Below, one piece after another: positions 1 through 64,000 of a stretch of DNA of 64,000 nt (positions are counted from its first letter, which is position 1; the number at the start of each line of letters is the position of its first letter). The stretch spans positions 1 to 64,000 of the forward strand of contig JBFXLE010000002.1 of the NCBI GenBank assembly GCA_050173015.1. The letters are read 5' to 3'. The position numbers and the translations under genes were made by a program. This DNA comes from Calditrichaceae bacterium (GTDB lineage: Bacteria > Calditrichota > Calditrichia > Calditrichales > JBFXGD01). The notes below the pieces were generated by a model that was not told where the DNA came from, did not search any database, and was given only the letters and a program-made list of their open reading frames with translations.

Positions 1-129
1 TTATTGCCACTTCCCGCAAACTTTTGGATATCATATATATGACGTTAAAGGAAAAATTAATCTTTGAAGATTTCCCAAATTTTGTAGTGAAATCTTCTTA
101 ACACTAAAGATTTTATCATAGGAGTTACA

Positions 130-858
130 ATGTCTATTGCTCCTAAACTTATTGACGAGTTGCTTAAAAATTACAAAAAACCCGAAGACGTCTGGGGGCA
201 GGAAGGTATTTTTGGTCAGATACAGAAAGCGCTGATGGAACATATCCTGCAGAATGAAATAGAATTTCATCTTGGCTACAAAAAACATTCGTCTGAAGGC
301 CAAAACAGCAGCAATTCCCGCAATGGTAAATCCAGGAAAACTATAATTACGGACAATGATTCACTGGAAATTGAAATCCCCCGCGACAGGATGGGTGAGT
401 TTGAACCACAGTTTGTTAAAAAGCATCAGTGTCGGATCAACAAATTTAACGATATGATCATTTCCTTATATTCTCGCGGACTCAGCACCGAAGAGATATG
501 CGGACATTTAAAAGAAATGTATGACACCGATGTGTCAAAGGAACTCATCTCACATATAACCAACAGTGTTTATGAAGAAGTTACAGCATGGCGTAACAGG
601 CTGATTGAGGAGCCTTACACGATTGTCTTTTTTGACGCCATACGAATAAAAATCCGCGATTCAGGAAAGATTCTCAATAAAGCAGTCTATTTGCTGGGGA
701 TTGACATTGAAGGACATAAGGAGCTTTTGGGTATGTGGATCGCCCATAATAAAGGAGCAAAATTCTGGCTATCTGTGTTGACCGAGCTAAAGAACCGGGG
801 CATAAAAGATATCCTGATTGCCTGTATTAATGGTTTAAAAGGCTTCCCCGAAGCCATT
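130..858 (+). pseudogene. IS256-family transposase, 5' part
   Basis: Motifs NSRNG, EIPRDR.GEFEPQ, FFDAI.IKIRD, GAKFWLSVLTELKNRG, GLKGFPEAI. Cut by IS21 at 858/859. Confidence 0.93.
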
Positions 859-917
859 TGATCAAAGTCAATTATTTTTTCTTACAGCGACAATTAAAAT
901 TCCCGGTTCTGTAAACC

Positions 918-969
918 AGGAATGATGTAACGAAGGAGCCCGTAGGGCGACTGTAGTTACATCATTCCT
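918..969. repeat. Hairpin with a perfect 14-bp inverted repeat overlapping the istB stop
   Basis: AGGAATGATGTAAC (918-931) / GTTACATCATTCCT (956-969) enclosing GCCC-GTA-GGGC. Confidence 0.85.
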
Positions 970-1750
970 TCGCCATCGAATTACCTCCTTTTGTTTTGTT
1001 GTTAGCCTTTAAGGGTCGTTTCTTTTGTGATTGTTCCAGACGATAACTTCCAATATTGAGTTCCAGGATAATGCTGTGATGAACCAGTCGGTCTATAGCT
1101 GCGGCGGTTGTCATGGGGTCCTTGAAAATTACTTCCCACTTTGAAAAAGGCAGATTACTGGTTATCATTATACTGGCGCGTTCATAGCGATCAGCCAGAA
1201 GGGTAAAAAGAACCTCCATCTCTTCCCGGCTCTGTTGTACATAGCCAATGTCATCGATTATAATCGCATCATATTTAGCAAGACGTTTCAGGTATTGTGG
1301 CAGTTTTAAATCCCGTTTGGCCACCAGCATTTCCTGCACCAGAAGATTGCAGGGCCGAAACAGCATTCTGCGTTCTTTGAAAATCAGTTCCTGAGTCAGG
1401 GCACACAACAGATGTGTTTTACCGCTTCCCGGATTCCCGAAAGCAAGAATATTCTCCGAACGATCCAGAAAGGTGCCGTCCAGGAGTACCCCTATCTGAG
1501 CATTAACCCTTTGAGGTAACCGCTTGCGGTTAAAAGACGCCAGGGTCTTTTCTAAGGGTAATCCGGATTCTCTCAGGAATCTGTCAATACGTTTCTCACG
1601 GCGCATTTGGCATTCATACTCAATGAGATTCAGTAAATACTGTTCGTAACTGTAAGACTCCGTTCTGGCAACATCAGACTGTTCTTTATAACAGGCACGT
1701 ATCGCCGGCAGATGCAGCTCCCGCAGACTGTTTTGAATCAGTTTTTCCAT
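962..1750 (-). CDS. istB: IS21 helper ATPase IstB
   Basis: Walker A GNPGSGKT, Walker B IIIDDIGY, TSNLPFSKW, AAIDRLVHH. Confidence 0.96.
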   Translation of the reverse strand: MEKLIQNSLRELHLPAIRACYKEQSDVARTESYSYEQYLLNLIEYECQMRREKRIDRFLRESGLPLEKTLASFNRKRLPQRVNAQIGVLLDGTFLDRSENILAFGNPGSGKTHLLCALTQELIFKERRMLFRPCNLLVQEMLVAKRDLKLPQYLKRLAKYDAIIIDDIGYVQQSREEMEVLFTLLADRYERASIMITSNLPFSKWEVIFKDPMTTAAAIDRLVHHSIILELNIGSYRLEQSQKKRPLKANNKTKGGNSMAKE

Positions 1751-3216
1751 CAGGCCACTCCTTCGACAAGCAGGCGGTCATAGATACGGATATCTACCGT
1801 ATCCACCTCAACAGCTTCTTTAATCGCATACTCCTGATTATGGTGAATCAGCTCTGATACTCTCTCGAAGCTGACAGGACGGTTCTCATGGATCAAAAGA
1901 GCAAGAGCCTGGTCTACTTTCGTTTCACTTTCTTTAGCGGCCAGATGCAGTATTTTGAGATATTCTTTGTTATTACGCTTTAAGCTGTCATAGGCCATAC
2001 GGAAACAGTGGCTGGGGAAAAGATCCCGATGGTAACGATAGTTGGCAAAGGCTCCCGGTTTGCGAACCAGCCAGTCAATAATATGACGATACTGAATATG
2101 ATGTTTTTCTTCTCCGCGCAAACGGGGGATCTTCTCCATACAGCGCTGACCATACCAGACTTCTAAATACTCAGCATACAGGCGAATCCGGACGGTTTCC
2201 CCGATCAGCCGGCTATCCACCGAATACACATTATGGGCAATACGGATCGTCGATGAGGGCCCCACTTTCAGAGGAAAACGTTTACAGGAATCGTAGCGGG
2301 TATCCGGAAGACGCCTTAACTGTTTCAACTCTTCATTAAGTCGTTCCCAGCGGCCGGCATTGAGTTGTGAGAACAGTTTTTCCAGGAAAGTTGTATATTC
2401 TTTACGGTTGTCAAAATCACGGCTGCTGCGCAGTAAAAGAGCCTGATCGAGAGCCTTCTTAAAACGGTAATGACGTTGTTCAATGTCGCCATTCTCATTG
2501 GGTTTAGCTGTTTGTATCTTATGAGCATCGAGTTTATAGTGTCGCATCAGGGCCTCATAACGACGCGTAAAATGCCGCCTTTTTTCTTTATGATTATTTG
2601 GAACCGCTGCGCTCATCCGGTCTGTACGATGGCTCCTGGGTACACCGCCTAATTTCCATAAGGCGCTTTGCAGGCCATCACTTAACGATTCAAAGCTTTC
2701 TGAGAAACAGATACTTCCTGCTTCCCAGTTTGAATACGTCAAAACAAAATGAAAAACAAGATGATTAAACGGTGCACCGCAAATAGTTATACCCAATGAA
2801 TTCATACAGGTAAAATCAGACTGGCACAGCTCACCGGCTTTATGGAGCTGAGGGAAAAAAACTTCCTTTGGCGGACCTTCCTGAACGCGCCAAATCTTAA
2901 TACGACGTTGTAGGGTTCTGAGTTGTCCATCGCAAAATTTACCGGGATAGCTGCGTTGCAGATAGTCAAAAATAGTTTTTGCTTCCAGGCCTGAATTCGT
3001 CTCTAATTTCTCTTTGATTTCCGGCCATACATCTGCAAAGGCATCTTCTCTGGTACGCCAGCCGTGCTCTGTTTTCACATCACAGGGTAATTTGCCAAGT
3101 CTTAAATACTTGCGAGCCGTTTTTTCATCCATGCCCGCTTTTGCAGCAGCAACTGCTACTGTTTTTTCTGATTTAATTGCTGTCATTAATATCCTCACTT
3201 GATTTTCTGTAACCAT
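1750..3216 (-). CDS. istA: IS21 transposase IstA
   Basis: N-terminal HTH (KTARKYL), CQSDFT, HRTDRM, NENGDIEQ, YSVDSRLIG. One-base overlap with istB. Confidence 0.95.
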   Translation of the reverse strand: MVTENQVRILMTAIKSEKTVAVAAAKAGMDEKTARKYLRLGKLPCDVKTEHGWRTREDAFADVWPEIKEKLETNSGLEAKTIFDYLQRSYPGKFCDGQLRTLQRRIKIWRVQEGPPKEVFFPQLHKAGELCQSDFTCMNSLGITICGAPFNHLVFHFVLTYSNWEAGSICFSESFESLSDGLQSALWKLGGVPRSHRTDRMSAAVPNNHKEKRRHFTRRYEALMRHYKLDAHKIQTAKPNENGDIEQRHYRFKKALDQALLLRSSRDFDNRKEYTTFLEKLFSQLNAGRWERLNEELKQLRRLPDTRYDSCKRFPLKVGPSSTIRIAHNVYSVDSRLIGETVRIRLYAEYLEVWYGQRCMEKIPRLRGEEKHHIQYRHIIDWLVRKPGAFANYRYHRDLFPSHCFRMAYDSLKRNNKEYLKILHLAAKESETKVDQALALLIHENRPVSFERVSELIHHNQEYAIKEAVEVDTVDIRIYDRLLVEGVA

Positions 3217-3321
3217 CCAGATCCTCCAATTTAATGATCTGGAAGTTTAAGCAATCCCATCAAAAAACAGGAATTTTAATTGTCGTCGAGCGGGAATTAT
3301 AAATGTCGCCAATCAGCCATT

Positions 3322-3802
3322 GAGTCGATTTAACCTGATACTGATATTCAACTATGTATTGTGCATATGATCCGCAATTCCGTACGTTTTGTTTCTTGGA
3401 AAGACCGTAAAAAAATCACTGCCGATCTAAAAAATATTTATAAGGCAGCGACCGAGGAAGAAGCTAAAATGCAGCTTGATAAATTTGCCCAAATATGGGA
3501 TAAGCAGTATCCGTCCATCAGCAAATCCTGGTATGAAAACTGGGAGAATTTAAAAACCTTTTATGATTTTCCGGAATATATTCGAAAGGTGATTTATACG
3601 ACTAAATACCATTGAATCGATAAATATGAGAGTGCGGAAAGTAACAAAAACAAGAGCCTCAGTTCAAAATGACAAAGCCGCTTATAAAATGCTTTATCTG
3701 GCAGTGCAGAATATTTCAAAAAAATGGAGCATGCCTATCAGAAACTGGAACCAGGCTATTAATCAATTTGCGCTGAAGTATGGAGATCGCGTAAATTTGT
3801 GA
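3322..3802 (+). pseudogene. IS256-family transposase, 3' part (nonsense codon and frameshift)
   Basis: Reads ESI*PDTDIQLCIVHMIRNS...RKVIYTT. A +1 shift near 3605 continues as TIESIN..RKVTKTR...KKWSMPIRNW to TGA at 3800-3802. Confidence 0.9.
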
Positions 3803-3935
3803 ACCAAACAAAAGGAATTTACACAAAATTATTTATGGGCTCTTTAAAGTTGGCAAGTTAACAAAATATTCATAGTATTAAATTTGTCCGAAAATTCCAG
3901 AAGGCTCTGAGGCAGAACAAAAACTATAATTTTTC

Positions 3936-3964
3936 TTGCATTCTCTTTTTAGACTCTTTATACT
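3936..3964 (+). promoter_or_regulatory. sigma70-type promoter upstream of the DUF1573-like gene
   Basis: TTGCAT-N17-TATACT. Confidence 0.6.
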
Positions 3965-4018
3965 AATTACAGCATTGATTTCAATCTGTTTTTAATTCGT
4001 AGCTACTCCTATCTCAGC

Positions 4019-4483
4019 ATGGGGACGAAAATGAAGTATAAAATTTTATTTATATCTCTTACTATTTTATCTCTTGAGATTATATTTATTACAAATTGTG
4101 GAATATATTATAACGTTCATGGCCCACAAATATCTTTTATGGAAGAATCTTATGATTTTGGAAATTTAGCGATCAATTCTAAGGCCTACCATAGATTTAG
4201 TTTTATAAATACTGGTAATGACACACTGAAAATTTTTCGAATAAATGATACCTGAGGTTGCACAGCAACAGTCCTGAGTTCAGGCGAAGTTATTCCAGGA
4301 AACAAAGGCGATATTATTATAACACTTTTTACTGGAAATAAAGTTGGGAAAATATTTAAAACAATAGAAGTTTTTACTAATGATTTAAAAAATAGCCCAA
4401 CTATACTAAATGTATCAGCTTCTATCATTCAAAGTAATGCGCAGGCAGCGAATGATTCTTTATTAAATTTAGATAACAGGTAA
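4019..4483 (+). CDS. DUF1573-like exported protein with in-frame TGA (candidate selenoprotein, U-G-C motif)
   Basis: YDFG...F.F.NTGNDTLKI...T[TGA]GCTATV...IPG.KG.I...K.IEVFTND is continuous through TGA 4253-4255 to TAA 4481-4483. Hydrophobic N-terminus. Confidence 0.8.
4271..4285 (+). promoter_or_regulatory. Putative bacterial SECIS hairpin
   Basis: G-T-CCTG-AGTT-CAGG-C: 4-bp stem plus bulged U and a closing G-C pair, with G at loop position 2. 21 nt separate the UGA from the loop. Confidence 0.55.
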
Positions 4484-4719
4484 TCAGAGAGTTTAAATAA
4501 TATAGTATTATTAATGTTTAAGTTTGTAAATTACGTTTTGCAGAATATTCACTTTTTTTGTTTTTAAAGTACACTCAAAAAAATCTGAATATCAATTATA
4601 ACAATTTGTATTCACTGCGATTTAAATATTCGATGTACACAGGCCTTAATATCATTAGTTAATTATAAAATGGCAATATATATGAATTGTTATAATTGAT
4701 TAGGAATTAGGAGAATAAA

Positions 4720-5703
4720 ATGCGAAAAATAATTTATTACATCAGTTCACTTAAGATTTTATTTTTCTCTTCGTTTTTACTTATCATTAGTTGTGTGGAC
4801 TCCCCAGAATCCTTGTCACCTCTTGGGGTTGAGAATGTAATTCCTGTAGGTTCGGCCTCTTGGAATATAGGTGTTAGAGAATACATATTTGATAAATCAG
4901 GGGTGAATAATGAACTAAAAGTCTTACACGTGAATGAAACTTATAACGCATCTATAAAATTCGAAACAAATGAAGCTGAAGTGACTAAAGTATTGTATCA
5001 TGACAAAAATAAATATTTAAAATTTTCGTTTGATCAAAAAAATAATCTTTTCTGTTTTACTGATAATAATGATGAAACAATTACTTTCCACTTCAATGGA
5101 GAAAAATGGATTTCGGATGGATGTGACTTAGACGAAGCTTTAGATGTCATTAAAAATAATCGAATGGAAATAATGCTAATGGCTGGCTCTGTAGCGGATT
5201 TTAAAATGTATGAGTACCTGCAAAAGAATAATAGCCATAAAGATATCGGCGCCAATGGTGGTGAAATACGCAAAACTGCTTATTTCTGTGACTATACCAC
5301 TGAACTTAAGGGTGACGCCCAAGGGCTTAGTAGAACCTCTGCGTGTTGGGATGCAACTAATAATGTAAATGATAATTGTTTTAATTCTGTATGCAACGGT
5401 TGTTGTGATTACCAGTCCTATGATTGTGATTGTATTTGTATCCCTTACCTCGGTGATTTTCTTTGTTCCTGCACTATAATTGGATTTCCTTGTGTGGAGG
5501 AACCCATTGATCCACCTCCCCCTCTTGGGGATGGTGAATGTACTGGTTCATGTTATATATGTACAACATGTGAGTATATTTATGATTCTGCAAACGGGGA
5601 TCCCGAGAATGGTATCATTCAAGGCACTGTTTTTAGTGATCTTCCGGATGATTGGAATTGTCCTATTTGTGGTGCCAGCAAAGATTCTTTTTATGAATAT
5701 TAA
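4720..5703 (+). CDS. Cys-rich lipoprotein with C-terminal rubredoxin domain
   Basis: RBS AGGAG and lipobox-like LIISC. A 12-Cys segment, a PPPP linker, then [41 protein letters not shown]. Confidence 0.85.
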
Positions 5704-6084
5704 TAGAAAACAAACTGATTATTTCTTTAGCTCTGTATAAGTGATAATATGCGCATTGAGACAAGCAATGAATAAGTGTTTAAATATATTAGTTTCAATA
5801 AATTGCCAAGTAAACTGATAACAAAACTCTGTCAGGAATCTTTGCAAATGTTTTGGCATACAGCATGTTGAACACCTTTGATTATTCCTTTCACATCACT
5901 AATCATAATGTGAATCAAAGCCTATATTTAAGTTATCCTTGGATTATTATTTTTAATGAATTGAAGAGAGAATATTTCCTGATTAAGCTATATATAAGAT
6001 TTATATCTTTAAATTATATATGACTACTTTGAGTGATGAATAGGCGATATCACTTTTAACGATTATCAAACATACAAACCGGAA

Positions 6085-6381
6085 ATGATTTCGGTCTATG
6101 AGATACCGATTCCTCAGGCCATGAATCCTGCTCTGAGAAGCAGTATTATGTCTTTGGTGAGTCATATTTCGACGGATAGTATGATCGTCCGATTTGAAAC
6201 GGTATATAAAGATAAACCTTATGCCATAGTGTATTTCGTTAATGGAAAAGTAAAAGAAAGCGGTTTATTCAGTTTATTAACCGCGGATACATTAACAGTG
6301 CATTATTCGAATGGTAAAACCGGTCAGAAGCTAAACCCGTTCAGATTCCCGGAAAAGGGGGCGATTGTTACAGAGAACTAA
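6085..6381 (+). CDS. Hypothetical protein, probably a 5'-truncated remnant
   Basis: The frame is open upstream to about 6040 with no RBS, and begins where the AT-rich islet ends. Confidence 0.4.
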   Translation: MISVYEIPIPQAMNPALRSSIMSLVSHISTDSMIVRFETVYKDKPYAIVYFVNGKVKESGLFSLLTADTLTVHYSNGKTGQKLNPFRFPEKGAIVTEN

Positions 6382-6607
6382 TAAAATGTTTTTAGATTAG
6401 ATAGATTAGTAGATGGCCGGACAGGATTGATTAAGGATTAAAAATATGAAACTTCGCTCCCGGCCACCTGCTATTTTTTTGAAAATCCGGCTGAACAACT
6501 AATAATACCGTCTTAGAATATTGAAACAAAATTATTAACCGCCTGTTAAGCCATACCTCGAAAACCTCCGTTTCAAAATATCGTCCTCCCATTTATTTAA
6601 AATTCTC

Positions 6608-6653
6608 TTGAAAAAAGCAATCTTTATTATTATATTTCGCCATATAACGAAAT
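6608..6653 (+). promoter_or_regulatory. ars promoter with putative ArsR operator
   Basis: TTGAAA-N17-TATATT (6608-6636) overlapped by ATTTCG-N8-CGAAAT (6634-6653). Confidence 0.75.
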
Positions 6654-6662
6654 GGAGTATTT

Positions 6663-7007
6663 ATGAGAGAGATTGTCAAAACTTTTAAAGCCTTATCAGA
6701 CAGCAACAGGATACGTATATTAAAAATGCTGGAGGTAAGACCGCTTTGTGTATGTGAAATAACCTCGGTCCTTCAACTGGCGGCATCCACGGTCTCAAAA
6801 CACTTATCAATCCTACGGGACGCGGAATTTATAATAGATGAAAAAGAAGGTAAGTGGGTGAATTATTATTTAAACACCCATCAGACAAATGAATATATCC
6901 GTCATTTACTGCCGTTGATCCGCACATGGCTGCCGGATGAACTTATGGTAAAAAATGATCAAAACAAAGTAAAAATAGTTAACAGAAACGATCTCTGCGG
7001 TATCTGA
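6663..7007 (+). CDS. arsR: ArsR/SmtB metalloregulator
   Basis: FKALSD.NRIRIL, LCVCEI, STVSKHL..LR, EGKWVNY. Confidence 0.93.
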   Translation: MREIVKTFKALSDSNRIRILKMLEVRPLCVCEITSVLQLAASTVSKHLSILRDAEFIIDEKEGKWVNYYLNTHQTNEYIRHLLPLIRTWLPDELMVKNDQNKVKIVNRNDLCGI

Positions 7008-7019
7008 TGATGATATGTC

Positions 7020-7039
7020 ATTTCGGGATCAAACGAAAT
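7020..7039. promoter_or_regulatory. Second copy of the putative ArsR operator
   Basis: ATTTCG-N8-CGAAAT, same arms and spacing as 6634-6653. Confidence 0.65.
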
Positions 7040-7058
7040 ATTAAAAAATGGATTTAAT

Positions 7059-8360
7059 ATGAGCTGGAAAGATGAATATAAAAACTTACTCTGGATTCTG
7101 GGTTTTTTTCTGTTGGCTTATCTGATGCCGGTGAATGATCCTGTCTTTAGGACAGCGGTTAATTCATCCTTAGAATTAAGTAAATGGTATGCGCAGGAAC
7201 ATGTTTTATTATGTCTTGTCCCCGCATTTTTTATCGCCGGCGTTATAGCGGTTTTTATAAGTCAGGCCGCGGTTATAAAGTATTTCGGCGCCAATGCTAA
7301 AAAATGGGTCTCATATGCGGTCGCATCTGTTTCGGGAACCATTTTAGCGGTCTGTTCATGCACGATTCTGCCGTTATTTTCGGGTATTCATAAACGAGGC
7401 GCGGGTCTGGGACCGGCTATTGCTTTTCTTTATTCAGGTCCCGCTATCAATATCCTGGCAATCATTCTCACGGCCCGTATACTGGGTTTGGAACTTGGTA
7501 TCGCGCGAGTTGTGGGTGCTGTTGTCTTTTCTGTTGTAATCGGTTTGTGTATGCATTTTATCTATAGAAAAGAGGAAGCGGCAAAGGCCGATGCTCAGAT
7601 GGCGATGCCGGAACCCGAAGAAGCCCGGCCCTTATGGCAAACTTCTTTTCATTTCTTTGTATTAGTACTTATTCTTGTATTCGCAAACTGGGGTAAACCG
7701 GATACCACCTCTGGGATCTGGTATAATTTGTATCACTTTAAATGGATGATAACTTCCTTTTTTGGAATACTCTTAGGCATATCGTTGATATATATCTTAA
7801 AATTAAATAAATGGTATGTTATCACCGGGATGGCCCTGACTTTTGTGTCCTATATTCTCATACCGGATAATCCGCTGATCCCATTTATTGTCGGTATTGT
7901 GTCCCTTAGTGTGATCATTTCTGTCGTGCCGGGCGAATCTCAGGAATGGATGTCGGAGACCTGGGGATTTACCAAACAGATTTTACCACTGCTTGCCGCG
8001 GGTGTGGTGGTGGCGGGTTTTCTGCTTGGTTCACAAACAGGCGGCGCGGGAATCATCCCGAACGAATGGATATCCGGATTTGTCGGGGGTAATTCACTCA
8101 GTGCCAATTTTTTTGCTTCGATTGTGGGTGCATTTATGTATTTTGCCACTTTAACCGAAGTTCCGATTTTACAGGGACTTATCCAGGCCGGAATGGGCAA
8201 AGGACCGGCATTGGCTCTGCTGTTGGCCGGACCGGCGCTTTCGCTGCCGAATATGCTTGTTATTCGCGGGGTCATCGGAACACAAAAAACTCTGGTTTAC
8301 ACCGGACTGGTGGTAGTCATGGCTACTATCAGCGGGATGTTGTACGGTAGCCTGATGTAA
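7059..8360 (+). CDS. DUF318/ArsP-family permease
   Basis: Multi-TM, with AVCSCTILPLF, AFLYSGPAIN, YFATLTEVP, LLAGPALSLP. Confidence 0.85.
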   Translation: MSWKDEYKNLLWILGFFLLAYLMPVNDPVFRTAVNSSLELSKWYAQEHVLLCLVPAFFIAGVIAVFISQAAVIKYFGANAKKWVSYAVASVSGTILAVCSCTILPLFSGIHKRGAGLGPAIAFLYSGPAINILAIILTARILGLELGIARVVGAVVFSVVIGLCMHFIYRKEEAAKADAQMAMPEPEEARPLWQTSFHFFVLVLILVFANWGKPDTTSGIWYNLYHFKWMITSFFGILLGISLIYILKLNKWYVITGMALTFVSYILIPDNPLIPFIVGIVSLSVIISVVPGESQEWMSETWGFTKQILPLLAAGVVVAGFLLGSQTGGAGIIPNEWISGFVGGNSLSANFFASIVGAFMYFATLTEVPILQGLIQAGMGKGPALALLLAGPALSLPNMLVIRGVIGTQKTLVYTGLVVVMATISGMLYGSLM

Positions 8361-8405
8361 ATCCGGCAGACAACATCCGTTGAATACGATAGGAGTATAA
8401 ATTTA

Positions 8406-8816
8406 ATGCGTATCTTGATTCTTTGTACCGGGAATTCCTGCCGCAGTCAAATGGCGGAAGGTTTTCTTAAATCCTTTGATCCCGCGCTTGAAGTGCATTC
8501 CGCGGGTACAAATCCCTCGGAGCGGATTCACCCCAAGGCCGTTCAGGTGATGAATGAAATCGGTATTGATATCAGCAAAAACATTCCAAAAAATGTGGAT
8601 CAGTTTATTGAAAAATCTTTTGATTATGTGATCACGGTGTGTGATCATGCCAGGGAAACCTGCCCGGTGTTTATGGGGAAGGTGAAACATCGTCTGCATA
8701 TCGGGTTTGACGACCCGGCCGAAGCTGCAGGCAGTGAAGATGAGATCCTGAATGTGTTTCGCCGTGTACGCGATGAAATAGAAGGTGATTTTTTAAAATT
8801 TTATAATAATATATGA
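8406..8816 (+). CDS. arsC: Thioredoxin-dependent arsenate reductase (LMW-PTP fold)
   Basis: LCTGNSCRSQMAEG, VITVCD, CPVF, FDDPA. Confidence 0.93.
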   Translation: MRILILCTGNSCRSQMAEGFLKSFDPALEVHSAGTNPSERIHPKAVQVMNEIGIDISKNIPKNVDQFIEKSFDYVITVCDHARETCPVFMGKVKHRLHIGFDDPAEAAGSEDEILNVFRRVRDEIEGDFLKFYNNI

Positions 8817-8895
8817 GTGAATCAAAGAAAAGCAAACGGGAATAAAATCACATTGAACCCCCCTGCTTTTCCAGTAAATTGAAGGGAGAATTGTC

Positions 8896-9141
8896 ATGTT
8901 AAATATTAAGGTTGTCGGCAGCGGATGTCCGAGTTGTCAAAAATTAGAAGCATTGTGCCGTGAGATTGTCGCGGAGAAAAATGTTGTCGCGGAGATTGAA
9001 AAAATTACCGATGTCAATCAATTCGCTAATCTGGGAATCATGATGACACCCGGGCTGTTGCTAAACAATAAAGTGGTCAGCAGCGGTAAAATTCCGCTAA
9101 AATCGACGCTCGAACACTGGATCATTGAAGCTGAAGGTTAA
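8896..9141 (+). CDS. Small thioredoxin-like redox protein (MTH895/ArsE-like)
   Basis: [23 protein letters not shown]. Confidence 0.88.
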
Positions 9142-9169
9142 TTTGCAACTTAATAATCGGAGAATAGAT

Positions 9170-10234
9170 ATGTCATCCGTGACCCGTCGATTGTCTTTTC
9201 TGGACCGTTTTTTAACACTCTGGATTTTTCTGGCCATGTTTATTGGTGTTTTTTCGGGTTATTTGTTCCCGGGAATAGTGGATTTCTGGAGTATGTTTCA
9301 GGTCGGGACAACCAATATTCCGATTGCCATTGGATTAATTCTAATGATGTATCCGCCATTGGCCAAGGTTAAATACGAAGAACTCGGCGATGTATTCAAA
9401 AACATCAAAATTCTTGGTCTTTCGTTAATACAGAATTGGATCATCGGACCGGTGCTTATGTTTGCCTTGGCGGTTCTTTTCTTAAGCGATCAGCCTCATT
9501 ATATGGCCGGGTTGATCATGATAGGCCTGGCAAGGTGTATCGCGATGGTTATCGTCTGGAATGAGCTGGCCAAGGGGGATTCTGAATACGCCGCCGGTTT
9601 GGTCGCGCTGAACTCGGTATTCCAGGTGCTGTTTTTTTCCGTTTACGCGTATATATTTTTAACGGTGCTGCCGGATTGGCTTGGGCTGCAAACATTTTCT
9701 GTCAATGTAACCATTGGTCAGATCGCCGAAAGCGTTTTTATATATCTGGGCATCCCGTTTATTGCCGGAATTATCACCCGTTTCACAATGCTGAGAATTA
9801 AGGGAAAAGACTGGTACGAACAAAAGTTTATTCCGAAAATCAGTCCAATCACTCTGATCGCGTTATTATTTACCATTATTGTCATGTTTTCCCTCAAGGG
9901 GGAATTTATTGTCAAAATTCCTTTTGATGTCATACGAATTGCGATACCGCTTGTGTTTTATTTTGTGATCATGTTTCTGGTCTCCTTTTATCTCGGGAAA
10001 AAAGCGGGCGCGGATTATTCCAAAACTGCCACGCTCTCATTTACGGCGGCAAGCAATAATTTTGAGCTGGCGATCGCGGTCGCCGTTGCCGTATTCGGCA
10101 TCAATTCCGGTGAAGCCTTCGCCGCGGTAATCGGACCTTTGGTCGAGGTACCCGTGCTAATAGGTCTGGTCAATGTAGCGTTGTGGTTTCAAAAAAGATA
10201 CTTTGGTTCAGAATTAGACACGGAAAAAGTATAG
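9170..10234 (+). CDS. acr3: ACR3-family arsenite efflux transporter
   Basis: [49 protein letters not shown]. Start set at the ATG after GGAG. Confidence 0.95.
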
Positions 10235-10323
10235 AAGGTCCTGTTTTATAGTTCAAAATTATCATCCGACATTTTTTAATTATCTGGCTATCAGAGCCGG
10301 TATTACAATAAGGAGTTAAAAAT

Positions 10324-10953
10324 ATGTTTCAATTACCTGAATGGACATTTGAATTTCACGGACATCGCTGTCCTTTTATGCCAATCGGTTACAGAATGGG
10401 AGCATTAGCAATGGAGAAACTTGGCGTAGAGAAAAGTTTAGATCACCAGATGCATGTTTTTTCTGAAATGGGCACCGGCCATCCGCAGGGCTGTATGCAG
10501 GATGGAATTATGTCTGCCACCGGCGCGACTTTTGGCAAAGGTATGATCGATAAATTGAATTACGGCAAAGTAGCAGCCATCTTCTGGTATCCGGGAAAAA
10601 AGGATGCTATAAGAATATTTCTGAAAAATGAGTTTCAGGATAAACTCGCGCCGCACGATTTTTTTAAATACCGCAAACAAGGGATTGAACCATCCGAAAT
10701 TCCGGAAGAAATCAGAAAAGATATTATAGATATAGTCCTTAACGCAACAGAAGATGAACTGTTTAAGGTGACTATTCTCCGGGACTTTAAATACACACCG
10801 GTTAAAGGCACCTTCAACAAAGCCAAATGTGAAGGATGCGGGGAGTATGTTTTTGAAAGGTACCTTCGTGTGAAGGACGCGAAGAAAGTATGTATTTCCT
10901 GTTCGGAAAGAGAAACGGAAGAAACCGTAATTCATCTGCCAAAAATTTCATAA
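10324..10953 (+). CDS. FmdE-family protein with C-terminal C4 zinc finger
   Basis: FHGHRCP, GCMQDGI...GATFGKG, CEGCGE...CISC. Confidence 0.88.
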   Translation: MFQLPEWTFEFHGHRCPFMPIGYRMGALAMEKLGVEKSLDHQMHVFSEMGTGHPQGCMQDGIMSATGATFGKGMIDKLNYGKVAAIFWYPGKKDAIRIFLKNEFQDKLAPHDFFKYRKQGIEPSEIPEEIRKDIIDIVLNATEDELFKVTILRDFKYTPVKGTFNKAKCEGCGEYVFERYLRVKDAKKVCISCSERETEETVIHLPKIS

Positions 10954-10961
10954 AGGAAAAA

Positions 10962-11711
10962 ATGTTATACGCTATCATAGCACTCATCATTTTTGCCGCA
11001 TCATTTCTGTTTGCCATGCTTGGATTGGGCGGTGGGATGATATATGTTCCCGTACTCAAATGGGCAGGTTTTTCAGTAAAAGAAGTTGCCATCCCGTTGG
11101 GCTTATTATTAAACGGATTAAATACACTGCTTGCTCTAATTCCGTTCGCGCGAAAAAAGCTGGTTGACTGGAAAGGCGGTTCGGCGATGGCTCTGGCCGC
11201 TTTGATATTTGCGCCAATTGGCGCTTACAGCGCACAGTTTGTACCTGTAAACACTCTGCTTATCCTATTCGCCATTGCCGTACTTGCCGCCGCGGTGCGG
11301 ATGGTATTCTTTGCCAGAAATCCCGAGCCGGAAAAAATGATGGATATCAAAAAACGCTCCGTAATCGGCACAGTCGTTGGTGCTATCGCCGGCTTTTCAG
11401 GGGGATTACTCGGTATTGGCGGCGGTTTCATTATAGCGCCCATTTTGATGTGGATGGGGTATAAAACTAAGCAAGCCGCAGCCACAACGGCATTTGTCGT
11501 TACATTTTCTTCTTTATCCGGATATCTCGGTCATATGGCTGAAGGTCATTTCAATTGGACATTAACGACTATCGTTGTTATCGCGGTCGTGGTCGGTTCG
11601 CAACTCGGTGGTAGTTTTATGAGTTCAAAGGCTAAACCAAAGTGGGTAAAAAGTATCTATGCTGCTGTGCTCTTTGTGATCGCCATTAAACTTTTTATCG
11701 GGGCTGTTTAA
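10962..11711 (+). CDS. TauE/SafE (DUF81) sulfite-exporter-family protein
   Basis: Repeated GLGGG/GIGGG motifs, multi-TM. Start set at the ATG after AAGGA. Confidence 0.9.
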   Translation: MLYAIIALIIFAASFLFAMLGLGGGMIYVPVLKWAGFSVKEVAIPLGLLLNGLNTLLALIPFARKKLVDWKGGSAMALAALIFAPIGAYSAQFVPVNTLLILFAIAVLAAAVRMVFFARNPEPEKMMDIKKRSVIGTVVGAIAGFSGGLLGIGGGFIIAPILMWMGYKTKQAAATTAFVVTFSSLSGYLGHMAEGHFNWTLTTIVVIAVVVGSQLGGSFMSSKAKPKWVKSIYAAVLFVIAIKLFIGAV

Positions 11712-11712
11712 A

Positions 11713-12708
11713 GTGAAAAATATATCTGCAACAGTACTTATTATCTTTTTCATAGCAGCCATTTTAGCGCGACCAAATTTGGCACAGTCCAATACCGAAT
11801 GGAATGGTTATTTGCAAAGCAGGATAAGCGCTGATCCTGATAACTATAATGATATTATGGTGCGTAGGGCCAAACTTTGGTTAAAAGGAAACCTGCAGCA
11901 GATTGAACATCTTTCATATAAGATACAGGTTGTGTACCGGTCTTTCAAAGATACCCAATTTATGGTGCAGGATGTTTATGCTAAATACGAAACAAAAAGT
12001 CATCTAATTCAAATAGGCAGAATGGTCCCGGATTTTACTTTACAAAGAAACCAGCCGGATACGCAAATACCCGTTCTTGAACGTGCCGGGGTTATAGACG
12101 GTTTGATCCACGGTGACCAATCGATCGCCCGAATGATTGGCATTCAGTATAAGTTGAATACCGGCAACGTTTTTCACCTGGGATTAGGGATTTTTAACGC
12201 GAATCCGAATGAGCCCGGCATGAATAAGGATAAATCATTTCTTTATACACTAAGAAACAGCTACACTTTTAGTATTGATAATGATTCAGAATTTCACCTG
12301 GGATTTTCGTTCGCCTACCGAAAACTAAATGACCTGAGTCTTCCCAAAATTTACAATTCAACTACAAAAGTATCCGGTGATGACTATCGCTGGGGATTTG
12401 AATCCGGTTTAAATATCAGAAATATTGAAATTCAGGGTGAATATCTTACGGCCAATATTAATAGGGACAGGGTATGGGGCTATTATGGCTTGGTCTCCCT
12501 AACGATTTCTGAGAAATATCAACCAACAATGCATATTGAAAAATATGCCGATTTAAATTTAGCCACTGATGATAGTGAATGGTACAGGATTGGGCTAAAC
12601 TATTTTATTACAAAAAAAACAAAAATAATGAGTGATTTTGGCACCCAGCTTTCATCTGAAAAAAATAATTATTTATTAAGGTTACAACTACAGGTTTTTT
12701 ACAATTAA
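11713..12708 (+). CDS. Outer-membrane porin (OprO/OprP-like)
   Basis: Signal peptide, GYLQSR...VRRAKL..KG, QGEY, beta-signal-like C-terminus LQLQVFYN. Confidence 0.75.
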   Translation: MKNISATVLIIFFIAAILARPNLAQSNTEWNGYLQSRISADPDNYNDIMVRRAKLWLKGNLQQIEHLSYKIQVVYRSFKDTQFMVQDVYAKYETKSHLIQIGRMVPDFTLQRNQPDTQIPVLERAGVIDGLIHGDQSIARMIGIQYKLNTGNVFHLGLGIFNANPNEPGMNKDKSFLYTLRNSYTFSIDNDSEFHLGFSFAYRKLNDLSLPKIYNSTTKVSGDDYRWGFESGLNIRNIEIQGEYLTANINRDRVWGYYGLVSLTISEKYQPTMHIEKYADLNLATDDSEWYRIGLNYFITKKTKIMSDFGTQLSSEKNNYLLRLQLQVFYN

Positions 12709-12726
12709 AATAAAGGAAAAAAGCAA

Positions 12727-13329
12727 ATGATTAATCCACAGGAATGGCTTGAATTCGGACAAAAATTTCACGGACATAAATGTCCCGCGATGCCGATGGG
12801 ATTGAGGGTAGGCGCCGCGGCCATGAACAAATTAGGGGTTGAACGCGCTAAAGACGGACAAATCGTCGCGTTCGTCGATCTTGGTGATGATCACTGTGCC
12901 ACCTGCTTCGGAGATGGACTGCAGGTAATAATGGGAACGACCTTTGGTAAAGGGAATATCAAGAAAACACACAAAGGGAAATGGGCGGTTACGCTTGTTG
13001 ACAGAGCAACCGGCAAAGCAGTTCGGGCAACACCCAAAGCGGAAGCCATGCTGGCTAATAAGCAAACCGATTTTTTCAAAGAATACAGAGAAAAGGGTAT
13101 TCCTGCCAGCCATGTTCCCGATGCGGTTGTTGAACCGCTGGTCCAAAAAGTGATGGGAGCCCCGGATGAGATGCTGCTGAATATATCCGATGTATTTGTA
13201 TATAACCTTGAACCGAAGAAAGACAGTTTTGCCGGATTTGTTTGCGAAGAATGTGGGGAAATGACTGTCATGGAATACGGCCGTATTAAAGGTGAACAGA
13301 AAGTTTGCCAGGATTGTGCGGCAAAATAA
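12727..13329 (+). CDS. FmdE-family protein with C-terminal C4 zinc finger (second paralog)
   Basis: FHGHKCP, HCATCFGDGLQ...GTTFGKGN, CEECGE...CQDC. Confidence 0.88.
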   Translation: MINPQEWLEFGQKFHGHKCPAMPMGLRVGAAAMNKLGVERAKDGQIVAFVDLGDDHCATCFGDGLQVIMGTTFGKGNIKKTHKGKWAVTLVDRATGKAVRATPKAEAMLANKQTDFFKEYREKGIPASHVPDAVVEPLVQKVMGAPDEMLLNISDVFVYNLEPKKDSFAGFVCEECGEMTVMEYGRIKGEQKVCQDCAAK

Positions 13330-13388
13330 ATTTTCATTCGCTCTGCGAAGTTTTATAAAGCCGAGTAATTTAAACCCGGGAATTAAAC

Positions 13389-14297
13389 ATGGCAAATCAT
13401 CATAATCATTCAGCCGAGATAACTTCAGAAAAGAATTTATTTCTGACAATGGCGCTGAATTTTATTATCACCATCGCGGAAGTTATCGGCGGACTCATTT
13501 CCGGCAGTCTGTCCTTAATTTCCGACGCCCTGCATAATTTCAGCGATGGTTTGGCGATCATTATTTCATACATTGCCCTGCGTCTGAGTAAGAAACCCAA
13601 TACATCAAGATATACATTTGGCCTGAAACGCGCGGAGATTATTGCCGCCATCATCAATGCCAGTACGCTTATTATTATCAGTTTCTTTTTAATAAAAGAA
13701 GCCATCGAACGGTTTTATCATCCATCCCCGATAACCGGCGGAATCATGCTAATCGTCGCTATTATCGGACTTGCCGCAAATGTGATCGGAACATTGCTTT
13801 TAAAGAAAGGTTCCGAATCAAATCTTAATATCCGGGCTGCCTATTTTCATTTATTGAGTGACGCAATTTCCAGCCTTGCGGTTATCATCGGAGCTGTATT
13901 TATTATTTTTTATAAAATTTACTGGGTTGATCCGCTGTTAACGATTCTCATCTCTGTTTACATATTGACGGAAACCTATTCAATAGTAAAAGAAGCGGTC
14001 GATATTGTAATGATGTCTTCCCCGCATGGAATTGAAATAAACGATGTTAAAACTTTGGTGGAGTCCACAGACGGGGTAAAAAATATTCACCATGTTCACA
14101 TATGGAAAATGAACGATAATGACACCCATTTTGAAGCGCATATTGAAGTTGTAGATATGATGGTGAGTGAATCTTCGAAGATTCAAAACCTTATTGAAAA
14201 AAAATTACACGAAAAATATGATATCAACCACACGACTTTACAATTCGAATGCGACAGGTGTGATTATAAAAATATAATAGCGCAAGGAATCGTATAA
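13389..14297 (+). CDS. Cation diffusion facilitator (CzcD/ZitB-like)
   Basis: SDALHNFSD, FHLLSD, HHVHIW, HTTLQFE. Confidence 0.93.
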   Translation: MANHHNHSAEITSEKNLFLTMALNFIITIAEVIGGLISGSLSLISDALHNFSDGLAIIISYIALRLSKKPNTSRYTFGLKRAEIIAAIINASTLIIISFFLIKEAIERFYHPSPITGGIMLIVAIIGLAANVIGTLLLKKGSESNLNIRAAYFHLLSDAISSLAVIIGAVFIIFYKIYWVDPLLTILISVYILTETYSIVKEAVDIVMMSSPHGIEINDVKTLVESTDGVKNIHHVHIWKMNDNDTHFEAHIEVVDMMVSESSKIQNLIEKKLHEKYDINHTTLQFECDRCDYKNIIAQGIV

Positions 14298-14463
14298 ATC
14301 AAAAAGAAAAGACACCCATGGAATTACTTAAACATTTCGCGCCGGAGTTTGCTGAAAACCATATACTGAAAAAGGCGCTGAATGTAGCCCGTTATATGAA
14401 ACAGGATATGGTTAACGACACCACGGATAATTCGTTAAAGATATAACTGGAGGAAAAATAAAT

Positions 14464-14703
14464 ATGGTTACTGTAAAAGTTCTCGGCGCGGGATGCACAA
14501 AATGCAAAGCGCTTGAGCAACGCTTAAATGATATAAAAACCAGGCACAATTTGGAAATCGAAATTGTAAAGATAACACAGCTTGATGAAATCATGAACTA
14601 TGGCGTCATGATGACCCCCGGCCTCGTTATCAATGAAAAACTCAGAAGCAGCGGGAAAGTGCCTGATGAAAATCAACTTCTAAAATGGATTGAGGAAGCT
14701 TAA
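14464..14703 (+). CDS. Small thioredoxin-like redox protein (MTH895/ArsE-like), second paralog
   Basis: VKVLGAGCTKC, GVMMTPGLVIN, SSGKVP. RBS GGAGG. Confidence 0.88.
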   Translation: MVTVKVLGAGCTKCKALEQRLNDIKTRHNLEIEIVKITQLDEIMNYGVMMTPGLVINEKLRSSGKVPDENQLLKWIEEA

Positions 14704-15162
14704 ATGAAAAAATTGATGTTTATTATTCTGATCAGTGGTCACTTATTTTTATCGGTTTCATGCGAAAAAGAGAACAACGGTGCAGAAAAATTGGAAACAG
14801 CTACTGATGAGACAGCCGAAGTAGAAGAAATTTCGCAGACCATAACAGCAGAAAAGTCAGAAGAAGCTCTTATTACATTTGTCGAGCTCGGGTCGGTAAA
14901 CTGTGTGCCGTGCAAAAAAATGCAGCCGGTGATGAAGGCTGTGGAAGATAAATACGGCAGTCAGATTAAAGTGATATTTTACGATGTATGGCAAAAAGAT
15001 CAAAATAAGTATGCGGAACAATATGGGATCCGGCTGATTCCCACTCAGGTGTTTTTAGACGCGGACGGTAATGAAATATCACGTCATGAAGGATTTTTTC
15101 CGGAGGCGGAAATCGATCAGCTATTACAAAAACAGGGTCTGAAACCACTTAATGTAAACTGA
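14704..15162 (+). CDS. Thioredoxin-family lipoprotein
   Basis: Lipobox-like LSVSC, CVPC active site, IPTQVF, RHEG. Confidence 0.88.
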   Translation: MKKLMFIILISGHLFLSVSCEKENNGAEKLETATDETAEVEEISQTITAEKSEEALITFVELGSVNCVPCKKMQPVMKAVEDKYGSQIKVIFYDVWQKDQNKYAEQYGIRLIPTQVFLDADGNEISRHEGFFPEAEIDQLLQKQGLKPLNVN

Positions 15163-15169
15163 GATTATT

Positions 15170-15874
15170 ATGATTGAAATGATATTTTCCTATCTAACAA
15201 CAGCGCTCGACGGCAGTTTCACACTTGCATTATTTGCAGCGGCCGGGTGGGGTGTGCTCAGCATTATGCTCAGTCCCTGTCACCTTTCCGGTATTCCCCT
15301 GGTTATTGGTTATATCAGCAGCAGGGGACAGATTAAAGTGAAACATTCCTTCTATCTGGCTTTTATGTTCTCCATAGGTATATTGATCACTATCGCGTTA
15401 ATCGGTTTAATCACCGTTTTAATGGGTCGTCTGATGGGTGATGTCGGTGTGTGGGGTAATTATTTTGTGGCTGTCATTTTTATCCTTATGGGATTATATC
15501 TCATGGATATTATTCACTGGGATTGGAATAGAGGGCAGGCGGGTCGATCACAGAGGGGTGGTTTATGGGGAGCTTTTCTTCTTGGATTGGTGTTCGGAAT
15601 TGGGCTGGGACCCTGCACGTTCGCTTTTTTAGCGCCGCTCCTCGGTGTGGTTTTTCGTGCTGCTTCGAACGACTGGCTCAAATCAGTCATGCTGATCGGT
15701 GGATTCGGATTTGGTCATTGCGCGGTTATTATTGCCGCGGGAAGTCTGACCAATCTTGTACAACGTTATCTAAACTGGTCAGATAGCTCAAAAACAATAC
15801 TCTATATCAAAAGAGCAGCCGGATTTCTGGTCACTGTAGGCGGACTATATTTTGTTTATATCAGTTTCGCGTAA
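15170..15874 (+). CDS. CcdA/DsbD-beta transmembrane electron transporter
   Basis: LSPCHL and GPCT conserved Pro-Cys motifs, multi-TM. Confidence 0.88.
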   Translation: MIEMIFSYLTTALDGSFTLALFAAAGWGVLSIMLSPCHLSGIPLVIGYISSRGQIKVKHSFYLAFMFSIGILITIALIGLITVLMGRLMGDVGVWGNYFVAVIFILMGLYLMDIIHWDWNRGQAGRSQRGGLWGAFLLGLVFGIGLGPCTFAFLAPLLGVVFRAASNDWLKSVMLIGGFGFGHCAVIIAAGSLTNLVQRYLNWSDSSKTILYIKRAAGFLVTVGGLYFVYISFA

Positions 15875-16018
15875 CCGGCAATCCTTCTTGGTAAACGATA
15901 ACTCTATCAGAGAATCGTATCACGACATTTTTAATATCAGATGAGTCAAATTATTGTCCGGAATCATCTCTTGGTTCGACTTATTAAAAAATAGCATTAC
16001 ATAAGCAATTTGTATATC

Positions 16019-16037
16019 TGTTACAATTTGTTACAAT
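16019..16037. promoter_or_regulatory. Tandem direct repeat, putative OmpR-family binding site
   Basis: TGTTACAAT at 16019-16027 and 16029-16037 (10-bp period), upstream of an OmpR-type regulator. Confidence 0.55.
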
Positions 16038-16179
16038 ATTGAAATAATATATACGTAATTTCACGCTATACTATCTTCATCTTAAGGGATGATGAGAAAT
16101 TAAATCCGCAGATACCAGGAAATATGTGCATTTAAACTCCGTTGGATTTGTAAAGTTAATATAAACGGATCAGAAAATC

Positions 16180-16875
16180 ATGAAGCGTAAAATTTTAGTA
16201 ATTGATGATGATCAGAAATTGAATGATTTATTAAGCGTATATTTGTCTAAATTCGGATATGATGTAAAAACGGAGGCTCATCCGTTTGATGGGTTAAGAG
16301 CGATAAAACGTGAACAACCCGATCTGATCATACTCGACTTGATGCTTCCGGATATGGAAGGCTTTGAAGTTTGCAAAATGATTCGTAAAGAATATACCAT
16401 TCCTGTAATAATGCTTACGGCCCGGGGTGATGTTACCGACAGGATAGTGGGGCTTGAACTTGGCGCGGATGATTATGTGCCAAAACCATTTGAACCGCGT
16501 GAACTTGTGGCAAGAATTCAAACCGTGTTGCGAAGAAGCGAAGGCCATATAAATGTTGCCACGAAAACAACGGGCTCGCTAAAAATTGATTTTAACAAGC
16601 ATCTGGTTGAACTATCCGGCAAGCCGTTGGATCTGACTACTGCCGAATATCAAATTTTAATCCTTTTTGTCCAAAATTCAGGAAAAGTGCTTGACCGAGA
16701 TCAGATCCTCGAAAATATGCGGGGATTGGAATGGGAATCATATAACAGATCTGTTGATGTCCTGATAAGCCGTCTTCGCCAGAAGCTTCAGGATGATCCC
16801 AAAAACCCTGAATATATTAAAACTGTTTGGGGCGCCGGTTATATGTTTATTGGAGATGACTCGGATGAAAATTAA
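16180..16875 (+). CDS. OmpR-family response regulator
   Basis: REC (ILDLMLP, GADDYVPKPF) plus winged helix (RSVDVLISRLRQK, TVWGAGY). Confidence 0.95.
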   Translation: MKRKILVIDDDQKLNDLLSVYLSKFGYDVKTEAHPFDGLRAIKREQPDLIILDLMLPDMEGFEVCKMIRKEYTIPVIMLTARGDVTDRIVGLELGADDYVPKPFEPRELVARIQTVLRRSEGHINVATKTTGSLKIDFNKHLVELSGKPLDLTTAEYQILILFVQNSGKVLDRDQILENMRGLEWESYNRSVDVLISRLRQKLQDDPKNPEYIKTVWGAGYMFIGDDSDEN

Positions 16876-18175
16876 TCTGATTCAAAAAGTTCGCGGTTCG
16901 CTTTTCCTGAAACTGCTTGTCATTTTTCTGGCGGCTCATCTGATCATTACATTTGTCTCCATCACCACTCATGAACAACTTTTTCGGCAAACAAGGTTCC
17001 ATAAAATTAAACAAAATTCAATTAATTATGCCAGATTTCTTATCAGAGAAACGGGAAGTCCTCCGGACACCTTATTCGCGGAAAGGATTACAAAAAAATA
17101 TGGCATCAATATGATGATAGAGACACCTGAGTATAAATGGACAAGTCTGGATGAACTATTAACTTTTGATACCACAAAAATCCTTCCGTTTGATGGCAAT
17201 GAAAATGTCAGGGCAAGCTTTCAAAAGGGTATCCATATCTATATAAAGGAAAGCAACGCGTCTTATTTAGTGTTGATGGAATCCCGTGAAGAAGGTATTA
17301 GCTATGCCGCTGAATTGCATTTGACAATCATGATTATCACCATCACTTTAATAATAATTGGAATTTTTTTACTTATTAGATTATTATTAAAGCCGGTGCG
17401 GGATCTGAACGAGGGCGTGCGGAAACTCAGTGGAGGTGATCTGGACTTTGAAATCAGACGCCGGTCTAAAGATGAGATGGGCCGTTTGGTTGCTTCTTTT
17501 AATGAAATGGTCAGGCGAATAAAATATATGATTCACGCCAGAGAGCAATTGATGCTGGATGTGAGCCATGAATTAAGATCACCTTTGACAAGAGTGAAAG
17601 TTGCGCTGGAATTTCTTGAGGACGGCAACGTCAGAAAAAATATTAGTGATGATATATCTGAAATGGAGACGATGATCACTGAAATATTGGAAGGTGAGCG
17701 CCTTAACAGTCCATATGGCGGACTTTATACCCAGTCTCATGATATTTGTAAACTTATTAATGAAACCATATCCGAATTTAATGATAAAAAACCGGGAATT
17801 AAGGTTGCCGGCCTTAGCGGGAAAAGAGAGCTTAAACTGGATCCGGACCGGATAAAAATAGTATTCAGGAATATATTGTCGAATGCCTTTAAGTACTCTC
17901 CTGAGAACGGATACTCGGTGGAAGTCTCCCTGAAAGAAAAAGAAGACGAGGTTATAATTGAAATTCAGGATTTTGGACAGGGTATTCCTGTAAATGAAAT
18001 TCCATATATATTCGAGCCCTTTTACCGTGTGGATAAATCGAGATCAAAAAAAACCGGTGGTTATGGGCTTGGGTTGAGTTTAAGTAAAAAGATTGTTGAG
18101 GCACACAATGGACAAATTGAAATAAACAGCCAGGTTGGTGTCGGAACGACAGTATTTCTTAAGTTCAAGAAATGA
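16865..18175 (+). CDS. HAMP-domain sensor histidine kinase
   Basis: Two TM segments, HAMP, SHELRSPL, NAFKYS, D.G.GI, GYGLGL. Confidence 0.95.
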   Translation: MKINLIQKVRGSLFLKLLVIFLAAHLIITFVSITTHEQLFRQTRFHKIKQNSINYARFLIRETGSPPDTLFAERITKKYGINMMIETPEYKWTSLDELLTFDTTKILPFDGNENVRASFQKGIHIYIKESNASYLVLMESREEGISYAAELHLTIMIITITLIIIGIFLLIRLLLKPVRDLNEGVRKLSGGDLDFEIRRRSKDEMGRLVASFNEMVRRIKYMIHAREQLMLDVSHELRSPLTRVKVALEFLEDGNVRKNISDDISEMETMITEILEGERLNSPYGGLYTQSHDICKLINETISEFNDKKPGIKVAGLSGKRELKLDPDRIKIVFRNILSNAFKYSPENGYSVEVSLKEKEDEVIIEIQDFGQGIPVNEIPYIFEPFYRVDKSRSKKTGGYGLGLSLSKKIVEAHNGQIEINSQVGVGTTVFLKFKK

Positions 18176-18332
18176 TGCTTCTCAACTTTAATATTAATCA
18201 GAAATCACATTCTGATAAATAATCAATTCCGGTTTCAGTGTTCTAAACTCTCACGAACCGGAAATATTATTAAAATACATATTTGTGCATAATGAGAAAA
18301 AAAATATAGAAAATCTGACGGGAGGATTTAGG

Positions 18333-19433
18333 ATGACGAGAAAAATGACCATACTCATTACCGGTATCATCATTTTAGGCGGATTCTTTATTAGCAAAGT
18401 CTTGAGTGATCAGAAAAAAACCTTAGTCCGGGAAGAAGTTGTTAAAAAACAGCAAGTATTTAAAACAATACAGATCAATACGGAAGAACTGCAGACTGAG
18501 ATTATCTCAAGCGGGAGACTCAGCGCTTTGAATAAAGTGGAAATTTACGCGGAAGTATCAGGAATTCTTCAGAATACCCCAGAGAGATTTAAAGCGGGCA
18601 ATCATTTTTCAAAAAATGAATCTCTCGTTCTGATAGAAGATACTGTTTACAGGAACAATCTTCTCGCTCAAAAAAGCAGTCTTCTTAATCAGATCACCCT
18701 TATGCTGCCGGACTTAAGAATTGATTTCCCCGGAGAAGCTGAAAAATGGGAACTTTATCTGGCGGCATTTGACCTGAATAAACCCATCAATGCTCTGCCT
18801 GCGGTGAAAAGTGATCAGGAAAAATACTATATCGCATCCAGAAACATTTTTAACCAATATTTTACCGTAAAAAGCATGGAAGCAACTCTTTCAAAATACA
18901 ACATATCAGCGCCGTTTGATGGAGTGGTCATCGCTTCTGAAATAAATCCGGGAACGCTGGTGAGAGTCGGGCAGAAATTGGGTGAATTCATGAATACCGA
19001 TAATTATGAACTGGAAGTTTCCGTCGGTATAAACGAAGTGGACCATCTTAAAAAGGGGACGGACGTTTCAATAACTTCAGATGATCTCCCAGGTACATTT
19101 AAAGGAGTTGTGAGCAGAATCAATCAATCCATTGATCCTGAAACCCAAACCTTACAGGTCTTTATTCAAACAAATGAAAGTCGGCTAAAAGACGGGATGT
19201 TTCTCACAGCCCATATAAAAACAGGCGCCGTTCCGGGCGCGGCTCTTATCCAGAGGGATCTGATTGTTAATAAAAACCAGGTTTACGTGGTAATTGATTC
19301 TGTTCTTACACTTCAGACCGTCGATATTGTAAATGATGTAAATAATATGGTGCTCGTTCGCGGACTAGCCGATGGTACCCATATTCTTGCCGAGAAAAGC
19401 GGGAATTTATATGATGGAATGAAAATCAATTAG
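18333..19433 (+). CDS. RND efflux periplasmic adaptor (MFP)
   Basis: N-terminal anchor, EVSG, ISAPFDGVV, IDPETQT, LKDGMF. Confidence 0.9.
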   Translation: MTRKMTILITGIIILGGFFISKVLSDQKKTLVREEVVKKQQVFKTIQINTEELQTEIISSGRLSALNKVEIYAEVSGILQNTPERFKAGNHFSKNESLVLIEDTVYRNNLLAQKSSLLNQITLMLPDLRIDFPGEAEKWELYLAAFDLNKPINALPAVKSDQEKYYIASRNIFNQYFTVKSMEATLSKYNISAPFDGVVIASEINPGTLVRVGQKLGEFMNTDNYELEVSVGINEVDHLKKGTDVSITSDDLPGTFKGVVSRINQSIDPETQTLQVFIQTNESRLKDGMFLTAHIKTGAVPGAALIQRDLIVNKNQVYVVIDSVLTLQTVDIVNDVNNMVLVRGLADGTHILAEKSGNLYDGMKIN

Positions 19434-19462
19434 AATAATGAACTACGAAACAGGATTACAAA

Positions 19463-22400
19463 ATGCGCGATTTAATTAAAACCTTTATCAAATATCCGGT
19501 TCTTGGCAATGCCCTGGTCGTCGTGATTCTTTTATTTGGATATATCGGTCTTAAAAGTCTGAATACGACATTTTTTCCAAACATACCGAGTAAATATATT
19601 ATTATCCAGGCTGTATATCCCGGCGCTTCTCCCGAAGAAATTGAGGAGGGAATAACCCTAAAAATAGAAGATAATCTCAAAGGTATTACCGGGGTTGAGA
19701 GGGTAACATCTAAATCCAGTGAGAATTTTGCGTCTATTTCAGTCGAACTTAAAACCGGAACCGACGCCAATGACTTGCTTCAGGAAGTAAATAATGCAGT
19801 GAATCAGATTGGTTCTTTTCCCGTTGGAATGGAAAAAATTTCTGTATTTAAACAAGAAATGATGGATTTTGTTTTATCGTTCGCCGTCAATGGAAATGTG
19901 GATTTAAAGACACTAAAATCTACCGCGCGACGCATCGAACGCGATCTTCGAAATGAATTTGGCATCACAAAAATTGAATTGAGCGGATTTCCCGATGAAG
20001 AGATCGAAATCAGCTTTAGAGAAGATGATCTCCGCGCGTATGGATTAACATGGAGTGAAGCCGCATCTGCCATAAGCACAGGTAATCTTAAAATTACCGG
20101 CGGCAAAATTAAAGGAACAGTAGAAGAACTTCAAATCAGAGCGGATAATAAAGGATATTACGCTACGGATTTGGGGAAACTTTATTTAATGACCACTTCA
20201 TCCGGAACAATTATTCGGTTAAAGGATGTAGCCGATGTGAGTGATAAATGGTCGGAAGATCCTAACCGATCCTATTATAATGGTAAACGGGCAGTCATCA
20301 TTGATGTAAATAAAACCAATGATCAGGACATGTTTTATATCGCCGCGGAGGTTAAGGAGTACATTAACCTTTTTAATGAGAATAATGATGACATACATCT
20401 TGATATACTTAATGATGGATCAAGTATCGTTCAGGAGCGCATCGATATCCTATCTCAAAACGGATATCTTGGTATGTTCCTGGTCGTTTTATTTTTGGGC
20501 TTGTCTTTAAATCCCAGAATGTCTTTTTGGGTTGCTCTCAGTATTCCGATCGCGTTTGCGGGAATGTTCATGATTAGTCCGTTTTATGGTATGACCATAA
20601 ATGTTATGTCATTAATGGCCATGATTCTTGTCATAGGGATACTGGTTGATGACGGGATTGTCATAGCGGAAAATATTTATCAGTATTATGAAAGAGGTGA
20701 AAAACCTTTAAAGGCCGCGCTGGATGGCACTTTAGACGTACTGCCATCTGTTATTTCCGGGGTTTTGACAACGGTGGTCATTTTTACAACTTTTTTCTTC
20801 CTTGAGGGAGGTCTCGGGGACAGAACAAAAGACATAGCATTTGTCGTGATTGTATCTCTCTTGATCTCTTTAGTGGAAGCGACTTTTATCCTTCCGGCTC
20901 ATATTGCTCACTCAAAAGCATTGAAGTCAAAAGGGAAAAAGAAAAGCCGTTTTCAGGAAATATCTGAAAGTGTATTATTTTGGCTAAGGGACAGGGCATA
21001 TGCTCCTGCGTTAAAGTTCACGCTAAATAATCCGGTTATCGCGATTGCAATTCCCATTGCTATGATGATAATCACCATAGGTGCCTTAAGGGGCAGTATC
21101 ATAAAAACAACCTTCTTTCCCATAATTGAGAGAAATGAGGTAACGGTTTCTTTTGAGATGCCCGCCGGAACCAGGGATACCGTGACAGATAGTTTACTTA
21201 CAATTATGGAGAATAACGCGTGGAAGGTAAATGATATTTACCGAGAAACTCACGCAGAAGGGCCGGATCTTATACCTTCTATTTCGAGACAGATTGGAAG
21301 CGGCGCCCATCAGGGGAAATTGCGTATAGCGCTTCTCGAAAGTCAGAGCCGGGATGTATCGAGTATGGAAATAACAAATATGTTACGTGATCAAATAGGT
21401 AAAATTGACGGCGCGGAAAAACTTCAGGTGGGAGGAAGCACCAGCCATTGGGGTATGCCGGTTTCCGTTACATTAAGAAGTGATCAGATAGACCAACTTC
21501 GAAACGCGAAAGAAGCCTTAAAAGCGGAATTGAGAAAAGTTCAAAAATTGAAAGATGTGGTTGATAACGATCCGCTGGGGATGAGAGAAATTAAAATAAA
21601 TCTGAAGGACAAGGCATATGGATTAGGATTGACATCATCGATAGTCATGGATCAGATCAGAAGCGGGTTTTATGGTAAGGAAGCACAACGGCTTCAGAGA
21701 GGTCTTGACGAAGTACGTATCTGGGTTAGATATGACGAGCAGGATCGCTCTAGCATTAGAAATCTTGAGAAAATGCGGATTCGTCTGAACGATGGACGTT
21801 CCTATCCGCTCGGTGAAATAGCCGATTTAACAGTTCAAAGAGGTGTAATGTCCATTTCCCACATAGATGCTCAGAGAGTTGTGACGGTGGAGGCAGATAT
21901 TGCAAATCAGAATGAATCGGTTCCGGATATCATTAGTGAAATAGCTGCTGAAATAATGCCCGCGATCGAAAAGAACTATCCGGATGTACAGTTTGATTTT
22001 GAAGGTCAAAACAGGGAAAATACTAAAACAGTCAACGCGATGAGCGCTATTGTCCCCGCCATGATTGTTCTTATGTTCATCATTATTGTATTTACATTCC
22101 GGTCTTTTTTACAGGCAATTATTGTCGTGCTTCTAATACCATTAGCTCTTATAGGTGTTGCCTGGGGGCATTTCATTCAGGGCTATATCGTCAGTATGTT
22201 GTCCGTATTCGGCATGATCGCCCTTATCGGAATTGTCGTTAATGATTCTCTGGTCTTCATTAACGCGATGAATAATAAGATGAAAAAGGGAGCCGCTTTC
22301 CTGGACGCTCTTTTTGATACCGGAATAAGCCGCTTCAGGCCTGTACTATTGACATCTTTGACCACAATCGCCGGCGTCGGTCCACTGATGTTCAGTAAAA

Positions 22401-22615
22401 GCCATCAGGCGCAATTTTTATCGCCTATGGCGATATCGGTCGCCTACGGATTATTTATAGCCACATTTGTAACGCTGCTTGTGTTGCCGGCGCTTCTGAT
22501 TGTGCTGAATAGCAGTAAAGTATGGGTGCTGGGATTGATAAGAAACAGCAAGCCGAGCCGGGAATCGGTTGAACCGGCCATCCGCGAAGATATATTCGCA
22601 GCCGAGAGTGAATAA
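19463..22615 (+). CDS. RND efflux permease (AcrB/CzcA family)
   Basis: YPGASPEEIE, GILVDDGIVIAENI, GIVVNDSLV, SRFRPVLLTSLTT. Confidence 0.95.
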   Translation: MRDLIKTFIKYPVLGNALVVVILLFGYIGLKSLNTTFFPNIPSKYIIIQAVYPGASPEEIEEGITLKIEDNLKGITGVERVTSKSSENFASISVELKTGTDANDLLQEVNNAVNQIGSFPVGMEKISVFKQEMMDFVLSFAVNGNVDLKTLKSTARRIERDLRNEFGITKIELSGFPDEEIEISFREDDLRAYGLTWSEAASAISTGNLKITGGKIKGTVEELQIRADNKGYYATDLGKLYLMTTSSGTIIRLKDVADVSDKWSEDPNRSYYNGKRAVIIDVNKTNDQDMFYIAAEVKEYINLFNENNDDIHLDILNDGSSIVQERIDILSQNGYLGMFLVVLFLGLSLNPRMSFWVALSIPIAFAGMFMISPFYGMTINVMSLMAMILVIGILVDDGIVIAENIYQYYERGEKPLKAALDGTLDVLPSVISGVLTTVVIFTTFFFLEGGLGDRTKDIAFVVIVSLLISLVEATFILPAHIAHSKALKSKGKKKSRFQEISESVLFWLRDRAYAPALKFTLNNPVIAIAIPIAMMIITIGALRGSIIKTTFFPIIERNEVTVSFEMPAGTRDTVTDSLLTIMENNAWKVNDIYRETHAEGPDLIPSISRQIGSGAHQGKLRIALLESQSRDVSSMEITNMLRDQIGKIDGAEKLQVGGSTSHWGMPVSVTLRSDQIDQLRNAKEALKAELRKVQKLKDVVDNDPLGMREIKINLKDKAYGLGLTSSIVMDQIRSGFYGKEAQRLQRGLDEVRIWVRYDEQDRSSIRNLEKMRIRLNDGRSYPLGEIADLTVQRGVMSISHIDAQRVVTVEADIANQNESVPDIISEIAAEIMPAIEKNYPDVQFDFEGQNRENTKTVNAMSAIVPAMIVLMFIIIVFTFRSFLQAIIVVLLIPLALIGVAWGHFIQGYIVSMLSVFGMIALIGIVVNDSLVFINAMNNKMKKGAAFLDALFDTGISRFRPVLLTSLTTIAGVGPLMFSKSHQAQFLSPMAISVAYGLFIATFVTLLVLPALLIVLNSSKVWVLGLIRNSKPSRESVEPAIREDIFAAESE

Positions 22616-22650
22616 ATTAATGTTTAATTTCAACTATTAAGGTCTCTAAA

Positions 22651-23940
22651 ATGAATCGTATATTATATGTTCTCCTATTCATGCTTGTATCAGTCTCAGT
22701 GTCCCGGGTTGACGGGCAGGAATTGTTGACAATTCAGGACGCGGTGAATATCGCGCTGGAAAATAATCATGGCATTCTCGTTTCACGGAATAATGAATCT
22801 GCCAGTAAAAATAATATTCATCTGGGAAACGCCGGAATGCTCCCAAAAATTGATGTAGTCGCGTCAACCTATTATAACGACAATGAAGTGGAAACAACCC
22901 CGGGAACGGTGAATCAATCAACCACTTCCAATGCGGCGTCAATACAGTTAAATTATAATATATTTAACGGATTCGCGGATTTATACAGCTACAAAAAATT
23001 AAAAAATTCCGGAGAAATATCTACTTTGCAGACAAGGGCGACCATTGAAAATACTCTTCTTCAGGTAAGCAGCGCATATTTTGATGTAGCCCGCGCGATG
23101 GAGAGTATGAAAATCGCGAAAGAGGCTTTGGCAATTTCAAATGAAAGAATGGAGAGGGCTAAAAACAGATCAGTTTATGGCCAGGCAAATTCAATCGATG
23201 TCCTGAGCGCTCAGGTTGATCTGAACGCGGACAGCGTTTCGTTTGTAAATACACAACTGACTCTTGACCGTTCTGAGAGAAATCTGAATCTGCTGTTAAA
23301 TCGTCCGCTGGATGAAAGATTTACGGTTGATGCCAATGTTTCATTTACCAGGGAATACAATATTGAAGAACTGCTTGAAGATGGGCAGAAATTCAATGCG
23401 TCATATCTGATACAATCAGCTCAACTGAGGCAATCAACATTTGATCATAAAATCGCGGCATCGGCGTATATGCCGCAATTAAATTTACAGTCATCTTATG
23501 GTTATACCGATTTGAATGATGAGTTAAATATCAATCTGGACGCGCCGGACAGGAATTTTCAGGTGGGGCTGTCGGTGAGCATTAACTTATTTAATGGCTT
23601 TCAGAACAATATCCGCAGGCAGAACGCGGGGATTGAAGTTAAAAATCAGCAATTACTCATGGATGAAAATCTGAAAATTCTGAAAACAGAGCTAACGAAT
23701 ACCTGGCAGACATACCAAAACAGCATATATATACTTGATATCCAGCGGAGAAATCTCTCTTCAGCGGAATTGAATTTCGAACGAACAAAAGAATTATATA
23801 ATTTGGGGCAGGTGACAACCACACAGTTCAGGGAGGCTCAACTGAATTTGATTAGGGCCAGAAACGATATTATTACAGCCACATTTGACGCGAAATTGAA
23901 TGAGATTGAATTGCTGCGTTTGAGCGGGCAGTTGATATAG
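22651..23940 (+). CDS. TolC-family outer membrane efflux protein
   Basis: Signal peptide, A..IALENN, LPKID, AYFDV, repeated helical pattern. Completes the tripartite pump. Confidence 0.92.
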   Translation: MNRILYVLLFMLVSVSVSRVDGQELLTIQDAVNIALENNHGILVSRNNESASKNNIHLGNAGMLPKIDVVASTYYNDNEVETTPGTVNQSTTSNAASIQLNYNIFNGFADLYSYKKLKNSGEISTLQTRATIENTLLQVSSAYFDVARAMESMKIAKEALAISNERMERAKNRSVYGQANSIDVLSAQVDLNADSVSFVNTQLTLDRSERNLNLLLNRPLDERFTVDANVSFTREYNIEELLEDGQKFNASYLIQSAQLRQSTFDHKIAASAYMPQLNLQSSYGYTDLNDELNINLDAPDRNFQVGLSVSINLFNGFQNNIRRQNAGIEVKNQQLLMDENLKILKTELTNTWQTYQNSIYILDIQRRNLSSAELNFERTKELYNLGQVTTTQFREAQLNLIRARNDIITATFDAKLNEIELLRLSGQLI

Positions 23941-23963
23941 ATTATTTGGGTATTAGGTTTTGT

Positions 23964-24346
23964 AAAATGAGTGTCATTTTCATTTAGCCGCCAAAGATGG
24001 ACATGTGGAGATTCCTTATATTTTCCATTGCCCTTATTTCTCTCCCGATTTCATCGATCTAAAGCTCGGGCGGCTTGGCCATAAGAATAACTTCGAAGGC
24101 TTCCTTTGCGATGATGACCGCCATGCCGGAGACGGCATCGCTGAATAAATGCAGGTATGCGGAGATGATAATCATACTACCGCGCGCTCCTTCTTTCAGA
24201 AGAAGGGTGCCGATGATATTTGCCAGCAGTCCCCCGGAGTCAACGATGATCATCATTTCTATCGCAGTGATTAAGAAGTTAAGCGGCATAGTGAAGATAA
24301 GCCGCGCTGTTAATTTGAAATGTTTTGCATGTGTATGGGCGGACAT
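23964..24346 (-). pseudogene. Degraded CDF transporter gene
   Basis: Collinear pieces match the CDF at 13389 (LNFLIT, ANIIGTLLL, AYLHLFSD, KEA.EV). After TAG and a frameshift it reads VHLWRLNENDTHF. Confidence 0.85.
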
Positions 24347-24804
24347 GGGGATTTCCGTAAATTTATTCTCTTAAATTCTTATCCCGACCGCATTAAAACA
24401 TGGATATCTCAGAAGTCAGTATTAATATGAATTAGTTGCCCATCAATATTATGTATAGTTTTATGAAACTCCAACCGCACAGATATATAATAAAAAATGA
24501 TGATTGTTGGTAATTCCGGTCTTTTTTATCAAAAATGATTTCGGCAAAGTTTAATTCGACGAGTAAACATAAAAAAAGAAAATCTATGATTGAATTCTCT
24601 TGCTTTTTGCCTAATTTTTTTGCATTTTCTTGCGCGGTATGATCAACGAAAATTTTATAAAAACCTACTCCGCGAATCGTATATCTCTGAAAATTTGCGC
24701 TCAAATTTTCAATTGCCGGCATTTCTTCAAAATAATTTTACAAATGCAACCCGTTATTTTATCACTCAATTTTTTGATGATTTATTAAGGAAAGATAATC
24801 CGGT

Positions 24805-26100
24805 ATGAGAATTCTTTTGGTAAATGGCCTTCTGGATGGAAAAACACTTTGTAATATCTTAATTGATAATGAGCGAATCGCCTATATTGGTGATGAAACG
24901 CCCCCCCACGATCAGTCTATGGATTTAAATAAAAAACTGATTTTACCCGGCCTGATAGATCCTCATACGCATATGCGGGATATGGAATTATCCCTTAAAG
25001 AAGATTGGGAAACGGGTTCAAAAGCTGCCGCTGCGGGAGGCGTTACCACCATTTTTGACATGCCGAACACACGTCCCGCCACTTTCGATGTTGAGAGTCT
25101 GGAAATAAAAAGGAAAGCCGCCGTAAAATCGATCGTGAATTACGGATTTAATTTCGGGGTAACCGAGAAAAATCTGGGTGAAATTGAAAAGGCGAGGAAC
25201 ATACCCGCCCTGAAAATGTTTATGGCTGAATCCAGTTCCGGTTATGTGATCGACACAAAAAAAATGATAAAAAAAGTTTTTAGGCTGGCTCAACAGATCA
25301 ATAAACCGGTGATCGTACATAGTGAACTTCAGTCATGCGTGGAAGCGCACAGTAAAAAATATCAGCCTGTTATCGGAAATCATAATCATATCAGAAACAG
25401 GGAATGCGCCGTAAAATCCACAGAAATCCTGCTGGATGCCGCCGGGGAAACGAACGCGGCGCTGTATCTGGCGCATGTATCGACCAGGGAAGAAATCATG
25501 CTGATTCGACAGGCAAAACAGAACGGTCTTAAAAATGTATATTGTGAAATTACACCTCACCATCTGTTGATCAACGAATCGGTTCTTGGAACCGCGGGTA
25601 ATTTTGGAAAGGTGAATCCGCCGTTGAGGACAGCCGATGACAACGACGCCCTCTACGAAGGTTTGCTGGACGGAACGGTCGATACAATAGGGTCAGATCA
25701 CGCTCCTCATACTCTCGCGGAGAAGCAACAAGCTTATACCTTGGCGCCTTCCGGTTTCCCCGGGTTGGAAACCACCCTTCCGCTTCTTTTTACTGAGGTG
25801 GATAAAGGCCGGTTACCAATGACAAAACTAATCGAATTGACATCTCACAATCCGGCTTTGATCTTTAAGATTAAGAACCGTGGTGAGATTCGCGTGGGCG
25901 CTTACGCTGATCTGGCCATCCTCGATCCGAAAATTTCCGGTCTTGTTGATGCGGGTAAATTTTATACAAAGGCGCGTTATTCCCCATATCAGGGGTACCG
26001 GGTTCATGGAAAAGTATCTATGACTTTTGTAAACGGAAACATCGTTTTCAGAAATGATCAGTTCTCAAAAGATAAAGGAAAAGAAGTTGAATTCAGATAA
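24805..26100 (+). CDS. pyrC: Dihydroorotase
   Basis: PGLIDPHTHMR, DMPNT, CEITPHHL, KVNPPLR, GSDHAPH. Confidence 0.92.
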   Translation: MRILLVNGLLDGKTLCNILIDNERIAYIGDETPPHDQSMDLNKKLILPGLIDPHTHMRDMELSLKEDWETGSKAAAAGGVTTIFDMPNTRPATFDVESLEIKRKAAVKSIVNYGFNFGVTEKNLGEIEKARNIPALKMFMAESSSGYVIDTKKMIKKVFRLAQQINKPVIVHSELQSCVEAHSKKYQPVIGNHNHIRNRECAVKSTEILLDAAGETNAALYLAHVSTREEIMLIRQAKQNGLKNVYCEITPHHLLINESVLGTAGNFGKVNPPLRTADDNDALYEGLLDGTVDTIGSDHAPHTLAEKQQAYTLAPSGFPGLETTLPLLFTEVDKGRLPMTKLIELTSHNPALIFKIKNRGEIRVGAYADLAILDPKISGLVDAGKFYTKARYSPYQGYRVHGKVSMTFVNGNIVFRNDQFSKDKGKEVEFR

Positions 26101-27487
26101 ACGTAAACTCATCCTGTTCCTGTTTAATTCAGGCGCTGTTAAATTTGGAAATTTCAAACTAAAATCAGGGTATGAATCGCCATTTTATATTGATCTCCGT
26201 GGAATAATCTCTCATCCTGAAATGATGAATCTAATCGGAAATCTACTTGAAAATGCGGTGGCGGATAAAACTTTCGATATGATAACCGGGATTCCTTATA
26301 CCGCCCTGCCTGTCGCGTCAATCCTCGCTTCCAAACTGAACACCCCCTTAATCTACCAGAGAAAAGAGGCAAAAGCGTATGGTACCGGTAAGCTGATTGA
26401 AGGTGTTTATCAAAAAGGCGATGTTTGTCTGGTGATCGATGACGTAATGACAACAGGAGAAAGCAAAATTGAAACCGCGCAGGCGTTTCAGGATGCGGGA
26501 ATTCTAGTGAGAGACTTTATTATTGTTATTGACCGCAGTTTTGAAAACGGGGCATCGCTGGAGAAAAAAGGCTACCAGGTTACTTCGATTCTCACTATCA
26601 GAGAAATGGCGGAAGTACTTGCCCATGAAGGGTTAATTACACAGGAACAGCATCAAACGGTAATCAGGTATCTCGAAAGCGGAGATGTTCCTGAAACAAT
26701 TAATCTCAAAGCAAGAAGTGAGATGTCGTCAAACGCGCTCACCAAAAAATTAGTTGATCTGATGCTAAGAAAAAAATCAAATCTTGTGCTTAGTCTGGAT
26801 GTGGATAATTCTGACCAATTCTTCAGAATTCTTGAAAAAACGGCATCGGAAATTATCATGCTAAAAACGCATATTGATATACTTACTGATTTTTCCCCGG
26901 ACTTCGTAAAGAGATTATTAAGAATGGCTGATGAATATCAGTTCCTGATTTTTGAAGACCGGAAATTTGCCGACATCGGCAGCACAGTCCGTAAACAGTA
27001 CCGGGAGGGTATCTACAAAATTGCTGAATGGGCGCATTTTGTGACCGTCCACGGCATTACAGGACCCGCGATTATTGACGGTTTATTTGACGGGGTTGGA
27101 CCAAACCGCGGCTGCTTTATGCTGGCGGCGATGTCCGCAAAAGACAATCTCATTTCCGATAATTTTACACGAAGAGTCCTTGAAATCGGTGCTGACAAAA
27201 AAGAACATGTGTCCGGATTTATCGGATTTGGTAAAACAGAGGAAGATCTGATCAAACTAAAAAACAAAATTCCCAGGGATATGTTGTTACTTATGCCCGG
27301 GATCAACATCTCAGCCGAAGGTGATCAACTGGGACAGCAATATATTACAGTCGAACAAGCCGTAAAGGGCGGCGCGGATTGTATTATTGTCGGTCGCGGT
27401 ATTTATGCGTCAGGAAATCCGTTGGAAACAGCGAAAATGTACCGGGAAGAAGGTTGGAAGGCCCTGGAGGCTTCAGGCAAGATATAA
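26087..27487 (+). CDS. pyrEF: Bifunctional OPRT-OMP decarboxylase (UMP synthase, PyrE-PyrF fusion)
   Basis: OPRT: F.LKSG.ESPFYIDLR, VIDDVMTTGESK. OMPDC: KTHID, FEDRKFADIG, GQQY, IIVGRGI. TTG start inferred after AAGGA. Confidence 0.93.
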   Translation: MNSDKRKLILFLFNSGAVKFGNFKLKSGYESPFYIDLRGIISHPEMMNLIGNLLENAVADKTFDMITGIPYTALPVASILASKLNTPLIYQRKEAKAYGTGKLIEGVYQKGDVCLVIDDVMTTGESKIETAQAFQDAGILVRDFIIVIDRSFENGASLEKKGYQVTSILTIREMAEVLAHEGLITQEQHQTVIRYLESGDVPETINLKARSEMSSNALTKKLVDLMLRKKSNLVLSLDVDNSDQFFRILEKTASEIIMLKTHIDILTDFSPDFVKRLLRMADEYQFLIFEDRKFADIGSTVRKQYREGIYKIAEWAHFVTVHGITGPAIIDGLFDGVGPNRGCFMLAAMSAKDNLISDNFTRRVLEIGADKKEHVSGFIGFGKTEEDLIKLKNKIPRDMLLLMPGINISAEGDQLGQQYITVEQAVKGGADCIIVGRGIYASGNPLETAKMYREEGWKALEASGKI

Positions 27488-27578
27488 TTTAGAAGAATAA
27501 TTTTGCCGGATATTGATTGTTTAATTTTTGAATTCAAAATCGGCAATACAGAACATACAAAGCAAATCAGGAGACCAT

Positions 27579-28484
27579 ATGAGAAATTTGATCTCGATGA
27601 GAGATTTAAGCAAATCTGAAATACTGGATTTGATTGAACTCGCCGGACGGATCGAATCCGGAAAAATCAGGCCGGATTTATCGGGAAAAGTGATGGCTTC
27701 GTTATTTTACGAATCATCTACGCGAACACAGCTTTCTTTTGACACAGCGATGAAGAGGTTAAGAGGTGAAGTGATTTCCATGATCGGGACAAAAGGTACA
27801 TCGGTTGAGAAAGGGGAGTCGCTGGCCGACACGGTAAAAATAATCAATCAATACGCGGATATCATTGTGATGCGCCATTTTATTGAGGGCTCGGCAAGAT
27901 ATATCACCGAGCATGTGACGATACCGGTAGTAAATGCCGGAGACGGCGCCAATCAGCATCCGACCCAATCCCTTCTGGATATGTATTCAATCAAAAAAAC
28001 TCAGAAAAAGCTGGATAACCTGAAAATCGCTCTTCTCGGTGACCTGAAATACGGCAGAACGGTGCATTCGCTTGTGTACGCGCTCTCCGACTTCAAACCT
28101 GAGTTTTACTTTATTTCACCACCGTCCCTGGCTATGCCGGCATACATAAAGAAAGATTTGAGCGACAAAAAAATTGTTTACCATGAGGGACAGGCAATCG
28201 AAGATGTTATTAATCCCCTGGATATTTTATATGTGACCCGCATCCAGCGTGAAAGATTTGCCGATCCTGAAGAATATGAGAAGGTTAAAAATACCTATAT
28301 TCTAAAATCCGCCATGCTCGCAAAAGTAAAAGAGAATTTAAAAATTCTGCACCCGCTGCCCAGAGTAAACGAAATAAGCGTGGACGTTGATACAACACCG
28401 TATGCCTATTATTTCCAACAGGCGAAAAACGGCGTTTTTATGCGCCAGGCGATCTTAACCAAATTATTAGGAGGTGATGCATGA
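27579..28484 (+). CDS. pyrB: Aspartate carbamoyltransferase catalytic subunit
   Basis: SSTRT, NAGDG..QHPTQ, GDLKYGRTVHS, HPLPR. Confidence 0.97.
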   Translation: MRNLISMRDLSKSEILDLIELAGRIESGKIRPDLSGKVMASLFYESSTRTQLSFDTAMKRLRGEVISMIGTKGTSVEKGESLADTVKIINQYADIIVMRHFIEGSARYITEHVTIPVVNAGDGANQHPTQSLLDMYSIKKTQKKLDNLKIALLGDLKYGRTVHSLVYALSDFKPEFYFISPPSLAMPAYIKKDLSDKKIVYHEGQAIEDVINPLDILYVTRIQRERFADPEEYEKVKNTYILKSAMLAKVKENLKILHPLPRVNEISVDVDTTPYAYYFQQAKNGVFMRQAILTKLLGGDA

Positions 28485-28930
28485 GAACGCTTAAAGTAGA
28501 TCCCATCGTCAGCGGAACGGTAATAGATCACATCCCGGCAAATCGCGCCTTGAGCGTGATCAGTATCATCAAACCGAATGATACTGATGTGGTTACGGTC
28601 GGAATGAATTTCGCCAGCAAAAAATTCGGTAAAAAGGATATCGTAAAGATTGAGGGACGGGAATTAACCTCTGATGAGGTAAACAGCATCGCGCTGGTGG
28701 CTCCCACGGCGAGAATCAGCATCATAAGGGATTTTGAAGTTATCAAAAAGTTAATGGTTGAGATTCCGGATACCATACAAAGCCTTGTCATTTGTCCAAA
28801 TCCGAATTGTGTGACAAACCATGAAGACATTTCCACCATATTTGATGTCGTATCCAAAAATCCGGTAAAATTGAGATGTAAATACTGTGAACGTGTTTTT
28901 GATATTGATGATATGAAGATGGAAAAATAG
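28481..28930 (+). CDS. pyrI: Aspartate carbamoyltransferase regulatory subunit
   Basis: GTVIDHI, KDIVKIE, CPNPNC...CKYC. Confidence 0.96.
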   Translation: MRTLKVDPIVSGTVIDHIPANRALSVISIIKPNDTDVVTVGMNFASKKFGKKDIVKIEGRELTSDEVNSIALVAPTARISIIRDFEVIKKLMVEIPDTIQSLVICPNPNCVTNHEDISTIFDVVSKNPVKLRCKYCERVFDIDDMKMEK

Positions 28931-28961
28931 CCGGTTTTTTAGTTAGAAGATATAATCAAAA

Positions 28962-28996
28962 AAAAGAGGCTGTCCCCCAAAAGGGCAGCCTCTTTT
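28962..28996. terminator. Bidirectional intrinsic terminator
   Basis: AAAAGAGGCTGTCC...GGGCAGCCTCTTTT between convergent pyrI and the HIT gene. Confidence 0.85.
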
Positions 28997-29000
28997 ATTA

Positions 29001-29351
29001 TTAACCCGGAGGCCACATCAATCTTCGTCCACCCAGGATGTGAAGATGAAAGTGAAAAATGCTTTGCCCGGCGTCTTTTCCTTCGTTAAGTACAATCCGG
29101 TAACCTTTTTCGAGCAGATTCATTTTTTGAGCTAAATCCTCTGCGATTTCCATCATCTTGCCGAGAAGATGCGAATTTTTTTCAGTAAAATCTGTCAGAT
29201 GAACAATATGGTCCTTGGGAACAATGAGCAGATGGACAGGTGCCTGAGGATTGATATCCCAAAAAACAGCAAGTTCGTCATCTTCGTATTCCATTTCGCA
29301 AGGCATTTTCTTAGCAACAATCTTACAGAAGACACAATCATCAAATGCCAA
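29001..29351 (-). CDS. Histidine triad nucleotide-binding protein
   Basis: DCVFCKI, DINPQAPVH, HFHLH, WPPG. Confidence 0.95.
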   Translation of the reverse strand: MAFDDCVFCKIVAKKMPCEMEYEDDELAVFWDINPQAPVHLLIVPKDHIVHLTDFTEKNSHLLGKMMEIAEDLAQKMNLLEKGYRIVLNEGKDAGQSIFHFHLHILGGRRLMWPPG

Positions 29352-30081
29352 TGTTAACCTCCTTTTGCTGTTGGATATATAATTGAATTGCTGATATCGC
29401 GGTTATTGCGGCTGTTTCGGCTCTTAACCGGTTCTTCCCGAGCGAGATCGGTAAAAAAGAAGTTTCAGTCAATAGTTGGATCTCACGATCGGAAAAACCG
29501 CCTTCCGGGCCAATCGAAATCAAGATACTGCGGTTTTGTTCATTACATTGATGCCGGTTCAGGAATTGTAAAAGCGCCGGGAATTCTGAAGAAACCGCGG
29601 CAATCTTATGGTTATATTCGTAGGTGGCCTGAATGAACTCATCGAGTGAATGATATACGATTAGTTCGGGCAGATAGTATTGCAGACTTTGTTTCATAGC
29701 CTGTCTCAAAATTTTTTCATATCGGTCTGTATTATCAGAATAATAATTTGAAAACTGGCTTCGGAAAATATAAAATTTTGAGATACCAAGTTCCGTGCCT
29801 TTTTCCAGAGCGAACTCGAGCCGGCTCGGTCGGATAAAACCAATCCCCAGCCCGATCTGCTGTTCCGGCGGAGTATGATATTCGCACTTTTCAATCTTCA
29901 GCACCAAATCCGGTTTTTTACTCTCGATCACTGTTTGATACAGGCTTCCTTTTCCGTCAGTGATCAATATTGTATCACCCGAATTCTTTTTCAGGGATTG
30001 AAGAATGTGCTTTTTTTCAAAATCATCAAGAGTGATATGAGTATCTTTTATATCACCCGGATTTGCAAAGAAAATTTCCAT
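29341..30081 (-). CDS. rsmE: 16S rRNA m3U1498 methyltransferase
   Basis: EKGTELG, IGPEGGFS, LG.NRLRAETA. Confidence 0.93.
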   Translation of the reverse strand: MEIFFANPGDIKDTHITLDDFEKKHILQSLKKNSGDTILITDGKGSLYQTVIESKKPDLVLKIEKCEYHTPPEQQIGLGIGFIRPSRLEFALEKGTELGISKFYIFRSQFSNYYSDNTDRYEKILRQAMKQSLQYYLPELIVYHSLDEFIQATYEYNHKIAAVSSEFPALLQFLNRHQCNEQNRSILISIGPEGGFSDREIQLLTETSFLPISLGKNRLRAETAAITAISAIQLYIQQQKEVNIGI

Positions 30082-30418
30082 TGTAGGGCAAATATCAGAA
30101 ATAAACCAACAAAAAGCAAAGATAATCTGATAAAAAATATTGCCGTTAGCGGGTAAATAATCGATTAAATTATGACATGTTCCGGCTTGGGTGAGAAGCT
30201 CATCAGATTTTTAGGGACCAAACTTTCGGCCGTCCGCAGCTCGATATTATTTTTAAATCTTGCAGGATGCTGTGGTTAAACTTTATTTGTTATCCATTCA
30301 GGGATGTATCTTGATTTTTGGATAATTTGCTTAAAAGAATTATATTTGTTTTTTTAAAAATAAAGACAAGAAATACCGAATAATCAATAATTTTAATAAA
30401 AAAGTGTTGGGAGGAAAA

Positions 30419-31270
30419 ATGCAAATTGTACAGGTTGGAAACATTAAAATCGGGAAGGGACAACCCCTGGCGCTTATCGCGGGTCCGTGTGTCATCGAAT
30501 CTGAGAAGATTGTCATGGAAACTGCTGAACAAATCAAAACTATTGCGGACCGGATTGGAATGCCGCTCATTTTTAAGTCATCTTTTTTAAAAGACAACAG
30601 GTCATCTGCTGACACGTATCAGGGGCCCGGTACCGAAGAAGGATTGAAAATTCTGCAAAAAGTGAAAGATACATTCGGCGTTCCCGTTCTTTCAGATATT
30701 CATGATCTGCATGATGCGGCAGCTTGCGCCGAAGTTCTCGATGTTATCCAGATTCCGGCTTTTCTTTCTATGCAGACAAGTCTGTTGCTGGAGGTGGCGC
30801 GTACAGGAAAGGTAATCAATGTTAAAAAGGGGCAATTTTTAGCCGCCAGCGATATGCAAACAGCCATAAATAAAATATCGGGGGAAGGGAATAACCAAAT
30901 CCTTCTGACCGACCGGGGAACATTTTTTGGATATCATAACCTGATCATGGATATGAGAAATCTGAAAATTATGCGAAGCCTGGGTTATCCGGTTGTACTC
31001 GATCCTACACATGCTATACGTAAATATGGCGTCAGCAGCAGCGATCCGAGAGGCGGAGCCAAGGAATTTATTTTCGGCCTTTCACGGGCAGGAGTCGCGG
31101 CCGGTGTGGATGCTATTTTTATAGAATCACACCCGGATTGTAACAACGCTTTGTGTGATGCCGCCAGTATGCTGCCTTTGCAGAGGCTTGAAGACCTATT
31201 GAAACAGGTTAAGGCGATTGATGAACTCATCAAACCAAATCTTGATAATGATGATCAGGGGCTTTATTAA
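30419..31270 (+). CDS. kdsA: KDO8P synthase
   Basis: IAGPCVIES, FKSSF.KDNRSS, QIPAFL, NVKKGQF, ESHP...ALCD. Confidence 0.95.
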   Translation: MQIVQVGNIKIGKGQPLALIAGPCVIESEKIVMETAEQIKTIADRIGMPLIFKSSFLKDNRSSADTYQGPGTEEGLKILQKVKDTFGVPVLSDIHDLHDAAACAEVLDVIQIPAFLSMQTSLLLEVARTGKVINVKKGQFLAASDMQTAINKISGEGNNQILLTDRGTFFGYHNLIMDMRNLKIMRSLGYPVVLDPTHAIRKYGVSSSDPRGGAKEFIFGLSRAGVAAGVDAIFIESHPDCNNALCDAASMLPLQRLEDLLKQVKAIDELIKPNLDNDDQGLY

Positions 31271-31334
31271 ATATCCGAAATATTGACATTCTTAATTAAG
31301 CTGAGCACACAATATTGAACATAAGGAAATTATC

Positions 31335-32648
31335 ATGACCGCATCAGGACTAAGCTGGAAGTTTCCCCGTGAATTTTGGGTTGCCAATCTGATTGAATTA
31401 TTTGAGAGGGCCGCCTACTATGGTATGTTCATAGCATTAACTCTTTTTCTGTCAAGAAGTGTAGGATTTACTGATATTGAAACCGGTTGGGTTGTGGGAT
31501 TTTTTGCTTCCTTTCTGTATCTCGCTCCAACCTTTACAGGCACACTGGCCGATAAAATGGGATTCAGACAAGCTCTGATTCTGGCCTTCGCGCTGTTAAC
31601 TGTGGGTTACTTTACGCTTGGATTTATACCTACAAAACCTGTCGCGATTTTTTCACTGTTTACGATCATGATTGGTGGGTCTTTTGTTAAGCCTATCATT
31701 TCCGGGACAGTGGCAAAGGCTTCTGATGAGAAGCATCGAGCCAGGGCGTTCTCCATATTTTACATGATTGTAAATATCGGTTCCTTTTCCGGTAAAACCA
31801 TCGCAAAACCTTTACGAACGGAATTGGGATTGGAATATATCAATTATTACGCGGCTGCTATGGCTTTTATCGCATTGATCATTGTGGCGTTATATTATAA
31901 AGACATCGATACAACAGGAAAAGGAAAAAGTCTGCGGGAATCACTCGACGGTTTGTTGAAGGTGATAAAAAATGTCCGCTTTATGGCTCTCATCCTGATT
32001 GTCGCGGGATTCTGGGCTATCCAGGGGCAGCTTTACGCGACAATGCCAAAGTACACTCTCCGTTTAGTGGGTGAACACGCGGCGCCGGAATGGTTGGCAA
32101 ATGTCAACCCGCTGGTGGTGGTGCTTTTGGTGGTTCCGATAACACATCTTGTAAGAAAGATAAAACCTGTGAGTTCAATCGGTATCGGTTTGCTGATTAT
32201 ACCTCTCTCCGCGCTGTCAATTGCTTTGAGTCCGGTTCTGCAATCTGTCACCGGTCAGTCGGTTGAGTTTTTCGGCCTCTTTTCTCTTCATCCGATCACG
32301 GTCATGCTCATCGTGGGCATCGCGCTCCAGGGTCTCGCGGAAAGCTTCCTTTCGCCCCGCTTTCTTGAATACGCGTCAAGGCAGGCGCCAAAAGGAGAGG
32401 AAGGGCTGTATATGGGATATTCGCACCTTACGACGTTTTTTGCGTGGCTTTTCGGTTTTATCGCGAGCGGATATTTGCTGGACACCTATTGTCCCGACCC
32501 GGCTTTATTGTCTCCGGATCAACTGGTTCATGCCTATGACAAAGCGCATTATATCTGGTATTACTTTAGCGCCATCGGCATCATCGCGTTTTTACTCCTG
32601 ATTGTTTTTAAGGTGGTCACGGAGAGGATAGACCGTAGGACAGTATAA
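31335..32648 (+). CDS. MFS transporter, POT/peptide-transporter-like
   Basis: ELFERAAYYG, F.KP.IS, FSIFYM.VNIG, multi-TM. Confidence 0.85.
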   Translation: MTASGLSWKFPREFWVANLIELFERAAYYGMFIALTLFLSRSVGFTDIETGWVVGFFASFLYLAPTFTGTLADKMGFRQALILAFALLTVGYFTLGFIPTKPVAIFSLFTIMIGGSFVKPIISGTVAKASDEKHRARAFSIFYMIVNIGSFSGKTIAKPLRTELGLEYINYYAAAMAFIALIIVALYYKDIDTTGKGKSLRESLDGLLKVIKNVRFMALILIVAGFWAIQGQLYATMPKYTLRLVGEHAAPEWLANVNPLVVVLLVVPITHLVRKIKPVSSIGIGLLIIPLSALSIALSPVLQSVTGQSVEFFGLFSLHPITVMLIVGIALQGLAESFLSPRFLEYASRQAPKGEEGLYMGYSHLTTFFAWLFGFIASGYLLDTYCPDPALLSPDQLVHAYDKAHYIWYYFSAIGIIAFLLLIVFKVVTERIDRRTV

Positions 32649-32707
32649 GTTCGAAAAAGATAAAACATTAAAGTAATTTTCACGTTTAGACAAGTAAGAG
32701 GCACCCG

Positions 32708-33223
32708 ATGAAATCAAAATTGGTTAAAATAACGATGATCCTGATGGATGTGGATGGAGTATTGACGGATGGCGGAATAATCTATACTTCAAATGGTGAC
32801 GAACTTAAGATTTTCAATGTGCAGGACGGAATGGGCATCACACTCGCAAAGATGGGCGGTCTGAAAACAGGGATCATCACGGGAAGAAATTCCGAGCTGG
32901 TGCGTCGCCGGGCGGAAGAATTGAAATTTGATATAATCTCACAGGGAAGTTTTGATAAATTAGGGCCTTACATGGATATCAAAAAACAGTTCAATTTAAA
33001 AGATGAAGAAATTTGCTATATCGGTGATGATATTCTTGATCTGAGTATTCTGAATCGGGTGGGTTTTAGCGTGGCTGTCTCAAACGCGCGTGATGAGGTT
33101 AAAGCCTCCTGTGATTACATAACCGATGCTCCCGGCGGGCGCGGCGCGGTAAGAGAAGTTATCGATAAAATATTAAAGAGGCAGGAAAAGTTGCACGCTC
33201 TGATCGAAGAGTTGACAAAATAA
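32708..33223 (+). CDS. kdsC: KDO8P phosphatase (HAD)
   Basis: DVDGVLTDG, F.VQDG.GI, YIGDD..DL, GGRGAVRE. Confidence 0.93.
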   Translation: MKSKLVKITMILMDVDGVLTDGGIIYTSNGDELKIFNVQDGMGITLAKMGGLKTGIITGRNSELVRRRAEELKFDIISQGSFDKLGPYMDIKKQFNLKDEEICYIGDDILDLSILNRVGFSVAVSNARDEVKASCDYITDAPGGRGAVREVIDKILKRQEKLHALIEELTK

Positions 33224-33251
33224 TGAAAAAGCTCATTAAATCACTGGAATC

Positions 33252-34097
33252 ATGATGAAGCACCTTCATTTATTAGTACTTTTTGCCTTTTTAATCATGT
33301 TCGAAAATCAGGGTTTTAGTCAGGTCAATATTGCCGTGACGGATTTTAGAAATCAAAGTGATGAGTATATCCTGGATTCATGGGAAAGGTCGGTCCCGGA
33401 TTTATTGAGGTCTGAACTCACCCGTTCAGATGAGCTTATTGTACTTGACCGATCCAGACTCGAATCTGTTTTGGAAGAACAGGCGCTTTATCTTAGCGGA
33501 TTGATGGATACATCTCAGGCCATGAAGGCGGGTAATTTACTAGGCGCTGAATTTATCATATCCGGAACGATGCACCAGATTGATGGAGTTTACCGTATCA
33601 CCGCTGATATCATCCGCGTAAAAACCGGTCAGATAAATTCGGAGACTGTGGAAGCGCCGGATCGAAAACATCTAAAGGAAATGGTAGAACTTCTCGGAAA
33701 TAATATCCGATATATGCTTACCGGGAGGGGAAATTATATCGCGAAAATCTCTCTGGCGCCTTATCCTACCTGGTATTTTCTGGGAGCCGCGGCAGGTTTG
33801 GGTACGGCGACGGTATTTGCTAATCTGACGTATCTGGATAATCGCGATAAATACCGGGATACGGAAAAGCTGGAAAAATTTGATACATACTATGACAGAG
33901 CCGATAATGCCAGAACGATGACATATATATTCGCTTCTTTAACCGGCGGCGCCTTGGCGGGATCACTTTATTGCTGGTTAAAAAATCGTTCAGCGAATGA
34001 AATAACGGCTTTAAAACCGGGGGGGGTATCATTGCGTCCCGGAATGTTTATTGGTAAAAGAGATGAGGTCAGGTTTAGTGTTCAAATTCATTTCTAA
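33252..34097 (+). CDS. CsgG/TolB-N-like exported protein with C-terminal helical hairpin
   Basis: Signal peptide, IAVTDF.N, VLDR..LE.VLEEQ.L..SG, G.LLGA.FII.G. Confidence 0.7.
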   Translation: MMKHLHLLVLFAFLIMFENQGFSQVNIAVTDFRNQSDEYILDSWERSVPDLLRSELTRSDELIVLDRSRLESVLEEQALYLSGLMDTSQAMKAGNLLGAEFIISGTMHQIDGVYRITADIIRVKTGQINSETVEAPDRKHLKEMVELLGNNIRYMLTGRGNYIAKISLAPYPTWYFLGAAAGLGTATVFANLTYLDNRDKYRDTEKLEKFDTYYDRADNARTMTYIFASLTGGALAGSLYCWLKNRSANEITALKPGGVSLRPGMFIGKRDEVRFSVQIHF

Positions 34098-34851
34098 AGC
34101 AATGCTCATCTGGTTTCTGGTGCTCTCCTGTGATGATTTACCGCGGGATAATCCGCTTGATCCCAAAAACAGCTCAGGTTACCGGGAATCCGTAGTGCTC
34201 ATAGAAGCGTTTGTGAATACATATAATCCCTATCAATATAATGAATTCACACTCGAAGCCCTCGATGAAATTGAGAATATTTACGGGAACAGAGTCGTGA
34301 TCGCCGAGTATCACCGAAATATAACACTGACGGATACAATTTATCCCGATCCCTATCATAATGTAAAAAACGAACAACTCTATCGGCAGTACGTGGATGC
34401 TGCTGATCCCGGTTCAATAGGTGTGCCCGATGTTTTTATAAACGGTTATCAGAACAGGATTCAGGGCGCATCAAGTAGTGCCGCGGCGAGAGACAGAATA
34501 AGCAAAATTGTCGGAAATCTTGTCATTGAAAAAAATGAATATACGATCGAATCTGACCTGCATGTCAACGGTTCCGGTATTCGGGCGAATTGCAGAATAG
34601 CGCGGCTGGGATATCAATCAGCCGACGAAATGATGCTGAAAATGATTCTGATTAAAAGTTACGGCGAAGATGATTTGAAAAGAGTGGTGGATGATATTTC
34701 ACTTCCGGTTACTATTGCGGGACTTGAGGCCGGATCCTATATTGAAAAGGATATCGTTCAAAATTTTATAAATAAACCTGATGCCGTCATAATCGCATTG
34801 AGTTCCGACGATGGATTGACAATATATCAGGCTTTAAAGATAGATTTATGA
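34063..34851 (+). CDS. Lipoprotein, possible Omp28/thioredoxin-like fold
   Basis: Lipobox-like VLSC, RDNPLDP, VLIEAF, EYH, GVPDVFING. Start uncertain. Confidence 0.6.
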   Translation: MRSGLVFKFISKAMLIWFLVLSCDDLPRDNPLDPKNSSGYRESVVLIEAFVNTYNPYQYNEFTLEALDEIENIYGNRVVIAEYHRNITLTDTIYPDPYHNVKNEQLYRQYVDAADPGSIGVPDVFINGYQNRIQGASSSAAARDRISKIVGNLVIEKNEYTIESDLHVNGSGIRANCRIARLGYQSADEMMLKMILIKSYGEDDLKRVVDDISLPVTIAGLEAGSYIEKDIVQNFINKPDAVIIALSSDDGLTIYQALKIDL

Positions 34852-35540
34852 TCATGAGAAAATATTTTCTGTTATCAGGGGCTTTAATCATCCTTAGTTT
34901 TATCGGGTGCGATACGATTGAAGATATTATCGATCCCTATGACGCTCCGATTATTTCAGACGAAGGTATTGTGCTGTCAGCGGGAAATCTGACGATTGGC
35001 GACACACTGACCGCATCTGTCAGCGCCACAAATTCCGAGGCGGGACCGTTAACTTACCAATGGTCATCGCCGGCGGGAGGCATGTTTATTCAGCCGTCCG
35101 ATTCATCCCGGGTTCGATGGATTGCGCCTCTGAAAGGGGATGTGTACACAATAAGGGTAAAAGTCTCGAACGAGAAAAAAAGCGCGGAAGCAAGCAGGGA
35201 TGTTAATGTGATAAGTCCTGAAAATCCAATCGTGAACATTCTCTCTCCTAAAGCGGGAAGCTATATTGTTCAGTACGATTCAGTTACGGTCATCGCATCC
35301 GCGGTTCATGATAATCCTCTGGCGGGTGTGAGATTGTTTGTAAACAACAATATGATTATGGAACAAAGTTACAGATTGGACAATATGTACACCATGCGTT
35401 TTAAGTCCACCGCTGAAATGATCGGACAGACAAAATTAAAAATTGAAGCAGAAGCGGGAAATCAATTTTCCAATCTGGGGTCGGATTCAGTCTTTGTATT
35501 TATAGAGGCAATTATTCAGGGAAAGGCGGGTATAAATTGA
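34848..35540 (+). CDS. Lipoprotein with Ig-like domains
   Basis: Lipobox-like FIGC, LTYQWS, VRWIAP...G.YTI.V.V, P.VNILSP. Confidence 0.65.
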   Translation: MIMRKYFLLSGALIILSFIGCDTIEDIIDPYDAPIISDEGIVLSAGNLTIGDTLTASVSATNSEAGPLTYQWSSPAGGMFIQPSDSSRVRWIAPLKGDVYTIRVKVSNEKKSAEASRDVNVISPENPIVNILSPKAGSYIVQYDSVTVIASAVHDNPLAGVRLFVNNNMIMEQSYRLDNMYTMRFKSTAEMIGQTKLKIEAEAGNQFSNLGSDSVFVFIEAIIQGKAGIN

Positions 35541-36499
35541 CTAATATTGAAATCGGTAAAAAAGTAATAAATATAGAAGCGGAAGCGCTCTCGGCTCTGG
35601 AATCCAGAATTGATGAAAATTTTGATCGCGCGGTTGAGTTAATCATCAAAAGTACCGGCCGGGTGATCGTTACAGGTATAGGTAAATCCGGAGCAGTCGG
35701 AAAAAAAATATCATCCACGCTGGCGAGTACCGGAACCACGTCCTACTTTTTGCATCCTGCCGAGGGGATTCATGGTGACCTGGGCATGGTGCATAAAAAT
35801 GATGTGGTAATCGCCATTTCCAAAAGCGGGGAAACCGCTGAAATTTTGCACCTGCTGCCATCCTTTCGCAGATTAGATGTGCCAGTCGTGGCGTTTACCG
35901 GAAAAAAAACATCAACCCTGGCGCGATATGCGGAGATAATTCTGGATATCAATGTAAAGGAAGAGGCATGTCCGCTCGATCTCGCGCCGACAGCGAGTAC
36001 TACCGTCACCCTGGCAATGGGCGACGCTCTGGCTATTGCTCTTCTGGAAAGAAGGGGCTTTTCGGCTGATGATTTCGCGCTTCTTCATCCGGGAGGTACG
36101 CTCGGTAAGAAATTACTGTTACGTGTATCGGATATCATGGAGAAGGAACAAAACTTGCCATTTTGTTTTGAAGATGATCTGATGCGTGTAGCTATCCTGG
36201 AAATGGCGCATAAAAGGGGACTTTGTCCGGTTGTTGACAGGGAGATGCACCCGGTCGGAGTCATTACCACCGGTGATCTAAACCGTCTCGTTGAAAAAAC
36301 TGAGAATTTTTTTAATATACCGGTCACTCAGGTTATGAACCGTCATCCCAAAACGCTTGATGGAGAAGATCTGGCGGTTATGGCATATCGTGAGATGGAA
36401 AAATTCCGGGTGATCGCCATGCCTGTTATAGATGCCGATAAAAAACTGATCGGCGTCGTTCATCTGCATGATTTGATGCAGGAAGGGATCTCAGCGTGA
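35537..36499 (+). CDS. kdsD: Arabinose-5-phosphate isomerase (KpsF/GutQ, SIS plus CBS)
   Basis: TGIGKSG, STGT, HP.E..HGDLG, APTAST, HPGGTLG. Confidence 0.95.
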   Translation: MTNIEIGKKVINIEAEALSALESRIDENFDRAVELIIKSTGRVIVTGIGKSGAVGKKISSTLASTGTTSYFLHPAEGIHGDLGMVHKNDVVIAISKSGETAEILHLLPSFRRLDVPVVAFTGKKTSTLARYAEIILDINVKEEACPLDLAPTASTTVTLAMGDALAIALLERRGFSADDFALLHPGGTLGKKLLLRVSDIMEKEQNLPFCFEDDLMRVAILEMAHKRGLCPVVDREMHPVGVITTGDLNRLVEKTENFFNIPVTQVMNRHPKTLDGEDLAVMAYREMEKFRVIAMPVIDADKKLIGVVHLHDLMQEGISA

Positions 36500-37032
36500 A
36501 AAAAATTTTACTTATGATGTTTTTAACTGTGATGATTAGCTGCTCTGCTGAAAGCGATGAAAATAACACCGCCATATCAACCGAAGAGTATCCGGATCAG
36601 GAGACCTGGAATACCAATCTTGTAATAACAAAAGACGGTATGAGAATAGGATATCTGAAAGCGGCCCATGTAAAAAAATATTCCTCCAGAAAAATGACTT
36701 ATTTTGAAGACGGATTACAGGTTGATTTTTATAATTCAACCGGTGAACACACATCCGTACTTAATTCTGACGGCGGATGGATTCACGATGTAAAGCAGGA
36801 TATGTACGCATATGGGAATGTGGTGGTTGTCTCGGATTCAGGGGCGACACTTTACACAGATACACTTCAATGGGACAATAAGCTTCAAAAAATTATTTCA
36901 CAAATACCGGTAAAGATAACCACTAAGGATGATACATTATTCGGAGACAGTTTTATTTCGGATCCCGATTTTAGTAACTATGAACTGATAAATTCACGCG
37001 GCAGCAGCAGTAAAAAGATTATGGTTGAATAA
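36496..37032 (+). CDS. lptC: LPS export protein LptC
   Basis: VDFY, A.GNVVV, LYTDTL.WD. Lies between kdsD and lptA/lptB. Confidence 0.85.
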   Translation: MKKILLMMFLTVMISCSAESDENNTAISTEEYPDQETWNTNLVITKDGMRIGYLKAAHVKKYSSRKMTYFEDGLQVDFYNSTGEHTSVLNSDGGWIHDVKQDMYAYGNVVVVSDSGATLYTDTLQWDNKLQKIISQIPVKITTKDDTLFGDSFISDPDFSNYELINSRGSSSKKIMVE

Positions 37033-38120
37033 TGTTAATGAAACGTTTCTATATTTTAAGCTTACTATGCGTATCTACCCTTGTTTTTGCGTCAAATGAC
37101 AGGCTTGATCTAATTCATGCCGATAAAAATATAGGGAAAAAGATAGGTAACGAGCAGCTTCGTATTCTATCCGGCAATGTGCATTTTGTTCAGGATACCT
37201 TAAGTATGTTCTGTGATGAGGCGGTTTTTTATGAGACACAGGAAAAACTGGAATTTAGAGGAAACGTTCTCATCGATAACCGGCAGAGAAAAATTCGGGC
37301 GGATAAAATTGTTTATTACCCCGAAACAAAACTCGCCGTCTGCACAGGAAAAGTGAAAATTACCGGCGAAAATGATTCTCTCTATGCCGAATATTTCACC
37401 TATAACTTTGAGCATAAAGATGCGTCGGGAAGAAAAAATTTATATATCCTCGACCGGACAAATAATGTACAGATTTGGGGAGACCGTGGCGTATATGATC
37501 AGAATAAAAAATATTCGATGGTTGAGCAAAATGCCCGGCTGATGAAAATAGACACCGCCTCTTCTGATACGCTGATAATTAAAGGCAGACGCCTCGAATA
37601 TTTCGATGTGGAAGATAACAGGAGAGCCGTTGTAAAGGACAGTGTAATTATTCTTCAGGGGGGATTAAAAGCGCGATGCGACTCCGCGGTTTATTATCCG
37701 GATCTGGATATCGGTTGGCTGAAATTGAAACCGATCGCCTGGTACGAGAATAATGAGCTCTCAGGGATTGAAATGAAAGTGCATTTCGATTCACTAAAAA
37801 TCCGTGATATCCATGTTTATGGGGATGGAATCGCGAAAAGCCTGGCGGATTCGGTTAAAGGGAGATACAATGAACTCAAGGGCAAAAGTATCGAATTTCA
37901 AATTGAAAATGATAAACCAAAAACCATAATTGCCCGTGATAACGCGATCAGCCTTTATTATCTAAAAGAAAAAGAAAATGATCAGGGGAGCAATTTCGCG
38001 ACTTCAGACAGCATTTTCATACATTTTAAAAATGGTGAACTTGACAGCATTAATATAATCGGCGGATCAGAAGGCATATTTTATCCGGAAAATTATAAGG
38101 GAGAAATGGGATTTGAATAG
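37032..38120 (+). CDS. OstA/LptA-like protein
   Basis: GNVHFVQ, repeated beta-jellyroll pattern, adjacent to lptB. Confidence 0.8.
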
Positions 38121-38862
38121 CCAGGATGAAAACGGGCTGATACTCAGAGGGCAAGACCTCGTAAAAATTTATTCAAAGAGACACGTGGTCAATGAAGTAT
38201 CAATATTTGTAAGACAGGGTGAAATAGTCGGTTTACTTGGGCCCAACGGGGCAGGTAAAACGACAACATTTTATATGATCACGGGTATGATCAAACCGAA
38301 CAGCGGTCAAATATTAATCAATGATAAAGATATTACCGGTTTGCCTATGTATCGCCGCGCCAGGAGAGGAGTGGCCTATTTGCCACAGGAAGCGTCTATT
38401 TTTAGAAAGCTGACTGTGGAAGAAAATCTGCTTGCCATTATGCAGATGCTTGGCATGCCCAAAAAAGAACGGAAACAGAAGTGCGAACAATTTTTAAATG
38501 AATTAAATATCACCCATATCGCAAAAAGCAGAGGGTATCATCTTTCCGGCGGTGAGCGCCGTCGAACAGAAATTGCCCGCACATTGGTAACAAATCCGAA
38601 ATTTATCCTGCTCGATGAACCGTTTGCCGGAGTAGATCCCATCGCTGTTGAAGATATACAAAATATCGTACACAGCTTGAAAGAGCGAGGTATCGGTGTT
38701 CTTATTACCGACCATAATGTCCATGAAACACTTTCGATTACCGACAGGGCTTACCTCTTGTTTGAAGGAAGAATATTAAAAGAAGGGACTGCTGATTTTC
38801 TGGCCGAAGACGAAGAAGCAAGAAAATTATATCTGGGTGAAAAATTTAAGCTTGACCGATGA
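38113..38862 (+). CDS. lptB: LPS export ABC ATPase
   Basis: [42 protein letters not shown]. Confidence 0.97.
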
Positions 38863-38873
38863 TTTTTAGATTT

Positions 38874-39314
38874 TTACGCGGTTGAGTTGAACGAAATATC
38901 CTTTTCCCCTAAATAGATCGTGTTTTCTTTTCCAAAAATCTTTGCTACGATCAAAGGTGAAAGGATTTCTGTTTGAGGCAGATGTACTCTGTTAAACGGA
39001 TAACCGGAATTCATCAAAAGGATTGAATCATCATCTGAGTATTCCGTATGATATCGATATCTTTGTAAAATTTTTTCAAGTTGTTTGGATGAGATCTCTT
39101 TAAATCTGATTTCCTTGTCCAATACAGGTCCCTCGTTTTCCTCTGGCAGGCTCTGCAACCGATCTTTATAATTTTGTTTGTATAAATCGATTGCCTTACG
39201 GAGTTTCTCCATTATATCATCAAGATATTTAGACTGTACATAACACCCCGGCAAGTTGATACAGGATGCTACATAAAAGTAACCGTCATACTCCTTTTTT
39301 ACGAAAATCTTCAT
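38874..39314 (-). CDS. HicB-like N-terminal domain fused to a degenerate HicA-like domain
   Basis: YVASCINLPGCYVQ...E.LRKAI.LY (HicB-like) followed by ISSKQLEKILQR.....RVHLP...LSP.IV.KI (HicA-like). RBS AAGGA. Confidence 0.65.
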   Translation of the reverse strand: MKIFVKKEYDGYFYVASCINLPGCYVQSKYLDDIMEKLRKAIDLYKQNYKDRLQSLPEENEGPVLDKEIRFKEISSKQLEKILQRYRYHTEYSDDDSILLMNSGYPFNRVHLPQTEILSPLIVAKIFGKENTIYLGEKDISFNSTA

Positions 39315-39562
39315 GACGATTCCTTATTAAATAAAGGGTGTCACAGTGACAAAAACTTCGTCATCATTCAAAAGATATGAGTCATCCTATAAGAAGTCAA
39401 TGCCAATATAAATTAGTTGAACAAGAAAAAATCTGCAATTTCTTTAATAATCGCGAATCAATGGCTAATTATAATTCATAAACACAAAACAAACTCAATT
39501 TATGCCCGAAATTGCCGAAACATTTTATAAAGTGAGTTCAAAATTTATCGATAAAGGCAATT

Positions 39563-41599
39563 TTGAATATTTCAAAGCAGTCTGTAAGAACGAAATATAT
39601 TCTTTACATCCTTACAATGTTGATTCTTGTGAATCTTATCGTAATACTGTTTTATCCCAGACTTGTTTATCTCAATTCCCTGAGCAATATGCAGAATGAA
39701 TTCGAAAAACATGTAAAATTCATCACTTCGGCTGTTATAAATGAAAATGAAAGCGATCAGACATTTTCTGAGGAATTAGTGAGTTTTCTTGAACACTACC
39801 CGGGAATACGATATGCATGTGTAAAATTTGATGACCGCACCGTATTTTATCCCGCCGATTCGATGAGGATGGATGTCATTGAATCTCTTGATCCGGGACA
39901 GGTTCACAATATTAACGGTGAGCCTGTTTTTGTGCTGATCTCCGAATGCAATCGTCGCGGGGCAGAGCAGACCACTATAAAAATCTACGCCGGACTGGCG
40001 CCTGAAAAGGCAGGACTTGAAAAAGACAGCGCGATCTACGCAACGATAGTATTCTTTTTATTAACAATGTTTGCCTCGAGTTTGTTGATTCATTTTTTGA
40101 ACCGAATTGTCACAAATCCAACAAGAAAGCTATTAAACATTACTAAACTGCTTTCGGCGGGACAGGTAAAATCGGATAAGATTATAAGTGAATCAAAGGA
40201 ATTCAGGGAAATCAGCGGGAATATATCAGAATTGTCGGGGCAGATTGCCGAATTGAGACAGTTTAAAGAAGATATGCCCAACCTCCTGGACCTTGCGCAT
40301 AAAAAGGAGCGGATGATCCAGGACGCGCTCGATCGTGAAATTGAAATTATGTCCGGACTGGTGCACTTATCCATAGAACTAAAAAAAACAAAATCCAAAT
40401 TTTCAATTTTTTCACGAATTAATCAGGATATTACTGAAAGTTTCGGATATCACATTAGTTTTTTCTTTATTCGGGAGGGGAACTCCTTACGCTATTACAG
40501 TTCACAAATCAAAGGCCTTACTCTCATCAATGATAAACTGGCCAAAGAGTTTGTGGGTTATATTATCCCGGAGAATACAAAAGAATTTATTGAAATAAAT
40601 CAGTCAAATAAATTTATATCATCCACGCCACCTTTTCAGAGCATTCTCGATAAATTTAATCTTAAGGGGACCTTTGCCTTTATTCCTGTTTCCACCTCCA
40701 CACAGAGGCATGGAGCAATAGTGGTAGGGTATCTGGGTGAGAATAAAAGAATATCCGATCAGGATTTGGAGAAAATGGTTCTGCTGGCGAATACCATTGC
40801 CTTTAGCGCGGAGAATTTTGATGTCTTGGCAACCCTCGAGAAAAAAGTGCGTTTACGTACCACTGAGCTCGAAACGACAAATAAATTGCTGGCTGAGTCG
40901 ATTCGTGAAAAAGACAATATGTTAAAACTGGTTTCACATGACTTAAACGCTCCGCTCAGGAATGTGGTGGGGCTGCTGGATTCAATCCATCGTAAATATA
41001 ACGGTCAGCTTGAACCGGATATTATGGATCGTCTTGAAAGAATCCGCAGAAACATGGAAAAAGAAATGCAGATGATCAAGGATATACTAATCAGTTTTAA
41101 AACATTAGAGCAGCACAGTCCCGCCGCGGAAATAGATATGAACATGCTTGTGGAGTCAATTAAAGATGATTTGCAGTTTGAATTTGATAAAAAACATGTG
41201 GTTATTCATATTAATCAAAAATTACCGGTGATTTTTTCAAACTACCATCTTGTCAAACATATATTTTTAAATTTAATAGATAACGCATGTAAATATTTTC
41301 CGGAAAACCATGAAAATAATCAAATAGATATCTCTTTTACGCAAAATTCAGAGGAATTTATTTTTGCAATCTCAGATAACGGAGTTGGTATTCCCCTCAA
41401 CAAACAACAGGATATTTTTCAAAGTTATAAAAAACTCCCGGCATTTTATCCTTCCGCCTCGTTTGGAACGGGTTTGGGATTAACACTTGTTAAAAATATG
41501 GTTGAGAAGCTTGCCGGAAGGATGTGGCTTGAAAGTTCTCCCGGCGCAGGCAGCACATTTTTTATTAGCTTAAGGAAGTTAGATTTCAACCGAATATGA
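39563..41599 (+). CDS. Membrane sensor histidine kinase (HAMP/GAF-like plus HisKA-HATPase)
   Basis: Two TM segments, SHDLNAPL, NLIDNACKY, DNGVGI, GTGLGL, GSTF. Confidence 0.9.
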   Translation: MNISKQSVRTKYILYILTMLILVNLIVILFYPRLVYLNSLSNMQNEFEKHVKFITSAVINENESDQTFSEELVSFLEHYPGIRYACVKFDDRTVFYPADSMRMDVIESLDPGQVHNINGEPVFVLISECNRRGAEQTTIKIYAGLAPEKAGLEKDSAIYATIVFFLLTMFASSLLIHFLNRIVTNPTRKLLNITKLLSAGQVKSDKIISESKEFREISGNISELSGQIAELRQFKEDMPNLLDLAHKKERMIQDALDREIEIMSGLVHLSIELKKTKSKFSIFSRINQDITESFGYHISFFFIREGNSLRYYSSQIKGLTLINDKLAKEFVGYIIPENTKEFIEINQSNKFISSTPPFQSILDKFNLKGTFAFIPVSTSTQRHGAIVVGYLGENKRISDQDLEKMVLLANTIAFSAENFDVLATLEKKVRLRTTELETTNKLLAESIREKDNMLKLVSHDLNAPLRNVVGLLDSIHRKYNGQLEPDIMDRLERIRRNMEKEMQMIKDILISFKTLEQHSPAAEIDMNMLVESIKDDLQFEFDKKHVVIHINQKLPVIFSNYHLVKHIFLNLIDNACKYFPENHENNQIDISFTQNSEEFIFAISDNGVGIPLNKQQDIFQSYKKLPAFYPSASFGTGLGLTLVKNMVEKLAGRMWLESSPGAGSTFFISLRKLDFNRI

Positions 41600-41630
41600 A
41601 TATTTTGAATAAAATAGGGCTGACTCACGG

Positions 41631-42341
41631 ATGGACAAATACAGAATTTTGATTGTTGAAGATGATGAAGATCATGCCTTTCTTGAGGGAGATATCCTGC
41701 GGGATGAGCTCTCATGCGATATTGAAATTGTTTCTTCAAAAAAACAGATGGATGGTGTAAATCTGCTTGAAAAGGATGTCATTCTGCTCGATTTCAATTT
41801 GCCGGACGCGTCCGGCGATGAATTAACAAAAATCATACGTAAGCAGACTGATATACCGATTATTGTAATTACAGGTGACGGGGAACTTACGACGGCGATT
41901 GAAACATTGAAGAACGGAGCGAATGATTTTTTAATCAAATCAGCAGAAAATATAACTTTGCTACCGACGAAGGTGCAAAGAGTCTATGAAGAATATGTAA
42001 ACCGGAAACTGCTGGAGGAGCAGCGGAAGGAAAAGGATGAGATGTTGACAAAAATTGAAACGCTCCGTCAGGTTCTTGCCACGCTTGCTCATTATATAAA
42101 TAACGCCACGACAACGATATACGGTTACGCGCAGCTCTCAGAACAGGATCCCATGAATATTAAACGTTCAAAAAAGTTGTCAAAAATAAGTATTAAGGAA
42201 ACACAAAAGATCACATTTGTGCTGCAGGAGCTGGAGAATTTCATTAATTCAATGGAAATACGCACGACAAATTACGTCAATATTCCTAATGCCATGTTTG
42301 AAATCGAAGAAAATATTAAAAAGAAAATGGAAGAATTGTAG
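41631..42341 (+). CDS. Response regulator with C-terminal DHp (HisKA-like) domain and no ATPase
   Basis: REC (VEDD, LLDFNLPD, GANDFLIK) followed by TLAHYINN.TT.IYGYAQL. Confidence 0.82.
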   Translation: MDKYRILIVEDDEDHAFLEGDILRDELSCDIEIVSSKKQMDGVNLLEKDVILLDFNLPDASGDELTKIIRKQTDIPIIVITGDGELTTAIETLKNGANDFLIKSAENITLLPTKVQRVYEEYVNRKLLEEQRKEKDEMLTKIETLRQVLATLAHYINNATTTIYGYAQLSEQDPMNIKRSKKLSKISIKETQKITFVLQELENFINSMEIRTTNYVNIPNAMFEIEENIKKKMEEL

Positions 42342-42425
42342 CCTCATTTTTGATATATGCCGCTTTTTGGAAACAAAAAAACAGCATTTTTAGTTATATC
42401 TTTCAAATTCTCGGAAAATACATAC

Positions 42426-42454
42426 TTGATACGATAATAATTAATTATTATATT
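42426..42454 (+). promoter_or_regulatory. sigma70-type promoter of the TPR-rpsU operon
   Basis: TTGATA-N17-TATATT. Confidence 0.55.
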
Positions 42455-42519
42455 GAACACTTTTAGTGCGCATTATTGCGTCCGGAAGTAAAATATCTTA
42501 ATAAAGCCGGGAGGTTGGT

Positions 42520-43398
42520 TTGGTGAAAAGAAGTTTTTTTCTTATCGTTTTAATGTTATTAAGTGTACAGCTGGTGTTTGGCCAGTCGACAGTTGAAAAA
42601 GACCCTGCGGCCGGGCAGGCTTATAATGAAGGCAATAACTTTGTAAAAAAACAAAAGTACAATGAAGCGATCAGTAAATATCTTGAAGCGATAAAAGCAG
42701 ATAATAATTTTCCTCAGGCTTATTACATGCTCGGTTACGCTTATAAAAAAACCGGTCAGTATGATAAATCTGAAAATTCCTACAGACAAGCGATCAAATT
42801 AGACAGCCAATTTGAAAAGGCATACATCGCGCTTGCATATCTTCAGTCTGCTTTACAAAAAGACGCTGACGCGATGAACACTTATAAAGCTGTTCTGGCA
42901 TTTAATGAAAATTCCAGTGAAGCAAATTTTGGACTCGGAAAAATACTGTATGATCAGAAGGAAAACAGAGACGCGGTGAGATATCTGGAAAAAGCGGTGA
43001 AAGCAGATCCGGAGTATTCACTTGGATATAATGTGCTTGGATTAGCCTATCAAAACCTCAGAGAATTTGACAAGGCGGTTGGAGCCTTTGAAAATGCGAT
43101 CAAATCCGAAAAGAAAAGAATTAAACAGGGTGATTATTATTACAGGCTGGGTGTTGTATATCTGGCGATGAAAAAGTATAATCAGGCAGAAGAAGCGCTC
43201 AATACAGCGGTAGATTTGTCGAAAAGCAGCACGATAAAAGCTGGCGCGAATTTTAATTTAGCAGAAGTTTATAAAGGTACCGGTCAAACTCAGAAAGCAA
43301 TCCAGCATTATAAGATGGCGGCATCTGACCGTAGCTGGAAACAAGCCGCAGAGTATGAAATTGAAATTTTAACAAATCCCGATAAATATTCATATTAA
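42520..43398 (+). CDS. Exported tetratricopeptide repeat protein
   Basis: Signal peptide and repeated AYYMLG.AY / A..Y..A TPR units. RBS GGAGG. Confidence 0.9.
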   Translation: MVKRSFFLIVLMLLSVQLVFGQSTVEKDPAAGQAYNEGNNFVKKQKYNEAISKYLEAIKADNNFPQAYYMLGYAYKKTGQYDKSENSYRQAIKLDSQFEKAYIALAYLQSALQKDADAMNTYKAVLAFNENSSEANFGLGKILYDQKENRDAVRYLEKAVKADPEYSLGYNVLGLAYQNLREFDKAVGAFENAIKSEKKRIKQGDYYYRLGVVYLAMKKYNQAEEALNTAVDLSKSSTIKAGANFNLAEVYKGTGQTQKAIQHYKMAASDRSWKQAAEYEIEILTNPDKYSY

Positions 43399-43422
43399 TA
43401 AATAGAAAGGTGTGATCCATTT

Positions 43423-43620
43423 ATGATTACTGTCAAAATCCGTGATAATGAACCATTTGAGAAAGCATTCAAAAGATTTACAAAATCTTGTGAAAAATCG
43501 GGATTGATGGCCGATATTAAAAAACATCAGCATTTTGAAAAGCCTAGTGAGCAGAGAAAAAGAAGAATGAACCAGGCTAAAAGAAAGATGCGTAAATTAA
43601 TGGCTGAGATGAATCGATAA
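43423..43620 (+). CDS. rpsU: 30S ribosomal protein S21
   Basis: V.IRDNEPFEKA.KRF, FEKPS. Confidence 0.95.
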   Translation: MITVKIRDNEPFEKAFKRFTKSCEKSGLMADIKKHQHFEKPSEQRKRRMNQAKRKMRKLMAEMNR

Positions 43621-43636
43621 TATAACGGGATGAGTA

Positions 43637-44089
43637 ATGGCTCTTGACGCGAAGATTCATAAGGATATGCAGACTGCCTTGAAGGAAGGCCGAAAATTTG
43701 AACTCTCTACCTTGCGCACTGTCTTCGCGCAGATTAAGGATGAACGGATCAGATTAAAAGCTGAACTGACTGATGAGGATGTGATCAGAGTTCTTTCAAG
43801 CGCGGTGAAAAAACGCAGAGATTCCAGCGAAATGTACAAGCAGGGTAACCGTCAGGATCTTGCGGATAAAGAGCTTCAGGAAATAAGCATTATAGAAAAA
43901 TATCTTCCCGAACAACTATCAGAAGATAAAATCGAAGAGATTTTAACCAGCATCATCGCTGAATCCGGCGCTGTCTCAGTCAAAGATATGGGAAAAGTAA
44001 TGGGGCTGGCGATGAACAGGCTAAAAGGCGCGGCTGACGGAAAAATTGTACAGAATCTTGTAAGGAAACTGCTCTCAATTCAGGAATAA
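43637..44089 (+). CDS. GatB/YqeY domain protein
   Basis: VKKRRDS, R.DLA.KE..E, YLP.QLSE, KDMGKVMG. Confidence 0.93.
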   Translation: MALDAKIHKDMQTALKEGRKFELSTLRTVFAQIKDERIRLKAELTDEDVIRVLSSAVKKRRDSSEMYKQGNRQDLADKELQEISIIEKYLPEQLSEDKIEEILTSIIAESGAVSVKDMGKVMGLAMNRLKGAADGKIVQNLVRKLLSIQE

Positions 44090-44658
44090 TGAACTATTTA
44101 GACATCACACTTATCATCACAATAGCAATATTTACTATCCGGGGATTATTCAGAGGACTAATTACAGAGTTAATGACTCTGGTTGCACTCATCCTCGGGT
44201 TTTTTATTGCTGTATATTATCTTCAACCGGCAGTTCAGCTTTTGCTTGTCTCATTTCCGTCACTCCCTGAATTCGCTGCAAGGATTATCGGTTTTATTGT
44301 CCTCTTTTTTGCCGTGAACCTCACCGTCAGACTTTTAAGTAAACTTCTAAACAGTTTTGCCTCATTAGGATTACTTCAACCGGTTAATAAAATAGCCGGC
44401 GGGGTATTCGGGTTTGTGAAAACCGTTTTCGTTTTAAGTATCATTCTGATAATGATCGAATTTATACCGGGTTCAAATACTTTATTAAATGCAATCGGTA
44501 AAGAAAACAGCATGGTTTACGGTTCGGTGAAAAATTTCGCGCCAAATATTTATAATTTTATTGTTGCATTCATCCCCGGTAATGAGAAATTATATGATCA
44601 GATCATTGACGGTTTTAGACAGGCTGATTCAACCGCAAAAAAATTAATCAATTTTTAA
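44089..44658 (+). CDS. CvpA-family membrane protein
   Basis: MNYLDI, RGL.RG.I.E, NKIAGGVFG. Confidence 0.9.
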   Translation: MNYLDITLIITIAIFTIRGLFRGLITELMTLVALILGFFIAVYYLQPAVQLLLVSFPSLPEFAARIIGFIVLFFAVNLTVRLLSKLLNSFASLGLLQPVNKIAGGVFGFVKTVFVLSIILIMIEFIPGSNTLLNAIGKENSMVYGSVKNFAPNIYNFIVAFIPGNEKLYDQIIDGFRQADSTAKKLINF

Positions 44659-44668
44659 TCAGAGAAAT

Positions 44669-47050
44669 ATGGCAACAATATATGGCTTCGAAAAGGCTAA
44701 ACAAGCCCTCGAATATGACAAAATCATTGATTTTATCTCATCAAAATGTGTTTCCGAAACCGGCAGAAACCGTCTGAGCAATAGTCAGCCGCTGACGGAT
44801 CCTGTAACGCTGAATAAAATTTTAATCCAGATCGGTGAGATGCGGGAGATATATCTCGCGGATGGCGGGCTGCCCATATGGGAGTTTGAGGATATACGGC
44901 TTTTTCTGAACCGGATTGAACCGGCGGAAAGCTATCTGGAGATTGCAGACTGTCTTAAAATTCAGAGTTTTTTGGAAATCGTTGCTGACATAAGCGCGTT
45001 TTTTATCAAATTAAAAGATAAATATCCGGAGCTCACACAAATTGTCGGCAGGCTGGCGGAAAAAAAGACTCTGCTCAATCAGCTCAAATTTACAATCGAT
45101 CCATCCGGCCAGATTTATGATAATGCCAGTAATGAACTGAAAACAATCAGAAAAGCGATTCATCAGCTTCAAAATGAAGTGCATATCCGGTTACAAAGGA
45201 TCATTCGAAAAAATTCGGAATTTCTACAGGAAGAATATATTACCCTAAGGGAGGGCCGGCTTGTCCTTCCCGTGAGAGAGTATTCGGTATCAAAAATCAA
45301 AGGAATTGTCCATGGGCAGTCCGGTTCAGGAGCCACATATTTTGTGGAACCCATGGAAGCGGTTGATCTAAATAATCAGATTCAAAAACTCTTTATGGAT
45401 GAAAATAAAGAGATTATTAAAATTCTAAAACGGCTTTCTAATTCAATTCGTGAAGAACAGACCGATCTCATTAAAAATCTTAATATACTTACCGATTTAG
45501 ATGTGCTTCAGGCAAAGGCAAAGTACGCCAATGAGTTTAATGCCAATTTTCCGGAAGTAAATAATGAATTCTACTGGGACCTGAGAAACGGCAAACACCC
45601 CGTTCTTTTGAAAAAAATTCAGAATGACACCGTTCCACTGAATCTGCTGGTCGGTAAAGATAATAACGAACTGATTATTTCAGGACCGAACGCGGGTGGC
45701 AAAACCGTCACACTAAAAACGATCGGTCTTTTGCAGTTGCTGTTTCAAAGCGGATTCCATATTCCTGTGGATGAGGGAACGCGTATGCCGGTCTGTAGCC
45801 AGATTTTTACCGTCATAGGTGATAAACAGTCAATTGAACAGGATTTAAGCACTTTTTCATCACATATTAAGGATTTAAACGAGATCTTGAATAAAGTTGA
45901 TGATAAGGCGCTTGTCCTGATAGATGAAATAGGCAGCGGAACCGAGCCATCGGGAGGAGCGGCCCTGGCGATTGCTATTCTTGAAAAACTAAACCGTAGG
46001 GGTATTATCACCATCGTGACGACCCATCAGAATCAGTTAAAATCCTTTGGCGGTCAAACGGAGGGCATCGGGAACGCGGCTATGCAGTTCGACAGCAATC
46101 ATTTGACACCCCTGTTTTCACTTGAAATGGGGATTCCCGGGAGCAGTTATACTTTCGAAATCTGCCGGCGTCTGGGGCTCGATGAAAGTATGCTTGAAAG
46201 AGCGGTCTCGATTACAGGGCAGGAGACATTTAAACTGGATCAGCTTTTGGCCGATGTCGTTAGAAAAAGTCAACATTACCGGGAATTATCTGAGAAACTT
46301 AGCATAAAAGAATCTGAACTGAATGGTTTGATCAAGCTTTATGGTATAAAAAATGAGACTTTCACCAAAAATCGTAAAAAATTGGAGAAAGAATCTCTCG
46401 AAGAAGCGAAAATGATCCTCGCCAATGTGAATAAGGAGATAGAAGCGGTTATAAGGGAAATCCGCGAATCCCAGGGTGACCGTACCGTAATAAAAAAGGC
46501 GAAAGAGGCAATCGAAAGAAAGAAAAAGGAAATTGACGCGGGTTTGGGTAAAAAAAAGGGTTCATCTTCGTTAAATATTGAACAACTGGTTCCGGGGCAA
46601 AAAGTACGTTCGAAATCATTCGGCTTCACCGGTGTGGTTTCCAAAATTTTTAAAGGTAAAAAAGAAGTTGAAATAAACAGAGACGGCGTAAAAATAACCG
46701 TTAATTGGGCAGATATTGATATCCTTGATGAACATGGGCAGGTAAAAGATGAACAACCGCGGGAGCAGATGAGACAGCCTTCGGGTATGTCCGGCGTTTC
46801 CGCGAATATACCAAATGAGCTGGATCTGAGAGGGCTGGTGACTGAAGACGCCATCAGTGAGATTGAAGCCTATCTGGACCTCGCTGTATTGAGTTCGTGG
46901 GATGAGGTGTGCCTGATTCACGGAAAAGGCACGGGAGCGCTGCGTCAAGCGGTGCATAAATTTCTTTCAGGATTGAAAAATATTAAATCATTCCGCCTGG
47001 GCAAATGGGGAGAAGGAGATGCCGGGGTCACAATAGTCACTTTGAGATAA
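44669..47050 (+). CDS. mutS2: Endonuclease MutS2
   Basis: SGPNAGGKT, LSTFSSH, DEIGSGT, Smr domain LDLRG..IHGKGTG. Confidence 0.95.
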   Translation: MATIYGFEKAKQALEYDKIIDFISSKCVSETGRNRLSNSQPLTDPVTLNKILIQIGEMREIYLADGGLPIWEFEDIRLFLNRIEPAESYLEIADCLKIQSFLEIVADISAFFIKLKDKYPELTQIVGRLAEKKTLLNQLKFTIDPSGQIYDNASNELKTIRKAIHQLQNEVHIRLQRIIRKNSEFLQEEYITLREGRLVLPVREYSVSKIKGIVHGQSGSGATYFVEPMEAVDLNNQIQKLFMDENKEIIKILKRLSNSIREEQTDLIKNLNILTDLDVLQAKAKYANEFNANFPEVNNEFYWDLRNGKHPVLLKKIQNDTVPLNLLVGKDNNELIISGPNAGGKTVTLKTIGLLQLLFQSGFHIPVDEGTRMPVCSQIFTVIGDKQSIEQDLSTFSSHIKDLNEILNKVDDKALVLIDEIGSGTEPSGGAALAIAILEKLNRRGIITIVTTHQNQLKSFGGQTEGIGNAAMQFDSNHLTPLFSLEMGIPGSSYTFEICRRLGLDESMLERAVSITGQETFKLDQLLADVVRKSQHYRELSEKLSIKESELNGLIKLYGIKNETFTKNRKKLEKESLEEAKMILANVNKEIEAVIREIRESQGDRTVIKKAKEAIERKKKEIDAGLGKKKGSSSLNIEQLVPGQKVRSKSFGFTGVVSKIFKGKKEVEINRDGVKITVNWADIDILDEHGQVKDEQPREQMRQPSGMSGVSANIPNELDLRGLVTEDAISEIEAYLDLAVLSSWDEVCLIHGKGTGALRQAVHKFLSGLKNIKSFRLGKWGEGDAGVTIVTLR

Positions 47051-47063
47051 AGAGGCTTGATAT

Positions 47064-49802
47064 ATGAGCAAGAAACTTTTTCTTGTAGATGGTTCAGCGA
47101 TATATTACCGCAGTTATTTCGCATTTATTCGTAACCCACTTATTAATTCAAAAGGCGAAAATACCTCAGCAACATACGGATTTTTAAATTCAATGATTAA
47201 GTTGATTGAAGATGAGAATCCGGATTACGTCGCGGTTATCTTCGACACTAAGGAACCAACCTTCAGACATAAAATCTATGAGCCATACAAGGCAACACGT
47301 GAGAAAATGCCCGCGGAGATGGCTGATCAGTATCCGCGGCTCGTGAGTACTCTGAAATCATTTGAGTTTATCCTTCTCGAGAAAGATGGATATGAAGCGG
47401 ATGACATCATAGGAACGCTCGCGCATCGCTTTGCATCGCCTGAATTGGATGTGTTCATTTTTTCAGGCGACAAGGATATGGCTCAGCTTGTGAACAAACA
47501 TATTTTTCTATATTTACCAGGTAAAACAGGCCAGCCAGCGGAAATTATGGGCTCTTCTGAGATACAAAAGAAATTCGGGATTAAGCCCGGGCAGATTGTT
47601 GACTGGCTCGCGCTGATCGGTGACACTTCTGATAATATTCCGGGCATTCCAAAGGTAGGACCCAAAACAGCGACACAACTGCTGATGGATTATGGGAGCA
47701 TTGACGGAATCTATGACGGGATTGAGAAACTAAAAGAAGGTGTGGTCAAAAAAAATCTCATTGAATTTAAGGAACAGACATCCTTATCCAGAAAACTCGC
47801 GACAATTGATCTGAATACACCTCTGAATGTTGATTTGAAGGATCTCGAATTTAAAATATGGGATATGGAAGTCGCCGATAAATTACTTAAAGAGCTGGAA
47901 TTCAGACGACTGTATGACAGAATGCTTAAAATCGCGCAGAAATCGGGTACGGGGCAGGCGGAATTATTCAGTAAACAGAAAGATCTCCCGGTCAAATATC
48001 ATCTGATTGATACGGATGATAAATTTATCAAACTGATAGGCGAACTATCAAAGCAAAAGGAATTTGTATTTGATCTTGAAACAAGTTCACTCAATTTCCT
48101 CGATGCTGAAATAGCGGGAATTGCAATCGCCTGGAAGGAGAACGAAGCTTATTACATTCCTCTGAAGCATCCGGATATTATGCTTGATAAAAATATGGTT
48201 ATTGAGACGTTATGGCCAATTTTTACGGACAAAAAAATCAGGAAATCAGGTCAGAATATTAAATATGACGCCAGTATCATGGAGGAAAACGGTATTCCGG
48301 TCGAAGGAATATATTTTGATACGATGATAGCATCATATCTTATCGATCCATCCGGAAGACAGCATAATCTTGATAAAATGGCCGAATATCATCTCAATTA
48401 CCAGACTATTCATATAGAAGAATTGATCGGAACCGGTAAGAATCAAAAACTTATGACAGATATACCTGCCGAAAAAGTCGCGGATTATGCCGCTGAGGAC
48501 GCGGATATCACATTAAAGTTAAGAAATATATTTGCCCCCATCCTCCATAAAAACAACCAGGATAAGCTGTTTCATGAACTGGAAATGCCTCTGGTCCCTG
48601 TTTTAATGAAGATAGAAAGAAACGGGGTTAAACTTGATAAGGAATTTCTCGATAAAATGTCCGTAGAGCTGGGAAGAGAACTCAGCATCACGGAAGATAA
48701 AATTTATGAGATCGCGGGTGAAAAATTCAACATCAATTCCCCGCAGCAGCTGGGATTGATCATGTTTGAGAAGCTCATGATTCAAACTGAGTCAGGTTCC
48801 CGAAAACCGCAGAAGACCAAAACAGGGCAGTATTCAACATCTGAAAATGTTCTTGAAAAATATAGTGAGCATCCGTTGATCGAGAAGATTCTGAATTATC
48901 GTAAATTAACAAAACTAAAAAGCACATACATCGACGCGCTCCCGAAATTAATTCATCCGAAAAGCGGAAAAGTACATACTTCATTCAATCAGACAGTCGC
49001 GGCGACAGGAAGACTTTCGAGCAGTAACCCGAATTTACAAAATATCCCCATAAGAACGGAGCTTGGAAGGGAAATCCGTAAAGCGTTTATAGCCTCTTCA
49101 CAGGATCGCTCAATCCTGAGTGCGGACTATTCGCAGATTGAACTCAGAATAATGGCGCATTTATCAAAAGATGAAACGATGATAGAAAGTTTTAAGAATA
49201 AAGCGGATATTCATGCTTCCACAGCGGCGTTAATTTTTGATATTCCGATTGCCGATGTTATGCCGGATCACCGAAGAAAAGCGAAAGAAATCAATTTCGG
49301 TATTATGTATGGTATGAATGAATACGGACTCGCAAATCGCCTTAAAATAAGTAACGGAGAGGCGAAAGATTTCATTTACGGCTATTTCGCGACTTATCCC
49401 GGTATTCAGGCATTTATGCGACAATGCATAGCCCGGGCATCAGAGAGCGGATATGTTGAAACCATCATGCATCGCAGAAGATATTTACCTGAAATTAAGA
49501 GTACGAACCGACAGGTCAGAGAATTCGCGGAAAGAACCGCCATAAACACACCGATTCAGGGATCGGCCGCTGATTTGATTAAAAAAGCGATGATTGACAT
49601 CCATGAATATCTGAAAATAGAAAAAATTGACGCGAGAATGATTCTTCAGGTACATGATGAGCTTGTTTTTGATGTTGCTAATTCCGTTGTCGATGATTTC
49701 AGTAAAAAAATCAAATCAATTATGGAAAACACCATAAAATTATCTGTCCCGATAATAGTGGATACTGGTGTCGGCAACAATTGGCTGGAGGCGCATCAGT
49801 AA
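47064..49802 (+). CDS. polA: DNA polymerase I
   Basis: LVDGS, EADDIIG, FDLET, TGRLSS, ADYSQIELR, LQVHDEL. Confidence 0.98.
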   Translation: MSKKLFLVDGSAIYYRSYFAFIRNPLINSKGENTSATYGFLNSMIKLIEDENPDYVAVIFDTKEPTFRHKIYEPYKATREKMPAEMADQYPRLVSTLKSFEFILLEKDGYEADDIIGTLAHRFASPELDVFIFSGDKDMAQLVNKHIFLYLPGKTGQPAEIMGSSEIQKKFGIKPGQIVDWLALIGDTSDNIPGIPKVGPKTATQLLMDYGSIDGIYDGIEKLKEGVVKKNLIEFKEQTSLSRKLATIDLNTPLNVDLKDLEFKIWDMEVADKLLKELEFRRLYDRMLKIAQKSGTGQAELFSKQKDLPVKYHLIDTDDKFIKLIGELSKQKEFVFDLETSSLNFLDAEIAGIAIAWKENEAYYIPLKHPDIMLDKNMVIETLWPIFTDKKIRKSGQNIKYDASIMEENGIPVEGIYFDTMIASYLIDPSGRQHNLDKMAEYHLNYQTIHIEELIGTGKNQKLMTDIPAEKVADYAAEDADITLKLRNIFAPILHKNNQDKLFHELEMPLVPVLMKIERNGVKLDKEFLDKMSVELGRELSITEDKIYEIAGEKFNINSPQQLGLIMFEKLMIQTESGSRKPQKTKTGQYSTSENVLEKYSEHPLIEKILNYRKLTKLKSTYIDALPKLIHPKSGKVHTSFNQTVAATGRLSSSNPNLQNIPIRTELGREIRKAFIASSQDRSILSADYSQIELRIMAHLSKDETMIESFKNKADIHASTAALIFDIPIADVMPDHRRKAKEINFGIMYGMNEYGLANRLKISNGEAKDFIYGYFATYPGIQAFMRQCIARASESGYVETIMHRRRYLPEIKSTNRQVREFAERTAINTPIQGSAADLIKKAMIDIHEYLKIEKIDARMILQVHDELVFDVANSVVDDFSKKIKSIMENTIKLSVPIIVDTGVGNNWLEAHQ

Positions 49803-49803
49803 T

Positions 49804-50685
49804 TTAACACGTAACGCTCAGTCCTTCCCGCGCGGCCAATATTTCGATGTCGCCCTTTAATTCGAGGGCCAGTTTTTGGGCATTCATGAGCATATTATCA
49901 ATAAAGTCATCATTATGCTGCGGATCATGGTGAAACAGAATTAGTTTTTTGACTCCCGCTTCAATGGCTAGTTTTACGGTATAATCGTACGGAGAATGTC
50001 CCCACGTTACATGTTTACTATACTCTTCCGGTGTGTATTGCGCGTCATGGATTAAAATTGATGCGTCTTTTATAAATTTAATCAGCTTATTTTTTCCGTC
50101 ATCCGTGATAAATGAACCAGGCTCCAATGCTGTTAATTCATTGTTGTTCGCTTCCGGCAAAGGTTCATTATCACTGATATAAACGATTTTTTTTGTTCCC
50201 AAAGTAAATTTATACCCCAACGCGTTGCCCGGATGATTGACGTAAATTGTCTGAATTTCTATCCCGTCTATTATGTAGTCACCTTCGTACAGCCGCTGAA
50301 ACTCCAGCTTCGCGCCCATATCACTTAGTTCAATCGGAAAATATGTGGGATCCATTTGTCCGGCAATAATATCGGCCAGACTTTTATCAGAATCCTCGGC
50401 GCCGTAAAAAACAAAATGATTGCCCGGTATATAAGCCGGTGTGAAAAAGGGTATTCCCTGAATATGATCCCAATGCATATGACTGATAAATATATTTGCT
50501 GTGATACTTGATTTTGATTTCATGAGTTCATTTCCCAGGGCTCGCAGGCCTGAACCCCCGTCAAGTATCACTAACTTGTCTTTGTGTCTTAATTCGATAC
50601 AGGCCGTATTCCCGCCATATCTGACCGTATCAGGACCGGGTGTCGGGATCGAACCGCGTACACCCCAAAATTTTAAACTTGTCAT
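49804..50685 (-). CDS. MBL-fold metallohydrolase (possible cyclic-nucleotide phosphodiesterase)
   Basis: FWGVRGSIPTP, SHMHWDHIQG, HDAQY, WGHS, FHHDP. Confidence 0.88.
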   Translation of the reverse strand: MTSLKFWGVRGSIPTPGPDTVRYGGNTACIELRHKDKLVILDGGSGLRALGNELMKSKSSITANIFISHMHWDHIQGIPFFTPAYIPGNHFVFYGAEDSDKSLADIIAGQMDPTYFPIELSDMGAKLEFQRLYEGDYIIDGIEIQTIYVNHPGNALGYKFTLGTKKIVYISDNEPLPEANNNELTALEPGSFITDDGKNKLIKFIKDASILIHDAQYTPEEYSKHVTWGHSPYDYTVKLAIEAGVKKLILFHHDPQHNDDFIDNMLMNAQKLALELKGDIEILAAREGLSVTC

Positions 50686-50695
50686 CAAAAAACCT

Positions 50696-51058
50696 CTATA
50701 AAAAGGTTCTAACCTCATTTATTAAAGTTTCGTTTTTCACAGGTTTAGTAAGGTAGGTTTCAGCGCCTAACCCAATAGCCTTTTTTTTCTCGGGCGGGAA
50801 ATTTTTCCCAGACAGTATAATAACGGGAATCGTGGCAATCTCCGGGGTCTCTTTTATTTTCCTTAACAAGGTCAAACCATCTATTCCGGGCATCATAATA
50901 TCCAGAAGAATGACCTTCGGAGGATCATTTAGAATTGAATTAATCGCCACTGTTGGGTCGCTTAAAAAGCGGGAAGTGATACCCGATGATGTAAAAAGAC
51001 GAACAATATTTTTAATTTGAATTTCACTGTCGTCAATTATTAATATCTCTGTCATCAA
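50696..51058 (-). CDS. Single-domain response regulator
   Basis: IIDD, LLDIMMP.IDG, YLTKP. Confidence 0.92.
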   Translation of the reverse strand: MMTEILIIDDSEIQIKNIVRLFTSSGITSRFLSDPTVAINSILNDPPKVILLDIMMPGIDGLTLLRKIKETPEIATIPVIILSGKNFPPEKKKAIGLGAETYLTKPVKNETLINEVRTFL

Positions 51059-51145
51059 GTTAATTCTCCCTGATGCATTTATTTCAGAATCATTGAGTAC
51101 AATGAATTAAAAAGAGATACCGTAAATCTTAAATTTCATTGGTAC

Positions 51146-51188
51146 AGTATAGAGCCGCAAGTTTCACATTGTTGTGACATGTCTCACA
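51146..51188 (-). promoter_or_regulatory. CRP-type site with class II promoter geometry
   Basis: TGTGA-CATGTC-TCACA at 51173-51188 and minus-strand TATACT at 51151-51146. Confidence 0.7.
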
Positions 51189-52991
51189 CTAGAATTTAGA
51201 AGCTAATTTACGTTGATGCTCCAGTTCGGCAATCTCTTTTCTCACAAGCGTTAATTCTCTTGTATAGTGTAACACTGATTCGTCAGAATTTGCCTCGACT
51301 TTAATCAGAGTGCTAAATTCGGCGGCTTTTTTCTCCAGCTGCCATTTTTTTAACTGATAGAGGCAGTCGGCAATAAATTTAGAACTGTCCGGCAATTCAC
51401 TTACAACAAGTTTTGATGTCAGTTCCCGGATTTCAAGGTCGTCTATAGAATCAAGCAGTTTTGTGATATCAATGGCGCCATGTTCCTCCAATTCGTTCAT
51501 AATATGATCAAAAAGCAGGATGAATTCGTCATTTTCGAACATTTCACGCGTTGATTGCGCGATAATATAATTTTTTGAATCTTCTGAACCGGTCAAAAGC
51601 AGCCCTATCAGGCCTTCTTCAGCTTTATAGATTCCTCTGTGGACACGGGTTTTCTTTTTGGGAGCGGGAGCGGCCTCGTCTTTTTTATATTTTTGTCCTT
51701 CCCGTTTCAGTCTGTTGAGCTGTCCAACCAGTAAATTTTCATTAATATCGAGCCTGTCGGATATCTGATGCAGATATAAGCCAACCTTAATCTGATTGGT
51801 AATTGCGCTTAAATTTTGCAGAACCGATTGAATAAATATGTCTTTTTGTTCAAGAGATGGATCCGGATTGGCATTAAAAAATGAATTTATCTGAAACTCT
51901 ATGGGAAGAGTTTTCTTTTTTAATAAATTTTCAAATTCTTTCTGTCCGTATTTTAGAATAAAAGTATCCGGATCTTCTGATTTTGGCAAAGGGATAATGT
52001 ACGAATTCAGATCCTCGGCCTCAATGATGTTCGCGTTTCTGATGGCCGCTTTTACACCGGCTTCATCTCCGTCATAAGCGATATAAACTTCCCGGCAGTA
52101 GCGGCGAATTAATTTTGCCTGTTGCGGCGCTAATGCTGTTCCGCTGCTTGCGACCACGTTCTTTATACCTGAATCAACCAGCCTTAACAGATCAAAATAG
52201 CCCTCTACAAGTATGACAAATCCATTTTGCCGGATACTGGTGATAGCCTGATGTAATCCATAAAGAAGCTCGCTCTTTTTATAAATCGGGCTCTCGGGAC
52301 TGTTGAGATATTTCGGCTGTTGTTCCTCTTTGAGCTTCCTGCCTCCAAAACCGATGACTTTTCCGCTTAAATTGTAAAATGGAAATATGATCCGGTGGCG
52401 AAATTTATCATAATAATCGTTGCCCGAATCTTTTTTCTGAATAAGACCTAACTCTGATGCCTGCTTTAGATCAAGTTTGTTTTTTTTGAGCTCGTTAAGA
52501 GTTTGGTTAAAAGAATCGGGCGCGTAACCAAGACCGAAATCCCGGATGGTTTCCGGTGAAATTTTACGATTCAGGAAATAATCCAGAATTTTTTTGTTTG
52601 CGGGGGAGTTTAGTTTACGGATGAAATATTCCGATGTGATCCGGTTGATCATAAAAAGCTGTTGGAATAAGGTGGTCTCTTCCTTATCATACTCATCAGC
52701 CGGCATTGAAATCCCGGCGAAATCGGCTGCCTTCCTGATGGCGTCCGGGAAGTTTAGTTTCTCATAATCCATAATGAAGGTGTAAATATTTCCGCCTTTT
52801 CCACAGCCGAAACAATGAAATATTTGTTTTTCCGGATTGACAGTAAAAGAAGGTGTTTTTTCCTGATGAAAAGGACACAGACCTTTATGATTCACACCGG
52901 TCTTTTTGAGATTAACAAATTGTGATATGTAATGTACGATATTGATTGAAGTTCGGATTTCATCAATTTTGTCTTCAGAAATTTTACCCAT
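51189..52991 (-). CDS. dnaG: DNA primase
   Basis: CPFH.EKTPSF, HCFGC, KYLNSPE, VEGYFD, YDGD.AG. Confidence 0.97.
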   Translation of the reverse strand: MGKISEDKIDEIRTSINIVHYISQFVNLKKTGVNHKGLCPFHQEKTPSFTVNPEKQIFHCFGCGKGGNIYTFIMDYEKLNFPDAIRKAADFAGISMPADEYDKEETTLFQQLFMINRITSEYFIRKLNSPANKKILDYFLNRKISPETIRDFGLGYAPDSFNQTLNELKKNKLDLKQASELGLIQKKDSGNDYYDKFRHRIIFPFYNLSGKVIGFGGRKLKEEQQPKYLNSPESPIYKKSELLYGLHQAITSIRQNGFVILVEGYFDLLRLVDSGIKNVVASSGTALAPQQAKLIRRYCREVYIAYDGDEAGVKAAIRNANIIEAEDLNSYIIPLPKSEDPDTFILKYGQKEFENLLKKKTLPIEFQINSFFNANPDPSLEQKDIFIQSVLQNLSAITNQIKVGLYLHQISDRLDINENLLVGQLNRLKREGQKYKKDEAAPAPKKKTRVHRGIYKAEEGLIGLLLTGSEDSKNYIIAQSTREMFENDEFILLFDHIMNELEEHGAIDITKLLDSIDDLEIRELTSKLVVSELPDSSKFIADCLYQLKKWQLEKKAAEFSTLIKVEANSDESVLHYTRELTLVRKEIAELEHQRKLASKF

Positions 52992-53118
52992 TCGGTTCAG
53001 GACCTTCGCTTGACATAAATTTTCAATTTGTATAAATTTTAAAACTAATAATATTTCCAGATGGAATGTAACCATAATTACTAAATGAATAAAGAACTAA
53101 AACCTTGAAGGGAGAAAA

Positions 53119-53418
53119 ATGTCTGCTTCTCAGCAAAAACAGATTAATATTGAACTGGGTGATTCAGAAGCCGAGGGGATTTACAGTAACCTTGTAGTGA
53201 TAAGTCATTCTCCCGCGGAGTTTATTTTCGATTTTACCAGGATAGTACCCGGAAAACCAAAAGCAAAGGTTTACTCTCGGATCATTATGGCCCCGCAGCA
53301 CGCAAAATCTCTGGTTCGCGCTCTGGAAGAAAATTTAAAAAAGTTTGAATCACAATTTGGTGAAATCAAAATGCATGTAGTAGATCCAAAAACGAAAAAT
53401 ATAGGTTTTCAGGAATGA
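53119..53418 (+). CDS. DUF3467-like protein
   Basis: AEGIYSNL..ISHS..EF..DF, SRIIM.PQHAK. Confidence 0.8.
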   Translation: MSASQQKQINIELGDSEAEGIYSNLVVISHSPAEFIFDFTRIVPGKPKAKVYSRIIMAPQHAKSLVRALEENLKKFESQFGEIKMHVVDPKTKNIGFQE

Positions 53419-53728
53419 TTTTGAGCAGATGCCGATAAAATGCGGGATTAACCCATTATTTTAAATCGTGTAAATTTATATAAGTACGTTCTTATGGCAG
53501 TTGCATAATTGATGAGTATTATGTAATTTTCCCAACTATTTAAAGTTTAAAATTGCTTCGGAAATCTGTGAATATGATAATCAGATTGACAGGATTTCCG
53601 GTAGGCCCGAAGAATGTGTTGTTTTTAGAATTACATCTTTTGTTTTCTTTACACAACTCAAGGACTATAACAAAACGGTTGCCTGCGTTCAGCAATAGCT
53701 ATCACCCACAGGCGAGATGGGAGGCAAA

Positions 53729-54424
53729 TTGAAGTTAACACCAATTGAAATCCGCAAACAGGAATTTAAAAAAGGATTAAGAGGCTACGATTCTGTTGAA
53801 GTGGAAACCTTTCTCGAATTGGTGGCGAATGAATATGAAGCTGTTCTTCATGAGAATGAACGTCTCGGTAAACATATCACTTCACTTGAAATGGAATTAA
53901 AGAATTTTAAAGAAGTCGAAAAAACGCTAAAACAGACGCTGTATAACGTGCAGGAAACGACACAACAGTCAAAAGAGAATTCTCAAAAAGAAGCCAGCCT
54001 GGTAAAAAAAGAGGCTGAACTCGCGGCGACACAGATGATTGAAACAGCGCGCATAGAAGTAAACAAGATGCGGGATGAAATCATCCAGCTTAAGAATCAG
54101 AAGGGATCACTGATTTCACGATTGCGGCATCTGCTCTCTTCAGAGATAGAACTTCTTGAAGTACTGGAGTTGGATGACCTTGACCGTTCAAAGCTAAAAG
54201 ATAAATCACGAAAACCGGCGCCTCCAGTTCGGGAAAAAGAGAAAACCACACCTCCGGTGAGCACTGAAAGACCAAAAAATAATCCACCTACGGCAACAGA
54301 TCCAGAGCCTAAAAAAACAGAAAATCCGGAGAAAGACAAAGAGAAAAAAGACAAAGAAAAGGGTGGAGATTTTTTTAAAGATATATTTGGCGATAATATT
54401 GATATCGATGAGTTTTTAAAATAG
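53729..54424 (+). CDS. divIVA: DivIVA domain protein
   Basis: LTPIEI..QEF.K.LRGYD..EV..FL, coiled coil, Pro/Lys-rich tail. TTG start after GGGAGG. Confidence 0.9.
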   Translation: MKLTPIEIRKQEFKKGLRGYDSVEVETFLELVANEYEAVLHENERLGKHITSLEMELKNFKEVEKTLKQTLYNVQETTQQSKENSQKEASLVKKEAELAATQMIETARIEVNKMRDEIIQLKNQKGSLISRLRHLLSSEIELLEVLELDDLDRSKLKDKSRKPAPPVREKEKTTPPVSTERPKNNPPTATDPEPKKTENPEKDKEKKDKEKGGDFFKDIFGDNIDIDEFLK

Positions 54425-54427
54425 GGA

Positions 54428-55075
54428 ATGGCAATGAAGAAGCTAATAATCTGGGTGTTTAGCGTCATAATTGTAATTGTTTTAACCGGATGCGCAGGTA
54501 GTAAAAGTGTCAATCGCGAAAATCCAAAATCACTGACATCCGCCAAAATATCTTTACAGGATGGCACGACGAGGGAAGGAATTATTCTTAAGCGCGATGG
54601 CAGCAAGCTTATCTATGTTGATTCCGGGTCCCATAGTAAAGAAACACTGGGCTATGAAAAGATCAGTAAAATTGAAAAATCCGATCAGATATATGATTTT
54701 GAAGCTTACGCGATACCACTATCCACGGTTAAGGAATATGAACGTTCTAACCGTATTTTTTCCTACGCCGCGGGTGGATTCATCCTTGGAACGGCGCTTG
54801 GGACCGGTGTGGGTATCTCGTTAATTGCTTCGGACGTTGATATAAAAATGCCTGTCCCGATGGCGGTTTTTGGAATCACGGGCGCCTATTATTTCGGTAA
54901 ACTTGGATCAAAAAGAGCGTTTGAAGACGCTGTTTATGAAGCTCAAAAATTTCGTTATGAAATAAGCAAAGAAAAGAGAGCCCGACTGATTAATGATGAA
55001 AAAAACAAGCTGAAAGAGCAGCAGAAGCAGAAGGAAGAGCTTTTAAAGAGACTTGAAGAAAAAGGAAAAGAATAA
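54428..55075 (+). CDS. Hypothetical lipoprotein
   Basis: Lipobox LTGC, Gly-rich hydrophobic hairpin, coiled-coil tail. Confidence 0.7.
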
Positions 55076-55076
55076 G

Positions 55077-55919
55077 ATGGAATTTGATATTGATGTATAT
55101 CGTAAGCAGATCGCGGAAGCAGAATCTTATATCAGGAAACACAGCAAAGTTTCTCCTCAGATTGGGATTATTTTAGGCACCGGTCTTGGCGGATTGGTTA
55201 AGGAGATCGATATAATTGATGAGATTCCTTATCATGATATTCCTCATTTTCCGGTTTCAACTGTTGAGAGCCATGAGGGCAAGCTGATTCTCGGGTCTCT
55301 CGGCGGTAAGCAGATTCTGGCTATGCAGGGACGCTTTCACTATTACGAAGGCTACTCTATGACACAAATCACGTTCCCTGTCCGGGTGATGCATAAATTG
55401 GGAATCAGAACGCTGCTGATTTCGAATGCCTGTGGGGGAATGAATCCGCAATATCGTAAAGAGGATTTGATGCTGATGGATGACCATATCAATCTGTTGG
55501 GAACAAATCCGCTGATGGGTCCGAATATGGATGAATTCGGTCCGAGATTTCCGGATATGTCCGAACCCTATTCAAAAAAGCTCATCGCTCTCGCGGAGAT
55601 GATTGCCCTGGAGAACAAAATGAAGCTCCAGAAAGGCGTTTATGTGGCAGTTACCGGACCTAATCTGGAAACCCGCGCGGAATACCGGTTCCTGAGAGCC
55701 ATTGGCGCGGATGTTGTCGGTATGTCAACGGTCCCGGAAGATATAGTTGCCGTTCATATGGGGATGGATGTTCTTGGTATTTCTGTAATTACAGATGAAT
55801 GTTTTCCTGATTCTCTGCAGCCCGTTGATCTTGAAGAGATTATAAAAGCCGCTAATGGAGCGGAACCAAAACTAACCTTTTTGATGAAAGAAGTAGTCAG
55901 GCGCCTGGAGCTGGCGTAG
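55077..55919 (+). CDS. Purine-nucleoside phosphorylase
   Basis: [33 protein letters not shown]. Confidence 0.95.
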
Positions 55920-55972
55920 ATCCAGGCCATATTAATAATTAAAATAAATGTAAAAAGTATACAGGTACAAGA

Positions 55973-58900
55973 ATGTTTAATGAATTTTCGAGCAAAGCAA
56001 GCATACCCGAACTTGAAGAAAAGATTTTAGAGTATTGGAAGAAGGAAAATATATTCAAAAAGAGTCTGGAGAAGAACGAAGATGGACCCAATTTTGTTTT
56101 CTTTGAGGGTCCGCCGACGGCGAATGGACGACCGGGAATACATCATGTGATGGCACGTACGGTAAAAGATATCGTCTGCCGGCACAAAACGATGAAAGGT
56201 TTCTATGTTAACCGTAAAGCCGGATGGGATACTCACGGGCTTCCGGTGGAAATTGAAGTTGAAAAACTGCTGAAAATCAACGGTAAAGAGCAAATAGAAG
56301 AATACGGTGTCGAAAAATTCAATAATATGTGCCGTCACAGCGTTTTTAATTATAAAAATGACTGGGATTCGCTCACTGAGAGAATCGGATACTGGCTGGA
56401 TCTGGATGATCCGTATATCACTTTCGAAAATGATTATATCGAATCCGTCTGGTGGATTTTAAATGAATTTTGGAAGAAGAATCTGATTTATCAGGGCTTT
56501 AAAATTTTACCTTACTGCCCGCGTTGCGAAACGCCGTTAAGCAGTCATGAGGTATCTCAGGGTTACAAGGAGATCAAAGATCCTTCTATTTATGTGCGGG
56601 TGGAGCTAAAAGATGAACCGGGTACGTATTTTCTGGTTTGGACAACAACTCCCTGGACACTGATATCAAATGTGGCCCTGGCCGTAAATCCGGATGTGGA
56701 TTATGTATTGCTTGAGCACGCTGATGAAAAATACATCATGGCCGAAGCGAGAATCGGCGATTTGTTTGAAGCCGATTCATATAAGATTCTGAAATCTTTC
56801 AAAGGATCAGAACTGGAAGGAAAAAATTATAAACAGATTTTCAGTTTTGTTCCTGTTGAAAAGAAAGCGTTCTATGTCGGTCTTGCTGATTTTGTGACAA
56901 CCGAAGACGGCACGGGCATTGTGCATATTGCCCCCGCCTTTGGCGAAGATGATTATCAGTTCGGGAGGAGATACGATCTTCCGGTGGTTAGACCGGTCAA
57001 TGCCCAGGGGCGATTCACGCCTGAAGTGACCGATTATGCCGGAATTTTCGTAAAGGATGCAGACGAAAAAATTATAAGCGATCTCAGAGGTAATGGAATA
57101 TTAGTCAAAAAATTAAAAATAGAGCATAGCTATCCCCATTGCTGGCGCTGTCAGTCACCGCTTTTATATTATGCGCGTGAATCCTGGTATATAGAAACTT
57201 CGAAGTTCAAAGAAAACCTTCTGGAAAATAACGATAAAATCAGTTGGTATCCGAAGGAAGTGGGGGAAGGGCGTTTTGGTGAATGGTTGAAAAATAATGT
57301 GGACTGGAGCCTCTCGAGAGACAGGTACTGGGGCACACCTCTGAATATCTGGGTGTGTGATGATTGCGAACATAAAACAGCAATCGGGTCGATTAACGAG
57401 CTCTTTGAAAAGGCTGTTAATCTGGAAGAGAAAGATAAAGAGAAGATTGATCTTCATAAACCGTATGTGGATGATATTAAAATAAAATGCGAAAAATGCG
57501 GTAAAGAGATGCACCGTGTTCCGGAAGTTATTGATTGTTGGTTCGACTCGGGCAGCATGCCGATCGCTCAATGGCATTATCCGTTTGAAAATAAAGAGAT
57601 TTTTGAAAAGAATTTCCCGGCTGATTTTATTTGTGAAGGAATAGATCAGACGAGAGGCTGGTTTTATTCGCTTTTAGCGATTTCAACATTACTTTTTGAT
57701 AAACCGGCTTTCAAAAATATCGTTGTAAACGAACTGATCCTTGATAAGTCGGGTCAAAAAATGAGTAAATCCAAAGGTAACGTCGTTGTCCCTGAAGAAA
57801 TGATCCAAAAATTTGGAGCGGATCCTATACGCTGGTATTTGATGACGGTTTCTCCGCCATGGATTCCAAAAAAGTTTGATACTGATGGTGTGGCTGAAGT
57901 TCAGAGAAAATTTTTTAACACACTGATAAATACGTACTCGTTTTTCCTGTTGTATGCCAATATTGATCAGTTTGACCCTGAAGCTCCGCAGGTAAGCATC
58001 GAAAAACGTCCGGAAATAGACCGATGGATAATTTCGAAGCTTTATACACTCATAAATCAGGTCGAGGAATATATCAATAAATTCGATCTTACTAAAGCGG
58101 CCAGGGCAATATCGGATTTTGTGATTGATGATGTATCCAACTGGTATGTCCGCAGAAACAGGCGCCGGTTTTGGAAATCGGATGAAGGCACTGATAAACT
58201 CAGCGCGTATCAGACGCTTTATGAAGTTTTGATAACAATTTCTAAACTTATCGCCCCTTATGCGCCGTTTATCAGCGAAGAGATTTTTATGAATCTGAAC
58301 AGGGATAAAAGTCTGGCAAGCGTACACCACGCGCGTTATCCCGAGGTTACCGATGAGATGCGATCAGCAATCGACAGCGACCTGGAAAAGAAAATGGATC
58401 TTGCGCAAAATATAGTCACCGCGGCGCGGTCATTAAGAAATGAAGCGCTTATTAAAGTACGTCAGCCTCTTTCCGAGATACTCATTGTACCGGCGACTAA
58501 ATCTGAAAAAGATCACATAATGTCGATGCAGACAATTATCTGTGAAGAACTAAACGTAAAGCAGCTGCGATTTATAGATGATGCGTCATTAATTGTAAAT
58601 TTGAAGGCGAAACCCAATTATAAAACTCTTGGATCCAAGGCGGGAAAATTGATGGGCAGACTGGCTGAAACAATCAATAATTTTGAACGGCCGCAGATAA
58701 AATCTTTTATGGATAACGGATATGAGCATGTACTGATTGACGGACATGAATTCCGGCTCGAGACCGAGGATGTGGAAATACTTTCAGAATCAAAAGAAGG
58801 GTATGTAACCTATAATGACAGGGATTTGACATTGGCCCTGAATACGGTACTGACTGAAGACCTGATTGAGGAAGGTTTGGCCAGAGAGTTTGTTAACCGG

Positions 58901-59125
58901 ATTCAAAATTTGAGAAAAGACGCCAGTTTTGATGTGACCGATCATATTAAAATCGAGATCGGGTCAGTATCCGAAGAACTCTCTGCCGCGATAAAGAATC
59001 AGAGAAAATACATCTGCAATGAAACTCTTGCGGATATAATTGAGTTCTCAGCTATAAACGCGGAATACAAAAATGAAATTGTTATTAATAAAGAAACTTT
59101 TGTAGTTGGATTAAGTAAAAACTAG
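55973..59125 (+). CDS. ileS: Isoleucyl-tRNA synthetase (type 2, GIHH motif)
   Basis: EGPPTANG.PGIHH, GWDTHGLP, WTTTPWTL, DQTRGWF, KMSKS. Confidence 0.97.
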   Translation: MFNEFSSKASIPELEEKILEYWKKENIFKKSLEKNEDGPNFVFFEGPPTANGRPGIHHVMARTVKDIVCRHKTMKGFYVNRKAGWDTHGLPVEIEVEKLLKINGKEQIEEYGVEKFNNMCRHSVFNYKNDWDSLTERIGYWLDLDDPYITFENDYIESVWWILNEFWKKNLIYQGFKILPYCPRCETPLSSHEVSQGYKEIKDPSIYVRVELKDEPGTYFLVWTTTPWTLISNVALAVNPDVDYVLLEHADEKYIMAEARIGDLFEADSYKILKSFKGSELEGKNYKQIFSFVPVEKKAFYVGLADFVTTEDGTGIVHIAPAFGEDDYQFGRRYDLPVVRPVNAQGRFTPEVTDYAGIFVKDADEKIISDLRGNGILVKKLKIEHSYPHCWRCQSPLLYYARESWYIETSKFKENLLENNDKISWYPKEVGEGRFGEWLKNNVDWSLSRDRYWGTPLNIWVCDDCEHKTAIGSINELFEKAVNLEEKDKEKIDLHKPYVDDIKIKCEKCGKEMHRVPEVIDCWFDSGSMPIAQWHYPFENKEIFEKNFPADFICEGIDQTRGWFYSLLAISTLLFDKPAFKNIVVNELILDKSGQKMSKSKGNVVVPEEMIQKFGADPIRWYLMTVSPPWIPKKFDTDGVAEVQRKFFNTLINTYSFFLLYANIDQFDPEAPQVSIEKRPEIDRWIISKLYTLINQVEEYINKFDLTKAARAISDFVIDDVSNWYVRRNRRRFWKSDEGTDKLSAYQTLYEVLITISKLIAPYAPFISEEIFMNLNRDKSLASVHHARYPEVTDEMRSAIDSDLEKKMDLAQNIVTAARSLRNEALIKVRQPLSEILIVPATKSEKDHIMSMQTIICEELNVKQLRFIDDASLIVNLKAKPNYKTLGSKAGKLMGRLAETINNFERPQIKSFMDNGYEHVLIDGHEFRLETEDVEILSESKEGYVTYNDRDLTLALNTVLTEDLIEEGLAREFVNRIQNLRKDASFDVTDHIKIEIGSVSEELSAAIKNQRKYICNETLADIIEFSAINAEYKNEIVINKETFVVGLSKN

Positions 59126-59153
59126 ACTTTCCATATATTAGGAGAAAGTGAAT

Positions 59154-59528
59154 ATGGACAAGAAGAAGACTGAGTTTTTCAAGGATTTGCTTTTAAAAAA
59201 ACGCGTTGAGATCGCAAAAAATATTGATTATTTGCGAAACGTGGTCCTTGATTCCACGACCAAGGAAGCATCCGGTGACCATTCATCTTACTCGTATCAC
59301 ATGGCGGATCAGGGAACTGATGCCATGGAACGGGAGAAGGCCTTTTTATTCGCGTCGAGAGATGAGAAGTATTTAAAACAAATTGAAGACGCGCTCGCCC
59401 GTATTGAAAACAAAACATTTGGTATTTGTCGTTCCTGTGGTGAAGAGATAGGACTGGAAAGACTTGAAGCGGTCCCGACAACAACAATTTGTTTTAACTG
59501 TAAAGTTGCCGAATCGAAGAGAAGATAA
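59154..59528 (+). CDS. TraR/DksA-family C4 zinc-finger protein
   Basis: HMADQGTD, AL.RI, CRSC...RLEAVP...CFNC. Confidence 0.92.
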   Translation: MDKKKTEFFKDLLLKKRVEIAKNIDYLRNVVLDSTTKEASGDHSSYSYHMADQGTDAMEREKAFLFASRDEKYLKQIEDALARIENKTFGICRSCGEEIGLERLEAVPTTTICFNCKVAESKRR

Positions 59529-59537
59529 GAAAGCAAA

Positions 59538-60113
59538 TTGAAGAAAATGTATAAAAAAATTTCCCTGACTTTCATGGCTGTTACCATCATTTGCATTGTT
59601 ATCCTTGATCAGGTTACGAAACTAATTACGAAGACTTCTATGTATCTGGGAGAATCCATACCGGTTATCGGTAATTTCTTTCGATTTACTTATGTTGAAA
59701 ATCCGGGAATCGCGTTTGGAGTCCGCATAGGCAACCCTGTTGTTTTTATGGGACTCTCATTCTTTGCGGCAGGTCTGGTCTTCTATTATCTCTATCGTTT
59801 CAGAAATGAAGGGTGGCCCGTACAGTTGTCTCTCTCTTTTATATCAGCCGGCGCGATAGGTAACCTTGTGGACCGGGTGATTTACGGCAGAGTAATAGAT
59901 TTTATGGATTTTGAATTTTTTGATATTAATATTCCGCCGTTTTCTTTGCTCAGTTATCAGTTTCAGGGTTATGGCATGGATCGCTGGCCGGTTTTTAATG
60001 TTGCCGATATGGCGGTAACCGGCGGTATGATTCTTCTATTGTTCTATATGCTTTTTTTGCCAAATCCCGTTACATCTTATCAGAAAACGATTTCTGAATC
60101 TTCAAATGGCTAA
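59538..60113 (+). CDS. lspA: Signal peptidase II
   Basis: DQVTK, N.GIAFG, GAIGNLVDR, VFNVAD. Confidence 0.96.
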   Translation: MKKMYKKISLTFMAVTIICIVILDQVTKLITKTSMYLGESIPVIGNFFRFTYVENPGIAFGVRIGNPVVFMGLSFFAAGLVFYYLYRFRNEGWPVQLSLSFISAGAIGNLVDRVIYGRVIDFMDFEFFDINIPPFSLLSYQFQGYGMDRWPVFNVADMAVTGGMILLLFYMLFLPNPVTSYQKTISESSNG

Positions 60114-61080
60114 AATAAAAAACCTAAAAATCGAATCTCATTTTTCCGGAATCCGTCTGGATCATTTTCTTACGGAAAAATTTGTAGATGAATCAAGATC
60201 TCATCTGTCAAAGCTTATTAAGAGCGGATATGTTCTTGTAAATGGCCAGACAGTTAAGAGCGGTTATATACTTTCGGAAAACGATCAAATCAGTATTGAA
60301 TTTCATGAAGAGAGTACGGATCTCTCACCGGCGGATATCCCTCTGGAAATCATCTTTGAAGACAATAACATCATTGTCATCAATAAACCAGCGGGAATGA
60401 CAGTGCATCCCGGCAAAGGCACCGCCGGCGACACCCTCGTGAACGCGTTAATTCACCATTCAACCCACCTTGCTTTGTCAGGTAAAAGTGACCGGCCGGG
60501 AATTGTGCATCGCCTGGATAAAAACACATCAGGACTTCTGGTCATCGCCAAAAATGATAAAACGCATCGCGCTCTGAGAACACAATTTGACAAAAAAACA
60601 ATTTCCAGAATCTATTGGGCGCTGGTCTGGGGAAAGTTTGATGTAAAAGAAGGAACGGTTGAAACTTTTATTAACCGCAGTAAAAAAGATCCGACAAAAA
60701 TGACAGTAACCGCATCAGGACGGGTTGCAATTACCCACTACAAAGTACTGAAAGAATTTGAATATTTTTCTTTGCTTGAATTAAAACTAGAAACCGGACG
60801 GACCCATCAAATAAGGGTGCACATGAATTATCTGCATCATCCGATAGTTGGTGACCCGGATTATCACGGACGGGATTCACAGTTAAAGCATCTCCCGTCA
60901 AATCTGAGAAAAAGAGGCGTACATCTGCTGAAACTGGTGCCTTCTCAGTTTTTACACGCTAAAGAATTGAATTTTTTGCATCCTTCAACTAATGAACCCA
61001 TGCACTTTGAGTCAGACTTGCCTCAAAATTTATCCGATGCTCTTCAGAAATTACCGCAACTTTTTTTATTGGAAGATTAA
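60106..61080 (+). CDS. RluA/RluD-family pseudouridine synthase
   Basis: S4 domain, NKPAG, HRLDKNTSG, TGRTHQIRVH. Confidence 0.95.
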   Translation: MAKIKNLKIESHFSGIRLDHFLTEKFVDESRSHLSKLIKSGYVLVNGQTVKSGYILSENDQISIEFHEESTDLSPADIPLEIIFEDNNIIVINKPAGMTVHPGKGTAGDTLVNALIHHSTHLALSGKSDRPGIVHRLDKNTSGLLVIAKNDKTHRALRTQFDKKTISRIYWALVWGKFDVKEGTVETFINRSKKDPTKMTVTASGRVAITHYKVLKEFEYFSLLELKLETGRTHQIRVHMNYLHHPIVGDPDYHGRDSQLKHLPSNLRKRGVHLLKLVPSQFLHAKELNFLHPSTNEPMHFESDLPQNLSDALQKLPQLFLLED

Positions 61081-61880
61081 TCAAATATCAGAAGATAAAG
61101 ATAGGTGGACAATGCCGCGGCGGATATGCCCAACGCGATGGATGAATAATTGTCAAAATCTTTTGCTTTATTATAGTTTCGTCTCATATCGGAAAGATTG
61201 GAAGTACTCTTGTAGCTGTCATAATGATCATCAGCTATTCTTTTAAGGTAAAAAGAGAGCCAGTTGGAAGTGATAGCGGTGATAACGAGTCCCGGTTTAA
61301 CCAACCTTTTGATACCGTTTGGATTTTTCGGCCGGCTCGTTGTTACAAGACTTGGTTCACCGGATGGTTCAGGGCTGAGACGAACCATGAGTGGCCAGTC
61401 ATTTACTGTAGAGAGATCGAGTTCATTTTTCAAATATCCTTTTTTTTGCAAATATATTTTATTAAAAGGAATATCGGTGTTCAGGTAAAGAGGGGTTTTA
61501 CCCAAAAGTGTGTCATTTATCGCGAATATCCCCGCGTCTCCCGGTATCGACTGCAACAGCCTGTACTTCTGGGGTTCCAGGGATAATATTAGCGTATCCA
61601 TAGCGTTTATTCGGAATTCTTTATGCACTGTTAATCCGGTCCAGTTTTTTTCATTCATGCGTTTTGCCCGGAGATTGTGAGAACCGGCCGGCATGGGATA
61701 AGCAGTAACGGGACTCTCCAGAGAAATAGAATCATCAATACTGATTTTCCATATATCATTTGATTGGATGGTCAGATAACCATCATCATTGTTTTCCTGC
61801 GCGGTTAGAGACGGACTATCGAACAAGATCAGAATGATGCAATAAAACAGGATCCATATCCCATTATTGTGCGGATGCAT
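61077..61880 (-). CDS. PEGA-like domain protein with C-terminal helical hairpin
   Basis: S.P..A.I, LGKTPL, L.KKGY, then two hydrophobic segments around ADDHYDSYK. Start uncertain. Confidence 0.65.
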   Translation of the reverse strand: MHPHNNGIWILFYCIILILFDSPSLTAQENNDDGYLTIQSNDIWKISIDDSISLESPVTAYPMPAGSHNLRAKRMNEKNWTGLTVHKEFRINAMDTLILSLEPQKYRLLQSIPGDAGIFAINDTLLGKTPLYLNTDIPFNKIYLQKKGYLKNELDLSTVNDWPLMVRLSPEPSGEPSLVTTSRPKNPNGIKRLVKPGLVITAITSNWLSFYLKRIADDHYDSYKSTSNLSDMRRNYNKAKDFDNYSSIALGISAAALSTYLYLLIFD

Positions 61881-63018
61881 TGGTATTATCCTTTGCAGAT
61901 TTGAATACAACGAGTTTTCTCTTTTCTAAACCGATAAACAATTGATTTTTATAGATCATCGGCGCGGATGACGGACGATATTTGAGATTCAGACTCTGTA
62001 AAATCTCTCCGGAATATTTGTTGACCAGATAGAGTTTATTTCTGGCGGTTCCGACGATTACCATATCAAGTGTAACCAGCGGGGAAGCTGTCGGCGGACC
62101 TTCTAATTTTCTTTCCCAAATAATATCTCCATCGGGAACACTGAGAGCAATCAGACTTCCGTCGCTGAGCGCGGAATAAATTATTTTATCATCAATTGAT
62201 GGCGCAACATACACCGGAACATTAAATCCACTCTTATACCGGATCGAACCGTCATTCATATTGATGATATATAGATTTCCCCGGTATGTAGAAACGAATA
62301 AGTGGTCGTTTTTAATAACGGGGGATGATTGAATCGCTTCGCTGATATTCAATGACCAATTTACCACCCCGGTTTCCGGGTCGATGTTAGTGACAAGCCC
62401 GTCCCTTCCCGCAATGATGAGACCGCTGTCTGAGAAGGCGAAATTTGTATTAATTCTGTCAGGGATCCGCTTTTCCCATATTTTCTTTCCGTTCCGGGCA
62501 TCCAGGCAAAGAATCAGCCCTTCCAATGTGCCGTAAAAAAGTTTATTTCCAAACAGTATCGGTGTAACAGCTGAAAAATGCTTTTTGTTTTTCCAAATCT
62601 CCCTTTTTTTATAAAGATCATAGCCTATGATTCCAAACTTGCCGATCTCTGATGTTATATATACCGTGTGATCAGAAGCAGTGGGTGAGCCTGAAACTCC
62701 ATGTGAAACACGAAATTTAACCGATTCCGATAGATCATCGGTGTTCATGATATACACGAAACCATTCTTCGTTGTGAAGAGGAGATTTTCTCCTAATAGC
62801 TCGATTTTTTTTGTTGTTTCTCCGGATAAGGATACTTCCCTAAAAAATTCTAACGGCGTGTCAACGGATGCGGGTGAGAATCCTGTATTAGAAAAACTGA
62901 TATTTTCAGGACGCGGAGGCAGTTTTTTATTATAGAAAGGTTTGGAACATGCTAAAATAAGCGAAAATACCAACGCCATAGAGGTGAATAGTATAGATAT
63001 ATTTTTCACTTTCATCAT
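61864..63018 (-). CDS. PQQ-like beta-propeller lipoprotein (BamB-like)
   Basis: Lipobox ILAC and repeated G...W / SSP propeller blades. Confidence 0.85.
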   Translation of the reverse strand: MMKVKNISILFTSMALVFSLILACSKPFYNKKLPPRPENISFSNTGFSPASVDTPLEFFREVSLSGETTKKIELLGENLLFTTKNGFVYIMNTDDLSESVKFRVSHGVSGSPTASDHTVYITSEIGKFGIIGYDLYKKREIWKNKKHFSAVTPILFGNKLFYGTLEGLILCLDARNGKKIWEKRIPDRINTNFAFSDSGLIIAGRDGLVTNIDPETGVVNWSLNISEAIQSSPVIKNDHLFVSTYRGNLYIINMNDGSIRYKSGFNVPVYVAPSIDDKIIYSALSDGSLIALSVPDGDIIWERKLEGPPTASPLVTLDMVIVGTARNKLYLVNKYSGEILQSLNLKYRPSSAPMIYKNQLFIGLEKRKLVVFKSAKDNTNASAQ

Positions 63019-63998
63019 TAAAAATCCCACCCGAAGAAAAATTGAGTAAATATGTTTTTTGACGTGGAATGGAAATCAGTTGTTTTCCCGAAATCCCACC
63101 GGAACGCGATAAAGTTACCTAAACGGAGCCGTATTCCCACACCATAGCTGCCAAGAAGACCCTGCCACTCATCATCCCAGGCGTTTCCCATGTCAAAGAA
63201 CGCCGCGCCGCGGATAGAATTAAAACCAAGCGAAAAAAACGGCATTCTGATACCGATCAAGTCTATGAAAGGAAAACGCAATTCCTGACTGATTAGCATC
63301 ACCCTTTCGCCGCGTAGTGACCACCGTCTGTACCCCCTCAAATCCCAGCTGCCGCCAAGGTAAAACTGACGCGTTTCTGTTCCTTCGTTAAACAGAGACA
63401 GGAATCGGACTGCATAGGCGCTTCGTAAGCCCAGTCGGTGATAATATCTCAGATCAGCCAGAATGGTGATGTAGTTTACATTTGAATGGATAAAATCATA
63501 GGTGTTGCCAATAGTCAAATTTAAACGTCTGCCGTCAATAGGTCCGGTCACGCCCCACATGGAGTTATCATGGACATAACTGATAAAATTTGAATTCAGC
63601 CAGGCTTGCCTTCTTTTATCAAAATACCAGTCCTTATCCGAATAACTAAAGCTTTGATTTAATTCCAGCCTCGAAAATTGGGACAGGGGATAGCTGAGCG
63701 CGAAATATGAACCGATACGTTCCTCATAGAAATAAGAATCTTCCGGATTGTAATATGGACCGGCAAATCTGAACGCGCCTATGGCATAATTGACACGCTG
63801 ACCAAGTGAAACTTTACTTACCGCGGCGTTAAAACTTTTAAAAAATTCTGAATTTGTACGTGAGTTATTATAAAGAAGTATATAGTACTGATCATTACCA
63901 AGCACGTCGGTAAACGCCAGCTGAGCGCCACCTGTCGTTCCAAAAATCGGATCCTGCGAAACCTGAGTCTGGGCGATGTCTAAATCGAATTTTTTAAT
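63018..63998 (-). CDS. Omp85/BamA-TamA-family beta-barrel protein, C-terminal part (runs off the window)
   Basis: Frame is open to the edge. LGG..DLRGY, ELRFP, FFDMG.AW, G.GIR, terminal FFFGWDF. Confidence 0.85.
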   Translation of the reverse strand: MKKFDLDIAQTQVSQDPIFGTTGGAQLAFTDVLGNDQYYILLYNNSRTNSEFFKSFNAAVSKVSLGQRVNYAIGAFRFAGPYYNPEDSYFYEERIGSYFALSYPLSQFSRLELNQSFSYSDKDWYFDKRRQAWLNSNFISYVHDNSMWGVTGPIDGRRLNLTIGNTYDFIHSNVNYITILADLRYYHRLGLRSAYAVRFLSLFNEGTETRQFYLGGSWDLRGYRRWSLRGERVMLISQELRFPFIDLIGIRMPFFSLGFNSIRGAAFFDMGNAWDDEWQGLLGSYGVGIRLRLGNFIAFRWDFGKTTDFHSTSKNIFTQFFFGWDF

Positions 63999-64000
63999 AT

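Follow-up and report, generated by a model that had tools for sequence, protein, structure and literature searches.

An in-frame TGA in a DUF1573 gene of an AT-rich islet

The window analyzed here is a stretch of 64,000 nucleotides from the genome of a Calditrichaceae bacterium (4.34 Mb in 54 contigs, 41.9% GC). Close to its left end lies a short AT-rich islet with two genes. It is preceded by a transposase gene that an IS21-type element has split, and it is followed by the tail of a truncated gene and by a set of ars genes (Table 1).

Table 1. Positions of the genes, signals, and mobile elements at the locus (numbered from the first nucleotide of the window)
Feature	Position	Strand	Description
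IS256-family transposase gene	130-858, resuming 3361-3802		Left of the islet; split by the IS21-type element
IS21-type element	istB 962-1750, istA 1750-3216		Left of the islet
AT-rich islet	3803-6045		2.2 kb, 29-35% GC compared with 41.9% in the genome; holds the candidate selenoprotein gene and the next gene
Full frame of the candidate DUF1573 selenoprotein	4019-4483	+	154 aa from ATG 4019, 150 aa from ATG 4031
N-terminal hydrophobic segment	4031-4093	+	Signal peptide or membrane anchor; helix at residues 2-21 in the structural model
In-frame TGA	4253-4255	+	U79 from ATG 4019, U75 from ATG 4031; first residue of U-G-C-T
Small hairpin GTTGC-ACA-GCAAC	4257-4269	+	Directly after the TGA, at the position first described
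Candidate SECIS apical hairpin	4271-4286	+	Stem GUCCUG/CAGGCG; loop AGUU at 4277-4280
Competing CAGGA	4296-4300	+	Pairs with UCCUG 4272-4276 in the minimum free energy fold and rivals the SECIS hairpin
Neighboring gene	4720-5703	+	327 aa; lipoprotein-type N terminus, Cys-rich middle, C-terminal rubredoxin
98-codon ORF	6085-6381		Right of the islet; tail of a 643-aa gene
arsR-arsP-arsC-acr3	6663-10234	+	Same strand as the candidate selenoprotein gene; begins 2.2 kb downstream of it

Under translation table 11, the first gene of the islet is a forward-strand ORF that runs from position 4019 to 4255, where it closes at a TGA codon. Past the TGA, the same frame continues for 75 further sense codons, until a TAA at 4481-4483. 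When this downstream stretch (4256-4480) was shuffled by mononucleotides, the frame remained open in only 23 of 20,000 cases, and an open stretch of 75 codons is therefore rare at the GC content of the gene (28.5%). When the TGA is read through, the Pfam domain DUF1573 (PF07610) spans it: its profile aligns to residues 38-135 over positions 1-97 of 98 and scores 68.5 bits, against a gathering cutoff of 26.1, which places the protein in the family. Both the coordinates and this domain match agree with the original prediction, according to which the ORF ends at 4255 and its domain runs on for 75 sense codons. The TGA occupies the position of the first Cys in the C-G-C-T motif of DUF1573, where the window protein would read U-G-C-T, in the peptide context ...INDT-U-GCTATVLSSGEVIPGNK.

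The true start of the gene may be ATG 4031 instead of ATG 4019. The public gene call (P0001), the only close entry in the representative library, is a 74-aa product that extends from 4031 to the TGA, which indicates that public gene calling halts at this codon. A good sigma70 promoter had been placed upstream at 3936-3964. In our own reading it matches 8 of 12 positions, and the site is absent from the list of a promoter consensus scan, which itself returned 6 sites against 7.3 expected from shuffles, i.e., chance level; we do not uphold this promoter. A terminator scan around the gene found none. A search of sequencing runs for this DNA returned no RNA run, and one DNA run that may come from the source sample.

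The second gene of the islet encodes a protein whose rubredoxin domain (PF00301, residues 279-324) scores 71.7 bits. A word-based protein search returned no relatives of similar length for this 327-aa protein, which may be a partner of the candidate selenoprotein.

To the right of the islet, the window resembles G001, a genome of the same genus, which matches the window at positions 6046 to 8335 only (82-87% identity). The 98-codon ORF at 6085-6381 corresponds to the end of a 4Fe-4S gene of 643 aa that is intact in G001 (90% amino acid identity), and in G001 this intact gene is adjoined by arsR and arsP, which match up to the end of the contig. The G001 DNA further upstream has no match in the window's genome, and the islet sequence (3803-6045) was not found in G001. 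This comparison identifies the islet (about 3803-6045) as a strain-specific replacement beside IS remnants, and it probably arrived through a rearrangement associated with mobile elements. We also considered the candidate selenoprotein gene as a member of the ars operon and rejected this assignment, given that the islet is without counterpart in G001 and that its adjacency to the ars genes is secondary.

The TGA codon is conserved across a clade of Calditrichota genes

The read-through protein served as a query first for 40 related genomes and subsequently for 86 genomes of the phylum Calditrichota. There were 39 matches at E ≤ 1e−8, distributed over 38 of the 86 genomes, and 34 of the 39 carry one in-frame TGA. 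The column of the TGA was checked in 31 small DUF1573 genes from 30 genomes, with the TGA-bearing matches in genomes G041, G046, and G048 left out. In all 31 genes, the TGA stands for the first residue of a U-G-C-T/A motif. The window's own genome carries a second copy (L007; C4:133524-133898), which we refer to as the canonical paralog. Two relatives from the phylum, L018 (genome G002) and L040 (genome G017), have Cys at the TGA column. The expectation that homologs would alternate between TGA and Cys is thus borne out by 31 TGA forms and two Cys forms at one and the same column. Since the window protein shares only 21-39% identity with its aligned relatives and the TGA falls on a single column in 31 genes, the TGA is ancestral to the clade and does not represent a recent nonsense mutation.

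Outside of the phylum data set, 12,223 library proteins match the DUF1573 query at E ≤ 0.001. Among the best 150 of these matches, 144 contain CGC, with a total of 234 occurrences of CGCT; the best matches consist of 2 to 8 domain repeats and are 26-37% identical to the query. Together with the Cys of L018 and L040, the CGC in 144 of the best 150 matches confirms that the TGA lies on the first Cys of the CGCT motif.

Conservation of the protein past the TGA, likewise anticipated in the original prediction, is also found. The other 29 rows of the alignment define 21 columns with a conservation of at least 90%; of these the window copy keeps 19, including 10 of the 12 located downstream of UGC, and the two columns that it lost are conservative changes (Leu to Val and Ile to Val). 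The other rows keep 14-20 of 20-21 conserved columns. No other Sec form has a terminal branch as long as that of the window copy (3.01, compared to a median of 0.92), on a tree that does not resolve the position of this copy. No closer relative of the window copy was found in the phylum genomes, in the word-indexed library, or in the exhaustive representative library, and a search of metagenome contigs for close relatives yielded a single locus, which encodes a Cys form that is 45% identical over 71 residues. The window gene is a second, fast-evolving, AT-rich paralog of a gene that is conserved across the phylum.

A hairpin with an invariant loop follows the TGA throughout the family

The 45 nucleotides from the TGA on form a gap-free alignment of all 31 genes. 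In this alignment, a 6-bp stem begins 15 nt after the TGA, with columns 19-24 paired to columns 29-34 and with an invariant AGUU loop. Standard pairs occupy 98.3% of 180 cells, a share that drops to 32.8-50.6% once the 3′ partners are shifted by 1-3 columns. One pair, 21-32, covaries (U-A in 22 rows, C-G in 7, and U-G in 1), and it is the only one to do so because the other stem columns hardly vary. The observed paired fraction and covariation score were reached by none of 500 shuffles, a control that is inflated by the relatedness of the genes. The Leu and Ser codons within the hairpin (CTG, AGT, and TCA) have no synonymous alternative in any gene, and these invariant synonymous sites point to a constraint on the hairpin that would act at the RNA level. 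One member of the family, L043, has one mismatched basal pair. The hairpin is absent from both Cys forms (L018 and L040). When the pattern of UGA, spacer, and hairpin was sought in a collection of 185,579 species, it was found in 32 stretches, 30 of which are titled Caldithrix or with a name that begins with Calditrich; the other two are titled Caldisericaceae and Deferribacteres.

Bacterial SECIS elements, as represented by that of Escherichia coli fdhF and by the bSECISearch model, are hairpins within the coding sequence that follow the UGA at a short, constant spacing and have a G as the first or second base of the loop. The family hairpin shares all of these features; its spacing from the UGA is 15 nt for the stem and 21 nt for the loop. 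It differs from the model in that its stem is a perfect 6-bp helix without a bulged U, closed by a loop of four nucleotides. A covarying SECIS at a fixed distance, which serves as a computational criterion for selenoproteins, is therefore found in the family as a whole and in part in the window copy, where 4 of the 6 pairs are formed.

In the window copy, GTCCTG (4271-4276), AGTT (4277-4280), and CAGGC (4281-4285) are present as originally described, as is the distance of 21 nt between the TGA and the loop. The bulged U of that description can be drawn in the window copy only and is not a feature of the family, whose stem is unbulged. In its loop and its four apical pairs, the window copy does not deviate from the family consensus. 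At the base of the stem, the window copy is the sole row of 31 with two unpaired cells, G.G at columns 19-34 and U.C at columns 20-33. In an alternative stem, G4271 pairs with C4285 and U4272 is bulged, so that the two changed bases pair with each other; the energy of the isolated hairpin is −4.7 kcal/mol, compared to −5.5 kcal/mol for the stem of the paralog. By our own reading, the two basal changes correspond to one synonymous change (GGA to GGC) and one Leu-to-Val replacement, and hence the protein is little altered, yet the stem loses two pairs.

The folding energy of the 48 nt after the TGA is unexceptional (z = −0.11): an equally good or better fold was obtained for 81 of 200 shuffles. 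The significance of the hairpin therefore rests on the comparison with relatives and not on thermodynamics. In a 60-nt context, the apical pairs of the window copy have a probability of 0.025, compared to 0.99 in the paralog L007, and this low value is due to the competing UCCUG/CAGGA pairing downstream. We also built a covariance model from the other 30 elements, leaving the window copy out. The window element scores 33.7 bits (E = 5e−12), compared to 58.1-66.7 bits for three training members and 13.7 bits for a Cys form. On these measures, the window copy has the weakest SECIS of the family. A metagenome scan found no second example of this variant. The window SECIS is a natural variant that could be used to gauge the stem requirements of this lineage's SelB.

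The small hairpin next to the TGA was evaluated as a second SECIS element. RNAalifold detects a weak helix across the family (columns 5-9 with 13-17). Most of the bases that pair in it are dictated by the Gly-Cys-Thr-Ala-Ala codons, and for this reason we rejected it as a SECIS element; it is probably a codon by-product without function. The helix starts 1 nt after the UGA and hence would presumably be within the ribosome during UGA decoding. A search of positions 3800-4800 against Rfam at a permissive threshold gave only chance-level matches (E ≥ 1.3).

The genome encodes selenocysteine machinery and uses TGA as a stop codon

The original prediction proposed to look for selA, selB, selC, and selD, and all four are present in the genome. 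In profile searches, selA scores 447.7 bits and the SelB wing domain lies inside a 639-aa frame. There are two copies of selD, one of which has an in-frame TGA of its own, followed by a hairpin. The genome has one tRNA-Sec with the anticodon tca (UCA), the sole UGA-reading tRNA found by ARAGORN. Because TGA also terminates 447 of the 1,772 ORFs of at least 300 aa, a reassigned genetic code does not explain the TGA in the window gene.

The SECIS of the selD gene in the same genome has another stem and a GGU loop. The exact loop motif of the DUF1573 genes, CTGAGTTCAG, occurs at 8 sites of the genome, and a TGA at the right distance is found only at the two that belong to the DUF1573 genes. With only 2 of 8 sites having a suitably spaced TGA, we rejected CTGAGTTCAG as a general SelB motif of this genome.

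The window gene is probably a working selenoprotein gene

We propose that the window gene is a working selenoprotein gene, which would encode a full-length, exported, single-domain DUF1573 protein, and we estimate the probability of this reading at about 0.8 from the sequence data. The UGA at 4253-4255 would be decoded by SelB and Sec-tRNA(UCA), with guidance from the hairpin that starts 15 nt downstream, as the comparative data suggest for SelB- and SECIS-dependent decoding. The original prediction had named two findings that would count against a selenoprotein, a genome without Sec machinery and homologs without TGA at this column; the machinery is present and the homologs carry the TGA.

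The same TGA could be read as the mark of a plain pseudogene, that is, a Cys-form DUF1573 gene with a TGY-to-TGA nonsense mutation, or as an assembly error, given that a lone in-frame stop is one base from TGC or TGT and that the gene is located among IS remnants. However, the TGA is ancestral, being shared by 31 genes of 30 genomes, each of which has the conserved hairpin downstream, and the window copy carries the clade-specific CCUGAGUUCAGG element that is missing from the Cys forms; a plain pseudogene is thus extremely improbable. We find it equally hard to believe that the organism decodes TGA as an ordinary amino acid, without selenocysteine, under a code like table 4 or 25. The frame is open under such codes, and we found no other support for them, while the 447 long ORFs that end in TGA, the tRNA-Sec as the only UGA-reading tRNA found by ARAGORN, and a homologous column occupied by Cys, the usual counterpart of Sec, argue against such a code.

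A decaying extra copy deserves more weight. The window gene would then descend from a true selenoprotein gene, but with a weakened SECIS its translation would mostly end at the UGA, giving a fragment of 74-78 aa, and its C-terminal half would be drifting toward a pseudogene. The two broken basal pairs occur in the window copy alone, and their origin through one synonymous and one conservative change is the pattern expected if only the RNA-level constraint is being lost. The covariance score, half that of the members shown, and the competing fold with CAGGA 4296-4300 are consistent with such decay, as are the longest terminal branch among the Sec forms, the location in a mobile AT-rich islet beside IS remnants, and the retention of the canonical copy in the same genome. 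Yet the 75 downstream codons have stayed open in DNA of 28.5% GC, which was the case in 23 of 20,000 shuffles, and the retention of 10 of 12 conserved downstream columns is comparable to that of other members. Nothing in the loop or in the four apical pairs differs from the family, and in the E. coli and Moorella systems it is the apical part of the SECIS that SelB binds. Furthermore, the changed bases can pair across the bulged U at −4.7 kcal/mol, versus −5.5 kcal/mol for the stem of the paralog, and a mismatched basal pair is likewise present in L043. Weighing these observations, we consider decay of the window copy unlikely, though a possibility to be taken seriously, and we favor a working selenoprotein gene.

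The clade extends a known selenoprotein family

A selenoprotein family named OS_HP2 was predicted in 2007 by Zhang and Gladyshev, whose Table 2 gives it 2 Sec members and 0 Cys homologs (PMC1976440). Reviews from 2022 and 2026, both of which cite Zhang and Gladyshev 2007, have in their tables a DUF1573 selenoprotein with the motif UGC (PMC9312934, PMC13188914). From the NCBIfam match described below and from the order of the entries in these tables, we infer that OS_HP2 and the “DUF1573” row of the reviews are the same family. The NCBIfam model NF041425, named “OS_HP2 family (seleno)protein,” is matched by the window protein at positions 2-97 of 98 and by 30 of 30 aligned relatives (best E = 1.5e−25). 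The scores of the window protein (61.2-61.3 bits) and of the paralog (77.9 bits) are below the curated cutoff of 100, which places the clade outside the curated NF041425 subfamily. At that cutoff the model misses the clade, or at least the window protein and its paralog, and truncated database entries are therefore likely.

The Calditrichota genes share with OS_HP2 the DUF1573 domain, the predicted Sec at the first Cys of CGC, and a SECIS soon after the UGA, and the window gene is an additional member of this known selenoprotein family rather than the founder of a new one. Its description as a hidden selenoprotein overstates the novelty of the family, since DUF1573 with UGC is on published lists and has an NCBIfam model. 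In contrast to the 2 Sec members and 0 Cys homologs of 2007, the present data reveal a clade that spans the phylum, with an invariant loop of its own and an almost invariant SECIS, and a second paralog that is mobile and divergent and has a weakened stem. The adjacency of MsrB genes, also new, gives a functional clue of modest weight. The Cys-form DUF1573 proteins (PF07610) have the domain and the CGCT column in common with the window protein, and they differ from it in having Cys in place of Sec, in lacking the hairpin, and in being mostly multidomain. In the literature searched, we found nothing on the Calditrichota clade or on a link to MsrB.

A predicted exported Ig-like protein with a possible redox role

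The original description of the product, as exported and with a UxC motif, fits the helix predicted for residues 2-21 and the N termini of 30 of 30 aligned relatives, which are hydrophobic and mostly end in A-Q. The N-terminal segment of the window protein also contains a lipobox-like ITNC, which in our own reading is imperfect.

An AlphaFold2 model computed from a 30-row alignment (mean pLDDT of 90.9) consists of this helix followed by eight strands. Its best Foldseek matches are Ig sandwiches of the ASH/PapD-like type (E = 1e−7 to 2e−6, query-normalized TM-score of 0.49-0.60). Among them are ASH, PapD-like, and MSP domains of OCRL1 (3qbt, 3qbt_F), HYDIN (2e6j), Porphyromonas gingivalis (2qsv), and the C-terminal domains of Vibrio VesB and VesC; their sequence identity is 11-21%, and no title of the listed entries names a redox protein or a selenoprotein. 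A sequence search of the PDB returned no relevant solved relative. The product is thus predicted to fold as an ASH/PapD-like Ig beta-sandwich in which Sec would replace the first Cys of C-G-C-T. Most selenoproteins have thioredoxin-like folds, and such an Ig-like scaffold would therefore be unusual for a selenoprotein.

In the model, Sec75 (counted from ATG 4031) and Cys77 are located at the junction of a loop and strand 77-81. In most of the 30 relatives, no Cys or Sec other than this U and this C is present beyond the N-terminal segment. Being two residues apart, they would permit a reversible selenylsulfide, and the pair could act as a thiol/selenol redox shuttle of the envelope or as a soft metal or metalloid site.

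The surroundings of the canonical copies offer a further clue. An MsrB (SelR) gene comes next after the canonical copy, in the same orientation, in 10 of 32 loci; some of the remaining loci are cut off by a contig edge. All 10 belong to four genera of a single family and are not independent, and the window copy is not among them. The window's own genome has an MsrB gene that shares the strand of the canonical paralog and is located 3.9 kb upstream of it. The neighboring MsrB proteins have a hydrophobic N terminus, a catalytic Cys in RYCINS, two CxxC pairs, and an invariant GSGWPSF with Ser at the presumed position of the resolving Cys; we take this Ser to stand where many MsrBs carry their resolving Cys.

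Our preferred guess, made from gene neighborhoods and motifs, is that the canonical clade would serve as a reductant for the repair of methionine sulfoxide in the envelope. A more specific scheme, which we regard as a long shot, is that the exported Ig-fold U-G-C protein would be the dedicated reductant of an MsrB that lacks a resolving Cys, and that the window paralog and its rubredoxin neighbor would form a re-targeted mobile redox module. If this scheme is true, there would be a selenium-dependent relay for periplasmic methionine-sulfoxide repair on a scaffold that is not thioredoxin-like, and the window paralog together with the orphan lipoprotein-rubredoxin would be a two-gene module aimed at another substrate or a metalloid. 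The Ig-like fold with apparent export, U and C as the sole redox-active residues in most of the mature domains, and the repeated adjacency to an exported MsrB are clues that can guide experiments. Upstream of the canonical copies, a MatE gene is found in 8 of the 32 loci.

Surroundings of the window selenoprotein gene

To the left of the DUF1573 selenoprotein gene, the insertion sequences are nested: an IS21-type element lies inside an IS256-family transposase gene (window 130-3802), the 3′ part of which is additionally interrupted by stops. On the other side, the window retains only a 3′ remnant of a 4Fe-4S (Fer4_5) protein gene, whose intact counterpart is present in G001, a genome of the same genus (90% amino-acid identity); this remnant bounds the strain-specific islet on the right. 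Within the islet, the rubredoxin-domain protein combines a lipoprotein-type N-terminus with a Cys-rich middle, and a word-based protein search for relatives of near length found none. If the N-terminus directs export, this would be an unusual, exported rubredoxin. The arsenic-resistance operon encodes ArsR (HTH_5), an ArsP-type permease, an ArsC of the low-molecular-weight-phosphatase type and Acr3 (SBF family).

Features of the window and its genome (G000)
Feature	Location	Strand	Remarks
IS256-family (Mutator) transposase gene	window 130-858 and 3361-3802		two parts
IS21-type element	window 962-3216		splits IS256-family gene; istB 962-1750 (-), istA 1750-3216 (-)
Orphan 327-aa protein gene	window 4720-5703		C-terminal rubredoxin domain (PF00301, 71.7 bits)
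98-codon ORF	window 6085-6381		within window 6046-6420; 3′ remnant of 643-aa gene
Arsenic-resistance operon	window 6663-10234	+	four genes
MsrB gene	C4:129268-129609
selD	C2:247845-248780	-
selD	C27:38679-39602

Canonical selenoprotein genes and selD

In 10 of 32 loci (L013, L015, L022, L023, L025, L026, L030, L032, L033 and L035), the gene immediately 3′ of the canonical DUF1573 selenoprotein gene encodes an MsrB. The adjoining MsrB proteins bear predicted signal peptides and an invariant GSGWPSF motif, at which there is no Cys. Upstream, a MatE transporter gene is found in 8/32 loci.

Of the two G000 selD genes, one is interrupted by a TGA in frame (motif GU), with a hairpin (-17.2 kcal/mol) after it, and so encodes SelD as a selenoprotein. 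The second selD gene is part of an open frame of 738 aa, which suggests a fusion. The genome also contains a 97-nt tRNA-like gene (C10:92485-92581) with an anticodon of four bases (acca), to which ARAGORN assigned no identity.

Two of 32 records with the clade-specific UGA-plus-hairpin pattern (genome contigs L062 and L076) are titled Caldisericaceae and Deferribacteres; these titles could reflect mislabelled bins or transfer.

Follow-up and report, generated by a model that had tools for sequence, protein, structure and literature searches.

The window analysed here is the whole 64,000-nucleotide stretch at the start of contig JBFXLE010000002.1 from a Calditrichaceae bacterium, read on the forward strand. 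An open reading frame at 4720–5703 encodes 327 residues with no internal stops; the open frame is 330 codons long, and there is no in-frame extension upstream of the ATG at 4720. The preliminary description had counted 21 cysteines in the protein, and residue positions bear this out: one in the lipobox (25), a pair in the N-terminal domain (112, 135), 12 in a cysteine-rich domain (190, 209, 220, 225, 228, 229, 236, 238, 240, 249, 251, 258), a pair in the linker (274, 278), and the four rubredoxin ligands (281, 284, 314, 317). The PPPP of the linker occupies residues 265–268.

Table 1. Features at the fusion gene and in its surroundings (window coordinates).
Feature	Position	Strand	Basis
IS21 genes istA and istB	istA 1750-3216, istB 962-1750	-	
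Repeat at the left edge of the low-GC fragment, probably an IS end	3843-3923	.	
DUF1573/OS_HP2-like exported selenoprotein, neighbour on the same fragment; TGA 4253 in T-U-G-C	4019-4483	+	
Shine-Dalgarno-like AGGAGA ahead of the ATG	4709-4714	+	sequence
Coding sequence, 327 aa: lipoprotein signal, beta-meander domain, 12-Cys domain, Pro linker, rubredoxin	4720-5703	+	
Predicted Sec/SPase II signal, IISC lipobox, lipidated Cys25, no twin-arginine motif	4720-4794	+	heuristic
N-terminal domain (~residues 41-173): antiparallel beta-meander then two helices; family-conserved; generic fold matches only	4840-5238	+	AlphaFold2
12-Cys domain (~residues 188-258) with beta-alpha-beta-beta order, resembling RcsF/dodecin/DUF74; six disulfides probable	5281-5493	+	
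Pro-rich linker with Cys pair (274, 278); contains GGAGG 5496-5500 and publicly annotated start ATT 5506	5494-5553	+	
Rubredoxin domain, CTTC...CPIC; Ala where C. pasteurianum has residue 44; no start codon of its own	5554-5700	+	
IS1595-family element, decayed 3' end; terminus 12 nt past the stop codon	5716-5912	-	
4Fe-4S membrane-protein gene, 3' remnant, marks the insertion site	6046-6381	+	

Because a single 6549-nt contig from run X1 covers window positions 98–6646 at uniform depth (32.8), with no differences and no gaps, and no assembly joint is listed inside the gene, the fusion join is present in the DNA. Run X1 is possibly the source sample itself; it tests the assembly and is not an independent second occurrence. 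An assembly artefact fusing two genes, to which the single occurrence, the nearby contig end and the IS copies abundant there might point, is largely refuted by this coverage and is hardly credible.

The C-terminal tail matches PF00301 at residues 279–324 (5554–5691) with 71.7 bits against a curated cut-off of 23 (E 5.1e-20), covering model positions 2–47 of 47. Its best PDB sequence match is 1e8j (E 1.8e-18), and it is up to 72% identical over 46 aa to P0066 and 58% to the stand-alone rubredoxins retrieved. The two CxxC knuckles and the aromatic core of PF00301 and NF045768 are present in the tail, which retains all 12 columns that are conserved in at least 85% of 31 other rubredoxin sequences, together with 18 of 38 variable columns. 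The domain is therefore intact, which is no proof of selection after the fusion. The stand-alone rubredoxin model NF045768 does not describe the protein (75.9 bits against 90), which has 327 residues and a signal. No second PF00301 match was found in the genome. In C. pasteurianum rubredoxin, alanine at position 44 gives a high-potential form, according to the available part of PMC10130062.

At the N-terminus, a basic n-region and a hydrophobic stretch (11-residue hydropathy 2.88) precede the IISC lipobox at 22–25, and no twin-arginine motif is present. By simple heuristic rules for n-region, hydropathy and lipobox, and with two LspA matches in the genome, the sequence has the features of a Sec/SPase II lipoprotein, in support of the signal proposed in the preliminary description; the protein is presumably lipidated at Cys25. 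That description's central claim, a 12-Cys lipoprotein fused to a complete rubredoxin, is confirmed by the 327-aa frame, the PF00301 match, the heuristic lipobox call and the spanning X1 contig.

Rubredoxins are treated as cytoplasmic proteins. Two other groups, with 212 genomes and 203 rubredoxin matches between them, served as a base rate; 61 of these genomes belong to the same class as a Desulfobacteraceae MAG and the other 151 to the same phylum as a Balneolaceae MAG. Neither the 25 frames there that stay open for at least 180 aa nor 10 shorter loci had a hydrophobic N-terminus; hydropathy in these 35 frames reached at most 1.72, against 2.88 here. Fusions encountered included a flavin reductase-rubredoxin, its flavin reductase identified by search, and, among known kinds, what we take from their translations to be flavorubredoxin, a rubredoxin-FMN glutamate-synthase-like protein and GNAT-rubredoxin; in the present protein the rubredoxin is instead preceded by a disulfide-type domain and, ahead of that, a lipoprotein signal. 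Open-access literature listings yielded neither a lipoprotein- or Sec-exported rubredoxin fusion nor a secreted dodecin-like disulfide family.

AlphaFold2, run with a 50-sequence alignment, predicted the N-terminal domain with pLDDT of about 87–98 and the 12-Cys domain with pLDDT above 90 as one helix and three strands. The latter is probably related in fold to RcsF, DUF1471, YbjQ, DUF74 and dodecin; at the sequence level, neither the protein nor its 54 relatives matched RcsF, DUF1471, YbjQ or dodecin in Pfam or NCBIfam. RcsF, an outer-membrane lipoprotein, has four cysteines, whereas the present domain has 12 and is accompanied by a beta-meander domain and the rubredoxin tail. Members of this fold group differ in assembly, RcsF being a monomer and YbjQ/DUF74 a pentamer. 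MauA, the methylamine dehydrogenase light chain, is likewise a small exported domain with 12 cysteines and thiol-oxidoreductase helpers nearby (MauD/MauE), and has six disulfides, but the predicted fold differs, and neither a Pfam match to the light chain nor a Mau-type gene among 73 scanned neighbours was found.

A search with residues 25–272 against 1.84 billion representatives returned 54 proteins at 24–49% identity, none of which reached a Pfam cut-off; NCBIfam likewise has no family model, its main weak matches being Tat-signal models. The core defines a multi-phylum family without a model in Pfam or NCBIfam. A degenerate DNA motif located 70 genome loci, half of which (35) are true members by profile score, and 56 of 121 metagenome and viral candidates were true members; since this motif requires the CC pair, members without Cys229 are under-sampled in genomes and metagenomes. 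Named hosts are chiefly Acidobacteriota and Chloroflexota, and also Bacillota, Actinomycetota, Balneolota and others. In the source phylum, the family was found in one of 86 genomes, the source genome itself, and a rubredoxin match in five. KdsA of the source genome has 57% identity to that of a Calditrichaceae MAG and 47% to that of a Chitinophagales MAG, which hints weakly at its lineage.

The rubredoxin profile matched one of 147 family ORFs, the 4720–5703 protein, whose core forms a long solitary branch in a quick tree. The preliminary description would have taken a rubredoxin missing from every homologue, together with a chimeric join in the reads, as refuting the fusion: the homologues indeed lack the domain, but the X1 contig crosses the gene without differences. 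Its further suspicion that the architecture is uncommon is borne out by this count and by the absence of a signal-like N-terminus from the 25 long rubredoxin frames elsewhere. The parts are of known kinds, and their combination is unique among the relatives found. Long tails occur in 14 of 119 distinct domains, mostly behind Pro- or Gly-rich linkers; the other 13 are small Cys-rich modules, EF-hand-like repeats or other sequence. Because the tails are varied and linker-joined, the C-terminus appears to be an exchange point of the family. No fixed gene neighbourhood was found across the family, and no metal-resistance neighbour recurred among the 73 flanking proteins scanned. A weakly scoring DCC1-like CxxC domain precedes an internal signal in 13 of 56 representatives (RR-like in 10 of these), and TlpA-like neighbours were found at 6 of 91 true versus 0 of 98 false loci, although four of those six had seeded the profile.

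The gene has a GC3 of 0.27 against a median of 0.44, which puts it in the bottom 2% of the genome's 1878 long ORFs. For the adjacent 4019–4483 gene, a paralogue at C4:133527–133877 has a TGA aligned with its TGA, the genome contains SelA (C2:95973) and tRNA-Sec, and OS_HP2 is a selenoprotein family in the available part of PMC1976440. The boundary repeat has four further genome copies, three at or near contig ends. Beyond the fusion gene, a 98-aa ORF at 6085 is the remnant of the 4Fe-4S gene, which is intact (~648 aa) on contig C38 of G001, a genome from the same genus. Because IS ends flank the segment and the interrupted 4Fe-4S gene is whole in G001, we conclude that the selenoprotein gene and the rubredoxin-fusion gene form a foreign fragment, inserted ahead of an arsenic/metal-redox cluster that is native to the genus. 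Adjacency to this cluster is therefore no evidence for a common function. The cluster (6663–15874) contains two MTH895-type thioredoxins, an exported thioredoxin and a CcdA/DsbD-like protein, along with genes that we take to be ArsR-, permease-, ArsC-, Acr3-, FmdE- and CDF-like. Elsewhere in the window, a frameshifted IS256 transposase gene at 130–3843 is split by a complete IS21, and a 40-nt imperfect inverted repeat (78%; 4591–4630/4661–4700), which lies in very AT-rich DNA just upstream of the fusion gene, could have a regulatory role or have arisen by chance.

In public collections, the full-length protein derives from Logan, and its 90% cluster representative is an NCBI product of 65 aa, which begins at ATT 5506 and comprises only linker and rubredoxin; a reader of the public record would thus be given just this product for a 327-aa gene. 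The GGAGG and ATT could in principle make the frame yield a second, separate cytoplasmic rubredoxin, the fusion being incidental. Such a product is what the annotation calls, it would be the sole rubredoxin of the genome, and the rubrerythrin matches there are potential users. ATT start codons are rare, however, the GGAGG-ATT pattern also lies within 119 of 1878 long ORFs of the genome, SOR and Rubredoxin_C matches are absent, and 81 of 86 genomes of the phylum give no rubredoxin match, all of which make an internal start very unlikely.

Of the cysteines in 105 non-redundant domains, nine are conserved to at least 98%; the others vary, and they change in pairs. Cys251 occurs in 83 of 83 sequences with Cys208 or Cys238, which never occur together, and in 2 of 22 with neither; Cys188 is accompanied by Cys261 or Cys262 in 25 of 25; and Cys261 is gained in 8 of 10 sequences without Cys229. 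The Cys251 and Cys188 patterns hold at 50% redundancy. Kin share cysteine states, but in the quick tree Cys208 is spread over several clades. This covariation looks like disulfide partner swapping, and the 12-Cys domain probably holds six disulfides. Total cysteine parity, only weakly even (63 versus 42), speaks against this. DsbD/CcdA is present in the source genome (G000, 97.5% complete), where no DsbA, DsbB or VKOR match was found. No VKOR match was found in any of the 41 genomes comprising G000 and 40 relatives, and, also against disulfides, neither DsbB nor VKOR was found in 22 of 34 other family hosts. The G000 lineage may lack the usual disulfide-forming pathway.

These absences would also suit a metal sink or metal-cluster protein in which the 12 cysteines are kept as thiols and coordinate Zn, Cu, Cd or As, the rubredoxin adding a site, as would the CxCxC and CC motifs and, by fold, the prediction of YbjQ as a metal binder in the available part of PMC4092069. 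We regard such a metal sink, raised in the preliminary description, as improbable: because the cysteines of the 12-Cys segment are gained, lost and partner-swapped strictly two by two, a sink is disfavoured there. Metallothionein-like sinks are Cys-rich chains with little regular structure and clustered cysteine ligands, a description that does not fit the regular, confidently folded domain. Equally improbable is use of the protein by the adjacent arsenic/metal cluster, with its presumed ArsR/ArsC/Acr3-like genes from 6663 on; the fragment was inserted ahead of a native cluster, and the neighbour scan gives no sign of such a link elsewhere.

The best-supported functional reading, which we hold tentatively and put at somewhat under an even chance, is a tethered redox site serving a disulfide-rich core. 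Sec would export the protein unfolded, with anchoring via Cys25; the core, a beta-meander packed on the RcsF/dodecin-like domain and stapled by six disulfides, would most likely be an envelope module for binding or sensing, and the rubredoxin the family's exchangeable tail in one lineage only. The tail would acquire iron outside the cytoplasm, where a DsbA/DsbB/VKOR pathway was not found and where its thiols could, for that reason, remain free for Fe(II). Set against the potential range of protein disulfides, Fe(III)-rubredoxin is oxidising relative to protein dithiols; the rubredoxin range is that given in the available part of PMC10130062. The tail could thus be a one-electron site that oxidises the core cysteines or reports their redox state, and in other members the DCC1-like CxxC fusions and TlpA neighbours may fill the same role. 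The least supported steps are the uptake of iron and the coupling of its redox state to the core. The stronger version, in which a Sec-exported rubredoxin, iron-loaded outside, acts in cis as oxidant for the six-disulfide domain in a host without detectable DsbA, DsbB or VKOR, seems doubtful; a role as extracytoplasmic electron carrier, as suggested in the preliminary description, is plausible.

Nearly as likely as the tethered redox site, given that the fusion occurs once and is surrounded by IS ends, and still a substantial minority possibility, is that a rubredoxin gene landed in frame on a permissive C-terminus during mobile-element shuffling, the core doing its usual job or drifting while the rubredoxin contributes nothing specific. 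Besides the lone match among 147 ORFs with otherwise varied, unrelated tails, the gene lies between IS ends with the IS1595 terminus 12 nt beyond its stop, the core is a long lone branch, and the rubredoxin scores 71.7 bits against 85–93 for the best stand-alone ones. On the other hand, the join is clean and in frame, the domain is complete with its 12 conserved columns, thiol-redox partners recur elsewhere in the family, and GC3 is equally low across the join (0.20 in the rubredoxin part, 0.29–0.30 in the rest of the gene). The preliminary description had proposed a recent domain capture. Capture is supported as a lineage-restricted event, the domain being absent from the homologues found; 'recent' is unsupported because rubredoxin GC3 is as low as that of the rest and the genome has no other rubredoxin as donor.

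If the stronger, cis-acting version is correct, the protein would allow disulfides to form, or redox state to be sensed, in the envelope by a self-contained, iron-based route, in a family that otherwise travels with thioredoxin-fold helpers. The protein bears on the question of how disulfide-rich exported proteins fold in bacteria without DsbB or VKOR; being small and soluble, it makes an exported rubredoxin and disulfide folding both testable in one construct. The value of the fusion is limited, since it is a singleton on a mobile fragment in one genome; the work also defines a multi-phylum family with a heavily disulfide-bonded RcsF/dodecin-like domain and an exchangeable tail.

Some members have other unusual arrangements. 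The DCC1-like domain comes first in P0004, P0009, P0013, P0015, P0017, P0019, P0021, P0026, P0028, P0033, P0037, P0043 and P0047, and at loci L008, L012, L077 and L086; a CxxC domain ahead of an internal, often twin-arginine-like signal is an unusual topology. P0025 (517 aa) joins a NurA-like N-terminal part to the Cys domain and is possibly a chimeric or frameshifted call, and the phage-like viral contig L187 encodes at 2875–3420 a predicted secreted Cys-domain protein that lacks the beta-meander and has a borderline score of 30.5.
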